Shown: positions 1 through 64,000 of the stretch, one piece after another | How positions within the stretch are numbered: the first letter of the stretch is position 1 | How the letters are laid out: every line of letters begins with the position of its first letter | Origin: a bacterium | Lineage (GTDB): Bacteria; Fidelibacterota; Fidelibacteria; Fidelibacterales; Fidelibacteraceae | Direction of reading: 5' to 3' | Assembly (NCBI GenBank): GCA_963676395.1 | Contig: OY781066.1 | Coordinates: forward strand, 1,760,001-1,824,000 | Length of the DNA stretch: 64,000 bases | Notes under the pieces: generated by a model | The model's database searches: none | What the model was told of the DNA's origin: nothing | What the model saw: only the letters and a program-made list of their open reading frames with translations | Program-made: the position numbers and the translations under genes

Positions 1-1
1 G

Positions 2-1777
2 AATACGGCACGTACTCAAGCGGAGATCCGGGAATATATGTGTGAAGACGTCACCGGTGCCACCGGTTTGGTCGCATATTATCAAATGAGTGATGGCACA
101 GGAACCTCCTTAACGGACAATAGCGGTAATAGCATTACAGGAACGCTGACTAACATGGACAACAGCGATTGGGTCAACGATAACCAGATCCCAAACGGCG
201 ATGGAAGCACAATGCCCTACCAGATCAACGGATTGAACCAACTTTATTGGTTGTCTCAGAATTCCGCTTATTGGAGCGCGGACTTTGACCAGATCACCGA
301 TATTACCGCCACGGCAACCGAGAGCTGGGACGGGGGCGCAGGATTTACTCCGATCGGAAACAACAGTACCAGATTTACCGGAACGTATGATGGGAATAAT
401 TATGTGATCAATGACTTAAATATTGATAGAAATACCCAGATCGGTGTTGGTTTGTTCGGATATGCTTATAGCGGTGCTGCCATATCAAACGTGCATGTAT
501 TAAATATGATTATGAGTGGTGATTTTGGGATCGGGGGTGTTGTGGGTGCTTTAAATTCATCAAGTATTAGTCAATGTTCATCAACCGGTACGATCTCTTG
601 CAATCGCTATGCCGGCGGATTAGTCGGTAACTTGAACAGTGGAACGGTCAGCGAATGTTTCTCATCGGCATCAGTTAGTTACAGACCCGGGGGTAGCGGT
701 GAAGGTCTCGGGGGACTGGCAGGCTATTCCGCTGGAACGATCCGTGATTGCTATGCAACCGGTGATATCAGTGGTGATTATAATGTTGGGGGGCTCACGG
801 GAGCCGGTTTTTCGGGATCATCAACCATAAATTGTTATTCCACAGGCAGTGTCAGCGGAAGTTCACTTACTGGAGGCTTTATGGGATATGCAGACCCCGG
901 AAATGAAGATCCGTTCGACCCTTGGATGAATGAGCCGGCAGCTGTAATCACAGCTTGTTTCTGGGATACGGAAGCATCGGGTAATGCCACCAGCGATGCC
1001 GGAGCCGGTAAAACAACGGCCGAAATGAAAACACTATCCACTTACACTGATTCCAGTTGGGACTTTATTGATGAAACTGTGAATGGCACCGATAATTATT
1101 GGGGTATCAATAACGAACAACATGACGGTTATCCTTTCCTAGCTTGGGAAGATTATACTCATAACTACAGCGATACGCCTCTGCCTGTCACCTTGGCATC
1201 TTTTAAAGCTACAGATGTTAAAGGCAAGGTCAAACTGACCTGGACCACTGAAAGTGAAACGCAAAATCTGGGTTATGTGCTGGAACGAAAAGTCAATAAT
1301 TCGGATTGGTGTGAAATCGCAAGCTATGTGAGTGACGCTGCATTGCAAGGGCGTGGAACGACCAGCGAAACGCATGATTATATCTATACAGACCGTGATG
1401 TGATTGCCGGTCAAACATATGGATATCGCTTAAGCGATGTCAGTGAAAGTAATGTGATCACCGAATTGGGCGTTGTTGAAGTCACGGTTGATGCTTCAGA
1501 CGATCTGACACCGGCAAACTTCGGATTGACCAACGCTTATCCTAATCCCTTCAACCCGGTTTTGACCATTCAGTATAACCTGACAGAAAGTGCTCAGACA
1601 ACGATCAAGATCCTGAACCTGGTGGGCCAGACGGTCGCCGTGCTGGATAATGGCTTCCGAGCCGCCGGTTTTCATGAGCTACAGTGGCAAGCGGATCATG
1701 CAGCATCGGGGATTTATTTTATCGAGATCATTTCTGGTAAGAAAAAAGATTTTAACAAGATATTATTAGCAAAGTAA
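2..1777 (+). CDS. Secreted GLUG-repeat protein with LamG-like tail, Ig-like domain and T9SS-type C-terminal sorting domain (5' truncated by window)
   Basis: Frame is open from base 2 (NTARTQAEIREYMC..GLVAYYQM, LamG-like end). Contains GLUG repeats (GGLVG, GGLAG, GGLTG, CYATGDISG), an LPVTLASF linker and a C-terminal AYPNPFNP...SGIYFIEI...KILLAK. Confidence 0.85.
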   Translation, partial: NTARTQAEIREYMCEDVTGATGLVAYYQMSDGTGTSLTDNSGNSITGTLTNMDNSDWVNDNQIPNGDGSTMPYQINGLNQLYWLSQNSAYWSADFDQITDITATATESWDGGAGFTPIGNNSTRFTGTYDGNNYVINDLNIDRNTQIGVGLFGYAYSGAAISNVHVLNMIMSGDFGIGGVVGALNSSSISQCSSTGTISCNRYAGGLVGNLNSGTVSECFSSASVSYRPGGSGEGLGGLAGYSAGTIRDCYATGDISGDYNVGGLTGAGFSGSSTINCYSTGSVSGSSLTGGFMGYADPGNEDPFDPWMNEPAAVITACFWDTEASGNATSDAGAGKTTAEMKTLSTYTDSSWDFIDETVNGTDNYWGINNEQHDGYPFLAWEDYTHNYSDTPLPVTLASFKATDVKGKVKLTWTTESETQNLGYVLERKVNNSDWCEIASYVSDAALQGRGTTSETHDYIYTDRDVIAGQTYGYRLSDVSESNVITELGVVEVTVDASDDLTPANFGLTNAYPNPFNPVLTIQYNLTESAQTTIKILNLVGQTVAVLDNGFRAAGFHELQWQADHAASGIYFIEIISGKKKDFNKILLAK

Positions 1778-1822
1778 AATGAATTAATAAGAAGACGAAT
1801 AGATAAAATAAATAATTATTAA

Positions 1823-1850
1823 TTGACAATTTTATATTTATTTTTATCTT
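1823..1850 (+). promoter_or_regulatory. Putative sigma70 promoter for the 1989-6003 operon
   Basis: TTGACA(1823-1828)-N16-TATCTT in a very AT-rich intergenic gap. Confidence 0.4.
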
Positions 1851-1988
1851 TTGGTACATTATATTGACTTATGTTTAATAATTAATGATAACACAATAAA
1901 TTACTATTTGAGCTTATTTAAATAATGTGAGTAGCTATGCAAGTTGAGTTGATTTGTAAGTTATTGATTTATAGGAAATTATAAAGCT

Positions 1989-2213
1989 ATGGAAAAAGAT
2001 CCAAAAAACGTCAAGAAAGAAACGACGGTTCCGGTTGAAGGTTCACTTGGGCTATTGGCATTGGGTGCTGTAGGGATTCGTGCATGGAAAGAAAGAAGAA
2101 AAGAAGTCGGATATATTAATCTTAATACCAATTTCATTAAGAAAAAACCGGAGGGGTTGAAGGCCGAGGCAAACAAGAAAACTCAGGTCCAAGGAAAAGA
2201 GGACAAAAAATGA
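1989..2213 (+). CDS. Small protein consisting mainly of a PEP-CTERM-like motif (VPVEGSLGLLALGAVGIRAWKERR)
   Basis: 74-aa ORF with AGGA upstream; its stop overlaps the next start (ATGA 2210-2213); VP-x-x motif, hydrophobic helix, then basic cluster. Confidence 0.75.
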   Translation: MEKDPKNVKKETTVPVEGSLGLLALGAVGIRAWKERRKEVGYINLNTNFIKKKPEGLKAEANKKTQVQGKEDKK

Positions 2214-4225
2214 GTAAACGCAAAGCGAATAAAGTCCTCTTGATTGGTTGGGACGCCGCCGACTGGAAAGTGATCAACAAACTCATTGATGAAGGCAAAA
2301 TGCCCACGATGAGCAAATTCGTGAATGAAGGTGTGATGGGAAATCTTGCAACATTAGATCCTCCTCTATCACCCATGCTTTGGACCAGTATAGCCACCGG
2401 TAAACACGCCGATGAACACGGCATTATGGGCTTTATACAGCCCAACAAGAATGGTGACGGCGTTACGCCCGTACTGTCTACCTCCCGAAAAGTAAAAGCC
2501 TTGTGGAATATCCTCATGCAGGAAGGTATGAAGTCCAATGTTGTTAGCTGGTGGCCCTCGCATCCCGCTGAACCCATTGATGGAATATATGTTTCAAACT
2601 TTTATCATAAACTCAGCAGTCGCGTCAATTTTCAAAAGCCTATGTCGGACTCAACGGTTCACCCAAAGGAATTACACAAAATCCTTGAAGATTTACGCGT
2701 TTTCCCATGGGAATTGACAAGCGAGCATTTACTCCCCTTTGTGCCGAATGCGGCCAAGATCAACCAAGAAAAAGATTACCGTCTGAATTCGATCGCTAAA
2801 ATTCTTGCCGAGACGGCGACTATTCATTCTGCGGCCACCTATGTAATGGAAAACAGTGAATGGGACCTCATGGCCGTTTACTACGATGGCATTGATCACT
2901 TCGGTCACGGTTTTATGAATTATTATCCGCCAAAGATGGAAAAAGTCGAACAAAAAGATTTTGAACTCTACAAAGGTGTGGTTGAAGCCGGTTACCGTTT
3001 TCATGATATGATGCTGGAGCGTTTGCTTGAATTGGCGGGTGAAAACACTACGGTTATTATTTGCTCCGACCATGGATTTCATTCGGATCACTTGCGCCCA
3101 AAAAGCTTATCAAAAGCTCCTGCCGCTCCTGCTGCGCAACATCGACCGTTTGGAATTTTTGCCGCGAAAGGCCTTCATATTAAAAAAGATGAGATCGTTT
3201 ACGGTTCTACAATATTGGATATTACTCCGACTATTCTGGATCTATTTGGATTGCCTATCGGTGAAGACATGGTGGGAAAACCCATTTTGCAGATGTACGA
3301 AAATCCTGAAGCGCCTGATTATATCCCATCCTGGGAAAACGTTCCCGGTGAATGTGGCATGCATGCCGAAGAACAGCGAAGCGATCCCTGGGCGGACAAA
3401 GAAGCCATGGAGCAGCTGATCGCACTGGGATATATTGAAGCACCGGGTGAAGATGTAAAAGAATATGTCGATAAAACGGCACGTGAATCCAAATTCTATC
3501 TTGCTCGTACATATCTTGACTCTAATCGCCCTCAGAAGGCGTTGGATATTCTCGAAACTATTTATAAAGAAGCACCTGATCAAGCTCGTTATGGTCAGTA
3601 TCTGATCAAATGTTATCTTGAATTGAATCGTCCTGACGATGGGATGAGGGTTCTTGAAAAATTAAGAAAGGCTTTTCCAAAAAGTGTAACACAAGCCAAT
3701 TTGTTGGAAGCACGCTTATGGCTGAAAAAAGGCGACATTGATCTTGCACAAGATTTTCTTGAAAAAGCAAAGAATATGTCAGAGGATAATTTTACGGCCA
3801 CGCTAGAACTGGGAAACGTTTACTTAATGAAAAAGATGTATACCAAAGCCGAAACATGCTATTTGGAATGTATTAAAATCAATCCCAGTTCACCTATGAG
3901 CCATTTTGGTTTAGGCAGAACTTATCTTCAACTGGAAAAGAACATGGATGCGGCTGAGCAATTGATAACTGCCGTCTCCTTGAAATATTTTTTCCCGGTA
4001 GCGCATTACTTTCTTGGTGATGCCTTGTTGAGGTTGAACTATCGCGAGAGAGCGCTGGAGGCCTATCAGATCGCTATTCAACAGGCACCGGGGATGGAAA
4101 AAGCACATAAGCGATTGATCAAGCTTTATAAGGAGATTTTTGACATGCCGGATAAGGCTAAGGAGCATGAAGATTTCATTAAAGAAAAGATTGAACCGAT
4201 CAAAAAGAAGAAAGAGAAAGCATGA
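2210..4225 (+). CDS. Alkaline phosphatase superfamily (type I phosphodiesterase/NPP-like) protein with C-terminal TPR repeats
   Basis: Motifs LLIGWDAADW, LSPMLWTSIATG, DGIDHFGH, SDHGF, ILDITPTIL, EQLIALGYI, followed by TPR helices (HFGLGRTYLQL, AHYFLGDALL); no signal peptide. Confidence 0.85.
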   Translation: MSKRKANKVLLIGWDAADWKVINKLIDEGKMPTMSKFVNEGVMGNLATLDPPLSPMLWTSIATGKHADEHGIMGFIQPNKNGDGVTPVLSTSRKVKALWNILMQEGMKSNVVSWWPSHPAEPIDGIYVSNFYHKLSSRVNFQKPMSDSTVHPKELHKILEDLRVFPWELTSEHLLPFVPNAAKINQEKDYRLNSIAKILAETATIHSAATYVMENSEWDLMAVYYDGIDHFGHGFMNYYPPKMEKVEQKDFELYKGVVEAGYRFHDMMLERLLELAGENTTVIICSDHGFHSDHLRPKSLSKAPAAPAAQHRPFGIFAAKGLHIKKDEIVYGSTILDITPTILDLFGLPIGEDMVGKPILQMYENPEAPDYIPSWENVPGECGMHAEEQRSDPWADKEAMEQLIALGYIEAPGEDVKEYVDKTARESKFYLARTYLDSNRPQKALDILETIYKEAPDQARYGQYLIKCYLELNRPDDGMRVLEKLRKAFPKSVTQANLLEARLWLKKGDIDLAQDFLEKAKNMSEDNFTATLELGNVYLMKKMYTKAETCYLECIKINPSSPMSHFGLGRTYLQLEKNMDAAEQLITAVSLKYFFPVAHYFLGDALLRLNYRERALEAYQIAIQQAPGMEKAHKRLIKLYKEIFDMPDKAKEHEDFIKEKIEPIKKKKEKA

Positions 4226-4788
4226 TCACGATCGTATCCGGATTACCCAGAAGCGGAACCTCACTCATGATGCAAATGCTTGAAAAAGGCGGTATGCCGA
4301 TTTTGACGGACGGTGTTCGTAAACCTGACGATAATAATCAAAACGGCTATTATGAATATGAAAAAGTAAAAGGCCTGATGAAGGATAACAGTTGGCTGGA
4401 TGAGGCTGAAGGTAAGGTGGTTAAAGTAATATCCGGATTACTGTCGTTTTTATCTGACAATCATGAATATAAGATAATCTTAATGCGACGGGATATTGAA
4501 GAAGTATTAAGCTCTCAGGCTAAAATGCTGGAACGGCTGGGCACCTCTCAAAAAGTCGACCCCGGGATCCTAAAGATGACCTTTGAAAAACAATTTGAGA
4601 TGGTCAGGACAATGATGCTGAAGAAAGAGAATATGCAGTTTGTTGAAATTTCGTATCGTGATCTTGTGTTGGCACCCGAAAATGAGATTAAAAAGATCAA
4701 CGGATTTTTTGGAAATATTTTTAATCAAGAAATAATGATCACGGCGATTGATAAAACACTTTATAGAGAAAAGAAATTGGATCTGTAA
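4222..4788 (+). CDS. Sulfotransferase family protein
   Basis: 5'-PSB loop VSGLPRSGTSLMMQML, NQNGYYE, 3'-PB motif ILMRRDIEEVLSS; ATGA overlap with the upstream gene. Confidence 0.85.
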   Translation: MITIVSGLPRSGTSLMMQMLEKGGMPILTDGVRKPDDNNQNGYYEYEKVKGLMKDNSWLDEAEGKVVKVISGLLSFLSDNHEYKIILMRRDIEEVLSSQAKMLERLGTSQKVDPGILKMTFEKQFEMVRTMMLKKENMQFVEISYRDLVLAPENEIKKINGFFGNIFNQEIMITAIDKTLYREKKLDL

Positions 4789-4809
4789 AGCAAAAAATGG
4801 AGATAGAAA

Positions 4810-6003
4810 ATGAAAAAGAAAACATCACGTACCGTAGAGAAACTGCAATTAAATAAGATTGCGGGTTATTCCTTGCTTACCGGAGCAACTATGTTGCTGG
4901 CACCGATAAGCGCTAAAGCGGATATTGTTCATGTGGATCCCGAGGATATTATTGTAGACAAATCAAACAACTATGACATTGATATTGATAATAATGGGAT
5001 CAATGATTTTAAAATTCGACAAGGAGATATAAATTTGCCATTTTCATCATACCAGTCAGATCTTACAGTAAGTGCTTATGAAGGAAATTATATTTCTACA
5101 TCAAATGGATGGATTGCAAAACAATCGAGCAGTATTTCAGTTAACAGCGCGAATATTTGGAAGAACGCCGCTCGCTTTTTAAGTGGTACTAGATATTATA
5201 GTAGTTCTTGGATGACATTAAATGGGAATTGGGAAAGCAATGCCGATGAAAAGTATTTTGGTATTAAATTTGATATTTCCGGTTCAACCCATTATGGCTG
5301 GATAAGGGCTAGCGTAGAGAACAATGTAGGAGATTTAAAGGTCACCATTCATGATTGGGCCTACGAGGATCAGCCGAATACTTCGATAAAGACAGGCGAG
5401 ACGGTTCTTCCCATTGAATTGGCGAATTTTGCTATTGACGAAGAAGACGGAGCTGTGCGGTTGAATTGGCAAACCGCCTCCGAGACTGAGAACAGCGGGT
5501 TTATTATTCAGAGGAAAACTGTTGGTTCCGATTGGGAAAACTTAGTTGATTTTTATAGCGATCCTAAACTGGCAGGACAAGGGACAACAAGTGAAACACA
5601 TGATTATTCCTGGTTGGATAATAGTGTTGAGCCTGGAATGAGCTACCAATACCGTCTGGGTGATGTCGATCATGCGAATACGATCGTTTGGCACGATGCA
5701 GTTGACATTACGGTCTCTGAAGAACTCGCGCACATGCCGGCTGAGTTCGGTTTGCAGTCAGCATTTCCCAACCCATTTAATCCCACGCTCACTATTCGAT
5801 ACGATTTGACCGAAAGTGCCAAGACTAGCGTTAAGATTTTAGATCTGGCGGGCCAGACGGTCGCCGTGCTGGATAATGGTTTCCGAGCTGCCGGTTCTCA
5901 TGAGCTGCAGTGGCGGGCGGATGATGCTGCATCAGGGATCTATTTTGTGCAGTTGCAATCCGGGGATCAACTTGATTTTCAGAAAGTACTTTTAGTTAAA
6001 TAA
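4810..6003 (+). CDS. Secreted protein (HYGWIR...WAYE domain) with Ig-like domain and T9SS-type CTD
   Basis: Signal peptide ending AKA-DIVH; DIDNNGINDF; YFGIKF..THYGWIR..DWAYEDQPN; LPIELANF linker; AFPNPFNP...SGIYFVQL...KVLLVK. Confidence 0.85.
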   Translation: MKKKTSRTVEKLQLNKIAGYSLLTGATMLLAPISAKADIVHVDPEDIIVDKSNNYDIDIDNNGINDFKIRQGDINLPFSSYQSDLTVSAYEGNYISTSNGWIAKQSSSISVNSANIWKNAARFLSGTRYYSSSWMTLNGNWESNADEKYFGIKFDISGSTHYGWIRASVENNVGDLKVTIHDWAYEDQPNTSIKTGETVLPIELANFAIDEEDGAVRLNWQTASETENSGFIIQRKTVGSDWENLVDFYSDPKLAGQGTTSETHDYSWLDNSVEPGMSYQYRLGDVDHANTIVWHDAVDITVSEELAHMPAEFGLQSAFPNPFNPTLTIRYDLTESAKTSVKILDLAGQTVAVLDNGFRAAGSHELQWRADDAASGIYFVQLQSGDQLDFQKVLLVK

Positions 6004-6024
6004 TTAAATTTAAATGATATTGAC

Positions 6025-6044
6025 TGGCCGGCAATTGCCGGCCA
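6025..6044 (+). terminator. GC-rich palindrome/terminator after the 1989-6003 operon
   Basis: Perfect 20-bp palindrome TGGCCGGCAATTGCCGGCCA followed by TTT. Confidence 0.55.
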
Positions 6045-6052
6045 TTTACATA

Positions 6053-6081
6053 TTGACATTTAAAAAATAAATACTTATTAT
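6053..6081 (+). promoter_or_regulatory. Putative sigma70 promoter
   Basis: TTGACA-N17-TATTAT upstream of the ORF at 6124. Confidence 0.55.
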
Positions 6082-6123
6082 TATATGTTAGTAAAATAAA
6101 TGTAATTAAGTAAAGGAAATAAC

Positions 6124-6801
6124 ATGAGGACTATAATTTTACAATTGAAAAATGTATTTCAATTAGTTGTAATTGTATTTCTGGGCTTTCTTTTTATAGA
6201 TTGTGATTTGAATATTTTCAAACCTAATCAAAGGGAATATTTCCCGGTTTCAGTCGGCAATACTTGGACTTTTAATTCGATATATAAGTATTGGTATAAT
6301 GATCTTGGAACATCATCTAAGAATCATTATGAAGGAGTAGAAATCTGGGAAATTATAGCTAATAATGGTGATACACTAACTTTAGAAATTAGTTTTAACG
6401 GATATAGTTATTTTCTGGTTTATTATGATGATTGTGATCTTTATGGGGGTCCTTATTTAGATTCGACTCGAATAGATGTTAGGAAAGTAATTAAATTATT
6501 ACCACAAAATAGTTGTTGGAAATATAACTCAACCACTGAGTCAAATACTTCGTTTAACAAAATACCAGGCTTGATGCTTATAAAAGATTCTGGAATTCCA
6601 TATAAAATAGACAGCAATGAACTTGTAGTTCGAGACACGATTTATGATACCTCCGATGACCATTCAGGAGATATATCTGGTTATTTGTATTGGGATATCA
6701 CGTTACACCAGGGACCAATATTTGGGAAGCGACTCGAATCAACATGGTATTGGGGTAATAGCCAGAGTATTGAATTGTTATTTCATTCTTTGAATGAGTA
6801 A
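6124..6801 (+). CDS. Hypothetical exported protein/lipoprotein
   Basis: AAGGA RBS; hydrophobic N-terminus ending in Cys; YFPVSVGNTWTF motif typical of FCB lipoproteins. Confidence 0.65.
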   Translation: MRTIILQLKNVFQLVVIVFLGFLFIDCDLNIFKPNQREYFPVSVGNTWTFNSIYKYWYNDLGTSSKNHYEGVEIWEIIANNGDTLTLEISFNGYSYFLVYYDDCDLYGGPYLDSTRIDVRKVIKLLPQNSCWKYNSTTESNTSFNKIPGLMLIKDSGIPYKIDSNELVVRDTIYDTSDDHSGDISGYLYWDITLHQGPIFGKRLESTWYWGNSQSIELLFHSLNE

Positions 6802-6846
6802 ATGTATACGGAACAGGCGTGCCTGTTTCGAATAATTGAGATATAT

Positions 6847-6874
6847 AAAGAGACGCAAATTCTTGCGTCTCTTT
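6847..6874. repeat. REP-like palindrome/terminator
   Basis: AAAGAGACGCAA-ATTC-TTGCGTCTCTTT; a second hairpin GAACAGGCGTGCCTGTTTC lies just upstream. Confidence 0.5.
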
Positions 6875-6899
6875 TATTTTCGCATGATATTGCAACTTC

Positions 6900-6928
6900 T
6901 TGACAAATCGGGAGTTAAAGGGTATATT
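6900..6928 (+). promoter_or_regulatory. ssrA promoter
   Basis: TTGACA-N17-TATATT, 18 bp before the tmRNA 5' end. Confidence 0.75.
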
Positions 6929-6946
6929 AGTCAGCTTTTTGATATT

Positions 6947-7295
6947 GGGGGTGTAAAGGTTTCGACAGGGCGGGTAGGTCGGAATGTAAGCGTGTCGTGG
7001 TGTTCAGGATCCCACGTAAATCAATCTGAAATTCAATTTAAATGCAGATAATTTTGCATACGCTGCTTAATTAAATAGTAGCCGTCCATCCAGGCTTTGT
7101 TCGTGGGTTTGGAATGGGCGCCATTTTACGAACTCGCATTTGCCAGTGATTGCGGGGTAAATGTTAAAAACTGCGATCTGGTTCTTTTTGTATTTGATCA
7201 TTGATGCATAAAGAATAAGAAATCTCGATGATCTACGCACGTAGAAAGCATCTTGGTCTCCGTTTTGGACCCGGGTTCGATTCCCGGCACCTCCA
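6947..7295 (+). ncRNA. ssrA: tmRNA; tag reading frame ADNFAYAA* at 7044-7070
   Basis: 5' GGGGGTGTAAAGGTTTCGAC; 3' GGACCCGGGTTCGATTCCCGGCACCTCCA (T-arm plus Ala acceptor stem with G.U pair); internal GCA GAT AAT TTT GCA TAC GCT GCT TAA; terminal CCA not fully encoded. Confidence 0.95.
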
Positions 7296-7409
7296 CACTT
7301 CGCTCGAAGCGTGAAGTGTGCCCTTCGAAGTTCATCTTTAGATGAACGAAGAATGGGCTGATCAAATAAAACCATTCTTAAACACTCTTCGAGCTACGCA
7401 TGGCAGGCC
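7294..7409. repeat. Cluster of CTTCG/CGAAG-type hairpins downstream of ssrA
   Basis: CACACTTC..GAAGTGTG; GTTCATCT-TT-AGATGAAC; CTTCGAGCTACGCATGGCAGGCC. Confidence 0.55.
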
Positions 7410-7414
7410 ACAAT

Positions 7415-7432
7415 TTGTGATGTACATCACAA
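7415..7432. promoter_or_regulatory. CRP/FNR- or Rex-like operator palindrome
   Basis: Perfect 18-bp palindrome TTGTGATGTACATCACAA (TGTGA-N6-TCACA). Confidence 0.45.
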
Positions 7433-7480
7433 TTAGTAATTCTTTCCTGAATTTGCCTGAAATATTAATTATTTTTAGAT

Positions 7481-7726
7481 ATGTATTATGTTTACATCCT
7501 GAAAAGTGAAATCAATTCAAAAGAAACATATACAGGTTATAGCAGTGATCTGAAAAAGCGATTAACCGCGCATAACAATGGTGAGTGTAGGCATACTTCA
7601 AAATATAGGCTATGGAAAGTTATTTGGTACAGTGCTTTTGAAGATAAATTAAAAGCAATTCAGTTTAAAAAATACCTGAAATCCAGTTCAGGAAAAGCAT
7701 TTACAAATAAAGGATTAATTAATTGA
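7481..7726 (+). CDS. Small GIY-YIG nuclease family protein, probably inactivated
   Basis: YYVYILKS..YTGYSSDLKKRLTAHNNG..HTSKYR; FKKYLK in place of the usual FEKYLK. Confidence 0.85.
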   Translation: MYYVYILKSEINSKETYTGYSSDLKKRLTAHNNGECRHTSKYRLWKVIWYSAFEDKLKAIQFKKYLKSSSGKAFTNKGLIN

Positions 7727-7990
7727 TTCGCTCGAAGAGACAATAATCAAACTCTAATAACCAACTATTGAACTACGCTGTAGTTCTTATTTTTTTGGAT
7801 AACTTTTCTATACTATTTGACCACTCTGTGGTCCCTTCGAATAAAGAACAATAGAAAATTAAGCACTCGAATAATAAAGAAGAAGCTATATTATTTCAGA
7901 ATTCTTATAGAGCAATGGATAATTATTTGATTTATGAGTAAAGCCATCAAGTAAATCCTGTTATCCTGTCGAAATAAATCCGGTCAATGG

Positions 7991-8605
7991 CTATAAGCTA
8001 AACATCAAAAACCCCGTAAATGCCGCATTGCTGGGGGAGAGGCTTGGGTCGACCTGCTTTTTCATTTCATGTATATATGTTCTGTATCTTTTGTAGAAAT
8101 CATAGCTGGGCCGTGGTCTGTAGATCAGATCATCCAACTCCAAAAAGTTGATGATATTTTTAGTGGTCGTGGGTTTAACAAAGATCTCTTCGGTGGGTTT
8201 ATAGTAAGTCCCGAAGACGGTAGTCAACGTCCATTTTGCTAATTTAACTCTTCTCAGGATATCAACCATGAATTCAAAGCCTTTTTCTTGGTCCCCGTGC
8301 AGGAATTCGTAAAGGGATTGAGCCAGGAATTCCTTTTGTCCCATGTCTAATGAATTTACATAATCCCTGTATTTGGGTTTCTCAAAAAGTGATACCATGG
8401 TTGATTTTTTAACCATTTCGATCATTTTGGGTACGATAAGATCCAGTCGGGTGAATTTTTCCGGAGCAAAGCTTTCTTGAGCAAAAGCGATAAGCTTATC
8501 CATTTTATGTTTTTTACCCACTTCGATCATTTCCGGAGAATTAAAGCCCTTGGGATATCTGGCCAAAAATTCTTGTTCGGCAGCTTTTAGTCTTTCTATA
8601 TTCAT
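7991..8605 (-). CDS. Conserved hypothetical protein
   Basis: 204-aa ORF with AAGGA RBS; protein-like sequence (MVSLFEKPKYRD, KLAKWT, FVKPTT, PSNAAFTGFLM). Confidence 0.75.
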   Translation of the reverse strand: MNIERLKAAEQEFLARYPKGFNSPEMIEVGKKHKMDKLIAFAQESFAPEKFTRLDLIVPKMIEMVKKSTMVSLFEKPKYRDYVNSLDMGQKEFLAQSLYEFLHGDQEKGFEFMVDILRRVKLAKWTLTTVFGTYYKPTEEIFVKPTTTKNIINFLELDDLIYRPRPSYDFYKRYRTYIHEMKKQVDPSLSPSNAAFTGFLMFSL

Positions 8606-8767
8606 TTGTAATCCTTTTATTTTCTTGTTTAATTATACGAAAATTACATTGATTCAATAAAGAAAAATCGTATTGAGTTAATGGATGTAAATTTGATCGA
8701 GTCGCAGGATTAAAATATTCTGAAAGCGATTATTGTCGGAAGTATTTTCTGTGAATTATGTAAACTA

Positions 8768-8805
8768 AACCGAGTCGCTTGCCTGCATGTTACATCGACT
8801 CGGTT
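8768..8805. repeat. REP-like inverted repeat (AACCGAGTCG family)
   Basis: AACCGAGTCG(8768-8777)...CGACTCGGTT(8796-8805); same core as the copies at 59464-59545 and 61722-61769. Confidence 0.7.
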
Positions 8806-9094
8806 GAATGAAACCCACAATTAGGCAGTTGAATTAATCTGAGGTCTCACTCCTGACTTTCGGTTTCTAGCCCCAAATGGTCAAAGGGCGCCTACCCTTA
8901 GATAGACGCCCTTTTAGGAAATAAAAAAGAGTTTTGATTTATTTCGTAAAAAGAAGACGAATTTTAATAAAAGATGTACTGAAAACAAAAAGATAAAAAA
9001 TATTTTTTATTGTTATCATTATCAAGTTTATTCATATATTTAAGATTGATTTGCTGAAAGGTGCGTAACGAATAAACGAAAAGGAAAAAAACGC

Positions 9095-10969
9095 ATGAAA
9101 CGTTTGATGTCTATCATCATGATGCTTTGTCTGGTTTTCTCATTTACTTTTGCAGGTGAAATGGATAACTCCAAACGCATTCCTACTCGCGACGAGATCG
9201 CCGAACAATATCGTTGGAATCTGTCCGATATTTATCCTACAACAGATGCATGGGAAAAAGATTTCTCATTGATCGAGGAAAATCTTGAAACTCTTCAGAA
9301 ATATAGAGGTAAGCTTGGAAAATCTGCTAAAAATCTAGAAGCTTGTTTAAAGGAATCTGAAAAGCTTGAAAGAGTTATTGACCAATTGTATGTAGCTTCA
9401 CATCTTCTTAAAGATCAGGATACAGGTAATTCAACATCTCAAGCTTTGGCTAATCGTATTGCTTCATTAAGTCAAAAGTTTTATCAAGGTCGCGCCTTCT
9501 TGTGGCCTGAAATTCAGGAGATTCCTGCAAAAAGATTGAAGAAATTTGTAAATTCTTCAGACTACCTGAAACAATATGAACATTCATTTGAAGATATGGT
9601 TCGTACTCAAGAACATATTTTAAGTGAACGCGAAGAGGAATTGCTTTCTATGGCCGGTAACATGTCTCGCGAATTTTCTTCAATTCGTGAAGCCTTAACA
9701 ACAGCCGACATTCAGTTCCCTATGGTTGAAGATGAAGAAGGTGATATGATCGAATTATCTTACGGTCGCTATCGTGCTTTGTTGATGTCGCATGATCCTC
9801 AAGTACGTCGTAATGGTTTCGAAGGTATGTACGGAACCTATGATAAGATCAAGAACACATCTGCTGCAGTTTATCGTGGCTCCGTGAAACAAGATATGTT
9901 CTATGCACAAGCTCGTGGATATGATTCATGTATCGAAATGGCACTTGATGGTGACAATGTTCCAGTTGAAGTGTATGATAACTTGATCGCTACGGTACAT
10001 GAATATATTGATCCTTTACAACGCTATATGAATATTCGCAAGAAGATATTGGGCGTTGATGAATTACACCTTTATGATACATCAGTTCCAATTATTAAAG
10101 GTTCAGACAAACGCTATACATATGAAGAAGCTGTTGATGTGATCCTCAAAGCATTGGAAGTTATGGGACCTCAATTTCAGGCCGATGCTAAAATGGCATT
10201 GAGTTCTCGCTGGGTTGATGTCTATGAAACAAAAGGTAAACGTTCAGGCGCCTATTCTTGGGGAACTTATGATTCTCATCCTTACATGCTGTTGAATTAT
10301 AATGGTACTCAGAATGATGTATTTACTTTGATCCACGAATTGGGTCACTCATTACATTCTTATTATACCAACTCAGCACAGCCTTACGCAACAGCGAATT
10401 ATTCATTGTTTGTTGCTGAAGTTGCTTCAACTTTTCTTGAAAATATCTTGATGGATTATCTTTTGAATACCATTGAAAGCAAAGATGAAAAACTTGCTCT
10501 TTTAGATCAATGGGCAGACAATATTACCGGTACTTTATATACCCAGACTCTCTTTGCAGAATTTGAACGTGAAGCTCACTCAAAAGCAGAACAAGGTATT
10601 CCTTTGACAGTTGATGTTTTGAATGAAACATACATGGATATCTTAAAAACATATTATGAAGGTTGTTTGACGCTTGATGAAGAATATGCTTTAACATGGA
10701 GTCGAATTCCTCATTTCTTCCGTCAATTTTATGTTTATAAATATGCCACATCAATTTCAGCGTCGACAGCTTTGAGCCAAAAAGTGATCGCTCAGGAAGA
10801 AAATGCAATGGAAAATTATATGAACTTCCTTCACAGCGGTTCATCAGATTATCCTATTGAATTGCTTAAAGGCGCCGGCGTTGATATGTCAACTCCCGAA
10901 CCTGTTGCAAATACCTTGAAACTTTTCGACAAGATCGTAACTCAAATGGAAGAGTTGATAAACGAATAA
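9095..10969 (+). CDS. pepF: Oligoendopeptidase F (M3B) with signal peptide
   Basis: WNLSDIY, GKRSGAYS, TLIHELGHSLH zinc motif, FVAEVAST, WSRIPHF, YVYKYAT. Confidence 0.95.
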   Translation: MKRLMSIIMMLCLVFSFTFAGEMDNSKRIPTRDEIAEQYRWNLSDIYPTTDAWEKDFSLIEENLETLQKYRGKLGKSAKNLEACLKESEKLERVIDQLYVASHLLKDQDTGNSTSQALANRIASLSQKFYQGRAFLWPEIQEIPAKRLKKFVNSSDYLKQYEHSFEDMVRTQEHILSEREEELLSMAGNMSREFSSIREALTTADIQFPMVEDEEGDMIELSYGRYRALLMSHDPQVRRNGFEGMYGTYDKIKNTSAAVYRGSVKQDMFYAQARGYDSCIEMALDGDNVPVEVYDNLIATVHEYIDPLQRYMNIRKKILGVDELHLYDTSVPIIKGSDKRYTYEEAVDVILKALEVMGPQFQADAKMALSSRWVDVYETKGKRSGAYSWGTYDSHPYMLLNYNGTQNDVFTLIHELGHSLHSYYTNSAQPYATANYSLFVAEVASTFLENILMDYLLNTIESKDEKLALLDQWADNITGTLYTQTLFAEFEREAHSKAEQGIPLTVDVLNETYMDILKTYYEGCLTLDEEYALTWSRIPHFFRQFYVYKYATSISASTALSQKVIAQEENAMENYMNFLHSGSSDYPIELLKGAGVDMSTPEPVANTLKLFDKIVTQMEELINE

Positions 10970-11004
10970 AAGTTTCGCATAATATAAAATATCTTATTAG
11001 ATTT

Positions 11005-11037
11005 ATTCCCGTGGAGAGTCTCCACGGGAATTTTTTT
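11005..11037 (+). terminator. Rho-independent terminator
   Basis: ATTCCCGTGGAGA-G-TCTCCACGGGAAT plus T-tract. Confidence 0.75.
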
Positions 11038-11060
11038 ATCAAACCAAAGAAAGGATAAGC

Positions 11061-11930
11061 ATGAAAAAGATCCTTGTACTGTTACTGATTATGTTGATAT
11101 CTATTCCACTTCTTGCTGAAGATGAGAAAGAGAAAAGTCTTTGGGAAAACAAAGGTCAAACTTCTTTCCAATTTGCTCAAGCTGCCTTCAAAAATTGGGC
11201 CGGCGGTGGTACGAATGCTTTATCTTTAAATACATTATTGACCTATTACGTCAGTTATAAAAGAGATAAGTTTTCATGGAAAAATAATTTCGAAGTTGGG
11301 TACGGTTTTCAATATGCTTTGCAAACCATGCAGAAAACTGATGATAAACTAGATTATTCTACTTCTTTGGATTTTACTGCCGGTAAAAGCTGGGATTATT
11401 CCGGTGCCTTGAGTTTTAAAACTCAAATGGTCAAAGGTTATGATAGCGGAAACCTGATATCAAACTTTTTTGCTCCCGCTTATGTGGTTATTTCCGGTGG
11501 CATGACCTTTGCTCCGAATGAAGATTTAAATATTTTGCTTGCTCCTGTAACAGGAAAAATGACATTTGTAACGGATCCCGTATTATCTGCAGCCGGATCT
11601 TATGGTGTTGATCCCGGTAAGACTTTGAGAGCGGAGTTGGGTGGTTTTATTAAAATGTCACTTAAATATGAATTGTTAGAAAATGTATTAATGAGAACAA
11701 AATTAGAGTTATTCTCAAATTATGCCGATAATCCCCAATTTGTTGATGTAAACTGGGATCTTTTGATAGCTATGAAGATCAACAAATACCTGTCTGCCAA
11801 TATTTCTACGAACTTGATATATGATCATGATATTGATATTAAACATGAAAACTTACAGGGTGTTACTGTAACCGGACCGGCCGTACAATTTAAAGAAATG
11901 TTCTCATTGGGTGTAACGTTTATTCTTTAG
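11061..11930 (+). CDS. DUF3078-family outer membrane beta-barrel
   Basis: Signal peptide; QAAFKNWAGGGTN, KTDD, SNFFAPAY, LELFSNY, MKINKYLSAN, LIYDHD. Confidence 0.85.
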   Translation: MKKILVLLLIMLISIPLLAEDEKEKSLWENKGQTSFQFAQAAFKNWAGGGTNALSLNTLLTYYVSYKRDKFSWKNNFEVGYGFQYALQTMQKTDDKLDYSTSLDFTAGKSWDYSGALSFKTQMVKGYDSGNLISNFFAPAYVVISGGMTFAPNEDLNILLAPVTGKMTFVTDPVLSAAGSYGVDPGKTLRAELGGFIKMSLKYELLENVLMRTKLELFSNYADNPQFVDVNWDLLIAMKINKYLSANISTNLIYDHDIDIKHENLQGVTVTGPAVQFKEMFSLGVTFIL

Positions 11931-11938
11931 GAGGAAAT

Positions 11939-12289
11939 ATGATTATTAAATCCTTAAAAAATGTTGAAAAGAAAACAGTCAATATGGAAGGTGTCAAGAA
12001 TGCTTTTCGTCAAGTACCCGTGGGGATTGCCGATGGTACACCGAACCTTTCTTTTCGTGTATTCACACTAGAACCCGGTGGTCACACGCCGTTTCATATA
12101 CATGAATCTGAGCACGTGAATTATTTTATTTCCGGGAAAGGTGCCGTTCGGGATGAACAAGGGGTTTTGCATCCTGTTGAAGCGGGTGACTTTTCCTTGA
12201 TCATGCCTCAGGAAAAACATCAGTATCGCAATACCTCCGATACGGAAGACCTGGTCTTTATCTGTGCGGTGATGAAAGAATATGAATAA
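11939..12289 (+). CDS. Cupin domain protein
   Basis: PGGHTPFHIHESEH...EKHQYRN cupin motifs. Confidence 0.9.
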   Translation: MIIKSLKNVEKKTVNMEGVKNAFRQVPVGIADGTPNLSFRVFTLEPGGHTPFHIHESEHVNYFISGKGAVRDEQGVLHPVEAGDFSLIMPQEKHQYRNTSDTEDLVFICAVMKEYE

Positions 12290-12350
12290 GAATAAGAATA
12301 TTCTATAGCCTTGAGTTTAAACCCAAGGTAAATGAAAAAAAGATTTATAA

Positions 12351-12380
12351 CAAAAACGGCATCTTGAGATGCCGTTTTTG
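12351..12380. terminator. Bidirectional terminator between convergent genes
   Basis: CAAAAACGGCATCT-TG-AGATGCCGTTTTTG. Confidence 0.8.
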
Positions 12381-12423
12381 CGTTGTTGGAATGAAACCAA
12401 AAAGAGAAAACTAATATACTTTG

Positions 12424-13782
12424 CTAATTATTATTACTTAGCGATTTAAGATGTTTAAATTCGGATGTTACCATAAATAAAACCCAGATAATGATGAGCA
12501 TATCTATTAAAAATGAACCGATATAAATCCATTGTATTCCGAAAAACCTGGGGAGGATAAGCATTACAGGTACATATAAAATCAATTGCCTTACAATACC
12601 CATGATGGATACCGTTTTCCCTTTGTTTATCGCCGGGAAAAAGGTCATAGCCATAAATATTAAAGGTAATACTGGAAGCAAGGCCATAAAGAACCTGAAG
12701 TTACTAATGTCAGAGGCAAGAAAGTTTTTTGCCGGTAGCATTAAATGCAGTACCGTCTCAGGGCTAATCATCATGATAAGCCAGAAGGGTGTCATCAGGA
12801 TTGTAGCTGCAAATCCAAAGATTTTGAAATTGCTGATAACTCTGTCATATTTTTTAGCTCCAAAGTTGATTCCCACTGCAGGCTGAAGGGCTCTCATTAA
12901 TCCAAAGATTGGCGTTAGCATAAATAAAAAGATTCTGTATACAATACCGTAAAAAGCCAGATCCGAAGTAGTGCCAAAGCGACTCAGGGCATTAAGAACA
13001 ACAATTCCTTGAATAAGGGTCATTACTGTCATGATCAAAGAGGGGATCCCGTTGGATATCATAGTTTTTATAATTTCTTTATCTCTGGATAATGCGAAAG
13101 GTTTAGCTTCAAATGAAATATGTTTACCTGAAGCATAGATGAAAAATATTATCGTATAAACCAGCATGCCTATATTGGTTCCCCAGGCTGCTCCTTTAAC
13201 TCCAAGGTCGAGAACAACGATAAAGAAGTAATTAGCAATAATGTTTACCGCTAACCCTATACCCATCATAATAGCCGCTGAGCCCATTTTACCTTCGGAA
13301 CGTACTAGCATATTACCCGAAAGTCCCGTAATCCAAAATATGGAGCCAAAGAGTGTAATTCGAAAATAGTCTACGCCAAAAACCAGTGCTTTACCTGTTC
13401 CTCCCATCATTACAATTAAAGGTTTACAGAAGAGAAGCCCCAGTACAGTTAAACTAATACCAAAAACTATGTTTAGATAGTTAAGGTTACCAAGGATTTT
13501 TTTTTGAGTACTATGATCATTTGCTCCAAGTGCAATACTGAGCGCTGATCCTGCCCCCACTCCCACAAGCGAGCCTAACCCGAGAGAGATTTGACTCAGA
13601 GGATAAGCTAGAGATATTCCTGCAAGAGCTGTTTCTCCAACAAATCGACCAACAAAGATGGCATCAAAAATTGTATTAAAACCGTAAAGTATCATGGCGA
13701 TGACAGCCGGCCATGAAAGTTTAAACATCACGTGCCAGATATTGTCGTTAAGAATCATATTTTTTTGTTTATTATTACTCAT
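12424..13782 (-). CDS. MATE family efflux transporter
   Basis: About 12 TM segments; LSWPAVI, FDAIFVGRFVG, VRSEG, LGVKGAAWGT, QPAVGINFGAK. Confidence 0.9.
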   Translation of the reverse strand: MSNNKQKNMILNDNIWHVMFKLSWPAVIAMILYGFNTIFDAIFVGRFVGETALAGISLAYPLSQISLGLGSLVGVGAGSALSIALGANDHSTQKKILGNLNYLNIVFGISLTVLGLLFCKPLIVMMGGTGKALVFGVDYFRITLFGSIFWITGLSGNMLVRSEGKMGSAAIMMGIGLAVNIIANYFFIVVLDLGVKGAAWGTNIGMLVYTIIFFIYASGKHISFEAKPFALSRDKEIIKTMISNGIPSLIMTVMTLIQGIVVLNALSRFGTTSDLAFYGIVYRIFLFMLTPIFGLMRALQPAVGINFGAKKYDRVISNFKIFGFAATILMTPFWLIMMISPETVLHLMLPAKNFLASDISNFRFFMALLPVLPLIFMAMTFFPAINKGKTVSIMGIVRQLILYVPVMLILPRFFGIQWIYIGSFLIDMLIIIWVLFMVTSEFKHLKSLSNNN

Positions 13783-13919
13783 CGAATATTATCCTATCTA
13801 TTTTGATTATATAACGGGGCCATAAAAGCTATAGATAAAAAGAATACTCTAAAGAATACTTTTCTTAAAATTTGCATGAATGCCTCCAGTATTGTCATGA
13901 TTTAAAAATTGTTAAGTTT

Positions 13920-14303
13920 TCAGATCATTACAGGAGGTGCTCTTTTCTGAGTAGCATGTTGAATGAAAGGTAATTGTTGTATATACTGTCCCCGGGAAGT
14001 GAGATCAGTATTAGAAAAGAGGAAAAATAATAGGAAAATAAAAATGGCGAGGATGGTGTTGAGAGCTTGTATAAAATATAGTTGCGACTGCGAATGCCGG
14101 TGAGTGGCTTCATTAGGTTGTTCGTTGTGACTGAATGGATGAGAGTGTACCATTATCCGTCCATTCTCCATCCTATGCAAATGGAGAAAAAAACTGCTGT
14201 TGATAAGAACAAGTACAAAAGCAAAGATCAGTATATAAACTAATATAGCCTGTCGTTTGTTTGCGACGTATTTATTATACTGACTGTTAATTGTTATGAT
14301 CAA
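13920..14303 (-). CDS. His-rich small membrane protein with C-terminal RAPP motif (DUF2946/CutF/CruR-like leader candidate)
   Basis: Probable TTG start at 14303 after GAAGG; TM-FLHLHRMENGRIMVHSHPFSH..THRH-TM-...KRAPPVMI*. Confidence 0.7.
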   Translation of the reverse strand: MIITINSQYNKYVANKRQAILVYILIFAFVLVLINSSFFLHLHRMENGRIMVHSHPFSHNEQPNEATHRHSQSQLYFIQALNTILAIFIFLLFFLFSNTDLTSRGQYIQQLPFIQHATQKRAPPVMI

Positions 14304-14566
14304 CTTGCTTCCTTCTTCAATAAGGCGTAAAGCTACAATCGAATATTTAATAAAACAAGTATAATTGAGAATTAATCTCAATTTATTGTGATTTAATGGA
14401 TTTAAAATTGATTGTTTCGCTTACACTTAAGAGTGTGAGGTGCTGGTGAGGATATGTTTAGACTCTACATTTTTTTAAATATTTCATCTAATATCGAAAT
14501 AATATTAAAACCATTTCATGTTATGATGATTTTCAATTAAATTTGTCCTGATATGTTTAAGAAAGG

Positions 14567-16063
14567 ATGTTTATGAAACGATTCAGCACATTATTGCTTA
14601 TTTCTCTGTTTGTTATTTCATGCGGGGCTACCTCTCAAAGTATTGTAAAAACCGGAGGTGCGGATTTTAATTCACTAATGAAAAATATTGATGCTATTGT
14701 TCATGATGAAGAATTTGCTCACGCGCATTGGGGAGTAATGATTAAATCATTGGATAAAGATGAGGTTTGGTATGCTCACAATGCCGAGCGTATGTTTATG
14801 CCTGCATCAAATAATAAGATTCCTTCGACCGCAGCAGCTTTGAAAGTATTGGGGAAAGATTTTCGTTTTGAAACTAAGGTTTATACCAAAGGCTATATCA
14901 AGAATGGCGTTCTTCACGGAGATTTGATCGTCTGGTCAAATGGCGATCCAACCATGTATGAAAAGTATATGGATGATTCAAAAGCGGTATTTAAAGCATG
15001 GGCCGATACGCTTAAAAAGCAGGGAGTACATCATATAACCGGTGATATTATCGGCAATGACGATGCTTTTGATGATACTCATATTGGAGAGGGCTGGGCC
15101 TGGGATTATCAGAGCGTATGGTATGCTGCGCAATTTGGTGCCTTGCAGTTTAATGAAAACTATGTTGATGTCAAGATCGTCCCACCTGCAACGGTGGATG
15201 GTGATGTTGTTCTTATTCCTAATGTTGAGACATCCTATTTTAATTTAAACGATGATTTTGAGATCAAAGAAAACGGTTGGAATAAAATATCGATGCACCG
15301 CGATTTTTACTCAAATGATATAACCCTATACGGTGAATTGGTAGCCGGTACCGATACAACAGAAAGAACTCCTACCATTGATAATCCCACAAAATATTAT
15401 GTCCATGTGTTGAAAGAAACATTGGAAGAGTGTGGTGTTGATGTTCAGGGTAAGGCTATGGATTGTGATGATGTTGTAGGGTGGAAGAATGAAGAAATGT
15501 GTGATGATAATGTTAAAATATTAGCTGTTTATCATTCCGTACCGCTAAGTGAAGTGGTAAAACGCTGTTTGAAGCGCTCCCAGAATATGTATGCAGAAAC
15601 CATGCCCAGAGTATTATCATGGTATGTTACGGGAGAAGGCAGTATCGAAGCCGGTCGTGAGATCATGGATTCTATTTTTACTGATTTTGACATAGAACCA
15701 GGCTCATGGGCTTATGTAGATGGATCAGGTTTAACTCGCTATGATTATATTTCACCGGAAGTTTTAGTTAAAATTTTAGAAGGAATGTATCGTTCGGATC
15801 TTAAAGATGTTTGGATGGAATCTTTACCAATTTCCGGAGTGGATGGGACTTTAAGACGTCGTATGAAAGGTACGGCAGCGTATAAAAAGGTTCTGGCTAA
15901 GACAGGCACTATTTCGAATACTCGAGGACTTAGTGGTTACACCACAACCGCTTCCGGCGAAAACATAGTATTCTCATTTCTGGTTAATGGACATTTACTC
16001 AGCTCAAAAGATACAGAAAGGATTACGGATTCTATCCTTGAGTTGATTTGTGAATACAAATAG
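14567..16063 (+). CDS. dacB: D-Ala-D-Ala carboxypeptidase/endopeptidase (S13, PBP4), lipoprotein
   Basis: PASNNK (SxxK), SQN (SxN), DGSGLTR, GVDGTL, AKTGT; lipobox VISC. Confidence 0.93.
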   Translation: MFMKRFSTLLLISLFVISCGATSQSIVKTGGADFNSLMKNIDAIVHDEEFAHAHWGVMIKSLDKDEVWYAHNAERMFMPASNNKIPSTAAALKVLGKDFRFETKVYTKGYIKNGVLHGDLIVWSNGDPTMYEKYMDDSKAVFKAWADTLKKQGVHHITGDIIGNDDAFDDTHIGEGWAWDYQSVWYAAQFGALQFNENYVDVKIVPPATVDGDVVLIPNVETSYFNLNDDFEIKENGWNKISMHRDFYSNDITLYGELVAGTDTTERTPTIDNPTKYYVHVLKETLEECGVDVQGKAMDCDDVVGWKNEEMCDDNVKILAVYHSVPLSEVVKRCLKRSQNMYAETMPRVLSWYVTGEGSIEAGREIMDSIFTDFDIEPGSWAYVDGSGLTRYDYISPEVLVKILEGMYRSDLKDVWMESLPISGVDGTLRRRMKGTAAYKKVLAKTGTISNTRGLSGYTTTASGENIVFSFLVNGHLLSSKDTERITDSILELICEYK

Positions 16064-16091
16064 TTGTTTTCCATAATAAAATTTTTGCAAG

Positions 16092-16130
16092 AATTAGTAA
16101 AGACGGAGTATTACCCCGTCTTTACTAATT
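16092..16130. terminator. Terminator hairpin between convergent genes
   Basis: AATTAGTAAAGACGG...CCGTCTTTACTAATT. Confidence 0.7.
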
Positions 16131-16146
16131 TATAGCAAATATAATT

Positions 16147-17619
16147 TTACTTTCCTGTGGGAAACTTCACGGTAAACTTTGAGCCTTTTTCGTACTCGGA
16201 GCTTACAAAAATCTGTCCATGATATTCATCCACGATTTTTTTAAGAATGGTCATACCCAGTCCGGTACCGCTGATCTTACGAGTATGTTCATTCTTGGCA
16301 CGAAAAAATTCTTCAAATAGGCGTTCGCTTTCTTTCGCTTTCATACCGATACCCGTATCTTCAATGCTGACGATAACATGTTTGTCATCTTTGGATGCAT
16401 TTACAATTATTCGGCCTTCATCTTTATTGTATTTGATAGCGTTTGAGATCAAATTGGTATAAACACGACGAATTTCTTCGCGATCGGCATCCATATATAA
16501 TTCTTTGTCTATGGATGTCTCAAGTTTTAGCTTTTTACTACGTATATTACTGGTAAAAAATTCCAAAGTTTCTTCAAGAAGATCGCCGGCATCGATGTGT
16601 TCGATTTCTCGACGAATGGTTTGGGCATCCATTCTAAAGATATTTAAGAGATCCTGCAATAGGGCCAGCATTGCTTCGGAACGATTTAGAGAGCGTTTTA
16701 AATATTTTTCATAGAGTTCTTCGTTATCACCTAATTGTTTTTCGGTGACCATCTCAAGATAACCCTTAATAGCACCCAACGGCGCTTTCAATTCATGCGC
16801 AACCATGTTGATGAATTCAGATTTTGATAGCTCTAATTCTTTGATTTCAGTAATGTCCCTTAAAACCGATACAACTCCGTTCATTTTTCCGTTTTCATCA
16901 AGAATGGGAGTAGAGTTAGCCATAACTACCAGTTTGGCCGGGGGTGTGATAATGATCTCTTCTTTGATAGAACAAGTGCTTGCATTGCTCATAAAAGCAT
17001 TATCAATTTGCTCTTGTAATTTTTTGGGAAGGATCTCAAATATTTTTTCACCAACCGGGATCTCGCGCTCAACACCGATAAGTTTCATAAATCTAGGATT
17101 GGTAAAAATGATCTCCCGTCTGGAATTTGTGATCATTAAACCATCATCAATGGTATTAATCACGGAACGAAGTCGTGATTGTTCTTCGGAAATAGCCAGA
17201 AGATTTTCATTTTTTTCTTCTTCCAGGCGGCGGGCTTCACGAATATACCAACGACGTTCGGTAGCTCGTTTTAAGAGTCTTTCAAATTTGTGGTGTCTGA
17301 TAGGTTTTTTTAGGAAATCATAAGATCCGAGACGAGCACTTTTCATGATGGTATCGATCTCGGGGTCTTGTTCCATCATCACACAAATAGCTTCAGGATA
17401 AGCCTTATGAATTTTTGATAAAACCTCAAGTCCGGGGCGGTCGCCAAGTTGGGTAGCTATGAGATATATATCGTATTCTTTATTTGTACCTCGCTTGATA
17501 CCTTCCTGGGCATTAAGCTTTACGTCAAGCTTAAATGGCTCCTTGATAGCATGCTTGATGCTGTCTATAACCTTTAGGTCTTTTTCAATCAATAAAATAT
17601 GTGCGCCGGTCAATAACAT
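16147..17619 (-). CDS. Hybrid histidine kinase: (pseudo)receiver-PAS-HisKA-HATPase
   Basis: VAHELKAPL H-box, NLISNAIKY N-box, DTGIG, GTGLG; PAS domain; degenerate N-terminal receiver. Confidence 0.9.
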   Translation of the reverse strand: MLLTGAHILLIEKDLKVIDSIKHAIKEPFKLDVKLNAQEGIKRGTNKEYDIYLIATQLGDRPGLEVLSKIHKAYPEAICVMMEQDPEIDTIMKSARLGSYDFLKKPIRHHKFERLLKRATERRWYIREARRLEEEKNENLLAISEEQSRLRSVINTIDDGLMITNSRREIIFTNPRFMKLIGVEREIPVGEKIFEILPKKLQEQIDNAFMSNASTCSIKEEIIITPPAKLVVMANSTPILDENGKMNGVVSVLRDITEIKELELSKSEFINMVAHELKAPLGAIKGYLEMVTEKQLGDNEELYEKYLKRSLNRSEAMLALLQDLLNIFRMDAQTIRREIEHIDAGDLLEETLEFFTSNIRSKKLKLETSIDKELYMDADREEIRRVYTNLISNAIKYNKDEGRIIVNASKDDKHVIVSIEDTGIGMKAKESERLFEEFFRAKNEHTRKISGTGLGMTILKKIVDEYHGQIFVSSEYEKGSKFTVKFPTGK

Positions 17620-17659
17620 GCCAAATAATATTGATTATTGAGACGCAAAGCAAAGATTA

Positions 17660-17698
17660 ATTGAGAATTGAGAGTGAAATTAAGAATTAAAAATTGAA
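17660..17698. repeat. Degenerate heptamer tandem repeat (AATTGAG/AATTAAG)
   Basis: AATTGAG AATTGAG AGTGA AATTAAG AATTAAA AATTGA. Confidence 0.4.
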
Positions 17699-17834
17699 TA
17701 TGTGGTCATTGGGACTAATGTCAATTGGTCAACGAAGCCGGTGCAGGCCATCGAAGAAAATTAAATATTATTTGTATCTCGTGAAAAAATGAAATACATT
17801 ATTAATGTAGGTATAAAATAAAGGAGATTCTCCA

Positions 17835-18302
17835 ATGAAAACGAAATCGGTTTTAATAGTGCTATTATTAGTTATAAGCTTAATTTTTACTTCATGCTTT
17901 GAAGAAAATGCGGTTTATAAGTCAATAATAATCAATTTGAATGATTTTGCAGACGCAATGGGTGATTGTGATGGGGCTGCAAGTACTGAGGAAATTGAAG
18001 CTGTAAATGAATACTTTCTAAATAATTCTTTAGCTTATTTTATGATAGGTAGTTTAAATATTTATGATCCGCCAATTTCCGGTAGTGAATTTGCAAATAG
18101 ATTTCATATAATGTCACTGTCAGAAATATATTCAAGTGAAAATCAAATGAGAGAAGCGTTTGAAGGAGTAGGGATAAAAACACCTTGGGTCGCAATTTCA
18201 CTGGCGATCTTGATAGATGGTGATATTACTATTACACATATTTATCGAGCACCCGGACCTAATGTTTATGAAGGTGCATGGGAAAGAGTAGAAGTAGAAT
18301 AA
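17835..18302 (+). CDS. Hypothetical lipoprotein
   Basis: AAGGAG RBS; lipobox IFTSC; own terminator. Confidence 0.75.
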   Translation: MKTKSVLIVLLLVISLIFTSCFEENAVYKSIIINLNDFADAMGDCDGAASTEEIEAVNEYFLNNSLAYFMIGSLNIYDPPISGSEFANRFHIMSLSEIYSSENQMREAFEGVGIKTPWVAISLAILIDGDITITHIYRAPGPNVYEGAWERVEVE

Positions 18303-18324
18303 TAAAAAAAACAAATTAAAATTT

Positions 18325-18352
18325 AAAAGCCATGCTTAAGCATGGCTTTTTT
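18325..18352 (+). terminator. Rho-independent terminator
   Basis: AAAAGCCATGCTTAAGCATGGCTTTTTT. Confidence 0.8.
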
Positions 18353-18646
18353 ATTGGAATTCGTATTGATTAAATGTTTATGTGTTTATAACTCATGTAT
18401 GAAGCTATATCAATTTAGGGCGGGGGGAGAAATTCATACAATATCCCAACCCTTCGGGGTTTAAACCGTAAAAGGTGCTTGAACCAATTTGTGTAGATAC
18501 CCCGGCATAAAAAGTCAGGCAATGAATAATACACTATTTATGATAAATTTAATTACAGCGCAATTGCCATCTGTCAATCGTTAATTGCCCATTGTTTCAG
18601 CTTCTTTTTTACTTTCTTTAGACTTATATTAGAAATTTGGTACTCG

Positions 18647-21600
18647 TTGAAACAAAAAGTGAATTCATTGCATCTTAATACTGTGAAATATCTAAGAAAA
18701 ATATTCCTGTTGCTACTGGCAATAACAGTGGTGTTTGCAGAAAATGAAGCCATAGAATTACTTCACGCCGTAACGATGCAAAGGGTTAATCCGGAGGTCG
18801 ACAGGAATGCTCCAGATAGCAGGGGGTCTTACCTGATGTTTGATAAAGAGGTCCATCTTAAACAAGGGGATGTTCACCTTTACGCTGATCGGGTATATCA
18901 ATACGTAGATCTTGATATTTTACGCCTTCTTGGAAATGTAAAGATATTTGATGATAGTGTTACGGTCGAATTTGAGGAGGGTGAATACAATACAGATACC
19001 AAAGATCTTGAAGTGCCCTCGGCTTTTTCTATTGATTATGACGGACGACGTTTTTCTGCATTATCACTTACCGGAAATCTTGATAAAGATGTTTATCTTG
19101 CAAAAGGAGAGGTGGAAATCTCTGATAGCATGTCATATGCTTATGCAGATTCTTTACGTTTTGATAGAGAAAATGAGCGAGCATGGCTATATGGTGAAGC
19201 TTTTATGAGCGATACGGTAAATATGCTCACCATGAGAGGGTCCGAATTGGAATATAGATTAGATAGCGATGAATTTTTTGGTCATAAAGATGCCTCTGTT
19301 TATGAAAGCAATAAAGATGGCAAGAAGCGTTTTGAGGTTTTTGCCGGTCATTTACAAGGGGATATGAATGCCGGATCTATGATTGCAACACAACATGTGT
19401 TTGTTTTACAGGATTCATCTTCTGCTTGGTGCGATTCACTATATTACAATGATTCTTTACAGATCGTCGAGTTCCACGGAGAAGCTCATCTACGGTATCA
19501 AGATATCGATATGTATGGCCCTGAAATGTACTTGGAATTTTATCGCGATAGACTGGGGACTCTTCGTGCCCCCAGAGATCCGCGCATAACATTGAGTGAA
19601 GAAGGGTATATAGGTAAAGATTCAACAAATCTTGTAGAAAAGGTGTCCAATGTTAAGGCTAAAGACCTTCTGCTTAAATTCAATTCTGAAGATCAACCGG
19701 AGTGGATGGATGTAAGCGGAATGGTCGAATCCGAGTATCATGTTTTTAAAGACTCTGTGTACAAAGGTTTAAATAATATGACTTCTGATACCTTGCACAT
19801 TGTTTTTGATGATGGCGAGGTTGCCGATCTTTTTGCGATCTTTGGTGTGGAAGGTGTTTTTGAACCCGATACGTCATATACCGAAATGGATACAATGGTC
19901 ACGTATTCGGGTGATGAGGCTCATTATTCTATCAAGAATGATAATATGTTCGTTTATCCATCATCCAATATGAGATATGGAAATATCAAGTTAAAAGCCG
20001 ATACCATGAAGATTGATTGGAAGACGAATATTCTATACGCTATTCCGGGCAAGAATGGTGAACGGCCCGAATTTGTACAAAATGATGATGACCCGGTTTA
20101 TGGTGATCTTTTTGAATATAATCTAGATACGCAAAGAGGTAGAATCACCAAGGGGAAAACCAATATCGATGACGGCTATTATCAGGGGAAAACCGTATTG
20201 AAAACCGAGGATGATCCTTTATATGTTACTAAAGGTGTTTTTTCTACCTGTGATTTGGAGGAACCTCATTTCTGTGTTGAAGCAAAAAAAATGAAAGTTA
20301 TTCCGGGAGATCGTGTTTTTGCTCAAGATCTGACCCTTAAGGTGATGAATATTCCTTTACTGTATATTCCCTCTCTTTTTATATCTATAGAAGAGGGGAA
20401 ACGTCGAAGCGGATGGATAATTCCGGGTTTCGTGCGACAATCTTACAGGGGAACGGGTATAAATGATTTTGGTTACTACTGGGCGCCAAATGATTATTAT
20501 GATGCACGTTTGGTTTTGGATTTTTATGATGGTCAAGGTATTACAGCCGAGCTTCGACAGCGCTATGCTTTGACGCATTATATTAATAAAGGGGAACTGG
20601 GTTTAAAGTATTGGAATAATTTTTTAGCCAAAACCCCCAAACAAGGTTTTGAGATCTCTATGGATCATTCTCAAAATATCGGACAAAAGTCTAGACTAAT
20701 TATTGCGGGTAGATATACAAACGATGCAACACGATATGAAGAGGAGGTTGAGATCGAAGACCAACTTGAACAGCAAATGATTTCAAGTGGTTCTTTTAGT
20801 ACCTCTTTGGGGCCTTTTAACATGAGTGTATCTGCATCACACAAGCAAGATCTTTTAACCGGAAATTCAAAAACAAGTTTTCCCTCATTATCAATTTCTA
20901 AGTCACAGTCTAGTTTATTCAAGCGAAAAAGCAATAGTGTGCCGGAGCAATGGTATCATAAAATTAAGTATGGGCTTTCTTCCAAGATGACTAATACTTA
21001 TACACACAGCTATGATTATTCCGACAGTACTGTCACAGAAAACGATACGATCATCAATAAATACTATATTGATGATAGCAAGAATAAAATGGTAACCGAA
21101 GCCGGTGTTCAATATTCCGATAAAATATTTGGCTTTTTAACTGTCCGACCATATATGAATTATTATGAGGATTGGACCATGAAATATTATGCTCCTATCA
21201 TGCAAAATGATTCGGCACTTGTTGATACTAATGGTACTTTGCAGTTACAAGAGATAAATGCTTTCAAGCGCCGTAGTCGTTATGATATGGGTGCTTCGGC
21301 TTCAACGACTTTTTACGGTGTTTTTAATCTTAATATTGGGCCTTTGGAAGCGATTCGTCATACGCTTGGTATGAGTATAAATTATAAATATAAGCCAGAT
21401 CAAAGTAAGAACCCAGATTACGTATATCAAGGTTATGGAACCGATGGTTCGGAAATATATTATGATTATTTTCAAAATACGGGCTTAATGACAACGCCAA
21501 ATTCAGGTAATCAAACCTTTAATATGAGTTTTTCACATAAGTTTGATGCGAAAACAAAGAATAAAAATGCTGAAGTTAAGAAGATAAACTTTTTAACGTT

Positions 21601-22246
21601 AACCCACAGTATTAATTTTTTAGAGGATTCATTTCAATTTTCGAATATTTCTGCTAGATCTTCCATAAGAAATATACCGGTGTTGGGGGATCTAAATATT
21701 AATGCGACTTTCGATCCTTATGCTTACCGTATAGATGATGAAGATGCAGGGACATTTACCAGAATAAATCGATTAACAATTCCTAGAATAACATCTCTGA
21801 GAATAGGAACGTCTTTGAAAATAAAAGAAGGGAAACTTAAACGTGTGGTAGATAGACAAAATATCACTATAGATTCTACCATGCAGAATGTTAACGAGTC
21901 GCTTAAACCACCTAAAAATGCTGATAATGGTTTTTCTAACTGGAGTATTTCGTCTGAAATAAGTTATGACTATTCGGCGTCAAACCCTTTGAATGTTAAT
22001 AATAAATTATTGGTTTATACAACGATTCAGGCACAATTAACACCAAAATGGAAGGCTAAATATAAGATTAATTTTAATGTCCTGGACCAAAAGATCACCG
22101 ATCAAAGATTGTCCTTAAGTCGGGATATGCATTGTTGGGTGCTTTCGTTAGATTATCAGCCCATGAGGAATTATGTGTGGATACGATTGAATGCGAAATC
22201 CTCATTGTTAAAAGATTTTAAACTACTTCAACACAAAAATTATTAG
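18647..22246 (+). CDS. lptD: LPS assembly protein LptD with extended N-terminal OstA/LptA-like region (start possibly GTG 18683)
   Basis: FSTCDLEEPHF, RRSGWIIP, GYYWAPNDYYD, C-terminal RDMHCW; N-terminal repeated ADSL/CDSL beta-jellyroll segments. Confidence 0.88.
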   Translation: MKQKVNSLHLNTVKYLRKIFLLLLAITVVFAENEAIELLHAVTMQRVNPEVDRNAPDSRGSYLMFDKEVHLKQGDVHLYADRVYQYVDLDILRLLGNVKIFDDSVTVEFEEGEYNTDTKDLEVPSAFSIDYDGRRFSALSLTGNLDKDVYLAKGEVEISDSMSYAYADSLRFDRENERAWLYGEAFMSDTVNMLTMRGSELEYRLDSDEFFGHKDASVYESNKDGKKRFEVFAGHLQGDMNAGSMIATQHVFVLQDSSSAWCDSLYYNDSLQIVEFHGEAHLRYQDIDMYGPEMYLEFYRDRLGTLRAPRDPRITLSEEGYIGKDSTNLVEKVSNVKAKDLLLKFNSEDQPEWMDVSGMVESEYHVFKDSVYKGLNNMTSDTLHIVFDDGEVADLFAIFGVEGVFEPDTSYTEMDTMVTYSGDEAHYSIKNDNMFVYPSSNMRYGNIKLKADTMKIDWKTNILYAIPGKNGERPEFVQNDDDPVYGDLFEYNLDTQRGRITKGKTNIDDGYYQGKTVLKTEDDPLYVTKGVFSTCDLEEPHFCVEAKKMKVIPGDRVFAQDLTLKVMNIPLLYIPSLFISIEEGKRRSGWIIPGFVRQSYRGTGINDFGYYWAPNDYYDARLVLDFYDGQGITAELRQRYALTHYINKGELGLKYWNNFLAKTPKQGFEISMDHSQNIGQKSRLIIAGRYTNDATRYEEEVEIEDQLEQQMISSGSFSTSLGPFNMSVSASHKQDLLTGNSKTSFPSLSISKSQSSLFKRKSNSVPEQWYHKIKYGLSSKMTNTYTHSYDYSDSTVTENDTIINKYYIDDSKNKMVTEAGVQYSDKIFGFLTVRPYMNYYEDWTMKYYAPIMQNDSALVDTNGTLQLQEINAFKRRSRYDMGASASTTFYGVFNLNIGPLEAIRHTLGMSINYKYKPDQSKNPDYVYQGYGTDGSEIYYDYFQNTGLMTTPNSGNQTFNMSFSHKFDAKTKNKNAEVKKINFLTLTHSINFLEDSFQFSNISARSSIRNIPVLGDLNINATFDPYAYRIDDEDAGTFTRINRLTIPRITSLRIGTSLKIKEGKLKRVVDRQNITIDSTMQNVNESLKPPKNADNGFSNWSISSEISYDYSASNPLNVNNKLLVYTTIQAQLTPKWKAKYKINFNVLDQKITDQRLSLSRDMHCWVLSLDYQPMRNYVWIRLNAKSSLLKDFKLLQHKNY

Positions 22247-22250
22247 AGTT

Positions 22251-23090
22251 ATGGATCAAGATTACATTAAGATTATTTTTCCTAAGGATCCCGCAGTTGC
22301 TATTGTATTGGAAGTGCTCATGGATGAAGCAATGGTGCTTTCATATGAAACCACCGACTACGATCTATCCGTACTTCACCTTTGGGAAGAACGCGACAAT
22401 TTATTAAAAAAATTGAGTAAGCTATTACCGGACATTAAATGGAAAGAAGAGAAGATAGAAAGTCGGGATTGGAATCAAACCTGGATTGACGGCTTTCAAC
22501 CTATTCGCATTGCGAAAAAGTTTTGGGTGACACCACCCTGGCAGGAAGAAAAGATCCCAGATGATCATGTAAAGGTTATTATTAATCCAAGTAATGCATT
22601 TGGCACAGGTACGCACGAGTCCACCTTTCTTGCTTTAAAACTTATGCAGACCATGCTTAAGAAAGGTGATAATATTATCGATCTCGGTTGTGGGTCGGGA
22701 ATACTCTCGATTGCCGCCAAAAAAATGGGTGCGGCAAATATCTATGCAACGGACTTTGATCCTGAGATCGAAAACAATATTAACGAAAATCTCAAGCTAA
22801 ATGGGATCAATGATATTAAGTGGGATATTACAAATGTATTAAAGCACGATACATATGCTTGTGATCTGGCTTTGATCAATATACAAAAACACGTGATCTT
22901 ACCGCTTTTAAAGCGTTTTAGCGTTGCAAAAGACCGTCCTAATCGTGTAATTTTAGCCGGTCTTTTACATGAGCATCGTAAAGAAATCCGGAACGCTCTG
23001 AAAAAACAGGGGTATAAGATACTTAAAATTTATCGAAAAAATGAATGGATCGCCATATCGGCAGTCCACTGGAGAAAGAATGAAAAATAA
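22251..23090 (+). CDS. prmA: Ribosomal protein L11 methyltransferase
   Basis: DWNQTW..FQPI, VTPPW, AFGTGTHEST, DLGCGSGILSIAA. Confidence 0.92.
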   Translation: MDQDYIKIIFPKDPAVAIVLEVLMDEAMVLSYETTDYDLSVLHLWEERDNLLKKLSKLLPDIKWKEEKIESRDWNQTWIDGFQPIRIAKKFWVTPPWQEEKIPDDHVKVIINPSNAFGTGTHESTFLALKLMQTMLKKGDNIIDLGCGSGILSIAAKKMGAANIYATDFDPEIENNINENLKLNGINDIKWDITNVLKHDTYACDLALINIQKHVILPLLKRFSVAKDRPNRVILAGLLHEHRKEIRNALKKQGYKILKIYRKNEWIAISAVHWRKNEK

Positions 23091-23853
23091 ACAATCAATT
23101 GTTTTGTCACTTTTGTTGGCGGTCTTCTTGGGTTCCTGTGGCCCAAACTATCCGGATCCCGAAGTACCTTTAACATATCCTCAGCCACAATTGGATGAAC
23201 GAGTATTAAGTTATAATGATATTCGCGATGAAATGCATTGTGAGGTTAAAGTAAATTATGATTCAAGTTTTACCGAATTGCTTGCAATAGTCGAAGCTCA
23301 GGGTTTTGAAACAGATACATTTACCTTGATCTTGAATGATGCCGGTTTGCTGGGTGATGCCTTGGAAGGAGATGGTATTTATTCCAGAAATACCGATATG
23401 GATCGAATCGATAGCATAGATGGTCAATTGCTTGTAAATTTTAAATTATATCGTGATGATGAACTGTTGAAATCAGCCGTGGATTCATTACCTGTTTCTG
23501 CAAACTTGCCTCCCTCGATCACAGAGATCAGTATGCCAGATACCATCGTTCGTCCTGAAATCGGAATAAACGAGCTGCTGATCTATTTGAGTGTAGATGA
23601 CCCTAATGGTGTACATGATGTCACTTCGGCCTATTTTCAGGTAAAAAACAATACAACCGGATTATGGAGCACCGATTATCCCATGAATGATGAGGGTGAA
23701 ACAGGCGATCAAGTTGCGGGTGATGGTATATTTTCCACCGGTTTGAATATTTCTTCGGCGAATTCTGCTGCAACGAATTATTTTAGATTCAGAGTAAAAG
23801 ACACAGCCGCTAATTTTTCTGAATGGAGTGTGGACTCCGTGGTGGTGAGGTAG
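23080..23853 (+). CDS. Lipoprotein with two choice-of-anchor X-like motifs
   Basis: ATG 23080 after GGAG; lipobox FLGSC; LNDAGLLGDALEGDGIYS and MNDEGETGDQVAGDGIFS. Confidence 0.75.
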   Translation: MKNKQSIVLSLLLAVFLGSCGPNYPDPEVPLTYPQPQLDERVLSYNDIRDEMHCEVKVNYDSSFTELLAIVEAQGFETDTFTLILNDAGLLGDALEGDGIYSRNTDMDRIDSIDGQLLVNFKLYRDDELLKSAVDSLPVSANLPPSITEISMPDTIVRPEIGINELLIYLSVDDPNGVHDVTSAYFQVKNNTTGLWSTDYPMNDEGETGDQVAGDGIFSTGLNISSANSAATNYFRFRVKDTAANFSEWSVDSVVVR

Positions 23854-23855
23854 AT

Positions 23856-25433
23856 ATGAAAAAATATTTAATTGCAATTTTGATCTCAACTTTTTCGATT
23901 GCCTTTGCTTTACCTTTTGCAGTTGCTTATGAGAAAGATTCAACTTTGGTTTATGATGGTATTGGAAGCAATGCGGTCACGGATATACGTCAAGTAAACG
24001 ACAGTACTTTTGTGTTTGCCAGCGGAAATGGCTTGTCCTTTAGTTATGACAGAGGAAAGAATATTTATACCTATTTTGGAAATGGTAAATCAGTGACCCA
24101 TGGTTCGGTTACGGGATTGGTAACACTTGATAATAAAATTTGGGTTGCTACCGCAAAGGATACCATGATACTGGAGGGTTCTTATTACAAAGATTACCCG
24201 GTCGGTAACGGTATATCTTATTCACCCGATATGGGTAAAACCTGGCAGCGCTTTTCTCAATCTGTCGATGGGCAGTATGATACGACAGAAGCTGTATTTG
24301 ATGGTGAAATTGATGCACTTCCCATTACATCGCGTATAAATAATTTAACTTATGATCTGGCAATTCAAGTCACGAATGATGGTGATACCGTACTTTGGTC
24401 GTGTAATTTTGCCGGCGGTACCCGAAAGAGCTATGATAACGGAGAGACCTGGGAACGGGTTGTTTTACCTCCGGATTATTATGATGAACTTAATGAAGAT
24501 ACGCCATTGGATTTTGACTTAAGTCCAACAACGGGTGCCTTAGGTTATGAAAACAATTTAAACCATCGCTCTTTTTCAGTTCATGTAAAAGGTGATACAG
24601 TGGTTGTTGGTACGGCTAATGGAATCAATGTTTCTACGGATGAAGGTGTTTCTTGGGTAAAGTACACGGCACAAAATTCAGCTATCCCCGGAAACTTTGT
24701 AGTTGATGTTGACTTGGATAATGAAGCCAATGTGTATGCCGTCTGTCTTCCAACTCAGTCATCGGAAGCCCGCGGTCTTGCCGTATCTCATATTAACATC
24801 AATGGTTTGCTGTACTGGGAAAGTCAATTTGTAGGAACTCGTCTTTACAGCATTGAGGCCGTAACACCGGAACATATGTTTGCAGCCGGTGAAGAAGGTT
24901 TTTGGTATTCATCCGATGGTTGGAATTGGGCGGATCTTGGAAATGTATATGACGATGACGGTCAATTGCTTTTAACTGAAAAGATATACAGTGTTTATCA
25001 AGATGATAAAGATACCATCTGGATTGGTTCAGCGGACGGTTTAGCCAAATCCGGTGACATGGGTGGAAGCTGGGAGATCATTCGTCGAGTGACTAAAGAC
25101 TTTGACAGTGATATTGCTATTTCTGCCTATCCCAATCCTTTTTCTCCTGCAAGAATGAATCAAATGGGCGATGACGGTTATGTAAGGATATTTTGTAAAT
25201 TACCGGCACCCGGAAGGATATCTATGGAAGTCTATGACTATTCAATGACCAGGGTTAAGGTTCTAGCTCTTGATAAAATTGTGGATACTGACGAAACTGA
25301 AATTCTTTGGAATGGGAAAAATGGTATGAATAATGTCGTCGCAAACGGTGTTTACTTTATAAAGGTGAATTACGATTGGGGTGATGGTGATGGTAAACAA
25401 GTGGCCTGGACTAAAGTAATCGTATTGGATTAA
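23856..25433 (+). CDS. Beta-propeller protein with FlgD/T9SS-type C-terminal Ig domain (PorZ-like)
   Basis: Signal peptide; Asp-box repeats (SYDRGKN, SPDMGKTW, SYDNGETW, STDEGVSW); IWVAT/IWIGSADGL; AYPNPFSP...WNGKN..VVANGVYF. Confidence 0.75.
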   Translation: MKKYLIAILISTFSIAFALPFAVAYEKDSTLVYDGIGSNAVTDIRQVNDSTFVFASGNGLSFSYDRGKNIYTYFGNGKSVTHGSVTGLVTLDNKIWVATAKDTMILEGSYYKDYPVGNGISYSPDMGKTWQRFSQSVDGQYDTTEAVFDGEIDALPITSRINNLTYDLAIQVTNDGDTVLWSCNFAGGTRKSYDNGETWERVVLPPDYYDELNEDTPLDFDLSPTTGALGYENNLNHRSFSVHVKGDTVVVGTANGINVSTDEGVSWVKYTAQNSAIPGNFVVDVDLDNEANVYAVCLPTQSSEARGLAVSHININGLLYWESQFVGTRLYSIEAVTPEHMFAAGEEGFWYSSDGWNWADLGNVYDDDGQLLLTEKIYSVYQDDKDTIWIGSADGLAKSGDMGGSWEIIRRVTKDFDSDIAISAYPNPFSPARMNQMGDDGYVRIFCKLPAPGRISMEVYDYSMTRVKVLALDKIVDTDETEILWNGKNGMNNVVANGVYFIKVNYDWGDGDGKQVAWTKVIVLD

Positions 25434-25442
25434 GGGTGAATA

Positions 25443-26366
25443 ATGAAATATTTAAATAAAATACTACTGATGACGATAATTGCCGGTCTTGCTTTTTCCG
25501 CAGACGAAGCTGGCGGTGTTGGAGGAGCTTATCTTAGAATGCCGGCCGATGCTAGATCTGCTGCTTTGGGGAATGCCGGAACCAGTTTATCGAATGATGT
25601 TAATGCTAATATTGCCAACCCGGCCAATGTTGTCAGTATTGAAACACGTCAATTTGCCTCTTCATTCCAGTTCTTGTCATTGGATAGGTCCTACCAGACT
25701 TTATCTTTTGCCGTTGATCTGCCACCCACAGCGGGAATGTCTGTTGCATGGGTGCATGCCGGAGTGGATGAGATCATAGGACGATCATACTCTAATGATT
25801 ATGCCGGTCGTTACTCCTGGTCACAGGATGCTTTTATTATTGGTTTTGGTTTAGGTTTAACCGATTGGTTGTCTATAGGTGTCAGCGGTAAAGTGCTGTC
25901 TGATCAATTGGCTAATTCCTCTTCTTCGGGTTTTTCTGCTGATGTAGGAGTTAAAGCTACACCTGTAAAGGGGCTGGTTTTGGCTGTTGTTGCAAAAGAT
26001 GTTTCAGGTAAACTAAGCTGGGATACGTCAGGTGAATCATATTCGGAATATCAAACTCGCAGAGTTGATGAATTTCCTTTGGGACTTCATTTTTCTGCAG
26101 CTTATACTCTGTTTGATAAAGTATTGTTTACCGGCGTGTATAAATATTCACCACAGATTGAACCTACCTGGCACATCGGTGTCGAAGGTAAGATCGCGGA
26201 TATGCTATTCATAAGAGGTGGATTGGATAATGGTGCACCGACCTTTGGTTTAGGCACAATTTATAAGCTTTGGAAAAATATTTCCACACGTATGGATTAT
26301 GCCTTTTTACCTGGTATGATAGGTCAAGGTGGCTCACATCTTTTTACTTGGTTATTCTATTTCTAG
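25443..26366 (+). CDS. PorV/PorQ family outer membrane protein
   Basis: Signal peptide; AYLRMPADARSAALGNA, NPA, SADVG; C-terminal aromatic beta-strand (FTWLFYF). Confidence 0.8.
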   Translation: MKYLNKILLMTIIAGLAFSADEAGGVGGAYLRMPADARSAALGNAGTSLSNDVNANIANPANVVSIETRQFASSFQFLSLDRSYQTLSFAVDLPPTAGMSVAWVHAGVDEIIGRSYSNDYAGRYSWSQDAFIIGFGLGLTDWLSIGVSGKVLSDQLANSSSSGFSADVGVKATPVKGLVLAVVAKDVSGKLSWDTSGESYSEYQTRRVDEFPLGLHFSAAYTLFDKVLFTGVYKYSPQIEPTWHIGVEGKIADMLFIRGGLDNGAPTFGLGTIYKLWKNISTRMDYAFLPGMIGQGGSHLFTWLFYF

Positions 26367-26375
26367 GAGTTATAA

Positions 26376-27164
26376 ATGAAAAAAATATTATTATTGATCA
26401 TAAGCGTTTCAGCACTACTGGCCTCCGAAGGCGTGCCTGTGCTAAGTCTGCCTGATTTTGCACAAGATGGCTATATGCCGTCAAGTCCTGTGTATAAAGA
26501 AAAAGGCATTACATTTTCCTATGCTTCTTGGTATTTGGGTACAAATTATACCTCGATCATCACGGAATTAGATAACATCGAATTTGGTTTTAAGGGGCTA
26601 CTATCAAGTAATATTGAGATTCGTGGAGATGTGCCTACCGATACACCTGTCGGGACAACCCAATATTATAACAGTGCGCTTTTCATTAACAAGCATTGGT
26701 ATGTCAGCGATAAATGGGCATTCAAAGCAGGTTTAAACCTTATTAACGAGCATCTTTTCGTTGCGGATTCTTGGGGCGGAGCAGTGAATGCCGAAGCCAT
26801 AAGAAAATTTAATGTCAATACTCGCATTTTAGCCGGTGTAGAAAATTTAGGTTGGATGTCACCCTTGGGATCAGTTGGAACGAATTTGCCTACTCGTTAT
26901 TATGTTGGAGGCGATCTTATTTTTAATTTTCTTATAGTTTCATTGGAAGCCGGGATAAATAATGATATAGATCCGTATTTAAGATGGAGCGTTAGATATT
27001 TTCATCCTGTATTTGAAATAACTTATTCTCATGATACTCTGTTAAAGATTCATCATGTTGGAGCAGACCTTAAACTGTCTGATTTTCGGATTGGTTATGG
27101 CCAATATTTCCATAGTCGAGGTATAGGTAATCCTATGATGCTCTCATTTGGAATGGTATTCTAA
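26376..27164 (+). CDS. Divergent PorV/PorQ-like beta-barrel
   Basis: Signal peptide; FSYASWY, IEIRGDVPTDTPVG, ENLGWM, LPTR; ends in F. Confidence 0.6.
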   Translation: MKKILLLIISVSALLASEGVPVLSLPDFAQDGYMPSSPVYKEKGITFSYASWYLGTNYTSIITELDNIEFGFKGLLSSNIEIRGDVPTDTPVGTTQYYNSALFINKHWYVSDKWAFKAGLNLINEHLFVADSWGGAVNAEAIRKFNVNTRILAGVENLGWMSPLGSVGTNLPTRYYVGGDLIFNFLIVSLEAGINNDIDPYLRWSVRYFHPVFEITYSHDTLLKIHHVGADLKLSDFRIGYGQYFHSRGIGNPMMLSFGMVF

Positions 27165-27169
27165 GAAAA

Positions 27170-27754
27170 ATGGAACGAAAGATTAAATATCTATTTTTTG
27201 CATTCTTGCTTGTATTGCTAATGAGCGGGTGTGAAGCATTTATGCGAGGTTCAGAACCGCCACGTAGACCATCTGTGGATCATTTTATTCCTCCTACTGA
27301 TGCCAGTACGGTATTTACTAACTTGGAGAATGCTTTTACGTATCGTGAGTATGATATTTATTCCAGATGTCTTGCCGATTCACTCAGTTCCGGAAGATCT
27401 TTTACTTTTTATGAATCACCTGTGAAAGCCATTGCTTTTCCGCATCCCTGGGGAAAGCAAGAAGAAGAATTGTATTTTCAGGAATTACTGGCGGCATGCC
27501 ATAAAGATTCTTTATTATTGTTGAGCATTAGTAATGACGATATTCCGGACAGTGATGAAGGTGATACAATTTCATATCAAATTAATTATCAGATTTCCGC
27601 ACATCATAGCAGGGGAGAGTTGGATACTGACTATGAAGGGCGATCGTATATAAAACTAATCAGAAATAATCAAAATTATTGGGTGATCTATTATTGGCAG
27701 GATATTCCTATCTCCACTTCTGCTACATGGTCAGACCTCAAGGCGTACTTTTAA
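27170..27754 (+). CDS. Conserved hypothetical lipoprotein
   Basis: Lipobox LMSGC; PPT..VFTNLENAF..YSRCL; WVIYYWQD; TWSDLKAYF. Confidence 0.75.
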   Translation: MERKIKYLFFAFLLVLLMSGCEAFMRGSEPPRRPSVDHFIPPTDASTVFTNLENAFTYREYDIYSRCLADSLSSGRSFTFYESPVKAIAFPHPWGKQEEELYFQELLAACHKDSLLLLSISNDDIPDSDEGDTISYQINYQISAHHSRGELDTDYEGRSYIKLIRNNQNYWVIYYWQDIPISTSATWSDLKAYF

Positions 27755-27766
27755 CTGGATAAAAAA

Positions 27767-28864
27767 ATGAAAAAATTCTTACTCCCTCTGCTCATCGGAC
27801 TAATACTTCTATCTTGTTCACAATACGACACCGATAAGGTGGATCAAGTTGTTGAAAATGCTATCAAGGAACGGATTTTCCCGGGAGCGGTATTGGTAGT
27901 AGGGAATTCCAATGAAATATTATATCAGAAAGCATATGGCCACTATACATATGATTCATCATCTCAGAAGGTGAAAATGGAGGCTATCTTTGATTTGGCA
28001 TCTCTGTCTAAAGTATTCGGTACCGGCATGTGCATAATGAAAGCCATTGATTCGGGATTGGTTGATCCCGAAAAGGCAGTTGTTGATTATTTACCGGAAA
28101 TGAATAAAGAAGGAAAAGACGAAATAAAGGTTAAGAATCTTTTAATGCATAATAGTGGCATGCATTCATATTGCAGGCCGGGGAAGACTCCTGAGGCTAC
28201 CTGGGAAACGATCTGTAAACTGGCTTTGCCCCGAAAGGTTGGTGAGTATCGTTATTCTTGCTTGAACTTTATTACTTTGATGAAAGTGCTTGAATCTGTA
28301 ACAAAAGAACCCATGTGGAAGTTTTATGAAGAAGTCTACACTAAACCATTGAAGATGACTCGAACCATGTACTCACCAAAGGCGGAATATATTCAAGATT
28401 GTTTACCAACGATCGGTGATAGTACCGGCACCCTTATTATACGACAAGGTGAAGTTCACGATCCTCTAGCTTTATCTTTAGATGGTTATTCAGGTAATGC
28501 AGGTTTATTCTCAACGGGACCCGATATGGCGAAGATTTGTCAGCTTATGATGAATGAGGGTGTATATGATGGAAAACGATTTGTAGAAAAAGACGTGTGG
28601 GAAAAGTTTGTTACGGTTCAAGACGGTTCCAGATCCTGGGCTTGGGGTATCAATAATTACGAAGGTTCTTCAGCCGGTTCAAAGATGTCGGATACCGCAT
28701 TCGGTCATACCGGTTATACCGGAACTTGTGCGTGGATAGATATTGAACAGGATATTTTTGTGATATTATTGACAAATCGTGTGTACCCCGAAGATAAAAA
28801 AACTGTAACTCCAACTAGACGAGCAGTAAATGACGCAGTTATTGAAGCCTTTATAACACAATAG
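27767..28864 (+). CDS. Serine hydrolase, beta-lactamase class C-like lipoprotein
   Basis: FDLASLSK (SxxK), LLMHNSG, YSCLNF, GEVHDP, GNAGLFS, FGHTGYTG. Confidence 0.9.
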   Translation: MKKFLLPLLIGLILLSCSQYDTDKVDQVVENAIKERIFPGAVLVVGNSNEILYQKAYGHYTYDSSSQKVKMEAIFDLASLSKVFGTGMCIMKAIDSGLVDPEKAVVDYLPEMNKEGKDEIKVKNLLMHNSGMHSYCRPGKTPEATWETICKLALPRKVGEYRYSCLNFITLMKVLESVTKEPMWKFYEEVYTKPLKMTRTMYSPKAEYIQDCLPTIGDSTGTLIIRQGEVHDPLALSLDGYSGNAGLFSTGPDMAKICQLMMNEGVYDGKRFVEKDVWEKFVTVQDGSRSWAWGINNYEGSSAGSKMSDTAFGHTGYTGTCAWIDIEQDIFVILLTNRVYPEDKKTVTPTRRAVNDAVIEAFITQ

Positions 28865-28868
28865 AGCC

Positions 28869-29567
28869 ATGAAAAAAATTCTTATAATTCTACTTTTGGT
28901 TTGTGCTTTTCCCTTGATGGCGGGAGAATTGTTTAATGCAAGGATTTATTCTGAACAGGATTCTGAAAAGTTGGCATATACTCATAACAATACGGTAACA
29001 ATTGAAGGCGATAGTACGATAATTAACCATTATTACTATACGTCAGATGGTCAATTGTATGTGTTGGATAAGGTGGTATTGTTTAACGGTGAACCGATCT
29101 TTAATTCCTTAAAATTCTATCAGATAAATGAGTATTCCAGTCTTGAACGTAAAGGTGATAAAGTTATATTAAATTACCAAAGAGGCAAAAAGAAAAAACA
29201 AGCTACAAGAAAATATCGCAACCCTCTTGTTTTTGCTCCCATACAACAAGATGCTATCAAAAAAAATATGCATAAGTTATTGAAGGGAGAAGCGGTCACT
29301 TTTTATATTTTTGCCGCTGAAGTTTTGCGTTTGGTCGAAATGCGTGTAACTTTAATTGAGAGCTCCAGCTATGATCGGGAAGATTGTTATGTTCTACAAA
29401 TGAAACCGGATAATTTTTTAATTGATTGGTTGGTAGATGAAGTTTATTATGTGGTGAATAAAAGCACATATTTAATCGAAGAAATGCATGGTTTTTCAAC
29501 CTTACGGCAAGAAATTGACGGAAATTGGGAATACCGTGATATGGATTTTTACTATTCTTATGAATAA
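28869..29567 (+). CDS. Hypothetical secreted protein
   Basis: 232-aa ORF with signal peptide (PLMA-G), 4 bp after the upstream gene. Confidence 0.7.
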   Translation: MKKILIILLLVCAFPLMAGELFNARIYSEQDSEKLAYTHNNTVTIEGDSTIINHYYYTSDGQLYVLDKVVLFNGEPIFNSLKFYQINEYSSLERKGDKVILNYQRGKKKKQATRKYRNPLVFAPIQQDAIKKNMHKLLKGEAVTFYIFAAEVLRLVEMRVTLIESSSYDREDCYVLQMKPDNFLIDWLVDEVYYVVNKSTYLIEEMHGFSTLRQEIDGNWEYRDMDFYYSYE

Positions 29568-29613
29568 GTCTATTCAAAGAATAAATACATAACGACATAA
29601 AATAAAATATTTC

Positions 29614-30648
29614 GGCTTAATGGTAAAAATGGGGGGCTATTTGGCCAAAAAATGGTCTGTTAATTTAGTTTTCATTTCATCCTTAATTCCAGCATGATTT
29701 CTTAGCTTTGTTTTTAATTCAGTAAAGTTACCTTCCAGTAGATTTGTTGTGTTTGGGATATGTAAATCAGGGTAATCTTGGAAAGTAAAAAGATAAGGTG
29801 TGTTTGTCTTTAGGCTTCGATAAGCACTTCTCAATCTTTTGTGAGTATAATGCCACTTACCCGTAATTGGATTAACCGTTTTTTCTTTCAAATAATTTTG
29901 CCATTTTTTATGCCAATGATCTAATATGAAGATCCAAGATGTTTTATCAATGTTTTTGAGTTGGTATGATATTTCTTTGAGCTCATGGCCGGCCGGTGTG
30001 CGTGGATTCAGTGTTAAATAACGCCTTATGATAGCCTGTTGGTGGAAGTGACACATTTGGATAGGGATTTCTGCAAACGCCTTAAATAAGCCTCTTCTGC
30101 CGTCACAGACGATAGCTTTTATTATCCATCCTCTCATCTTTAGCAAACCAATACCTTGTTTGTAAAGATCAATTGTTTCTGTCTTGATGTACCGCCAATC
30201 AAGATTCTTTTTACTATACGCATCTTTAAATACCATGACACCAAAGCCTCGTCTGAAGTAGCTACTATCCATAATGATCACTGTATCTGAAGGTTTGTAA
30301 TCGGGGATAGTGACTTGATGATCTGCTAATTTTGATCGGATTGTTTTAATGCTTAAATGATACTTTTCTGATAACTGTCGTAAGCTTTGCTTGCCTTCAA
30401 AATAATCAACGAAAAGACTGTGAGATATTTTTTTTCTTGGTCTTGATTTGCTGGAGAATCTGTGGTGACAATCGTTGCATTTATAGCTCTGTTTTCCCCT
30501 CTTCTTTCCGTTCTTTTTGGTGCTATTTCCACCACATTTTGGACATCTTTTTAGCCATCTTTTTATTTAAAAAATAAGAAATCTTATTTAATAAACTATA
30601 AATCAATTAATTATAGCGTTTTTAGCCCCCCATTTTTACCATTAAGCC
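29614..30648 (-). mobile_element. Complete insertion sequence (1035 bp), IS256-like Zn-binding variant
   Basis: Perfect 26-bp terminal IRs GGCTTAATGGTAAAAATGGGGGGCTA (29614-29639 / 30623-30648); 8-bp TSD AATATTTC (29606-29613, 30649-30656). Confidence 0.95.
29637..30566 (-). CDS. DDE transposase with N-terminal Zn ribbon (no canonical in-frame start for the N-terminus)
   Basis: Open frame 30566-29637: KRCPKCGG..KKNG..QSYKCNDC..MDSSYF..VCDGRRGL..QMCHFHQ..IPNTTNLLEG; stop codon lies inside the IR. Confidence 0.88.
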   Translation of the reverse strand: MKRWLKRCPKCGGNSTKKNGKKRGKQSYKCNDCHHRFSSKSRPRKKISHSLFVDYFEGKQSLRQLSEKYHLSIKTIRSKLADHQVTIPDYKPSDTVIIMDSSYFRRGFGVMVFKDAYSKKNLDWRYIKTETIDLYKQGIGLLKMRGWIIKAIVCDGRRGLFKAFAEIPIQMCHFHQQAIIRRYLTLNPRTPAGHELKEISYQLKNIDKTSWIFILDHWHKKWQNYLKEKTVNPITGKWHYTHKRLRSAYRSLKTNTPYLFTFQDYPDLHIPNTTNLLEGNFTELKTKLRNHAGIKDEMKTKLTDHFLAK

Positions 30649-30665
30649 AATATTTCAAAGAAATT

Positions 30666-30695
30666 AAAAAAGCCCTCGTTGAATTACGGGGCTTT
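30666..30695. terminator. Bidirectional terminator
   Basis: AAAAAAGCCCTCGT...ACGGGGCTTT between convergent genes. Confidence 0.65.
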
Positions 30696-30735
30696 ATATA
30701 TTTTAGATTGAATATTAACTTTCAATTCTTAATTA

Positions 30736-31242
30736 TTATGGTTGCATATCATCGATTCTCATTAAAACCATACCGTTAATATTTTCAGTAGTGATCTTAA
30801 GTTTAATATCAACAAAAGATTCACCGTCCTTCTTGACTAATTTTACTGGTACATGAGAAAATGAATTTTTTCCATTATAGGTTTTTGTTATTAGGTCCAA
30901 CATTTGACACCCGTTACATTCTTTGGTATGGCCACAACCTCCGGGAAGATAAGAATGTTTGCAAGTAAAGATATCACCTGTACGATTATTAATTAAGTTT
31001 TTATGTTTCTTACCCAATTTATCCAGCGCAAGATTATTGGCGGCAATGTAGGTATTATTTTCATCAATTAAAATGACAGGGGCTGAAATTGTGTTTAAAA
31101 ATGGGATAAAGTCAATTTGTTTTTTTTGATAAAGATTTAACATGCATTCTTCACATATACCATGTGTAATCGCGTCCTCAGGCTGGAAATCTGAGTGCTT
31201 TTGCCCCATGTGCTTATTGCACCATGCACACACTAACTTCAT
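30736..31242 (-). CDS. Small Cys-rich PAS-like domain protein
   Basis: CAWC..THGICEEC; PVILIDEN..AAN; GDIFTCKHS..GGCGHTKECNGC. Confidence 0.75.
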   Translation of the reverse strand: MKLVCAWCNKHMGQKHSDFQPEDAITHGICEECMLNLYQKKQIDFIPFLNTISAPVILIDENNTYIAANNLALDKLGKKHKNLINNRTGDIFTCKHSYLPGGCGHTKECNGCQMLDLITKTYNGKNSFSHVPVKLVKKDGESFVDIKLKITTENINGMVLMRIDDMQP

Positions 31243-31396
31243 ATGCTGTCTCCATTACTTAATGGAATTTAAAAAATATTTAGTAGAAACCAAAAATAAA
31301 TTGATGCGAGAACAAGTAAAACCAGATACGACCTTTGTATTTCGGTAAATAATTTGAAAAATCAGGATTCGTTTATCGGGATATATCTCTTGTATT

Positions 31397-33187
31397 TTAA
31401 CCTTTTTTATTCAAATTAAATTTTCTCAATCTAATCGATTGAGGCGTTACTTCAACCACTTCGTCTTCAGAAATAAATTCGATTGCTTGATCGAGTGTTA
31501 AGATCCTGGGAGCATGAAGTGTAACGGTTGAATCAGCTGAAGCGGCTCGCATGTTTGTCAGTTTTTTTTCACGAACGATATTTACTTTGAGGTCTTGAGG
31601 GAGATTGCGTTCTCCAACGATCATGCCGGTATATACCTCGGTACCAACAGAAACAATCAATGCACCGCGATCTTCCATCGCCAAGCTTGCGTAAGCGGTA
31701 ACTTTACCCGGGCGATCAGCTACGATAGCACCCGAAATTCTTTGTGGAATTTCACCAAACCAGGGAGCAAAGCCGTGAAATAAACTGTTAATTATCCCAC
31801 GTCCTTTAGTATCGGTTAAGAACTGTGATCTAAAACCAATCAAACCGCGAGAGGGAACAAGAAATTCTATATGAGTATAGCCCATGCCATTGTTGACCAT
31901 ACTTTGCATGCGTCCCTTACGCTTTGAAAGTTTTTCTGTAACAACACCGATAAATTCTTCAGGGACTTCGATATGCACTTGTTCAACAGGTTCTTGGGTG
32001 ACGCCATCAATCTCTTTAGTAATTACATTAGGCTTAGATACCATCAATTCATAGCCTTCACGACGCATGGTTTCGATCAATACTGCCATTTGAAGTTCAC
32101 CGCGACCACAGACTTCAAAAGCATCGGCTCTTGGGGTGGGTTTTACTTGAATAGAGACATTTGATAAAACTTCACGCTCTAATCTTTCTTTAATATTTCT
32201 TGAAGTTAAAAATTTGCCTTCTTTTCCGGCGAAGGGTCCATTGTTAACATAAAAAACCATAGAAATGGTCGGGTCATCAACTTTGATCCTGGGCAAAACG
32301 ACAGGTGTTTCATTATCTGATATTGTATCACCAATATTGATCCTATCAATTCCCGCAAGTGCAATGATATCACCTGCATGTAGTTTTTCAACCGGCACAC
32401 GTTTTAATCCCTGGAAGGTATAGAGAGCAGAGAATTTCACATTATGGTGAATCTCATCTTCTGTGCAGTGAGCATAAGGTTTTTGGAATTCAATAACACC
32501 ACTTAGCAGGCGACCGATAGCGATTTGACCAACATAATTGTCATAAGCCAGATTTGTTACAAGAAAAGATACTTTTCCGTCATCGTTGGCTTCGGGGCCG
32601 GGGATTTCTTTTATTAATGTTTCAAAAAGAGGAGTAAGATCATCTGAGCCATCATCAAGTTTTGTATGGGCGATGCCGACTTTGGCATTTGTATATAAGA
32701 TGGGGAATTCCAATTGCTCGTCATTGGCCCCAAGGTCAATGAAAAGATCATATACTTCATCGATTACTTCATCAATACGGCGATCTTTACGATCGATCTT
32801 ATTAATAACAAGAATGACCGGAAGTGTGCGAGCTAAAGCCTTCTTGAGAACAAAACGCGTTTGAGGTAAAGGACCTTCGGAAGCATCAACCAATAATAAT
32901 ACACCATCGATCATATTTAATGAACGCTCAACCTCACCACCAAAATCGGCATGGCCCGGTGTATCTACAATGTTGATTTTGATGTCACCATATTTAATTG
33001 CCGTATTTTTAGCCGAAATGGTGATGCCTCGCTCGCGTTCCAGATCCATGGAATCCATGACTCGAGTTTCAACTTCCTGGTTTTGCCTAAAAGTACCACT
33101 CTGTTTAAGCATACCATCAATGAGCGTTGTTTTACCATGATCAACATGTGCGATAATGGCGATATTTCTTATGGAATCTTTTCTCAC
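31397..33187 (-). CDS. typA: Translational GTPase TypA/BipA
   Basis: GTG start after AAGGA; IRNIAIIAHVDHGKTTL, ERERGITI, DTPGHADFGGEVER, GRGELQ, PSRGLIG, VEVTPQSIRLRK. Confidence 0.97.
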   Translation of the reverse strand: MRKDSIRNIAIIAHVDHGKTTLIDGMLKQSGTFRQNQEVETRVMDSMDLERERGITISAKNTAIKYGDIKINIVDTPGHADFGGEVERSLNMIDGVLLLVDASEGPLPQTRFVLKKALARTLPVILVINKIDRKDRRIDEVIDEVYDLFIDLGANDEQLEFPILYTNAKVGIAHTKLDDGSDDLTPLFETLIKEIPGPEANDDGKVSFLVTNLAYDNYVGQIAIGRLLSGVIEFQKPYAHCTEDEIHHNVKFSALYTFQGLKRVPVEKLHAGDIIALAGIDRINIGDTISDNETPVVLPRIKVDDPTISMVFYVNNGPFAGKEGKFLTSRNIKERLEREVLSNVSIQVKPTPRADAFEVCGRGELQMAVLIETMRREGYELMVSKPNVITKEIDGVTQEPVEQVHIEVPEEFIGVVTEKLSKRKGRMQSMVNNGMGYTHIEFLVPSRGLIGFRSQFLTDTKGRGIINSLFHGFAPWFGEIPQRISGAIVADRPGKVTAYASLAMEDRGALIVSVGTEVYTGMIVGERNLPQDLKVNIVREKKLTNMRAASADSTVTLHAPRILTLDQAIEFISEDEVVEVTPQSIRLRKFNLNKKG

Positions 33188-33371
33188 TTTGTTCCTTTCG
33201 TGATTAATGCCGAATATAGTTCCTAAAGGGACAAGAGACAAGAGGCAAATGCCAATAAATGAGATAATTATGAAATAAAATACTGACCCTAAACTCAATA
33301 AATCAGGTGAAAATCCAAGTCTATTGAATATTATATTCTGCTTGCTATCTGTTGGTTTCTGGCTTTTAGAG

Positions 33372-33442
33372 AGCGGGTGAAGGGAATCGAACCCTCGTAT
33401 TTAGCTTGGGAAGCTAATGTTCTGCCATTGAACTACACCCGC
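33372..33442 (-). tRNA. tRNA-Gly(CCC)
   Basis: GCGGGTGTAGTTCAATGGCAGAACATTAGCTTCCCAAGCTAAATACGAGGGTTCGATTCCCTTCACCCGCT; CCA not encoded. Confidence 0.97.
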
Positions 33443-33514
33443 AGGAAGAGGAAAAAAAGTCCTCTGTATCAAATTAACAATTCGGTTTATTTATCACCGA
33501 TCAACGTTTATAGA

Positions 33515-34708
33515 CTAATGATACCGTTTTTTTACAAATTCCGCAACTTTAGTGTAAGCCTTTTCGAGAATTTTTTCATTAGGTAGATAAACGATACGGA
33601 TATGCTGGGTACCTGGTTTCTGACCAAAACCGCTACCGTGAACGGTGACAACACCTGTTTCACGAATAAGGTCTTTAACAAAGTCTTCATCTTTGTCGGG
33701 GATGTTCAATGTGGGGAATGCATAGAAAGCCCCTTTAGGTACGGTGCAATTGAATTCATCAAGATCATTTAACATGTTTACGGTCATATCACGCGAAGCT
33801 TTTAATTTTTTCAGCATAACCTGAATATGGTCTTGCGGGCCGTCCAGAGCGGCTTTAATGGCAAATTGTACCGGGTGTGAAGCACTTAAACGAGCACGAG
33901 CCATTTTGTTGACCGCTTCAATGTAATCTTTCATGATGTCGATAGGGCCACTGTAAATTCCCCAACCGATTCTAAATCCGGGTACAATGTAGGATTTAGA
34001 CAGACCGTTAAACGTTACGATAGGAACATCACTGCACAGGGATCCCATTGATGTATATGTATTATCATCAAAGAGGAGCTTATCGTAGATCTCATCAGAG
34101 AACAATAGTAGATCATATTTTCTTGCAAGATCAATGATCTGTTCCAGTGTTTCTTTTGGATAGATAGCACCTGTAGGATTGTTAGGATTGATCACGACGA
34201 TGGCGCGAGTTTTGTCATTGATACGGCTTTCGATGTCAGCTACGTCAAGATTCCAGTCATCTTCTTCATTTAAGTAATATGGGTTTACTTCTGCATCCAG
34301 TTTAGCAAGAATGGATGAATAAAGGGGATAACCGGGTTGAGGTAGTAGAACATTGTCACCTTTTTCCAGTAAAGCGGTCAATGACAGTTCAATTGCTTCA
34401 CTGGCACCATGTGTTACAATAATATCCTGTATATCTTTGATACCATTTCTTTCTGCCTGACGGTGAATAGAATCACGTGCTTCGGCAGTGCCGGGTGAAG
34501 GAGAATAACCATTGTAGTTATCTATCATGGCCTGATTTACAGCTTCGATCATATGTTTTGGCGGTGCAAAATCAAAAATATTCGGGTCACCGATATTTAA
34601 GAACGTCATTTCTTTGCCACTGGCTTTGACTTCGTTTGCCAAGCCGACAACTTCACGGATCGCATAGCGAATGTTCTCGACGCGTGCTGCGGGAGTGATC
34701 TTTTTCAT
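33515..34708 (-). CDS. PLP-dependent aminotransferase class I/II (AlaA-like)
   Basis: LNIGDP, INPNNPTGA, SDEIYD, NGLSKSY..PGFRIGW, PKGAFY. Confidence 0.92.
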   Translation of the reverse strand: MKKITPAARVENIRYAIREVVGLANEVKASGKEMTFLNIGDPNIFDFAPPKHMIEAVNQAMIDNYNGYSPSPGTAEARDSIHRQAERNGIKDIQDIIVTHGASEAIELSLTALLEKGDNVLLPQPGYPLYSSILAKLDAEVNPYYLNEEDDWNLDVADIESRINDKTRAIVVINPNNPTGAIYPKETLEQIIDLARKYDLLLFSDEIYDKLLFDDNTYTSMGSLCSDVPIVTFNGLSKSYIVPGFRIGWGIYSGPIDIMKDYIEAVNKMARARLSASHPVQFAIKAALDGPQDHIQVMLKKLKASRDMTVNMLNDLDEFNCTVPKGAFYAFPTLNIPDKDEDFVKDLIRETGVVTVHGSGFGQKPGTQHIRIVYLPNEKILEKAYTKVAEFVKKRYH

Positions 34709-34844
34709 TTAAAGCCTCTTAGTTTAATGAACCCTAAATTTACATATTTTTAATCATTTAAGTCAAGAATAACATCCCCTTGTTTATTGGGATTTGACTG
34801 CTCATCGAAGCTTCAGCACAGGCGGGTTTCTTGATGTAAATGAA

Positions 34845-34867
34845 AAACCCTGCCGTCGGACAGGGTT
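34845..34867 (-). terminator. Terminator after tRNA-Gly(GCC)
   Basis: Minus strand AACCCTGTCCGACGGCAGGGTTTTT. Confidence 0.65.
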
Positions 34868-34870
34868 GTG

Positions 34871-34942
34871 AGCGAGAGACGAGATTCGAACTCGCGACAG
34901 CCACGTTGGCAACGTGGGGCTCTACCACTGAGCTACTCTCGC
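34871..34942 (-). tRNA. tRNA-Gly(GCC)
   Basis: GCGAGAGTAGCTCAGTGGTAGAGCCCCACGTTGCCAACGTGGCTGTCGCGAGTTCGAATCTCGTCTCTCGCT; CCA not encoded. Confidence 0.97.
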
Positions 34943-34963
34943 ATGTCATTTAAAAAGCCAAAA

Positions 34964-34992
34964 ATTATAACGTTAAAAATTCTTATTTGCAA
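34964..34992 (-). promoter_or_regulatory. tRNA promoter
   Basis: Minus strand TTGCAA-N17-TATAAT. Confidence 0.75.
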
Positions 34993-35054
34993 GGAAAAAT
35001 GTATCAAAATTGCACAAAGTTTTTTATTATACACGGATAATTGAAAGGAAAAAG

Positions 35055-36851
35055 ATGAAAAGAGTATTAACAGTCCTGTTTACCCTGATAGCGGTAGTGC
35101 TTTTTGCCGATGAGAATGTAGTCTCGGCAAAAATAAATTATGAAAGCAATGAAATTGAAGCCGGCAAAGATCTTGTCATACTGGTTGACGTTAATATAAA
35201 AGATGGGTGGCATATTAATTCAGCCAAAGTATTGGATGAATATTCTATTCCCACACAAGTCTCCCTGGAAAGTGGAGAAGGTTTTTCCATTAAGAGCGTT
35301 AATTATCCCGAAGGTGAGATCGTAGCGATCTCCTGGGGTGGTAATATGTCGTTATACGAAGGAAAGCTAAGTATACCTCTAAAGATAAGCACCGATCCGG
35401 ATCTGGCAGTAGGCCTGCATGTGCTAAAACTAAAAATATCTTATCAAGCTTGTAATAATGCAACTTGCATGTCACCTGACAATATTATTGTTGGAACAGA
35501 TATTAGAGTTCTTGAAAATAAGGGGACGATATCGACTCAGGAGCAAGTTGAAAATAAGTCATCAGAAGATAATGTTCAGGAAGCAAGTTCTGGGCAGCAG
35601 GAAGAATCAATTGAAGAGGCAATCGTAGCTTCAAGTGAAAACGATAATGAAGGCGGTCCATTTAGAAATAAAAGTTTGATCGTAGTTTTAATGATTGTTT
35701 TTGTTATGGGACTGGCTTTGAATTTAACACCGTGCGTTTATCCTCTTATTCCTATTACAATGGGATATTTTCTGGCTCAAAAAGAATCTCGATCACCGGT
35801 ATTGTTGGCGGTAATGTATGTTTTGGGTCTAGCGATCACTTATTCTATTATCGGTACATTGGCAGCTTTTGGCGGCTCAATGATGGGGTCGCTTTTGGCA
35901 CATCCGGCTACACTGATATTTTTTGCCGCTTTGATGTTGGCCTTATCTCTTTCTATGTTCGGTTTGTATGAATTTAAATTACCCGATGCCTTGACGCAAG
36001 TGGGTGGTGGTTCGCGTTCAGGAGCTATAGGTGCTCTGATCATGGGCTTGACCATGGGAATAGTTGCCGCACCATGTGTCGGTCCTTTTGTTGTATCTCT
36101 CCTGTCATTCGTTGCTCAGAGCGGTTCAGTATTTATTGGTTTTATCACATTCTTCTTTTTGGCTTTAGGCTTAGGCTTGCCATATCTTTTCTTGGGTATA
36201 TTCTCAAATAAGATTTCCGCTTTGCCACGCTCCGGAGAGTGGCTGAACGGTGTAAGGATTTTCTTTGGTTTGGCATTGATAGGTATGAGTATCTATTTTG
36301 TAAAACCTTTACTTTCCGGCATGGTATCTGAATTGCTCCTTCCTGTTTACATGATAGCTGCGGCCGTATATTATGGAGTGATTGATTCAGCGGGTCTTTC
36401 GGTAAAATGGTTTTCACGGTTCAAAGTCATTCTTGCTATGTTGGCCTTGGCCCTTGGTATTTTAATGTTGAAACCTGTTGCAGCTCCGGAAAGGGAAATG
36501 ACGTGGGAAAACTATTCCGAAACTAAATTGGAATTAGCGCTTGAAGCGGGTGAACCGGTAATAATTGATTTTTATGCCGATTGGTGTAATCCCTGTAAAG
36601 AATTGGAGCATATTACTTTTACTGACCCCGCCGTACAGGAAATATTGGAAGATTTTGTACGTTTTAAAGTTAATCTGACGGTGGTAAATGACAGTACGAA
36701 TGCCATTAAAGGAAATTTTGAAATACCCGGTGTTCCCACAATTTTATTTTATGATGAAGATGGAATTGAAAGAAAAGACCTAAGATTAAATGGTTTTGAA
36801 AAACCGGGGAAATTTGTTCAACGACTTCAGAAACTCGAAGAGGATAAGTAG
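35055..36851 (+). CDS. dsbD: Protein-disulfide reductase DsbD
   Basis: ATG after AAGGA; YQACNNATC, LTPCVYPLIP, AAPCVGP, DFYADWCNPCK, GVPT. Confidence 0.93.
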   Translation: MKRVLTVLFTLIAVVLFADENVVSAKINYESNEIEAGKDLVILVDVNIKDGWHINSAKVLDEYSIPTQVSLESGEGFSIKSVNYPEGEIVAISWGGNMSLYEGKLSIPLKISTDPDLAVGLHVLKLKISYQACNNATCMSPDNIIVGTDIRVLENKGTISTQEQVENKSSEDNVQEASSGQQEESIEEAIVASSENDNEGGPFRNKSLIVVLMIVFVMGLALNLTPCVYPLIPITMGYFLAQKESRSPVLLAVMYVLGLAITYSIIGTLAAFGGSMMGSLLAHPATLIFFAALMLALSLSMFGLYEFKLPDALTQVGGGSRSGAIGALIMGLTMGIVAAPCVGPFVVSLLSFVAQSGSVFIGFITFFFLALGLGLPYLFLGIFSNKISALPRSGEWLNGVRIFFGLALIGMSIYFVKPLLSGMVSELLLPVYMIAAAVYYGVIDSAGLSVKWFSRFKVILAMLALALGILMLKPVAAPEREMTWENYSETKLELALEAGEPVIIDFYADWCNPCKELEHITFTDPAVQEILEDFVRFKVNLTVVNDSTNAIKGNFEIPGVPTILFYDEDGIERKDLRLNGFEKPGKFVQRLQKLEEDK

Positions 36852-36897
36852 TATTTCAAGATTGTTTAAGTGCGAAGCAATGAATATATTTTAACCT

Positions 36898-37251
36898 ATG
36901 ACAAAAATGATCCAAAATAGAGAAAAACTCCGGTGGGTTTTTCAGCGTTTGAGCGGCTTGCAGCTATTGCTCTGTTTTGGAGTTCATATCTGGGTTTTTT
37001 ATTTTAAGCTCGAAAGACCGGTTGAGCTTGAGAGCCTTCAGAAAATATTCTCACATGCCGGATGGGTCATTTTTTACGCACTTTTTATTTCGCTTATCGT
37101 TTATCATGCTTTTTCTGGATTATGGACAGTATTGACCGATAATAATCCATCAAAGTCTTATAAAAGAAACTGGAAAATAATACTTTGGACAAGTGCTGTT
37201 GTTTTAATTATTGTTACGACTTGGAATTTGATTTTGATAGGGCGTGCATGA
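36898..37251 (+). CDS. sdhD: Succinate dehydrogenase membrane anchor (SdhD-like)
   Basis: WVFQRLSG..HI..YHAFSGLWTVLTD. Confidence 0.75.
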   Translation: MTKMIQNREKLRWVFQRLSGLQLLLCFGVHIWVFYFKLERPVELESLQKIFSHAGWVIFYALFISLIVYHAFSGLWTVLTDNNPSKSYKRNWKIILWTSAVVLIIVTTWNLILIGRA

Positions 37252-37628
37252 AAAAGAATAGTACTTTTAATCATTATCGCATGAATTTTAGATTAGGGAC
37301 TTTTTCTTTTCTAAGTCATCGTATTTCTGGGATCTTTCTTGTTATTACAGGTGTGGTAATGTTGCTTGGACTTTCGGTGATCATGTTTGGTCGAGTACCC
37401 TTTGAGGGGCTGTTGATCACTTTGAAGTTGCCGGTTTTTGTTGTAATAGCTCATATAATTGCCATTGTATTCTTTTGGCATGTGCTTAATGGTATAAAAA
37501 TACTTTTAATTGATGTTTTTAAATTGGGTCCCATTCAGGAGTTGCTAACTTTACTTTGTTTAGGAGCTTTTGCCTTGGGTATTGTTTTGTACTTTGTATA
37601 TGTATTTACCGCGTCGGGAAGCGTATGA
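37248..37628 (+). CDS. sdhC: Succinate dehydrogenase cytochrome b subunit (SdhC-like)
   Basis: SHRISG..WHVLNGIKILLID; ATGA overlap. Confidence 0.8.
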   Translation: MKKNSTFNHYRMNFRLGTFSFLSHRISGIFLVITGVVMLLGLSVIMFGRVPFEGLLITLKLPVFVVIAHIIAIVFFWHVLNGIKILLIDVFKLGPIQELLTLLCLGAFALGIVLYFVYVFTASGSV

Positions 37629-39361
37629 AAAACTACGACCTGATCATTGTCGGTGGTGGTATGGCAGGATTAAGAGCTGCCATTGAAGGTGTGAAAAATG
37701 ATCTTCATGTGGCGGTTATCTCTAAGGTCCATCCATTACGCTCGCATTCGGTTGTAGCATCTGGGGGTATGAATGCCGCTATGCCAAGAAGATCAAGTCC
37801 CGATTCTACAGAGGTACACTACAAAGATACCATGGAGTGCGGTCATCATTCTTCTGAGAATGAAGCACTGAAAATATTTGTTGAAGCAGCTCCACAGAAG
37901 ATCAAAGAGCTGGAGAAATGGGGTTGTTTGTTTTCTAAAGAAAAAGATAGTTCCATTGCCGTAAGAAAAATGGGTGCTTCTTCATATCCCAGAACTATTT
38001 ATTCTTCAGACAAAACCGGACATGTTGTGATGAATACATTGTATGAGCAATGCATTCGCTTACGCCAGAACCGTCCGGATAAATTGAGGTTCTATGATGA
38101 GTGGTTTGTTCAGCGATTACTGGTTAATAATAATACTGCTTATGGTGTCATCGCATTAGAAATAGCCACCGGAAAAATGGAGATATTTTCTTCCAAAGCT
38201 GTTATTTGGGCAACGGGAGGAGCGGGTAGAGTATATGGTTGTACTTCTAATCCATTGACCAATTCAGGATGGGGAATGGCTGTACCTATGTATGCCGGTG
38301 CCGGATTGAGAGATATGGAATATGTTCAATTTCACCCGACACAACTTTCAGGCTCCCATATATTGATCACGGAAGCTGCCAGGGGAGAGGGTGGACATCT
38401 ATTAAACTTGAAAGAAGAAAGATTTTTATCCAGTTATAGAGATACAAAAGAAAAAATGGAGCTTTCTCCCAGAGATGCCATCTCAAGAAATATCAAACGA
38501 GAGATCTTAGCCGGACGCGGTGTTAATGCTACTTGCGTGCATTTGGATCTTAGACATCTTGGTAGTAGGAAATTAAAAAAACAACTTCCCGGAGTTCGAG
38601 AGTTGTGTAAAACTTTTGCGGGACTTGACCCCATAAGGCACATGATTCCTGTCACTCCCGGACAGCATTTTATTATTGGTGGTATAGCCAGCAACGAGAA
38701 AGCAGAGACTGATATTTCCGGTTTTTTTGTAGCCGGAGAATGTGCATGTAACGGAATACACGGTAGTAATCGAATGGGCGGAAATTCATTGATGGAAACA
38801 TTGGTGTTTGGTGAGATCGCCGCAAATAATGCTGCAACACATATAAAACATCGACATCAAAAAGCACCTGCGAAAGAATTTTATAAAAACGCTTTCAGCG
38901 AAGAAAAGAATAAGGTGAAAGATATCCTGTCTTCAAAAGGGAAATACCGCGTGGGTGAGTTGCGTGAAAAAATGCAAGCACTCATGGATGAATATGTTGG
39001 GATATATCGAGATGGTATGGGGCTGATCGAGGCGGCACAGGAAATCAAAGAGTTGAAATCAAAGTTCAGTTCGGATCTTTTTGTAGACGGAAAAAATGCC
39101 AGAGCAAATTATGGATTGATTGATGCAATGGAATTAAAAGGATCTTTAGATCTTGCCGATGTTATCATACAGGCTGCAAGTCGAAGAAAAGAAAGCTGTG
39201 GCGTTCATTTTAGAAACGATTTTCCGAATAGTAAGGGCAGACCACGATATTCTTTAACGAAATTAAAGAAAAACCGTTTACAAATAAGGTATTTCCCCGT
39301 AAAAGTAAAAAGTAATCCTATTAATGCTTTGTTAAGTGAATCGGGACTACTAAAACCATGA
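37625..39361 (+). CDS. sdhA: Succinate dehydrogenase/fumarate reductase flavoprotein
   Basis: VGGGMAG, RSHSVVASGG, DKTGH, QFHPT, LITEAARGEGG, PRD, HGSNRMGGNSL. Confidence 0.93.
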   Translation: MKNYDLIIVGGGMAGLRAAIEGVKNDLHVAVISKVHPLRSHSVVASGGMNAAMPRRSSPDSTEVHYKDTMECGHHSSENEALKIFVEAAPQKIKELEKWGCLFSKEKDSSIAVRKMGASSYPRTIYSSDKTGHVVMNTLYEQCIRLRQNRPDKLRFYDEWFVQRLLVNNNTAYGVIALEIATGKMEIFSSKAVIWATGGAGRVYGCTSNPLTNSGWGMAVPMYAGAGLRDMEYVQFHPTQLSGSHILITEAARGEGGHLLNLKEERFLSSYRDTKEKMELSPRDAISRNIKREILAGRGVNATCVHLDLRHLGSRKLKKQLPGVRELCKTFAGLDPIRHMIPVTPGQHFIIGGIASNEKAETDISGFFVAGECACNGIHGSNRMGGNSLMETLVFGEIAANNAATHIKHRHQKAPAKEFYKNAFSEEKNKVKDILSSKGKYRVGELREKMQALMDEYVGIYRDGMGLIEAAQEIKELKSKFSSDLFVDGKNARANYGLIDAMELKGSLDLADVIIQAASRRKESCGVHFRNDFPNSKGRPRYSLTKLKKNRLQIRYFPVKVKSNPINALLSESGLLKP

Positions 39362-40035
39362 GTGTAAAAAATTATAAAATATCAGTGTTTAGATTTGATC
39401 CGCTTGTTGATACCAAACATCGATTTGAAACATATTCGGTACCGGTCGATCGAGCCAAAACGGTTTTAGATGCTCTACTGTATGTGCGGGATTATGTCGA
39501 TTCAACATTAGCGTTTAGATCTTCTTGTGCTCAGGGGAGATGCGGTTCATGTATAATGCATATAAATGGGAAATATTCTTTAGCCTGCGAAACTTTTCTA
39601 AAAAAAGGGAAAAATATTGTTCGTCCTATTGCTCAATTGGAGATCATAAAAGATGTTATGGTTGATATGGACCCGTTTTGGGCAAAATACGAATCTATAC
39701 GACCTTATCTTGTCAGGCATAGTGGAGAGAGCGGACAATCTTATGAGAACCGAAGAGAGATGGATACCATTATAGATTGTATTCTTTGTGGAGCATGTTA
39801 TTCCGCTTGTATGATGACTGGAATGAACCCGGAGTTCCATGGCCCGGCAGCATATGTGGCCTTAAATAGGTTTTTGAAAGATGAGAGAGATAGTCTTTAC
39901 GAGCAGCGGATGGAGTTGATAAAAGGTGAAAACGGTGTATTTAGATGTCACAGTATGTATAACTGTAATCATGCCTGCCCTAAAAATGTAAAACCATCAG
40001 AAAACATATTGGAAATTAAAAAAAATATCGGTTAA
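39358..40035 (+). CDS. sdhB: Succinate dehydrogenase Fe-S subunit
   Basis: SCAQGRCGSC..C; CILCGACYSAC; CHSMYNCNHACPK. Confidence 0.93.
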   Translation: MSVKNYKISVFRFDPLVDTKHRFETYSVPVDRAKTVLDALLYVRDYVDSTLAFRSSCAQGRCGSCIMHINGKYSLACETFLKKGKNIVRPIAQLEIIKDVMVDMDPFWAKYESIRPYLVRHSGESGQSYENRREMDTIIDCILCGACYSACMMTGMNPEFHGPAAYVALNRFLKDERDSLYEQRMELIKGENGVFRCHSMYNCNHACPKNVKPSENILEIKKNIG

Positions 40036-40073
40036 ATTTCATAGTAAGTTGCTAAGCAAAAAAGGAGCCTCTT

Positions 40074-41426
40074 GTGGAAAAAACCATCTCTCGACAAATT
40101 GCAGAATATGCGGTGAATTTACGTTATGAAGACCTTCCCGAAGAAGTGATTTATGAGGTAAAAAGATACTTGTATGATTCGATTGGATGTGCTTTAGGAT
40201 CTATGCACACTAAAGATGTAAACATAATAAAAGACATTTATGAAGAAATGGGGGGCAAAGAAGAGGCTACCATTTTTGGATTTGGTTTAAAAATGCCGGC
40301 AGTTCAAGCCAGTTTTTTAAATGCCTTGATGATCCGTGCTTTAGATTATAATGATATCTACTGGAAAGAAGATCCCTCTCATCCCTCAGATATTATTCCC
40401 GCTGCTTTGGCTATGGGTGAAAGAGTAGGGGCATCTATGAAGGATGTTATCGTAGCTATTGTTCTTGCTTATGAATTTGAACAACGTATTTGTGAATTTG
40501 CCAAACCGGGTGTTCGTGAAAGAAAATGGCATCATGCTACATTGACTCAATTTGTTTCACCTATTGTAGCAGGTAAAGTATTGGGGCTTAATGTTGACCA
40601 AATGGTAAATGCTATCGGTATTTCAGCTTGCCATAATCATACGATAGGTTGTCCGACAGCCGGTAAATTAACCATGATGAAAAACACGGTTGACCCCATG
40701 TCTACTCAGTCCGGTGTGCTTGCTGCATTAATGGCAGAAAAAGGTTACACCGGCACCGAAGCGATCTTTGAAGGTAAAGAAGGCTTCATGGATGTTTTTG
40801 GTCCTGATTGGGATGTTGAAGCCATGTTGGGAGGTTTGGGTGAATCGTACAGAATACTCCAGTGTTCAATGAAAGCCTTCCCCACAGAAGCTTTGACTCA
40901 CACTCATATATCAGCTACAATCAAAATTATGACAGAAAACGAAATTTCTTATAAAGATATTGATACAGTTAAGATCACAACGATCGCAAGAGCTTGCGAT
41001 ATTCTTTTTGATCCCCATAAATATCGTCCTACATCAAGAGAAACCGCAGATCACAGTTTACCTTATTGTATCGCTTGTGCTTTGGTAGATAAAAAGGTAA
41101 CAACCAAGAGTTTTGATGACGAAAAGATCCAAGATCCACGGATTTGGGAGGTGATCGATAAAATTCAAGGGGAAGCCTCAGAAGAATTTGAAAAAATGTT
41201 TCCTGCGAAACAACCTTCAAGAGTAACGATAACAACAGTTGATGGTAAAGAATATACCTTGTATCTTGAATATCCTAAAGGTGATCCTCGTGAACCTATG
41301 ACGATGGATGATCTTGATGCGAAAATTGATGCACTTTGTGGTGATAGCTATGATGTTGAAGCAATGAAAACAAAAATATTTGCTTGTGAACAAGTAAGTG
41401 CCAAAGAATTTATGGCCTCGATATAG
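40074..41426 (+). CDS. prpD: MmgE/PrpD family protein (2-methylcitrate dehydratase-like)
   Basis: IRALDYND, SHPSD, FEGKEG, KAFPTEALTH, RETADHSLPY, YPKGDPREP. Confidence 0.85.
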   Translation: MEKTISRQIAEYAVNLRYEDLPEEVIYEVKRYLYDSIGCALGSMHTKDVNIIKDIYEEMGGKEEATIFGFGLKMPAVQASFLNALMIRALDYNDIYWKEDPSHPSDIIPAALAMGERVGASMKDVIVAIVLAYEFEQRICEFAKPGVRERKWHHATLTQFVSPIVAGKVLGLNVDQMVNAIGISACHNHTIGCPTAGKLTMMKNTVDPMSTQSGVLAALMAEKGYTGTEAIFEGKEGFMDVFGPDWDVEAMLGGLGESYRILQCSMKAFPTEALTHTHISATIKIMTENEISYKDIDTVKITTIARACDILFDPHKYRPTSRETADHSLPYCIACALVDKKVTTKSFDDEKIQDPRIWEVIDKIQGEASEEFEKMFPAKQPSRVTITTVDGKEYTLYLEYPKGDPREPMTMDDLDAKIDALCGDSYDVEAMKTKIFACEQVSAKEFMASI

Positions 41427-41449
41427 GGGTATAAAGCCTTACAAAGACA

Positions 41450-41478
41450 TTGACTTACTTGTATTAGTTTGTTACTTT
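41450..41478 (+). promoter_or_regulatory. Putative sigma70 promoter
   Basis: TTGACT-N17-TACTTT. Confidence 0.45.
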
Positions 41479-41528
41479 ATTACAAATATTGTCTATTAAG
41501 TTATTGACGATAAATTTAGGAGTCAGTA

Positions 41529-42509
41529 ATGCGTTCAAAAATAATTTCTATCATGCTTGCAATTTTATTGGCTTTTGGTCTATTTGCTGAAGATAAAAAG
41601 AGTCGAAAAGACTTTTTTAAAGAGTTTTACGGCACTTATTTCAAAGCTTCAGGCATCGAATTGCCACAAGATAAAGTTGAAAGTGGAGAAATTGGATTAG
41701 AAGATGTGATCAAGCAACTTGAAGCACGCTATGGTATTGACATTCCTTTGGAAGACGAGTTGAAATTCAAGACGGTTGAAGAAGTCGCCGAGTACGTCAA
41801 TAAAATGGTTAAAGAAAATGGTGATCTAAGTGTGCCGGAAGAAATTATGGCAACAATTGAGGCACCTGAAGATACCAGTACGAATGTAAGAAAACGAGAA
41901 ACATGGGCAATAAATCTATATTCATCCTATGGCTTAGTTGAACCAATGGGTTTAACCGGGGATCATGGTTGGGACGGAAATGTTTCGGGATATCAAGCAT
42001 TTAATGTGCTTGAAAATATGTTTACTTTTGATGCGGGAGTCATGTTTCACCCTTATGCATTGACCAAGAAAGAAAAACATATTCCAAATTCTCTTGGATT
42101 AGCCTTTGACTATGCTTCATTCAATCATTGGGGTGCTCATTCTGCATTTCCTGTTGATACTACCGCTACTCGCTGGGGTTTAAGTTTTGTTCTCCAACAA
42201 GATATTACAGGTAGAAAAAATCCTTGGGCTGATGCCGGAATATATTTGCAGGAAAGCATTAAGGTTTCTTTCCATGATTTTGGATACTATGATGATTTTA
42301 TTCAAGGAAACAATTATTTGTCAATTGGTCTTGGTTTGACTGAAGGATTTTATGTGTCGATATTTGATATAAAGCTTTATCAAACAATTGCTTATAGTCC
42401 AGCTTTACATGCGGCATATCCCTCTCTAAGCGTTCTAGATTTCTCATATCAAGGCGGAATTCTTGATTATGAAATTGGTTTACGTGTAGGAGTGGCGATT
42501 AAAATTTAG
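41529..42509 (+). CDS. Exported protein: acyl-carrier-protein-like domain fused to a probable beta-barrel
   Basis: AGGAG RBS; signal peptide; VIKQLEARYGIDIPLEDELKFKTVEEVAEYV; C-terminal amphipathic strands ending YEIGLRVGVAIKI. Confidence 0.7.
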   Translation: MRSKIISIMLAILLAFGLFAEDKKSRKDFFKEFYGTYFKASGIELPQDKVESGEIGLEDVIKQLEARYGIDIPLEDELKFKTVEEVAEYVNKMVKENGDLSVPEEIMATIEAPEDTSTNVRKRETWAINLYSSYGLVEPMGLTGDHGWDGNVSGYQAFNVLENMFTFDAGVMFHPYALTKKEKHIPNSLGLAFDYASFNHWGAHSAFPVDTTATRWGLSFVLQQDITGRKNPWADAGIYLQESIKVSFHDFGYYDDFIQGNNYLSIGLGLTEGFYVSIFDIKLYQTIAYSPALHAAYPSLSVLDFSYQGGILDYEIGLRVGVAIKI

Positions 42510-42554
42510 CTACAAGAAGCGTTAAAATTAAAAGTTCGAATAAATCAAATTAGT

Positions 42555-42583
42555 TTGACATTCGCATAAATCGACGGTATATT
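42555..42583 (+). promoter_or_regulatory. Strong sigma70 promoter
   Basis: TTGACA-N17-TATATT. Confidence 0.7.
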
Positions 42584-42647
42584 AAGTTTAATGATTGAAT
42601 TTGAAAGTTTTATAAAAAATGAAAGAATAATAGAGGAGTTTAGAAAA

Positions 42648-43265
42648 ATGAAACGTTTCGTTATTGTATTATTGGCAATAGCAATGGCAACTTTTGCTTT
42701 TGCTGGGGGCTCTTGCTTTAAAATGTATTTGAATGGTGGTGTAAATGAACCGGGTATGGTTGGTTCTGCAGCTTTTGCTTATAATCATAACCCTGTTGAG
42801 ACAGGTTTTGATGTTAAATTAGGTATTAGAAAACACTTAAAAGATTATTTTGAAATGCCCGAAGCATTACCTCTAGAAGTACAGTTGGGTCTTGGTTTTC
42901 AGATGAATGCAGAAAAAGCTACTGCAGCTGAAGATCTCATGGCTTTTACATTTAATGCTGATTTGTTGTATCCTATTGATCAAGTAGTATGTATTCCGGT
43001 TATTGATATTTCTCCATTTATTGGTTTATCGTATGACTTGCATTTATATCGTGATTGGGATGGTACCAGTGCTCAGTGGAATGCTCATTTGATAGGTGTT
43101 CAAGCTGGTGTTATGTTTGATCTTGACTTGACTGAACGTCTTGCTGTAGAATTGGTTCTTGCCAACCCATTTAATTTCGATGTCTCAGGAAACATTCCAC
43201 AGGTAGTTACCTCACAAGCATATGCTAACGTAGGTCTGTCTTATGTATTTGGCGGAAACAAATAA
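42648..43265 (+). CDS. Small outer membrane beta-barrel protein
   Basis: GAGGAG RBS; signal peptide AFA-G; SPFIGLSY; C-terminal VGLSYVFGG. Confidence 0.8.
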   Translation: MKRFVIVLLAIAMATFAFAGGSCFKMYLNGGVNEPGMVGSAAFAYNHNPVETGFDVKLGIRKHLKDYFEMPEALPLEVQLGLGFQMNAEKATAAEDLMAFTFNADLLYPIDQVVCIPVIDISPFIGLSYDLHLYRDWDGTSAQWNAHLIGVQAGVMFDLDLTERLAVELVLANPFNFDVSGNIPQVVTSQAYANVGLSYVFGGNK

Positions 43266-43286
43266 GATATTTTAGATTTATTATTT

Positions 43287-43311
43287 AGCCCCGCATGTCG
43301 GGGCTTTTTTT
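43287..43311 (+). terminator. Rho-independent terminator
   Basis: AGCCCCG-CATGT-CGGGGCT-TTTTTT. Confidence 0.85.
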
Positions 43312-43374
43312 ATACCCTGAAAAACATTTTTTTTATGCCTGAAATGTGTATATTTACATACTTAAAATAGGAGC

Positions 43375-44748
43375 TTGAAAATGAATGAATTTATTTTCCG
43401 TGAATATGATATACGCGGTATCGTAAAAGAAGATTTTACCGATGATGTGGTTATAAGCTTAGGTAAAGGATTTGGAACCTGGTTGATTCGTCATGGGGCC
43501 AAAAAACTCGTATTAAGTGGTGATATTAGAGTTACAACTCCAAGATTAAAAGAATTATTTGCCAAAGGAGCAATGTTAACAGGTTTAGATGTGATGGATA
43601 TAGGAATTTTACCTACACCTCTTAACTATTATTCTCAATTTGTACTACCTGCCGAAGCCGCTTGCCAGATCACCGGTTCACATAATCCTCCTGAATTTAA
43701 TGGCTTTAAACTATCCTATGAACAACAAGCTTTTTATGGACCGCAGATTCAAGAGATAAAAGAATTGATTCTTGCCGGTGATTTTGAAGAAGGCGAAGGA
43801 AAATTCTCAACAGATGATTCAATTAAGGAACGATATTTAAAAGAAGTTAAAGAAAAGATCAATGTTGAAAGAAAGCTTAAAGTGGTTGTTGATTCGGGTA
43901 ATGCTGCCGGCGGCTTAGTTGCCCCCGAATTATTTAAATCTCTGAATGTCGAGTTGACTGAACTATATTCTGAAATTGATGGTTCATTTCCGAATCACCA
44001 TCCCGATCCGACTGTCGAAAAAAATATAGCCGATCTGATTGATTTAATGAAAACAGGTAAATATGATGTGGGTATTGCTTATGATGGTGATGCGGATAGA
44101 GTTGGTGTTGTGGATAATAAAGGTAGAATTATTTGGGCTGATCAGCTGATGGCTTTGTTCCTACCGGAAGTTATCAAAGAAAAAGATACTCCTATTGTAT
44201 TCGATGTGAAATGCTCACAGGTTCTTGAAGATGAAGTTCGTAGAAACGGTGGAAAGCCTATTATGTGGAGAACCGGACATAGTGTATTAAAGCAGAAAAT
44301 GAAAGAGCTTAAAGGACCCTTTGGTGGTGAAATGAGCGGGCATATTTTCTTTGCTGATGATTATTATGGCTTTGATGACGCTATCTATGTTTCTGCCAGA
44401 CTTGTACAAATGGTTTCTCGCTCAGATAAAGAATTATCAGAATACTTGGATGAACTTCCAAAGTTTGTTTCAACACCTGAAATTAGACTTAATGCCGAAT
44501 CTGATCAGGTTAAGTTTGATATTGCCGATAAAGCATTCAAATATTTCTCAGAGAATTATGACTGTATAACAGTAGATGGTGTACGAATTCGTTTTGATGA
44601 TGGCTGGGGATTGGTAAGGGCATCTAACACACAACCTGTGATCGTAACGCGTTTTGAAGCCAATTCTACAGAAGCTCTTGAGCGTATTCAAAAACTGGTT
44701 ATGGATAAATTATCAGAATATGGAACTCTAACGGAAGACAGTCACTAA
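43375..44748 (+). CDS. Phosphomannomutase/phosphoglucomutase (AlgC-like)
   Basis: FREYDIRG, ITGSHNP, FPNHHPDP, DGDADR, GEMSGH, RASNTQP. Confidence 0.95.
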   Translation: MKMNEFIFREYDIRGIVKEDFTDDVVISLGKGFGTWLIRHGAKKLVLSGDIRVTTPRLKELFAKGAMLTGLDVMDIGILPTPLNYYSQFVLPAEAACQITGSHNPPEFNGFKLSYEQQAFYGPQIQEIKELILAGDFEEGEGKFSTDDSIKERYLKEVKEKINVERKLKVVVDSGNAAGGLVAPELFKSLNVELTELYSEIDGSFPNHHPDPTVEKNIADLIDLMKTGKYDVGIAYDGDADRVGVVDNKGRIIWADQLMALFLPEVIKEKDTPIVFDVKCSQVLEDEVRRNGGKPIMWRTGHSVLKQKMKELKGPFGGEMSGHIFFADDYYGFDDAIYVSARLVQMVSRSDKELSEYLDELPKFVSTPEIRLNAESDQVKFDIADKAFKYFSENYDCITVDGVRIRFDDGWGLVRASNTQPVIVTRFEANSTEALERIQKLVMDKLSEYGTLTEDSH

Positions 44749-45729
44749 GTGTTTAAGAAATTTTATCAGGAATATATTCCTGTATTCAGGAAAGAATATG
44801 AGGGTAGCGTTGTTAAAACGCTTCCTCTCTCATTCTATCAACCCATAGCATATACATTAAGGAATCCCGGGAAACAAATTCGTCCTGCCGTTTTAAGTGC
44901 TGTATACTCTTCCTTGACAGATAGCCATATAAACAGATCATTACCTGCGGCGCTTGCTGTCGAAATGGTCCATAACTTTACGTTGTTGCATGATGATATC
45001 ATGGATGGTGATGTTATGCGACATGGTAAACCCACTGTGAATGCAAAATGGGATGATAACACCGCGATACTTGCCGGTGACGGCCTTTTTGTTGTCGCTT
45101 TAGAACAACTGAATGCTTATAGAGATAATCCATCCTTATACGCTAAATTAATGCCGGCATTGCTTTCAGCTGTTATTTCCGTATCTGAAGGGCAAGCAGA
45201 TGATCTTGAATTTGAAGATCGAGATGATGTAAGTTTAGACAATTATCTTCAGATGGTTTTAAATAAAACGGCTAAACTTCTATCTGTTTCGGCAAAACTA
45301 GGTGCATGCCTTGCGGGAGCTGATGAAAAAACATGTATGTTGGTTGAAAATATCTTCAATGAACTTGGCATAATATTTCAAATTCAGGACGACCTACTTG
45401 AATTGACAGCCAGTGAAGAAACCATGGGAAAAAGCTTGGGTTCCGATCTTGTTAAGAAAAAGAAAACATATCCATTTTTGTATGCTAAAGAAAATTTGGA
45501 TATTAATAACTGGAATAAATTTGTGGCCACTATTGATAAAGTATTTATTGAGGCACATGGAGTTCACCCGGCAATTCGGATCTTGGAAGAAAATTTAGTA
45601 TTTGATAGAATTCATGAACTTATTAAATTAAGGCATGTTACTATTCAAGAAATGATAAACAAACTTCCATCTGGAAGTCAAAAAATGTTCAACTCTATTG
45701 TTGAATTCATTATGAACAGGAAACATTAA
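44749..45729 (+). CDS. Polyprenyl diphosphate synthase
   Basis: GKQIRP, LLHDDIMD..RHGKPT, ILAGD, GQADD, KTA, FQIQDD. Confidence 0.92.
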   Translation: MFKKFYQEYIPVFRKEYEGSVVKTLPLSFYQPIAYTLRNPGKQIRPAVLSAVYSSLTDSHINRSLPAALAVEMVHNFTLLHDDIMDGDVMRHGKPTVNAKWDDNTAILAGDGLFVVALEQLNAYRDNPSLYAKLMPALLSAVISVSEGQADDLEFEDRDDVSLDNYLQMVLNKTAKLLSVSAKLGACLAGADEKTCMLVENIFNELGIIFQIQDDLLELTASEETMGKSLGSDLVKKKKTYPFLYAKENLDINNWNKFVATIDKVFIEAHGVHPAIRILEENLVFDRIHELIKLRHVTIQEMINKLPSGSQKMFNSIVEFIMNRKH

Positions 45730-46004
45730 TGGTAAGTAAAGAAGTTACGATTATTAATAAACAAGGGTTGCATGCCAGACCTGCTACAGCTATGGTAAAT
45801 ACAGCAGCTCGGTTTAAATCTGAAATCTTTATCTGTAGAGATGAAAAAAAAGTTAACGGCAAATCTATTCTTGGCTTACTTGTTCTTGCTGCCGAGAACG
45901 GAGCGGTTCTAAAGATCGAAGCAAGTGGTCCTGATGAAGAGGAAGCTGTTAATGCGCTCGTAGAATTGGTCAATGATCATTTTGGGATGGGCGAAAATAT
46001 TTAA
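45729..46004 (+). CDS. ptsH: Phosphocarrier protein HPr
   Basis: GLHARPA (His15) and NGKSILGLL (Ser46). Confidence 0.95.
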   Translation: MVSKEVTIINKQGLHARPATAMVNTAARFKSEIFICRDEKKVNGKSILGLLVLAAENGAVLKIEASGPDEEEAVNALVELVNDHFGMGENI

Positions 46005-46011
46005 GGTCCAT

Positions 46012-47763
46012 ATGACTAAGCATGAGGAAATAAACCTGATTCAGGGTAAATCGGCATCTTCGGGGATTGCGATCGCATCGGCATATGTCCGAAAACTTGA
46101 TCAAGAAATGATCATTCCCCGAACTTTAATACCTGCCGATAAAATAGTCGACGAGATGAAACGACTGGAAGAAGCTCGTGAACTGGTTTGTGATGAGCTT
46201 GAATTTGTAAGAGATAAGATCAAAGAGCGTCTTGGGACATCTTACAGTGATATTATTTCTGCGCAATTAGCTATAGTTAAAGACGAAGAGCTTTACCGTG
46301 AAGTACAAGCCTACATTGAAGAACATCATGTAAATATAGCTTTTGCCTTTAAGGTGGTTGTTAATCAATATGTTGAAATTTTTGAAGATCAGGAGTCGGA
46401 ATACTTTAAAGAAAGACTTGCTGATATTAAAGATATCAAACAACGAATTCTTCGTGCAATTTTATCTAAGAAAACAGTCCTTTCCTCTTTTGGTATAGAT
46501 AAACCAACAATTTTTATTTCAAGAGATCTAAGTCCTACGGATATTGTTATGTTGGTATCTGAAAACGTTGTGGGTTTTGTTACCGAATTTGGAGGTATGA
46601 CCTCACATGTTTCCATTCTTGCTAGAGCGATGAAAGTACCTATGATCACGGGTGCTCGAGATGCGCTTCAAAGCATTGAATCAGGTGAAAATCTTATTCT
46701 CGACGCAAATGCCGGTAAAGTATTCATTCGTCCCTCAGAAGAACTTTTAGATGAGTATAAACGTGAAATACTTCAGTTGACACGCAAAGATGAGATATTT
46801 CGGGCAGATTTTCATAAACAGGCGGCGACAAAAGATGGGTATAAGATCAAGTTGGGTGCTAATATTTCTTTACCACTTGAAGTGGATGATGTAAAGAAAT
46901 ACGGTGGAAAAGGCATTGGTTTATATCGAACGGAATATTTTTATTTAATGAAGCAACGACTTCCAAGGGAAGAAGAGCTTTTTAAAGAATACAGACAAGT
47001 TGTTGAAGGCATGGATGGAAAAGAAGTTGTGATCAGAACCATCGATTTGGGTGGTGATAAAATGTCCTCTTTGATTGAACAAGATGTTCGCAATGAATCA
47101 AATCCCTTTATGGGCTATCGTGCTATTCGAATCTGTTTGGATCAGCCTGAACTTTTTATTACTCAGTTGAGAGCCATTTTAAGAGCATCTGCTTTTGGTA
47201 AAGTATCAATACTTATTCCGATGATTACACATCTGGAAGAATTAACCGAAAGTATAAAAATGATTGAGGATGTGAAACGTGAACTTATAAATGAGAAGAT
47301 CCCCTTCGATAACACTATACGTATCGGCATGATGGTTGAAACGCCATCTGCGGTTATGAATATTGAGACCTTTGCAAAGAAGGTTGACTTTTTCTCCATT
47401 GGTACTAATGACCTTACTCAGTACTGTTTGGTTGTAGATAGGGGAAATGAGAAAGTCATTGATGTATACTCTCATTATGATCCGGCGATCATTCGAATGA
47501 TCTTAAAGGTAGTAGAAGCAGGTAAAGCTGAAGGTATCGAGGTTTTTATTTGCGGTGAAATGGCCGCAGAAAAGCGGGCGCTTGTTTTGTTTTTAGGCAT
47601 GAAGATAGATGGTCTATCCGTTGCACCTCAGTACATAGGTGAAGTGAGAGACCGAATATCCAACTGCGAACAAAAAACAGCGGAAAAACACCTGGATGCT
47701 GTTTTAAAAATGGATACGAGAAAAGATATTCTAGATTATTTAGATAATATTCACAAACTGTAA
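46012..47763 (+). CDS. ptsI: PEP-protein phosphotransferase, enzyme I
   Basis: GGMTSHVSILAR, GIGLYRTE, RTIDLGGDK, ESNPFMGYRAIR, FSIGTNDLTQY, CGEMA. Confidence 0.95.
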   Translation: MTKHEEINLIQGKSASSGIAIASAYVRKLDQEMIIPRTLIPADKIVDEMKRLEEARELVCDELEFVRDKIKERLGTSYSDIISAQLAIVKDEELYREVQAYIEEHHVNIAFAFKVVVNQYVEIFEDQESEYFKERLADIKDIKQRILRAILSKKTVLSSFGIDKPTIFISRDLSPTDIVMLVSENVVGFVTEFGGMTSHVSILARAMKVPMITGARDALQSIESGENLILDANAGKVFIRPSEELLDEYKREILQLTRKDEIFRADFHKQAATKDGYKIKLGANISLPLEVDDVKKYGGKGIGLYRTEYFYLMKQRLPREEELFKEYRQVVEGMDGKEVVIRTIDLGGDKMSSLIEQDVRNESNPFMGYRAIRICLDQPELFITQLRAILRASAFGKVSILIPMITHLEELTESIKMIEDVKRELINEKIPFDNTIRIGMMVETPSAVMNIETFAKKVDFFSIGTNDLTQYCLVVDRGNEKVIDVYSHYDPAIIRMILKVVEAGKAEGIEVFICGEMAAEKRALVLFLGMKIDGLSVAPQYIGEVRDRISNCEQKTAEKHLDAVLKMDTRKDILDYLDNIHKL

Positions 47764-47810
47764 GGCCTCAAACCTAACACGTCTGAAATAATTAATGATG
47801 ATTTAAAAAA

Positions 47811-48593
47811 TTATGCAGTATCGTCTTGTAATGTCGATAATGCCTGACGAGCTGCCCTTTGACTGGCAGCTTTTTTAGTTGTACCTGAGCCGGTACCCAA
47901 CCATTCTTTACCTACCAAAACAGAGATCTCAAAATATTTTCCATGCGCAGGTCCTTCTTCGTGAGTTGTAACGAATTTTGGCATTTCAAGACCATGTTGT
48001 TGACAGAATTCTAAAAGCTTCCCTTTATAGTTTTGGATCTCGGCTGCGGGAAGGAGGCGTTTATGCTTTGAAAGTAATGTTTGATAAGTAAAATTATAGG
48101 CGGCTTTAAAACCACCATCCAAATATAAGGCACCAACGAAAGATTCGTAGATATCGCATAGTATAGACGATGAGTTTCTTAGATTATCGTTTTCACCACT
48201 TTTACCAAGAAGAAGGAATTGTCCAAAATGCAAACCTCTTGCAATAGAAGCCAAGGTTGTGCGATTGACCAATTTAGCTCTCATTTGTGTAAGTTCGCCT
48301 TCTTTAGCGTTAGGGAATTGTTCGAATAAAAATCTTGTAACGATCATTTCGATGACAGCATCACCTAAGAACTCCAGTCTTTCATAGGAATCCACTTTGG
48401 TTTGTGTATCATAATCTATTGCAGAGGTATGTGTGAAAGCTTGTTTTAATAGATTTTCATCGTCAAAAGAATATGGGTAAGCGCCATGAACCTTCTTCGC
48501 AAGCTTGTGTGGCTTGCTGGGGAAGAAAGAAAAGTAAGCAGACTTTATTTTATTAAGAATATTTGCCATAATAAAATTATGCAAAAAAGACAT
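47811..48593 (-). CDS. rnc: Ribonuclease III (start possibly 48569)
   Basis: YERLEFLGDAV, EGELT, DIYESFVGALYLDGG, dsRBD NYKGKLLE. Confidence 0.96.
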   Translation of the reverse strand: MSFLHNFIMANILNKIKSAYFSFFPSKPHKLAKKVHGAYPYSFDDENLLKQAFTHTSAIDYDTQTKVDSYERLEFLGDAVIEMIVTRFLFEQFPNAKEGELTQMRAKLVNRTTLASIARGLHFGQFLLLGKSGENDNLRNSSSILCDIYESFVGALYLDGGFKAAYNFTYQTLLSKHKRLLPAAEIQNYKGKLLEFCQQHGLEMPKFVTTHEEGPAHGKYFEISVLVGKEWLGTGSGTTKKAASQRAARQALSTLQDDTA

Positions 48594-48637
48594 AAGAACG
48601 ATAAATCGTTCTTATGGTCTAATAAGCAAAAAATATT

Positions 48638-48820
48638 CTAATTTTCTTTTGGCGTAATTACCGGGCGACCTTTGTAATATCCACAATGAGGACATACATG
48701 ATGAGGCATTTTTGGTTGTCCACAATGTTCACATGTAGAAACGGTTGCAGCTTTGAACTTATAGTGAGTTCTGCGTTTCGCACCGCGTGTATGAGACAAT
48801 CTTCGTTTTGGGTTAGCCAT
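48638..48820 (-). CDS. rpmF: 50S ribosomal protein L32
   Basis: MANPKRRLS..KRRTH..CEHCG..HHVCPHCGYYKG. Confidence 0.97.
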   Translation of the reverse strand: MANPKRRLSHTRGAKRRTHYKFKAATVSTCEHCGQPKMPHHVCPHCGYYKGRPVITPKEN

Positions 48821-49332
48821 TATTCCTCCGCACTTTCAAGCGTTTTTCTGAGTTCTTTCAATGAATCCCATCTGGGATCTGTTTTTTCTTTTTTACAGGT
48901 ACATTTCTCTTTATTCAGGTTTGCACCGCATCCGGCACACATACCTTTGCAAGAATCCGAACAAAGTTTCTTGAAAGGTATGCTCAATTGAATTGTATCT
49001 TGAATATAAGGTTTGATATCTATTTCGATATCCTGAGGTTCAAGATACATAATGTGATCATCTTTATCGACATTCTCTTCAGAAGTGTAAATGACTTCGA
49101 AATTCTGGTCTATCTTTTGCTTGTAAGAACCCAGGCAACGATCACATTGCAGTTCGATAAGTGTAGAGAAACTTCCTTTTATGGTATAGCTTTCTCCTGT
49201 TTGATATATAGATGCATGTACCTTCACATCTTCCCTTAATTCGGGTATATCAAATGACTCCTTATCACCTGAAAATTCAAAGAGCTTTTTATCAGCACAA
49301 ATATGTGATATCAAAATTTTCATAGCCTGCAA
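48820..49332 (-). CDS. yceD: YceD/DUF177 family protein
   Basis: CDRCL, LCSDSCKGMCAGCGANLN..C.C, DPRWDSLK; directly upstream of rpmF. Confidence 0.92.
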   Translation of the reverse strand: MQAMKILISHICADKKLFEFSGDKESFDIPELREDVKVHASIYQTGESYTIKGSFSTLIELQCDRCLGSYKQKIDQNFEVIYTSEENVDKDDHIMYLEPQDIEIDIKPYIQDTIQLSIPFKKLCSDSCKGMCAGCGANLNKEKCTCKKEKTDPRWDSLKELRKTLESAEE

Positions 49333-49476
49333 AGATAAAACAGAAAAGCTTCTTAGTCAAGTTATAATCAATGTAATAATAGCATATTTTTATCAATCGC
49401 AGGGTGGTTGCTTTTATATAAAAATGGACGACTTAAGAGTCGCCCATACATTTGTATTTGTAGCATTAATTAATGC

Positions 49477-50373
49477 TTAACGTATATTATCAACCCAACA
49501 ATCATCATAGGGTGTTGTGCGAACTAAAGTCGCACGATATTTATTGGCTTCGTCTCTAGTTTCAAAATGTCCTATACGTATTCTGTAATATGTTATTCCA
49601 TTCACATCTGCCGTTTGAATAAAGGCATCATAACCATCTTTTCGTAGTTTATTTTTGAGATCATTAGCATATACTTCTTTGCTTGAAGAAGCTATTTGAA
49701 TGGTATATTTAGCATATATATTTGGTGTTTTTTGGCCATCATCTTTTCTATCGACGATTTTACCATTCTCATTGATGGTTTCTGTTTTTGTTTGAGTCGT
49801 ATACTTAGGTTCTTTTTTTACTTCTTCTGGATTTTGTCCGGGAAGAGGAGCCGTTTGCCATTGATTAGGGATTTTTGTAACAGTTGTTTTTTTATGGATA
49901 ATCTGTTCTTTTATTACCGGAACTTCAATGACCTTAGGTGGTAATTTTTTTACCGGTTCTTCTTTAGTTTGTTGTTGAACCGTTCTTTGCTGCGTATTTG
50001 TCTTTTTTTGTTCTTGAGATTCGTTGTCTATGGTTGCAAGGTAATTTCCTTGAACATCTGCATTAAAGTGAAAATTTTTATTGATCACATTGCCTTCAGA
50101 AGTGATCATACTTAATCTAATGGTATATTTTCCCGGTTGATCGGGGATGAATGTAACATTAGGATGGTAATTTGATGGAATAAAATCTCGAGGGTCAAGT
50201 CTGGATGTTGCCGGCTTGGTGTCGAATGACCATTGATATTTAATTACATTGGATGGATGTCGAAAATTGTCAATATCTACTGTTGAACCCACGGCAACGG
50301 AGTTATCCATAGAACATCCAATTAACATGAGCAAAGACGTAATGATCAACAGAAATTTCTGGTATCCGGACAT
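49477..50373 (-). CDS. SPOR domain lipoprotein
   Basis: ATG after GGAGG; lipobox LIGC; PKD-like YQWSF..FIPDQPGKY; C-terminal YTIQIAS..YYRIRIGHF. Confidence 0.85.
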   Translation of the reverse strand: MSGYQKFLLIITSLLMLIGCSMDNSVAVGSTVDIDNFRHPSNVIKYQWSFDTKPATSRLDPRDFIPSNYHPNVTFIPDQPGKYTIRLSMITSEGNVINKNFHFNADVQGNYLATIDNESQEQKKTNTQQRTVQQQTKEEPVKKLPPKVIEVPVIKEQIIHKKTTVTKIPNQWQTAPLPGQNPEEVKKEPKYTTQTKTETINENGKIVDRKDDGQKTPNIYAKYTIQIASSSKEVYANDLKNKLRKDGYDAFIQTADVNGITYYRIRIGHFETRDEANKYRATLVRTTPYDDCWVDNIR

Positions 50374-50413
50374 AAAACCTCCAAATATGTACTTTCCATA
50401 TAATTTTGTGTAT

Positions 50414-50812
50414 TTAAAAGAAAAACGCAATCTCTTTTTTTGCATTTTCCTGAGAGTCCGAACCATGCATTGCATTGCGTCTGTTATTTTCACCATACTT
50501 GTTTCGGATGGTTCCTTCAAGGGCCTCCGGGGAATTAGTTGCTCCCAAAAGATCACGCAGATCTTGAATTGCGTTCTCTTTTTCCAGCACTAAAACAACA
50601 ATAGAACCGCTGATCATAAATTTGACCAACGGTTCATAGAATTCTCTACCTTTATGAACAGCGTAAAATGCTTCAGCTTGTTCTTGTGTTAGCGTTAACA
50701 TTTTCATTGCCATGATCTCAAATCCGGCATCTAATATGTCGTTAATAATGAGTCCCTGAACTTTTTTTTCAAGAGCATCGGGTTTAATCATTGCAAGTGT
50801 CTGTTCTTTCAT
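50414..50812 (-). CDS. ndk: Nucleoside diphosphate kinase
   Basis: TLAMIKPDA, FYAVHKGR, GTIR..YG, NAMHGSDS. Confidence 0.97.
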   Translation of the reverse strand: MKEQTLAMIKPDALEKKVQGLIINDILDAGFEIMAMKMLTLTQEQAEAFYAVHKGREFYEPLVKFMISGSIVVLVLEKENAIQDLRDLLGATNSPEALEGTIRNKYGENNRRNAMHGSDSQENAKKEIAFFF

Positions 50813-50819
50813 GGTAGCC

Positions 50820-52148
50820 TTATTTTTTTATATTCTGGATCTTCTTTTTCAAAATAACTTCAAGATCCGGTTGTCCTATTTCCTGTAGATCGTAGGTTAC
50901 GCGGACAGAGGGTTTATCTATATCGATCACCCTGCGAAGATCAATGGGAGTACCAATGACAACTGCGTCGCATTCGGTTCTGCGAATTGTTTCTTCGAGG
51001 TCTTTAACCTGTTCTTCACCATAACCCATAGCAGGTAAGAGAAGTCCGATCTCGGGATACTTTTCAAATGTTTCACTTATGGTTCCAACAGTAAATGGGC
51101 GAGGATCTATAATCTCTTCGGCTCCAAATTTAACTGCTGCAACGGTTCCCGCACCATATTCCATTTCTCCATGAGTTAAGGTCGGGCCATCTTCGACGAC
51201 AAGAACTTTCTTGCCACGAATAACTGAAGGATCTTCAACGGAGATTGGAGAAGCTGCATCAACGATAATAGCATCGGGATTTGCTTCTACAATGCTCTGG
51301 CGAACTATTTCAACATCTTCATAATCAGCTGAATCAATTTTGTTGATCACAACGATATCTGACATTTTTAAATTTGTTTCACCCGGGTAATAACTAATCT
51401 CATGTCCCGGACGATGAGGATCGGCTACGGTGATAATGATGTCGGCATCATAGAATGATGTATCATTGTTACCACCGTCCCAAAGAATAACATCCGCTTC
51501 TTTTTCTGCTTCGCGAAGAATGGCTTCGTAATCGACACCGGCATAAATGATGGAACCCATCGCAATATGCGGTTCGTATTCTTCCATTTCTTCTATGGTG
51601 CATTCATGTTTTTTTAGATCATCGATACAAGCAAAGCGTTGTACTGCCTGTTTTATCAGATCGCCGTAAGGCATGGGGTGGCGGACAGAGACAACTTTTA
51701 GTCCCATATCCTTTAAGATGTTAACCACACGACGAGTTGTCTGTGATTTGCCGCATCCGGTTCTCACTGCGTTAATAGCGATCACGGGTTTGCTTGATTT
51801 AAGCATAGTCCGTTTTCCGCCCATCATGATGAAATCAGCGCCACAAGCATTTACTAATGCTGCTTTATGCATAACTACTTCGTGAGGAACGTCGCTATAT
51901 GAAAACACAACCTGATCGACATCATGTTTTTTAATGAGTTCCGCCAGTTCGCTTTCATCCACGATCTTTATTCCTTCGGGATAGAGAGAGCCTGCCAATT
52001 CGGCCGGATATTTACGGCCGTCAATGTCAGGAATCTGAGTTGCTGTAAAAGCAACGACCTTAAAGTCCTCATTTCCTCTGAAGAAAGTGTTAAAGTTGTG
52101 GAAATCGCGTCCTGCGGCACCCATAATGATGACGTTCGTTTGTTTCAT
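50820..52148 (-). CDS. Cyclic 2,3-diphosphoglycerate synthase-like P-loop protein (arginine synthetase ArcE-type)
   Basis: MGAAGRDFHNFN, VAFTATQIP, AVRTGCGKSQT, RHPMPYGDL, WDGGNND, EDGPTLTHG, LPAMGYG. Confidence 0.85.
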   Translation of the reverse strand: MKQTNVIIMGAAGRDFHNFNTFFRGNEDFKVVAFTATQIPDIDGRKYPAELAGSLYPEGIKIVDESELAELIKKHDVDQVVFSYSDVPHEVVMHKAALVNACGADFIMMGGKRTMLKSSKPVIAINAVRTGCGKSQTTRRVVNILKDMGLKVVSVRHPMPYGDLIKQAVQRFACIDDLKKHECTIEEMEEYEPHIAMGSIIYAGVDYEAILREAEKEADVILWDGGNNDTSFYDADIIITVADPHRPGHEISYYPGETNLKMSDIVVINKIDSADYEDVEIVRQSIVEANPDAIIVDAASPISVEDPSVIRGKKVLVVEDGPTLTHGEMEYGAGTVAAVKFGAEEIIDPRPFTVGTISETFEKYPEIGLLLPAMGYGEEQVKDLEETIRRTECDAVVIGTPIDLRRVIDIDKPSVRVTYDLQEIGQPDLEVILKKKIQNIKK

Positions 52149-52344
52149 ACAAACCTCCTTTATAAGTAATTAAACGTATCTTTATCGGTAACCAGTAATC
52201 ACTGACCAGTGAACAGTGATCGGAAATAGAGAAAATACTCTTTTCTGATACACGGTATTCTGGTTTTTGATATCATAATATTTCAAATAGCTTTTGGGGA
52301 TTTTACTCCCATATATATAAAGGGTTAGCCCCTAATATATCGAA

Positions 52345-54711
52345 TTATTTAGCGGTTATTGCAACCTTGATAATATCAGAAAAATGTTCTACAAAAACAA
52401 ACTTAATACCTTTTTTTACCATCTCAGGCACTTGCGCAAGCTCGGAGCGGTTCGCAATTGGAAGTATTACGGTTTTGATCCCCATACGTTTTGCTGCGGT
52501 TACTTTTTCGCGCACTCCGCCGATAGGTAAAACGCGTCCGCGTAGTGATATTTCGCCTGTCATGGCTACGGTGTGTTTTACTTTATTTCCTGTCAGGCAA
52601 GAAAGCAGAGCTGTGGTGATGGTTACCCCTGCCGAAGGACCGTCTTTAGGAATTGCCGCTGATGGGAAGTGTATATGAATGTCTTTGGTCATGAATAAAG
52701 ATGGATCGATATTGTATTCATGTGCTGTTGATCTTAAAAAAGAAATAGCGGTTTCAACAGATTCTTTCATGACATCACCCAGCAATCCGGTGGTTTTATA
52801 GTGCCCTTTTCCGGGCATGAGATTAACTTCTACGGGTAATACATCACCGCCACTTTGAGTATAAGCCAATCCTACGACTATCCCGATTTCATCTTTTCCG
52901 GGTAACTTATCCTTGAAGACTTTTTGAGGTCCCAGGAATTGCTCAAGATTTTCAGGTCCCAAATCTATCTTGTCATGCTTGGTCTCGGTTGCAAATATTC
53001 GTGCAGATTTTCTACAGACTTTTGCGATCTCGCGTTCTAGTGAACGAACTCCCGCTTCCATAGTATAATTATCAATGATCGAAGCGATGATTTTAGGTGA
53101 AAATTTCAATTGTTTACTTGATAAACCGTTTTGTTCGATTTGGCGTGGAATTAAAAATTTCTTGGCAATCTGAGTTTTTTCCGGTGTGATATAACCGGGC
53201 ATTGTGATCAATTCCATTCTATCAAGAAGGGCCGAAGGAATGCTGTGTGTGCTATTCGCTGTGGCGATAAAAAATACTTTCGAAAGGTCAAATGCCACTT
53301 CAAGATAATTATCTCTGAAATCTTTATTTTGTTCGGGATCTAAAACTTCCAACAGAGCCGAAGCGGGATCTCCGCGGAAATCTGCACCAATCTTATCGAC
53401 TTCATCCAGCATGATCACGGGATTTTGAGACCCGCATTTCTTGATGTATTGAATAATGCGGCCAGGCATAGAACCGATATATGTTCTGCGATGTCCCCGG
53501 ATCTCAGCTTCATCACGCATGCCACCGACTGAAAAACGAATGAATTCACGATGCATAGCACGGGCAATGCTTTTACCGATGGAGGTTTTTCCAACTCCCG
53601 GAGGCCCTACAAGACAAAGGATAGGACTTTTAGCATCATTTTTAAGTTTTAAAACGGATAGGAACTCAAGGATTCGGTCCTTTACATCCTCCAGTCCGTA
53701 GTGATCGTCATTCAATATATCAGCAGCTTCATTCAGCTCTAGACTATCTTTGGTGTATTTACCCCAAGGTAGATCCAGCATCCAATCGATATAGGTTTTA
53801 CTGACTGTGTATTCCGAAGAATAGGGTGACATCAACGCCAAACGTTCAGTTTCTTTTTCTACGGCCTTACGAGCTTCTTCGGTCATTTGAGCTTTATCAA
53901 TTCTTTTATTGATTGCGATCACATCGGAATCGTCGTCTTCACCTTCGCCAAGTTCTTTTTTGATAGCTTCAAGTTGTTCGCGAAGCAGAAATTCACGTTG
54001 TTGGCGATTGACTTCTTTATTTACATGCTCATTGATCTTGGCATTGATCTCGATAACCTTGAATTCTTTTTGCAAAGCTTTGGCAAGAAGGTCAAGGCGT
54101 CGGGTAATATCAAGTTCTTTCAAGAATTCGTATTTTTCGCTGATCTGTATGTTTAAAGAAGATGCAATGAGATCTGCTAATTTAGAAGGATCTTCAATAG
54201 AGAATATCACATCTTGTATTTCTTCGGGAAAAATAGGGGAGATAGAGATAATGCGTTGAAATAGATCCGAAATATTCCGGATATAGGCTTCGGCTTCCAA
54301 TTTTGGAGCGGGAGTTTCATTTAAACGTGTGATGATTCCTACGCGATATGGATCACTTGTTTCTAGTTCACGGTCTATCTCTATGCGATACAAACCACGT
54401 AACAAAACGCGTGATGAACCGTCAGGTGCTTGCATTATTTTTAAAATTGAGCATGCAACACCGATATCAAGAATCGTTTCCTCTTCTTCTTCAGTTTCGG
54501 GTGTTATAGATAGAAGTTTTGTAAAAACACCGATGGTTTTATCGGATTTTAATGCATCATTTATTAATTGATGGTGTTTCTCCTCGCGGATAACAACCTG
54601 AAAAATAATATGAGGTAGAGGTACAATGCCTTCAACGGGTAGCAGTCGCATGGTGGGAGGCATAATATCTAATGGATTTAGTTCTTTTGTCATGTGTTTT
54701 ATTGGCTCCAA
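52345..54711 (-). CDS. lon: ATP-dependent Lon protease
   Basis: GPPGVGKTS, IRGHRRTYIG, LDEVDK, PKDGPSAG, GGVREK. Confidence 0.97.
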   Translation of the reverse strand: MEPIKHMTKELNPLDIMPPTMRLLPVEGIVPLPHIIFQVVIREEKHHQLINDALKSDKTIGVFTKLLSITPETEEEEETILDIGVACSILKIMQAPDGSSRVLLRGLYRIEIDRELETSDPYRVGIITRLNETPAPKLEAEAYIRNISDLFQRIISISPIFPEEIQDVIFSIEDPSKLADLIASSLNIQISEKYEFLKELDITRRLDLLAKALQKEFKVIEINAKINEHVNKEVNRQQREFLLREQLEAIKKELGEGEDDDSDVIAINKRIDKAQMTEEARKAVEKETERLALMSPYSSEYTVSKTYIDWMLDLPWGKYTKDSLELNEAADILNDDHYGLEDVKDRILEFLSVLKLKNDAKSPILCLVGPPGVGKTSIGKSIARAMHREFIRFSVGGMRDEAEIRGHRRTYIGSMPGRIIQYIKKCGSQNPVIMLDEVDKIGADFRGDPASALLEVLDPEQNKDFRDNYLEVAFDLSKVFFIATANSTHSIPSALLDRMELITMPGYITPEKTQIAKKFLIPRQIEQNGLSSKQLKFSPKIIASIIDNYTMEAGVRSLEREIAKVCRKSARIFATETKHDKIDLGPENLEQFLGPQKVFKDKLPGKDEIGIVVGLAYTQSGGDVLPVEVNLMPGKGHYKTTGLLGDVMKESVETAISFLRSTAHEYNIDPSLFMTKDIHIHFPSAAIPKDGPSAGVTITTALLSCLTGNKVKHTVAMTGEISLRGRVLPIGGVREKVTAAKRMGIKTVILPIANRSELAQVPEMVKKGIKFVFVEHFSDIIKVAITAK

Positions 54712-54787
54712 ATTATGATGTAATTTAAATATGAATGATGGGAGAAAAAAGAAGAAACGATGAGCGATAAACTAAAAACGGGAATAC

Positions 54788-54846
54788 TAGTGAGTAGTGA
54801 GTAGTGAATAGTGAATAGTGAGTGGTAAGTAGTAAGTAGTAAGTAG
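54788..54846. repeat. Heptamer tandem repeat, about 8.5 copies of TAGT(G/A)A(G/A)
   Basis: TAGTGAG x2, TAGTGAA x2, TAGTGAG, TGGTAAG, TAGTAAG x2, TAG. Confidence 0.9.
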
Positions 54847-54904
54847 AAGATTTCTAATGGAAGGAAGTTATCATATATATTCTACTATTTTGTCTAAATT
54901 GTTT

Positions 54905-55882
54905 TTATTGGGCGGTAAAAAACTCTTTTGCAATTTTTCGGATTTCATCAATATCTTTTGCGCGATTGATCTCGAAACGCATATGAGAAGCACCATCCAT
55001 TCCACGGATATAGGCAGCCGCATGTGTTTTAAATAAATTTCCGGCATACATAAGAGAATAATTTTTTTCCTGAAGATCAAGATGTTTGAAAAACGCTTCA
55101 CCAATCTGTGCTTTGTCGGGTGTGTCATGTTTAATATTATTGTCTAGATAATCAATAATATCTCTGAATAACCAGGGTTTTCCCATAGCACCGCGACCGA
55201 TCATAATACCGTCACAACCGGTTTCCTCGATCATTCGCTTTGCATCTTCGGGGGATTTAACATCTCCATTGCCGATGAGCGGAATGGAGAGTTCCTTTTT
55301 TACCTCAGCGATATGCTTCCAGTTGGCAAATCCCGTATACTTTTGTTTGGTAGTTCGAGGATGAAGCGTAAGTAGTGATATTCCCTGAGCTTCCAGTCGT
55401 TTTGCTGCTTCAATATGAACAATATTCCCGTTATCCCAACCGGAACGTATCTTTGCGGTAACCGGAAGATTTACGGCACGGACTACCCATTTTGCGACTT
55501 TTTCCATGAGATCCAAATCTTTTAAAATCGCGGAACCTGCACCACGTTTAACTACTTTGGGGACAGGACAACCAAAATTCAAGTCGATGATATCCGGTTT
55601 TAAGTGTTCTTCTATATACTGTGCAGAGCGAGCAAGGACTTCGGGGTCGTGTCCGAAAATTTGTATCCCAATTGGGCGTTCGATCCGGTCAAAACGCATA
55701 TAGTCGATAGTTTTATCATTTCCCCTAACGATCCCTTCGGCAGATACGAATTCGGTATACACAATACCGGCATTAAAAGTTTTGCACATAGTACGAAAAG
55801 GCCTATCTGTTACACCTGCCATGGGTGCTAATAGAACCGGATGTTTAATCTTTAATCCGTCGATGTTCAAGGGTTTTAACAT
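54905..55882 (-). CDS. dusB: tRNA-dihydrouridine synthase B
   Basis: LAPMAGVTD, DLNFGCPV..GAGS, KIRSGW, LHPRT, GNGDV, IGRGAMGKPW. Confidence 0.93.
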   Translation of the reverse strand: MLKPLNIDGLKIKHPVLLAPMAGVTDRPFRTMCKTFNAGIVYTEFVSAEGIVRGNDKTIDYMRFDRIERPIGIQIFGHDPEVLARSAQYIEEHLKPDIIDLNFGCPVPKVVKRGAGSAILKDLDLMEKVAKWVVRAVNLPVTAKIRSGWDNGNIVHIEAAKRLEAQGISLLTLHPRTTKQKYTGFANWKHIAEVKKELSIPLIGNGDVKSPEDAKRMIEETGCDGIMIGRGAMGKPWLFRDIIDYLDNNIKHDTPDKAQIGEAFFKHLDLQEKNYSLMYAGNLFKTHAAAYIRGMDGASHMRFEINRAKDIDEIRKIAKEFFTAQ

Positions 55883-56027
55883 GAATGAAATATAAACAAT
55901 AATTTTGTAAAGACAAGGTATTGCATGTCTAAGGAAGCGGAAGGTTTCGGGTAACTGTTCCTGATATTTATATGTATTTTTAGTTTATTATTTGTTACAT
56001 TAACAAATAAAAATTACGGAGTTAATC

Positions 56028-56885
56028 ATGAGTTTCAGATTTAAAAGCACAATTCTTATCGCTTGTTTAATTTTAATCTTAACCTTTAGTTGTTCTGTAA
56101 AAAGCGGTTATAAAATTTATGAATTAAAGAATGCCCCTTACCCGCATGAAGCCAGGGCCGAGGGACATGAATATCATCAGAAGCATTATAGTTACGAAGA
56201 ACACTATTCTGATTCATCGGTTTTGGTTTACATCCCCGATGCATATGAAAAAAATAACACTACAGATTTGATGGTATTCTTACATGGTTGGGGAAATTCA
56301 AAAGATACATGTGTTAAGAAATTTGAATTGGCTTCTCAATTGAATGAAGCCGGAAAAAATATGCTATTGGTGATCCCCGAAGGTCCAAAATTTGCTCCGG
56401 ATTCTCATGCCGGAAAATTTTGTGACAAGGATGGTTTTAAACGATTTATTGATGAGCTGCTAGGAAGATTGAAAGACGATGGTATTGTAAAAAATACAAA
56501 TATCGGTCGTATTCTCCTTTCCGGGCACAGTGGTGGATATTATGGAATGGCTCATATTCTCCGTTATGGCGGTTATACCGAAAAGATTTCTGATGTAGTT
56601 ATTTTCGATGGTTTATATTGGCTGGAAGAAGATTACTTAAATTGGATTCAAGCTTATGATGGTCGCCTGATCAATATTTATACGGAAAACGGCGGTACCA
56701 AGGATAATTCCGAGATGTTTATGGGGTGGTGTGATTCCCTTAATATTGATTATTTCTCGGGAGAAAGTAAAGGACTTGTTACTATGCCTGAAGATAGAAT
56801 TATTATGCTTTACAGTGATCTTGGTCACTCTGAAGTGATGCATAAACGCAAGAATTTGCTCAAGATATTAGAGTCGATGAGATAA
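56028..56885 (+). CDS. Alpha/beta hydrolase lipoprotein
   Basis: Lipobox TFSC; VFLHGW, LSGHSGGY, FDGLY. Confidence 0.8.
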   Translation: MSFRFKSTILIACLILILTFSCSVKSGYKIYELKNAPYPHEARAEGHEYHQKHYSYEEHYSDSSVLVYIPDAYEKNNTTDLMVFLHGWGNSKDTCVKKFELASQLNEAGKNMLLVIPEGPKFAPDSHAGKFCDKDGFKRFIDELLGRLKDDGIVKNTNIGRILLSGHSGGYYGMAHILRYGGYTEKISDVVIFDGLYWLEEDYLNWIQAYDGRLINIYTENGGTKDNSEMFMGWCDSLNIDYFSGESKGLVTMPEDRIIMLYSDLGHSEVMHKRKNLLKILESMR

Positions 56886-56961
56886 CTATCATCATGGAAT
56901 AATATATGAAATTGTTGAGGCGCAGGATTTTGTTTTTCTACAGAATAATAAATTAAAACTA

Positions 56962-58128
56962 TTATGACAATACGACTCTGATACAAGTCCCTTCACCTTC
57001 TTTAGAGCGATGGACAAATATTTTACCCTTATGGTATTCTTCAATAATGCGTTTTGTAAGCGATAGACCCATGCCCCAACCACGTTTTTTAGTGCTGTAA
57101 CCGGGTTTGAATATATTTTTCCATTGAGAATCCGGGATACCTTTGCCGGTATCTTCGACATCGATGATCATTTTCTTGCCGGCATTATTAAAAGCAACTT
57201 TAATGATGCCGGGTTTTCCTTCAAGAGCATCTACACCATTTTTGATAAGATTTTCAAGTGCCCATTCAAGCAATTCTGAATTAGCTTGGATATTACCGTG
57301 AGCATTCATGATAAAGTCTAGTTTTACAGCACCATTCTTTTGTGGAATACGTCGTTCGATATAGCTTTTTACACTATCAAACAGGTCGCTGGTAGGTGTA
57401 GGTGTCAGCTTAATTTTTGCCCCGATCTGTGAGAAACGATTGGATACTTTTTCCAATCTTTTGATATCTACATCCATTTCTTGCGCAATTTCACTGTTAG
57501 CTCCTAATTTCAGTTTGACTATTTCCAGCCAACCCATAAGCGAGGAGATCGGTGTACCGAGTTGATGTGCTGTTTCTTTTGCTAAACCTACCCAAATAAA
57601 CTGTTTTTCCGATCCTCGAATGTATTGAAAACCAAGGAAGCCGGCGAGGATGATAACCAATGCGCCAAGGATCTCTACGAAAGGTAACCATGTCAATTTG
57701 CGGATCGTTGCACTATCACCGTAGTGGATCATTCCTATTGCTTGATCACCAATCATTAATGGTACAGGCTCATTGCTTTCGTCCATATTTGCAGCGATCT
57801 TTTGCAGATCTTGTATGAGATTATTATTTATACTTGCCGTATCAGCTATCCCGCGAATATTTTTCCAGGCATTAATTTCATTGCTTTCGGGGACCGTGAT
57901 CACAATAGGGAAAGATATTCTTGGAATGATCTCTTCAAAGAAGAAACCATAATCTGTAAAGGCGTTATCACCAGCAAGCTGAGCATAGAGTTCCGTATAA
58001 AAGATCAATGATTCTTCCGACTCTTCTCTCAGATCGGTAACAATAGAATTTGAATAAAATAAAACGCCTCCGGCGAAGATAAGAGCGATGGCGATGAGTA
58101 CAAATTTTATACGGGAAGTATTGAACAT
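56962..58128 (-). CDS. Membrane sensor histidine kinase
   Basis: Two TM segments; WVGLAKETAHQLGTPISSL, ENLIKNGVDA, DTGKG, KRGWGMGL; start at MFNTSR. Confidence 0.92.
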   Translation of the reverse strand: MFNTSRIKFVLIAIALIFAGGVLFYSNSIVTDLREESEESLIFYTELYAQLAGDNAFTDYGFFFEEIIPRISFPIVITVPESNEINAWKNIRGIADTASINNNLIQDLQKIAANMDESNEPVPLMIGDQAIGMIHYGDSATIRKLTWLPFVEILGALVIILAGFLGFQYIRGSEKQFIWVGLAKETAHQLGTPISSLMGWLEIVKLKLGANSEIAQEMDVDIKRLEKVSNRFSQIGAKIKLTPTPTSDLFDSVKSYIERRIPQKNGAVKLDFIMNAHGNIQANSELLEWALENLIKNGVDALEGKPGIIKVAFNNAGKKMIIDVEDTGKGIPDSQWKNIFKPGYSTKKRGWGMGLSLTKRIIEEYHKGKIFVHRSKEGEGTCIRVVLS

Positions 58129-58284
58129 TGGTTTTCCTATAATTAATCTTAATAATAGGGAAAAGAAATCAAACATGCAAATATGTAAAGACGGGGGGGG
58201 GACGATCATTACTGTTTCTTACAATACCAATATCCTTGATAAATTGGATTATGATTAATAAATTCCATTTTATGGAGATATACA

Positions 58285-59430
58285 ATGTTTAAAAGAGTAT
58301 TTGCATTGATGTTTATTTTTGTGGTTTCGATTTTTGCATCGCAAAATTATTCTTGGGAAATAGTATTAGAGATCCCGGACGAGACACCACAAGATGCCCA
58401 AATTTTTATAGCAGGTAATTTTAATGGATGGGATCCAGGTAATCCAGACTATCAATTAAATGAGATCGGTGAAGGATTATATGGTATAAAGTTGGAACCC
58501 GAAATTGATGATCTTGAATTTAAATTTACTCTTGGTAGCTGGAAATCGGTAGAGGTCAATGAACGTGGTAGAAATATCTCCAACAGAAGAGCCATGTTAA
58601 ATGATTTTGTTTTACTCTCAACTTGTCGTGTTAAAGGATGGAGTAAAGTGCAAACCGGCAAAAATATAGTTGGCAATATTTCGGTGATAAATAACTTTGA
58701 AATGCCACAATTGGAAAGAACCAGAAGTATATGGATTTATTTACCTCCTAGTTATGGAAAGGGTTTAAAACGTTTTCCGGTGATGTATATGCATGATGGA
58801 CAGAATTTATTTGCCGATTCAACCTCATTTTCCGGGGAATGGGGGATAGATGAAACCCTGGAAAGCTTGTATGCCGATAGGAGAATGAAAGAAATAATCG
58901 TGGTTGGGATTGAAAATTCCGAGTACCGATTGAGTGAATATTCACCTTTCGATTTTGAGTACAAAGGTGTGCATACGGGACAAGCAAAAAAATACGGCGA
59001 GTTTATTGTAAAAACCTTGAAACCTTACATTGATAAAAATTATCGAACAAAACGCGGCCGCAGACAGACAGCTATTTCCGGATCATCCATGGGTGGATTG
59101 GTGTCGGTTTATATTGCCTTGGAGCATCAGGATATTTTTTCGAAAGTCGGTGCTTTATCTTCCTCGTTTGACGTTTGTCGGGATGAATTTGTCACTTATA
59201 TCAAGAATACTCCAAAGCGTTACCCGATTCGTTTTTGGTTGGATCTTGGTTCGGTTGAGTCCGAGCAGATGCAGTATGATGTAAGCCAGCAGATGGTGAT
59301 TGATGCTTTGATTTCGTCGGGATGGAAACCTAAAAAAGAAGTCAAATATACCTTATATGAAGGAGCTAAGCATCATGAGCGCTTTTGGCGTGATAGGTTT
59401 GAGGAAGTGTTGGAGTATTTATGGCGGTAA
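58285..59430 (+). CDS. Secreted alpha/beta hydrolase (esterase) with N-terminal CBM20/48-like domain
   Basis: IAGNFNGWDPG, EFKFTLGSW, IYLPPSY, YMHDGQNLF, GSSMGG, AKHHE. Confidence 0.88.
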   Translation: MFKRVFALMFIFVVSIFASQNYSWEIVLEIPDETPQDAQIFIAGNFNGWDPGNPDYQLNEIGEGLYGIKLEPEIDDLEFKFTLGSWKSVEVNERGRNISNRRAMLNDFVLLSTCRVKGWSKVQTGKNIVGNISVINNFEMPQLERTRSIWIYLPPSYGKGLKRFPVMYMHDGQNLFADSTSFSGEWGIDETLESLYADRRMKEIIVVGIENSEYRLSEYSPFDFEYKGVHTGQAKKYGEFIVKTLKPYIDKNYRTKRGRRQTAISGSSMGGLVSVYIALEHQDIFSKVGALSSSFDVCRDEFVTYIKNTPKRYPIRFWLDLGSVESEQMQYDVSQQMVIDALISSGWKPKKEVKYTLYEGAKHHERFWRDRFEEVLEYLWR

Positions 59431-59463
59431 GGAAGGATTACCGACTTGAAACTTAGAGAAAAG

Positions 59464-59545
59464 CGACTCGGTTTAATTAGTATCCAACCGCCTCGGTTCA
59501 TCAGTTACTCAACCGAGTCGGTTGCTTAGCTCTAACACCGACTCG
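59464..59545. repeat. REP-like palindrome cluster
   Basis: CGACTCGGTT; TAGTATCCAACCGCCTCGGTTCA...AACCGAGTCGGTTG; CCGACTCG. Confidence 0.75.
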
Positions 59546-59632
59546 CTGCAAAAAAAAACAACCCCCGTCACACTTTTTAGCTAATTTCTTCAACATAATT
59601 GCCTTTTTCATTTTCCTTTCGTAATTTCCGGT

Positions 59633-61717
59633 ATGTTATACCGTGATCTAAATACACCGGTGATCGAGCTACCTCTTATCGGTGAGAAACGTCGAAAGGC
59701 TTTGACATCTGTTGGGGTTTCTACTTTGGAAGATCTGCTGTATTATGTTCCGCGAACCTATCTGGATCGTAGTAGTGTGAAGTTGATTGGTCAGCTTGTG
59801 GTCGGTGAGGAATGTACCGTCGTAGGGGAAGTCCGTAAAGTACAAGTCATTCCAACACGAAATAAACGAAAGATCCTTAAAATTGAGATCGCTGATTCCA
59901 GTGGCTTAATTACATTAAATTGGTTTCGCGGTATTGAATGGGTCTCTAAGGCTTTCGAGGTAGGTGATCTTGTTTCGGTGTTTGGGAAAGTGGAATTTTT
60001 TCGTGGTAACACCATGACCCATCCGGATTTCGATTTTATCGGTAAGCAAGATGCTTTTAATACCGGAGCCGTGATCCCGGTGTATCCATTGACTCAAGAT
60101 CTACGGAAAGCCGGATTGTCTTCGCGTGCCTTTAGGAAATTATTCTCTCGTTTACTGGAGCAATTGAGTCCCGAAATTCTCGATCCCATTCCTCGTTCCG
60201 TATTGGACGAGCATAAACTAATGCCATTTTTAAAGGCTATTCGAGAACTTCATTTTCCTGACGATATAGCATTCTTGCAAAAAGCAAAACACAGATTTAA
60301 ATATCAGGAAGCATTCATGTTTCAGTCGGTTGTAGAGTTGCGCAGGCGAAAATTTAAAGCGCATCCAAATGGAGCAAAGTGCGAAAAAGCGGGTCAATTA
60401 TTAACCCGAATGTATGAAAATTTACCCTTTGATCCCACGAATGCGCAAAAGCGGGTAGTCAAAGAAATATATGAAGATCTCAAAGCTGAACATCCTATGA
60501 ATCGACTTCTTCAGGGCGATGTGGGATGCGGTAAAACGTTGGTGGCAGCGATGTCGGCAGCGATCATGACCGCAAACGGATACCAGACCGCAATTATGGC
60601 ACCGACCGAAATTCTTGCCACGCAGCATTATGAAAGTTTTAAAAATGAGTTTGATAGAATAGGTGTAAAATGTTGTTTGTTAACCGGAAAAACACCTAAA
60701 AAACAGCGTGAATTATTATTACTCGAGATACAAGCCGGACGCATTCCTATCGTGATTGGTACACATGCTTTGATACAAAAAGATGTACACTTTAATGATC
60801 TGGGTTTGGTTATCATTGATGAACAACATCGTTTTGGGGTGGATCAGCGCGGTGCATTGATAAAAAAAGGTCCACCACCGCATACACTGGCAATGACAGC
60901 TACACCCATTCCAAGAACCTTAAGTATGACGCTTTACGGTGATATGGATGTTTCGGTGATTGATGAAATGCCTAAAGGTCGAAAGCCCGTCCGAACAAAG
61001 TTGGTCACTCCATCACGCTTACCAAGTATATATGAATTCTTTGATAAGGAAGTCGATGCAGGTCGGCAGATTTATGTTGTTTATCCGCTGATCGCAGAGT
61101 CCGAAAAAATGGATCTTCAAGCTGTGGAGAAAGGTTATAAAGAATTGAAAGAGTACTTTCCGCATATTTCTGTAGCAATGTTGCACGGAAAGACTAAGAA
61201 AGATGAGAAAAAATCAATTATGAATGCTTTTATCGCTAATGAGATTGGCATTCTGGTTTCGACCACTGTGATTGAGGTCGGAGTAAATAATCCCAATGCC
61301 TCCGTTATGCTCATTGAGAATGCCGAACGATTTGGTTTGAGTCAGTTGCACCAGTTGCGTGGTCGTGTAGGACGGGGAACTCAAGAATCCTGGTGTATAT
61401 TGGTCCAGCGAAACAATTCACCGGATTCAACGGCTCGATTGCGTATCATGGAAAAAACCTCAGATGGCTTTGTGATATCCGAAGAAGATATGAAGCAACG
61501 TGGTCAGGGTGATATTTTTGGAGCACGTCAGCACGGCATGCCCGAAATGAAATTTATCAACATGTTCACTGATCGTAAATATATGGAGCAAGCACGGATT
61601 TCTGCAGCTGCTATATTCAATGAAGATGAACAATTGTTGTTACCTGAAAATGCCGCATTTAGAAAATATTTCCAAAAGCATTATGCTCAGAAACTGGAGT
61701 ATTCGGGGATTGGGTAA
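59633..61717 (+). CDS. recG: ATP-dependent DNA helicase RecG
   Basis: MNRLLQGDVGCGKT, MAPTEILA, IDEQHRFGV, MTATPIPRTL, ERFGLSQLHQLRGRVGRG. Confidence 0.97.
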   Translation: MLYRDLNTPVIELPLIGEKRRKALTSVGVSTLEDLLYYVPRTYLDRSSVKLIGQLVVGEECTVVGEVRKVQVIPTRNKRKILKIEIADSSGLITLNWFRGIEWVSKAFEVGDLVSVFGKVEFFRGNTMTHPDFDFIGKQDAFNTGAVIPVYPLTQDLRKAGLSSRAFRKLFSRLLEQLSPEILDPIPRSVLDEHKLMPFLKAIRELHFPDDIAFLQKAKHRFKYQEAFMFQSVVELRRRKFKAHPNGAKCEKAGQLLTRMYENLPFDPTNAQKRVVKEIYEDLKAEHPMNRLLQGDVGCGKTLVAAMSAAIMTANGYQTAIMAPTEILATQHYESFKNEFDRIGVKCCLLTGKTPKKQRELLLLEIQAGRIPIVIGTHALIQKDVHFNDLGLVIIDEQHRFGVDQRGALIKKGPPPHTLAMTATPIPRTLSMTLYGDMDVSVIDEMPKGRKPVRTKLVTPSRLPSIYEFFDKEVDAGRQIYVVYPLIAESEKMDLQAVEKGYKELKEYFPHISVAMLHGKTKKDEKKSIMNAFIANEIGILVSTTVIEVGVNNPNASVMLIENAERFGLSQLHQLRGRVGRGTQESWCILVQRNNSPDSTARLRIMEKTSDGFVISEEDMKQRGQGDIFGARQHGMPEMKFINMFTDRKYMEQARISAAAIFNEDEQLLLPENAAFRKYFQKHYAQKLEYSGIG

Positions 61718-61721
61718 TATC

Positions 61722-61769
61722 TAGTATCCAACCGACTCGGTTCAAAATTTGGAAACCGAGTCGGTTGGA
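61722..61769. repeat. REP-like palindrome
   Basis: TAGTA-TCCAACCGACTCGGTT-N11-AACCGAGTCGGTTGGA (perfect 16-bp stem). Confidence 0.8.
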
Positions 61770-61899
61770 CGTATCTTTAAATAATCGGAACTATCTCCCT
61801 GAATTGGGCATTTATTCCCTCGTATTAACATAGGTTTTTATTGTTAACTACCATATAAAGAATTAAATTATTCTTTTGGAATATTTATTGGAGGAAATC

Positions 61900-62247
61900 A
61901 TGAACGATAAGATCTCAAGTGGACAATTATTTATGGGATTAGTGTACTCTTTAACACAATCAGCATTTATATCCTTGGGTAAATTACCCGATCCAATGAC
62001 AGGTCAGGTTGAGCGTCATTTAGACCAGGCATCACAAACCATTGATTTGCTTGCCGCTTTAGAAGAAAAGACCAAAGGTAATCTTGATGAGGAAGAAGAA
62101 AAATTCCTGACTCGCACGATCTCCGATCTTCGCTTGAATTATGTTGATGAGGTGAATAAACCTGATGACAAGAAAGAAGACGAAGACGCACCTGAAGAAA
62201 AATCTAATGAGGATACTGCCGAAAACGAAACGGCTGAAAAAGAATAA
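61900..62247 (+). CDS. DUF1844 domain protein
   Basis: GGAGG RBS; LGKLPDP..A..TIDLL..LEEKTKGNL..EE..L..LRLNYV. Confidence 0.88.
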   Translation: MNDKISSGQLFMGLVYSLTQSAFISLGKLPDPMTGQVERHLDQASQTIDLLAALEEKTKGNLDEEEEKFLTRTISDLRLNYVDEVNKPDDKKEDEDAPEEKSNEDTAENETAEKE

Positions 62248-62265
62248 TATTGAAAAAGGATCATC

Positions 62266-64000
62266 ATGTTAGTTGACAAACTTAAAAAAGCGAATAAAAT
62301 GAAACTTGGTTTTGGACTAAGTTCCCTGATCATTTCTTTTATCGTTTATCTATCTACCATGGCACCCACGGTGTCATTTTGGGACTGCGGTGAGTTTATT
62401 GCTTGTTCTGCAAATCTAGCCGTACCACATCCTCCCGGTGCCCCTCTATTCTTGTTGTTTGGGCGTATTTTTGCCATGATCCCTTTTTCAGCAGATATTG
62501 CCTTTAGAACAAACTTGATGTCAGTCATTGCCTCGGCTGCATCAATTATATTTCTATATTACAGTATCATTTTATTGATCGAACGTTTTCGCGGGGTAGC
62601 TGAGACAAATAAAGATCATTTTATTGTATACTTCTCTGCCTTTATTGGTGCAATGGCTTTTGCATTCTCCGATTCTCAGTGGTTTAACGCCGTTGAAACG
62701 GAAGTGTATGCCTTGAGTACTTTGCTGACCGCTCTCACGGTTTGGCTGGTATTGAAATGGGATGCCGAAGATATTAAAGGTCGTCATGGCGAAAAATATC
62801 TGCTTTTCCTTTTTTATACGCTCGGTATTGCCGTAGGTATTCACCTGCTGAATATTCTTGCGATTCCTTTTATCGTATTGATTATCTATTTCCGTTATTC
62901 AAAATTCGAGATTAAAAGTTTTATCGGTGTAACTGCATTGGCATTTGGTCTTTATTTGATCATTCACAAGGGTATTATTGATGGTACGCCAGAGATCGCT
63001 CGAATGATCAATATAAATCCGGCTGCAGTTTCTTTCCCCCTAGCACTGCTAGTGCTTGCGGGTATTTTTATTGCGCTGTTCTTTATGTTTGGAAAGGTTT
63101 TTAAATCTAGGCCCACAACCGCTAAGTGGAGTCGCCTTGTAACTTTGGGATTGATCCTGATCCTGGTTGGTTATTCCTCATATGAGATGATCTTTATCCG
63201 TTCACTCAAAAATCCCGGTATTGATGAAAATGATCCCGAGACAGTGAGTGCGGCGGTATCTTATTTGCATCGAGAACAATACGGTCAGCATTCTTGGTCA
63301 CGTGAAGATGCAATGGCACAAAACAAGACTAAAATGCAGTATAGTTCCGAAATGGATTTTTTCTGGCGCTATCAGTTCAAACGTATGTACATCCGTTATT
63401 TCAATTGGCAGTACATGGGGCGTGCCGAAGGAGGTGGCGTTGGTTGGGCCGGTGCCGAAGTGGATATTCGCCAGCTTTGGGCTTTACCATTCATCTTTGG
63501 GATGTTGGGGGCATTCTTCCACTTTTCAAGGGACCCTAAACGAGCGTTTCCCATACTTGTGCTCTTTGTGATGACCGGGTTGGCGATCGTTCTTTATGTG
63601 AACAATCCCGATCCGCAGCCAAGGGAGCGTGACTATTCCTATGTCGGCTCGTTCTTTACCTTTGCCTTCTGGATAGGCATGGGTGCATTGGCTGCTCTTG
63701 ATTCTCTTAATAAATTGGTCAAGAAAAAACAATTGAACAAAATTCTAATTGCAGCTGTATCACTTTTACTTGTGATCGCATTGCCTGCGAACTTGCTGTT
63801 CGCGAACTATGAATCTCACAGTCGTAAAGGCAATTATGTGGCATCTGATTATGCGCATAATCTCCTTAATTCTTGTGAGCCGAATTCAATTCTATTCACC
63901 AATGGTGATAATGATACTTTCCCCTTGTGGTATTTACAAGAAGTGGAAAAGTTTAGGACCGATGTTAAAGTTGTGAACTTGTCATTGTTGAATACAGCAT
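62266..64000 (+). CDS. DUF2723 / TMEM260-like GT-C glycosyltransferase (3' truncated; absent from the ORF track)
   Basis: Manual translation: MLVDKLKK..MAPTVSFWDCGEFIA..VPHPPGAPLF..WFNAVETEVY..QPRERDYSYVGSF..FTNGDNDTFPLWYLQEVE. Confidence 0.92.
   Translation, partial: MLVDKLKKANKMKLGFGLSSLIISFIVYLSTMAPTVSFWDCGEFIACSANLAVPHPPGAPLFLLFGRIFAMIPFSADIAFRTNLMSVIASAASIIFLYYSIILLIERFRGVAETNKDHFIVYFSAFIGAMAFAFSDSQWFNAVETEVYALSTLLTALTVWLVLKWDAEDIKGRHGEKYLLFLFYTLGIAVGIHLLNILAIPFIVLIIYFRYSKFEIKSFIGVTALAFGLYLIIHKGIIDGTPEIARMININPAAVSFPLALLVLAGIFIALFFMFGKVFKSRPTTAKWSRLVTLGLILILVGYSSYEMIFIRSLKNPGIDENDPETVSAAVSYLHREQYGQHSWSREDAMAQNKTKMQYSSEMDFFWRYQFKRMYIRYFNWQYMGRAEGGGVGWAGAEVDIRQLWALPFIFGMLGAFFHFSRDPKRAFPILVLFVMTGLAIVLYVNNPDPQPRERDYSYVGSFFTFAFWIGMGALAALDSLNKLVKKKQLNKILIAAVSLLLVIALPANLLFANYESHSRKGNYVASDYAHNLLNSCEPNSILFTNGDNDTFPLWYLQEVEKFRTDVKVVNLSLLNTA

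What the first reader, a model, noticed from the sequence alone, without database searches (positions are those of the whole stretch)
1989..6003. Candidate undescribed protein-modification cassette: free-standing PEP-CTERM-like peptide + AlkP/TPR enzyme + sulfotransferase + T9SS-type cargo
Seen: four co-oriented genes, the first three coupled by ATGA overlaps, with an AT-rich promoter region before and a palindrome after. The 74-aa first gene has no signal peptide or cargo domain but carries VPVEGSLGLLALGAVGIRAWKERR. Established: this resembles the PEP-CTERM exosortase signal (VPEPxS/TLxLLxLGxxGL..RRR), normally the C-terminal tail of a secreted protein. From my recollection (not searched), the HYGWIR..(D)WAYE..PN..I..G domain of the fourth gene is often followed by exactly such a tail in PVC/Acidobacteria. 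Here that position holds LPIELANF-Ig-T9SS CTD instead. Inference: the cargo swapped export tags while the old tail was kept as a separate gene. That would mean the motif has a second job, such as a docking or membrane-tether subunit or a trans-acting leader for the cytoplasmic TPR-AlkP enzyme and PAPS-dependent sulfotransferase, which may sulfate or phospho-modify the cargo, the peptide or a glycan.
Basis: partly seen in the sequence, partly recalled or inferred. Interest (0 to 1): 0.85.

Follow-up and report, generated by a model that had tools for sequence, protein, structure and literature searches.

The report
Free-standing sorting-tail peptide partnering a sulfotransferase enzyme
A tiny conserved gene encodes, on its own, the tail that related secreted proteins in other bacteria carry at their end, and it appears to be a docking partner for a neighbouring cytoplasmic phosphatase-like/sulfotransferase enzyme pair, pointing to a widespread, undescribed protein-modification cassette.

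Summary
The four co-oriented genes exist as described. The 74-aa ORF is a real gene: it has 70 small homologues, 14 invariant core residues and dN/dS of about 0.12-0.16. In 401 genomes of the phylum it occurs in the same 5 that hold the AlkP-TPR orthologue.

The cassette is helix, AlkP-TPR, sulfotransferase and "HYGWIR" beta-sandwich cargo. It recurs across many phyla. The 16-residue helix GSLGLLALG..G...W plus basic residues takes four mutually exclusive forms:
- free-standing, mostly with T9SS-tailed cargo;
- the C-terminal tail of the HYGWIR protein, passing the PEP-CTERM model, with exosortase in 15 of 16 such genomes;
- fused to the N-terminus of AlkP-TPR;
- fused to the N-terminus of the sulfotransferase.

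The window's genome has no exosortase but has PAPS-synthesis genes. Co-folding puts the helix on the cap of the AlkP domain, not the TPR (score 0.84, best control 0.00). A third of the helix cores carry a charge or His at their centre, so membrane spanning is not the conserved property.

Best reading: a portable docking or activating tag for a cytoplasmic AlkP/sulfotransferase machine acting on HYGWIR cargo before export. The chemistry is untested. Three literature searches found no description.

The parts
1778..1988 (+). AT-rich intergenic spacer upstream of the cassette
   Evidence: GC is about 0.31. The sequence was read. One sigma-70-like site lies at 1823-1850, but such sites are not enriched over shuffles.
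1989..2213 (+). 74-aa free-standing tail peptide. Its core is PVEGSLGLLALGAVGIRAW (residues 15-33), followed by KERRK and a Lys-rich tail.
   Evidence: It has 70 small homologues and 14 invariant columns in 41 sequences. dN/dS is 0.12-0.16. It occurs as a single copy in the genome. It lies directly upstream of AlkP-TPR in 45 of 80 genome loci and 30 of 80 metagenome loci. It is predicted to bind the AlkP domain.
2210..4225 (+). Cytoplasmic AlkP-superfamily enzyme (residues about 1-410) with a C-terminal TPR array (about 420-660). No signal peptide is seen by inspection.
   Evidence: PF01663 scores 102 bits, with TPR families alongside. Invariant residues include D15, T48, S54, D226, H230, D287 and H288. 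Foldseek matches sulfatases, NPP and phosphonate monoester hydrolases at E about 1e-10. At least 7974 homologues exist, many fused to a sulfotransferase.
4222..4788 (+). 188-aa sulfotransferase, coupled to the AlkP-TPR gene by an ATGA overlap
   Evidence: PF13469 scores 47 bits and PF00685 scores 37 bits. The homologous domain is fused to the C-terminus of AlkP-TPR in 70 of 80 genome loci. It is a single copy in the genome.
4810..6003 (+). Secreted HYGWIR-domain protein: signal peptide, all-beta domain (residues about 37-195), Ig-like region and T9SS type A C-terminal domain
   Evidence: TIGR04183 scores 36.5 bits against a cut-off of 23. The AF2 model has pLDDT 86 and is all-beta. 102 HYGWIR ORFs were found in AlkP-TPR loci. 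It is the only HYGWIR protein in the genome.
6025..6044 (.). Perfect 20-nt palindrome, 22 nt after the stop of gene 4
   Evidence: Its function was not tested. It was not called as an intrinsic terminator.

Best explanation
The four genes form one conserved cassette. The 74-aa gene encodes, as a separate polypeptide, the specialised C-terminal tail helix of HYGWIR-family secreted proteins (G-S-L-G-L-L-A-L-G-x-x-G-x-x-x-W, then basic residues). In this organism the helix is not an exosortase signal.

It is a portable docking or activating tag. It binds a groove on the cap of the AlkP domain of the cytoplasmic AlkP-TPR enzyme, which works with a PAPS-dependent sulfotransferase. Where the cargo's C-terminus is free (PVC group, Acidobacteria, Gammaproteobacteria), the tag sits on the cargo and can double as a PEP-CTERM signal. 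Where the C-terminus is taken by a T9SS domain, as here, the tag is supplied in trans or fused to one of the enzymes.

Shown: gene reality, homology of the peptide to the tails, the four configurations, synteny and co-occurrence, absence of exosortase, and presence of PAPS genes. Predicted: direct binding to the AlkP cap. Inferred: the enzyme pair modifies the HYGWIR cargo, or the peptide, by a sulfate and/or phospho-ester in the cytoplasm before Sec and T9SS export.
For: Gene reality:
- 70 small homologues and 14 invariant columns.
- dN/dS of 0.12-0.16 against 0.02-0.03 for the AlkP gene, with dS saturated.

Co-occurrence:
- The small ORF is in 5 of 401 phylum genomes. AlkP orthologues at E<=1e-157 are in the same 5.
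- The own genome has exactly one copy each of helix, AlkP-TPR, sulfotransferase and HYGWIR, all in this cassette.

Configurations:
- Genome loci: 45 free, 14 tail-of-HYGWIR, 2 fused to sulfotransferase, 1 fused to AlkP, of 80. No locus holds two kinds.
- Metagenome loci: 30 free, 17 tail-of-HYGWIR, 1 fused to sulfotransferase, of 80.

Tails and fusions:
- Fused tails are nearly identical to the peptide (P0191, P0194, P0195). They pass the PEP-CTERM models (TIGR02595 at 20-29 bits against 16; PF07589 at 33-35 bits).
- Helix plus AlkP-TPR fusions: P0085, P0110, P0159, P0188, P0095.
- Helix plus sulfotransferase fusions: L030, L077, L096.

Specificity of the tail:
- 36 generic PEP-CTERM tails of the same genomes score <=2.8 bits on the peptide HMM. 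The AlkP-adjacent tails score 15-22 bits.

Co-fold and genome context:
- Co-fold score 0.84, best of 3 controls 0.00. This mark was reached by 116 of 157 solved complexes and 2 of 215 mismatches. The runs share at least 70% of their contacts and the partner pLDDT is at least 61.
- Exosortase is absent from the own genome.
- cysC, a cysN/C-like gene and a cysD-like gene are present.
Against: - Binding is a model's prediction. The controls were unrelated natural proteins, not other hydrophobic or PEP-CTERM helices, so generic stickiness of a hydrophobic helix is not excluded.
- No covariation supports the interface: 3 of the 30 highest-MI columns lie in it, against about 2.5 expected.
- AlkP enzymes from loci without a detectable helix keep the interface equally well: 0.91 against 0.91.
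- 14 of 80 genome loci and 29 of 80 metagenome loci show no helix. Three loci with IPTL-CTERM-tailed HYGWIR proteins have none either.
- The window's own helix, GSLGLLALGAVGI followed by R, is about as hydrophobic as generic PEP-CTERM tails (KD19 of 1.42 against a median of 1.33). Membrane insertion here is therefore not excluded.
- No substrate, modified residue or reaction is known.
- Ser19 is replaced by A, N, M or G in some homologues.
- The loci were picked by similarity to AlkP-TPR, and related genomes are not independent samples.
Confidence: 0.55

Rival explanations
1. Membrane tether. The helix spans the inner membrane, N-terminus out and C-terminus in, and holds the AlkP-TPR/sulfotransferase enzymes at the cytoplasmic face. 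There they act on a membrane-proximal substrate: a lipid-linked glycan, or the cargo's tail during export.
For: - The helix is homologous to PEP-CTERM tails.
- A basic cluster follows the helix, in line with the positive-inside rule (established knowledge).
- The helix is fused only to the N-termini of cytoplasmic enzymes, through 40-60-aa basic linkers.
- The window's helix is as hydrophobic as generic PEP-CTERM tails.
Against: - 25 of 70 distinct cores carry K, R, D or H at the helix centre, for example LALGYKGL and LALGDIGL (list).
- HYGWIR tails such as ATLGLLAKGALALDLWRRE and ATLGVLAQGSRALSVWRQKQ keep the motif but are polar, with KD17 of 0.4-1.3.
- Invariance of 14 residues is unusual for a simple anchor.
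- The co-fold puts the helix in a groove of the soluble AlkP domain.
- No glycosyltransferase or flippase gene is a conserved part of the cassette.
Confidence: 0.22
2. The small protein is itself the substrate. It would be a RiPP-like precursor that AlkP-TPR and the sulfotransferase bind and modify, for example at Ser19 or a tail Tyr, before it is released or inserted.
For: - It is a small gene translationally coupled to two modifying enzymes.
- It is predicted to bind the catalytic domain.
- Residues 44-51, the conserved Y.NPN.NF region, also touch the enzyme in the model.
- PF13469 is, from my recollection, the family that holds the peptide and protein tyrosine sulfotransferases.
Against: - The invariant part is the helix, not a variable core.
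- Ser19 is not universal.
- The cassette holds no protease or exporter.
- The same helix is fused to the enzymes themselves and to 200-400-aa cargo proteins. That fits a recognition tag better than a product.
- HYGWIR genes, often in 2-5 tandem copies, are the variable partner.
Confidence: 0.12
3. The helix is an ordinary exosortase (PEP-CTERM) substrate, or a decaying remnant of one, with no function of its own in this genome.
For: - It gives sub-threshold PEP-CTERM matches.
- Its fused relatives are true PEP-CTERM proteins in exosortase-bearing genomes.
Against: - The own genome (one contig, 95% complete) gave no match to PF09721 or TIGR04128 and only a sub-threshold TIGR04178 match (14 bits, cut-off 23).
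- 15 of 29 genomes without the cargo-borne tail (the free and enzyme-fused forms) show no PF09721 match, and 11 show only weak partial ones.
- The peptide has no signal peptide and 41 residues follow the motif.
- It is under purifying selection and near-invariant across phyla.
Confidence: 0.04

Closest known systems
PEP-CTERM / exosortase protein sorting (Pfam PF07589, TIGR02595; Haft and colleagues, recalled and not read here)
   Same: The layout is a P-x-E/P motif, a Gly/Leu/Ala-rich helix, then a basic cluster. The fused versions on HYGWIR proteins pass the curated models and sit in exosortase-bearing genomes.
   Different: Here the element is a free-standing 74-aa protein with no signal peptide and 41 residues after the motif, in a genome without exosortase. 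The tail subclass has its own signature (LG.LALG..G...WR) that generic PEP-CTERM tails do not match. It is tied to a cytoplasmic enzyme and occurs fused to that enzyme.
Leader-peptide-guided peptide/protein modification (RiPP enzymes activated by a leader in cis, in trans or fused; RaxST sulfation of RaxX). Recalled, not searched.
   Same: A short conserved recognition helix is found on the substrate, as a separate peptide, or fused to the enzyme. A cytoplasmic sulfotransferase acts before export.
   Different: The tag is C-terminal on 200-400-aa folded cargo. No RRE-type leader-binding domain, protease or dedicated exporter is present. The docking site is predicted on an AlkP-superfamily domain. 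No modification has been shown.
O-GlcNAc transferase type architecture (TPR array plus catalytic domain)
   Same: The TPR array resembles the OGT TPRs most among natural proteins (E 3.5e-14 by sequence; 1e-36 by profile). It is joined to catalytic domains, as in a protein-modifying enzyme.
   Different: The catalytic domains are AlkP-like and sulfotransferase rather than a GT41 glycosyltransferase. The predicted peptide contact is not on the TPR.
AlkP superfamily: S1 sulfatases, phosphonate monoester hydrolases, NPP
   Same: The fold matches (Foldseek E 5e-11 to 8e-10, probability 1.00, TM about 0.45-0.5). Invariant Asp/His metal-ligand positions are kept, and Ser54 sits at the nucleophile position (the assignment is by my reading of the motifs).
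   Different: No solved relative was found for the AlkP domain by sequence: every row shown was a TPR match, all 38 hits and the best 60 of 334. The enzyme is cytoplasmic. It lacks the C/S-x-P-x-R formylglycine motif and has a large helical cap (residues about 150-215 and 257-276) that is the predicted peptide site.
T9SS type A cargo
   Same: Gene 4 has a signal peptide and a C-terminal domain that passes TIGR04183. 79 ORFs in the genome carry the same Ig-plus-CTD module.
   Different: The N-terminal HYGWIR domain has no Pfam or NCBIfam model. Its family uses PEP-CTERM, IPTL-CTERM, polar-helix or T9SS tails in different lineages.

Membership tests
PEP-CTERM sorting signal (small ORF) | Score at or above the curated cut-off of PF07589 / TIGR02595 | tested here: not met
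   PF07589 scores 14.5 bits against 20.7. TIGR02595 gives no row at E<=0.1; only NF050011 appears, at 15.5 bits against 24.
PEP-CTERM sorting signal (small ORF) | Lies at the extreme C-terminus of a protein that has an N-terminal signal peptide | tested here: not met
   The motif is at residues 15-37 of 74. 14 residues precede it with no hydrophobic signal, and 41 follow W33.
PEP-CTERM sorting signal (small ORF) | A cognate exosortase is present in the genome | tested here: not met
   PF09721 gives no match. TIGR04178 gives 14 bits, below its cut-off of 23. TIGR04128 gives no match. The genome is one contig and 95% complete.
PEP-CTERM sorting signal (small ORF) | A membrane-spanning helix followed by a basic cluster | tested here: inconclusive
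   The basic cluster is present. The window's helix has 13 uncharged residues and KD19 of 1.42, close to generic tails (median 1.33). However, 25 of 70 family cores have a mid-helix charge or His.
PEP-CTERM sorting signal (tails of HYGWIR homologues elsewhere) | Model cut-off reached, C-terminal position, exosortase in the genome | tested here: met
   P0194, L083 and L051 score 20-29 bits on TIGR02595 against 16. PF07589 gives 33-35 bits. 15 of 16 such genomes have a strong exosortase match.
AlkP superfamily, type I phosphodiesterase/NPP-like (gene 2) | Family model over its cut-off, AlkP fold, conserved metal-ligand and nucleophile positions | tested here: met
   PF01663 scores 102.4 bits against 23. 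Foldseek gives probability 1.00 to sulfatases, NPP and PMH. D15, S54, D226, H230, D287 and H288 are invariant in 16 and 23 sequences. Their roles are assigned by inference.
PAPS-dependent sulfotransferase (gene 3) | Family model over its cut-off; PAPS-binding motifs; PAPS supply in the cell | tested here: met
   PF13469 scores 47 bits against 27, and PF00685 scores 37.3 against 22. The GLPRSGTS and RRD..E...S motifs were read by eye against recalled 5'-PSB and 3'-PB motifs. An APS kinase and a CysD-like gene lie at genome positions 914-918 kb.
T9SS type A cargo (gene 4) | C-terminal domain over the TIGR04183 cut-off, plus a signal peptide | tested here: met
   TIGR04183 scores 36.5 bits against 23. 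The signal peptide was read by eye. T9SS machinery genes were not searched.
RiPP-type leader/precursor system | Precursor with leader plus variable core, a leader-binding (RRE) domain, and a protease or exporter in the cluster | tested here: not met
   No such genes lie in the 4-gene cassette or in the related loci inspected. The conserved part is the helix, and the flanks vary. The resemblance is functional analogy only.
HmuY-like all-beta fold (HYGWIR domain) | Structural similarity clearly above background | tested here: inconclusive
   The best VIA match has Z 7.2, rmsd 4.2 A over 125 aligned residues, to BfrB. HmuY relatives give Z 6.1-6.7. This is within the tool's stated background of 7-8. 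Foldseek gave nothing at E<=0.001.

The most novel reading that the evidence does not exclude
The LG-LALG-G-WR helix is a portable recognition and activation tag for a large, undescribed family of cytoplasmic AlkP-TPR-sulfotransferase protein-modifying enzymes. On this reading, a whole subclass of "PEP-CTERM sorting signals" is read first in the cytoplasm by an enzyme, before export. When a lineage moves the cargo to T9SS, the tag survives as its own gene or is welded onto the enzyme. The system would place sulfate and/or phospho-ester groups on secreted HYGWIR beta-sandwich proteins in more than ten phyla.
Probability: 0.3. Interest if true: 0.9.

Novelty: new variant of a known kind. Interest (0 to 1): 0.8.

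Why it matters
C-terminal sorting tails such as PEP-CTERM are treated as signals read only by membrane sortases. Here one tail subclass is genetically tied to a cytoplasmic enzyme pair. It occurs on the cargo, alone, or fused to either enzyme, as a recognition or activating tag would.

The enzyme family is very large: at least 7974 homologues at about 50% identity across phyla. It has no assigned function. Its partner HYGWIR domain has no Pfam or NCBIfam model.

If the reading is right, this defines a new, widespread route of protein sulfation or phospho-modification before secretion in environmental bacteria. It also gives a simple assay: three or four small genes and a mass shift. It further explains why small "orphan" PEP-CTERM-like ORFs exist in genomes without exosortase.

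Tried and rejected
- Expression: the look-up of sequencing runs listed no RNA holder. No reads were laid, so nothing can be said on expression.
- Promoter and terminator scans were not above shuffles.
- Covariation between helix positions 27/28 and AlkP columns was not enriched at the predicted interface. 3 of the top 30 columns lie in it, against about 2.5 expected. The test is confounded by phylogeny and by near-invariant interface residues.
- Interface conservation was compared between helix-linked loci (98) and loci with no helix (31). There was no difference, 0.91 against 0.91. For this test I left out L021, L057, L059, L072, L075 and L086, truncated AlkP domains, and no-helix loci with less than 1.2 kb upstream.
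- My first argument that KD19 below 1.6 means "not transmembrane" was dropped. 36 generic PEP-CTERM tails give a median of 1.33, and only 6 of 36 reach 1.6. Only the mid-helix charges and the polar tails are used.
- The HYGWIR fold gave no clear relative.
- NF050011 (PFE-CTERM) is not this family. It missed the AlkP-adjacent tails of 4 genomes and the free peptides.
- Our-findings index: three look-ups returned nothing.
- ESM Atlas: only unnamed Bacteroidota clusters, at 0.85-0.87.
- Literature: "PFE-CTERM" gave 0 papers. "PEP-CTERM" with "sulfotransferase" and "alkaline phosphatase" gave 0. "PEP-CTERM" with "sulfotransferase" gave 1 unrelated listing, an Acetobacteraceae genome survey seen as a listing only.
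- In-frame helix-AlkP fusions were not found among the 80 metagenome loci, although tblastn spans suggested them. There the helix is a separate upstream ORF.
- A spurious ORF was rejected.

Full report
**1. Observation**

The window holds four co-oriented ORFs on the + strand:
- 1989-2213, 74 aa
- 2210-4225, 671 aa
- 4222-4788, 188 aa
- 4810-6003, 397 aa

The first three are joined by ATGA overlaps at 2210-2213 and 4222-4225. The fourth follows a 21-nt gap. The spacer before the cassette has GC of about 0.31. A perfect 20-nt palindrome lies at 6025-6044. Consensus promoter and terminator sites are not more frequent than in shuffles, so transcription signals are not shown.

- Gene 2 has PF01663 at 102 bits plus a TPR array.
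- Gene 3 has PF13469 at 47 bits and PF00685 at 37 bits.
- Gene 4 has a T9SS type A C-terminal domain (TIGR04183, 36.5 bits against a cut-off of 23).
- The small ORF matches PEP-CTERM only below threshold: PF07589 at 14.5 bits against 20.7. Its only NCBIfam row is NF050011 at 15.5 bits against 24.

**2. The small ORF is a real, strongly constrained gene**

A search of the 5.8-billion-protein collection gave 70 proteins of 46-80 aa at E<=1. An alignment of 41 of them has 14 invariant columns, E17 to I30 plus W33. The core reads (I/V)PVEGSLGLLALGAVGI..W, with variable flanks.

Against two genomes of the same genus, dN/dS is 0.16 and 0.12. The first 480 codons of the AlkP gene give 0.03 and 0.02. 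dS is saturated, so these are rough figures.

In 401 genomes sampled from the phylum, the small ORF is found in 5. Strong AlkP-TPR orthologues (E<=1e-157) are found in exactly the same 5. One further genome has only a distant paralogue at 31% identity. In all 5, the small ORF lies directly upstream of AlkP-TPR. In the 4 whose contig runs on (the own genome, G102, G021, G036), the sulfotransferase follows it, with HYGWIR proteins beside them. The G114 contig ends inside the AlkP gene.

The window's own genome is one contig of 2.34 Mb, 95% complete. It has exactly one copy each of the small ORF, AlkP-TPR, the sulfotransferase and the HYGWIR domain, all in this cassette. In contrast, 79 ORFs carry the Ig-plus-T9SS tail.

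**3. The cassette is widespread, and the helix occurs in four forms**

AlkP-TPR has at least 7974 homologues at E<=1e-5 among 8000 scored candidates. They are about 50% identical across many phyla. Many forms of 845-950 aa also carry PF13469/PF00685.

I fetched the 80 best loci from species genomes and 80 from metagenomes. I scanned their six-frame ORFs with HMMs of the small ORF, the HYGWIR domain, the sulfotransferase and the tail.

| Form of the helix | Genome set (of 80) | Metagenome set (of 80) |
|---|---|---|
| Free small ORF | 45 | 30 |
| C-terminal tail of a HYGWIR protein | 14 | 17 |
| Fused to the N-terminus of the sulfotransferase | 2 | 1 |
| Fused in frame to the N-terminus of AlkP-TPR | 1 | 0 |
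| HYGWIR with IPTL-CTERM-like tail, no helix | 3 | 0 |
| No helix | 14 | 29 |
| Too little upstream DNA | 1 | 3 |

Further points from the tally and the neighbourhood tables:
- In the genome set, the free ORF lies just upstream of AlkP-TPR in nearly all cases.
- Two of the 14 genome loci with no helix, L072 and L075, have PEP-like tails by eye.
- No locus combined two forms.
- The sulfotransferase is fused to AlkP-TPR in 70 of 80 genome loci.
- A HYGWIR ORF is present in 61 of 80 genome loci, often in 2-5 tandem copies.

These loci were chosen by likeness to AlkP-TPR, and related genomes are not independent samples.

**4. The peptide is the tail of HYGWIR proteins**

A search for longer proteins with the peptide profile returned 13 hits. 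I read 10 of them. Nine are HYGW-domain proteins of 167-265 aa whose C-termini match the peptide. Examples are ...TVPVEGSLGLLALGAAGVVAWRQRR (P0191) and ...VPEPGSLGLLALGAVGLAAWRKRR (P0194).

Such tails pass the curated PEP-CTERM models. TIGR02595 gives 20-29 bits against 16 for P0194, L083 and L051. PF07589 gives 33-35 bits.

They form a dedicated subclass. In three genomes with 16-64 PEP-CTERM matches each, I scored 36 generic tails from the 30 best loci. They reach at most 2.8 bits on the peptide HMM. The AlkP-adjacent HYGWIR tails of the same genomes score 15-22 bits.

NF050011 (PFE-CTERM) is a different family.

**5. Exosortase and PAPS**

The own genome gave no match to PF09721 or TIGR04128, and only a sub-threshold TIGR04178 match (14 bits, cut-off 23). 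I then searched 48 genomes behind the loci with PF09721:
- 15 of the 16 with PEP-type HYGWIR tails have a strong match (E<=7e-24).
- Of 29 others, nearly all with the free helix: 15 have no match at E<=0.001; 11 have only weak partial matches (E 8e-10 to 9e-4, covering roughly the second half of the model); 3 have stronger ones (2.7e-72, 2.3e-16, 2e-11).
- The three IPTL-type genomes have partial matches (E 3e-9 to 1e-6).

The own genome has two APS-kinase domains. One lies in a 638-aa frame, which I read as CysN/C. A PAPS_reduct-family gene, which I read as CysD, lies at 914-918 kb. No PF01747 ATP-sulfurylase was found. PAPS supply is therefore plausible.

**6. Fusions to the enzymes**

- Five protein clusters (P0085, P0110, P0159, P0188, P0095; 743-772 aa) carry the helix, then a 40-60-aa basic linker, then AlkP-TPR. 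P0177 is probably a truncated sixth. L011, from a Dehalococcoidia genome, is such a locus.
- L030, L077 and L096 encode the helix followed by a sulfotransferase domain. In these loci AlkP-TPR lacks its usual fused sulfotransferase.

Such fusions are classic evidence that the helix works physically with these enzymes.

**7. Where the helix binds, and is it a membrane anchor?**

Co-folding the full AlkP-TPR (alignment A2) with the peptide (A1) gave a score of 0.84, against a best of 0.00 for 3 controls. This mark was reached by 116 of 157 solved complexes and 2 of 215 mismatched pairs. The runs agree in at least 70% of their contacts, and the partner pLDDT is at least 61. The tool's verdict was that the model supports binding but does not show it.

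The interface joins peptide residues 15, 17-31, 34 and 44-51 to AlkP residues 139, 161-214 and 264-271. These are helices of the cap of the AlkP domain, not the TPR. The controls were unrelated proteins, not other hydrophobic helices, so generic stickiness is not excluded.

Two evolutionary checks gave no added support.

On membrane spanning:
- 25 of 70 distinct cores of free peptides have K, R, D or H at the centre of the helix, for example LALGYKGL.
- A set of HYGWIR tails keeps [ST]LG.LA.G...L..WR but is polar, for example ATLGLLAKGALALDLWRRE.
- The window's own helix is about as hydrophobic as generic PEP-CTERM tails.

Membrane insertion is therefore not the conserved property of the family, but it is not excluded for this copy.

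**8. The enzymes and the cargo**

Sequence search against solved structures, by single protein and by profile, showed TPR matches only. All 38 hits and the best 60 of 334 fall in the TPR array. The best natural hits are the O-GlcNAc transferase TPRs.

The AF2 model of the AlkP domain (pLDDT 79) matches S1 sulfatases, phosphonate monoester hydrolases and NPPs about equally (E about 1e-10, TM about 0.45-0.5). D15, S54, D226, H230, D287 and H288 are invariant. I read them as metal ligands, with Ser54 at the nucleophile position. The sulfatase C/S-x-P-x-R motif is absent. Neither enzyme has a signal peptide by inspection.

The HYGWIR domain folds as an all-beta domain (pLDDT 86) with no clear solved relative. 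Foldseek found nothing at E<=0.001. The best VIA match has Z 7.2 to HmuY/BfrB-type proteins, which is within background. No Pfam or NCBIfam model covers it.

**9. Most likely mechanism**

The cassette contains no glycosyltransferase, flippase, protease or exporter. Its variable, often multiplied member is the HYGWIR protein. I therefore favour direct protein modification.

In this model the cytoplasmic AlkP-TPR plus sulfotransferase machine recognises the helix through the AlkP cap. When the helix is on the cargo, it brings the cargo to the enzyme before Sec export, and it can later serve as a PEP-CTERM signal. A T9SS domain must itself occupy the C-terminus. In T9SS lineages the helix is therefore supplied in trans or welded to an enzyme. 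This implies the enzyme needs the helix bound, as an activating or structural ligand, much as RiPP enzymes can be activated by a leader in trans (an analogy from recollection).

Cargo recognition might then use the TPR array and the conserved L..YS..A.A presequence of the family. That step is speculation. The reaction, whether sulfate ester, phospho-ester or both, and the modified residue are unknown.

My odds:

| Reading | Probability |
|---|---|
| Cassette is functionally linked and the peptide is homologous to the cargo tail | about 0.9 |
| Direct binding to the AlkP domain | about 0.6 |
| Docking/activating-tag model as a whole | 0.55 |
| Membrane tether | 0.22 |
| Peptide as substrate | 0.12 |
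| Plain exosortase substrate or remnant | 0.04 |

**10. Novelty**

Three full-text searches found no description. Subscription journals and supplements are not covered. Earlier notes of this scan hold nothing on it. The parts belong to known families. The new elements are the system itself and the use of a PEP-CTERM-type tail as a free-standing or enzyme-fused partner of a cytoplasmic enzyme.

Noticed in passing
window 4810-4930; alignment A3 of 67 HYGWIR proteins: The signal-peptide region of the HYGWIR family carries a conserved L..YS..A.A motif (here KIAGYSLLTGA). It is kept whether the protein ends in a T9SS, PEP-CTERM or polar tail. A conserved presequence is unusual and could be a second recognition element.
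   Followed up: partly
L057, L059, L086 (Nitrospirae and Desulfobacteraceae genome contigs): HYGWIR proteins directly upstream of AlkP-TPR-sulfotransferase end in IPTL-CTERM-like tails (...VPTLNEWG...). One scores 18.2 bits on TIGR04174 against a cut-off of 20.5. No helix ORF was detected in these loci.
   Followed up: partly
L112, L134, L135, L143, L145, L158, L164, L170 (metagenome contigs): HYGWIR proteins end in polar versions of the tail (ATLGLLAKGALALDLWRRE, ATLGVLAQGSRALSVWRQKQ). They have no PEP motif and low hydropathy.
   Followed up: partly
window 2-1777: The upstream gene is another T9SS cargo. It has GLUG motifs and the same Ig-like-plus-CTD tail as gene 4. It is not part of the conserved cassette.
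   Followed up: no
own genome C1:912,900-919,300 (L090-L092), outside the window: A cluster holds an APS kinase gene, a 638-aa frame with a second APS-kinase domain, and a PAPS_reduct-family gene. I read this as cysC, cysN/C and cysD.
   Followed up: partly
G404 contig C37, about 1,241,300-1,242,200, just beyond locus L066: A PFE-CTERM match (NF050011, 25.7 bits, over its cut-off) and an exosortase-family frame lie side by side, by coordinates about 10 kb from an AlkP-TPR-sulfotransferase locus that has three PEP-tailed HYGWIR genes. This assumes that C37 is the contig that holds L066. Such proximity was not seen in the one other genome where I compared coordinates (G402, on the same assumption about contig numbering).
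   Followed up: no
window 7481-7726: An 81-aa ORF begins MYYVYILKS...YTGYSSDLKKRLTAHN. From recollection it looks like a GIY-YIG nuclease domain. It was not searched.
   Followed up: no
L013, L014, L116: In some Chitinophagales-type loci without a helix ORF, the gene directly upstream of AlkP-TPR-sulfotransferase is a 590-650-aa polytopic membrane protein ending ...GAEYFWFF.... Its identity was not searched.
   Followed up: no
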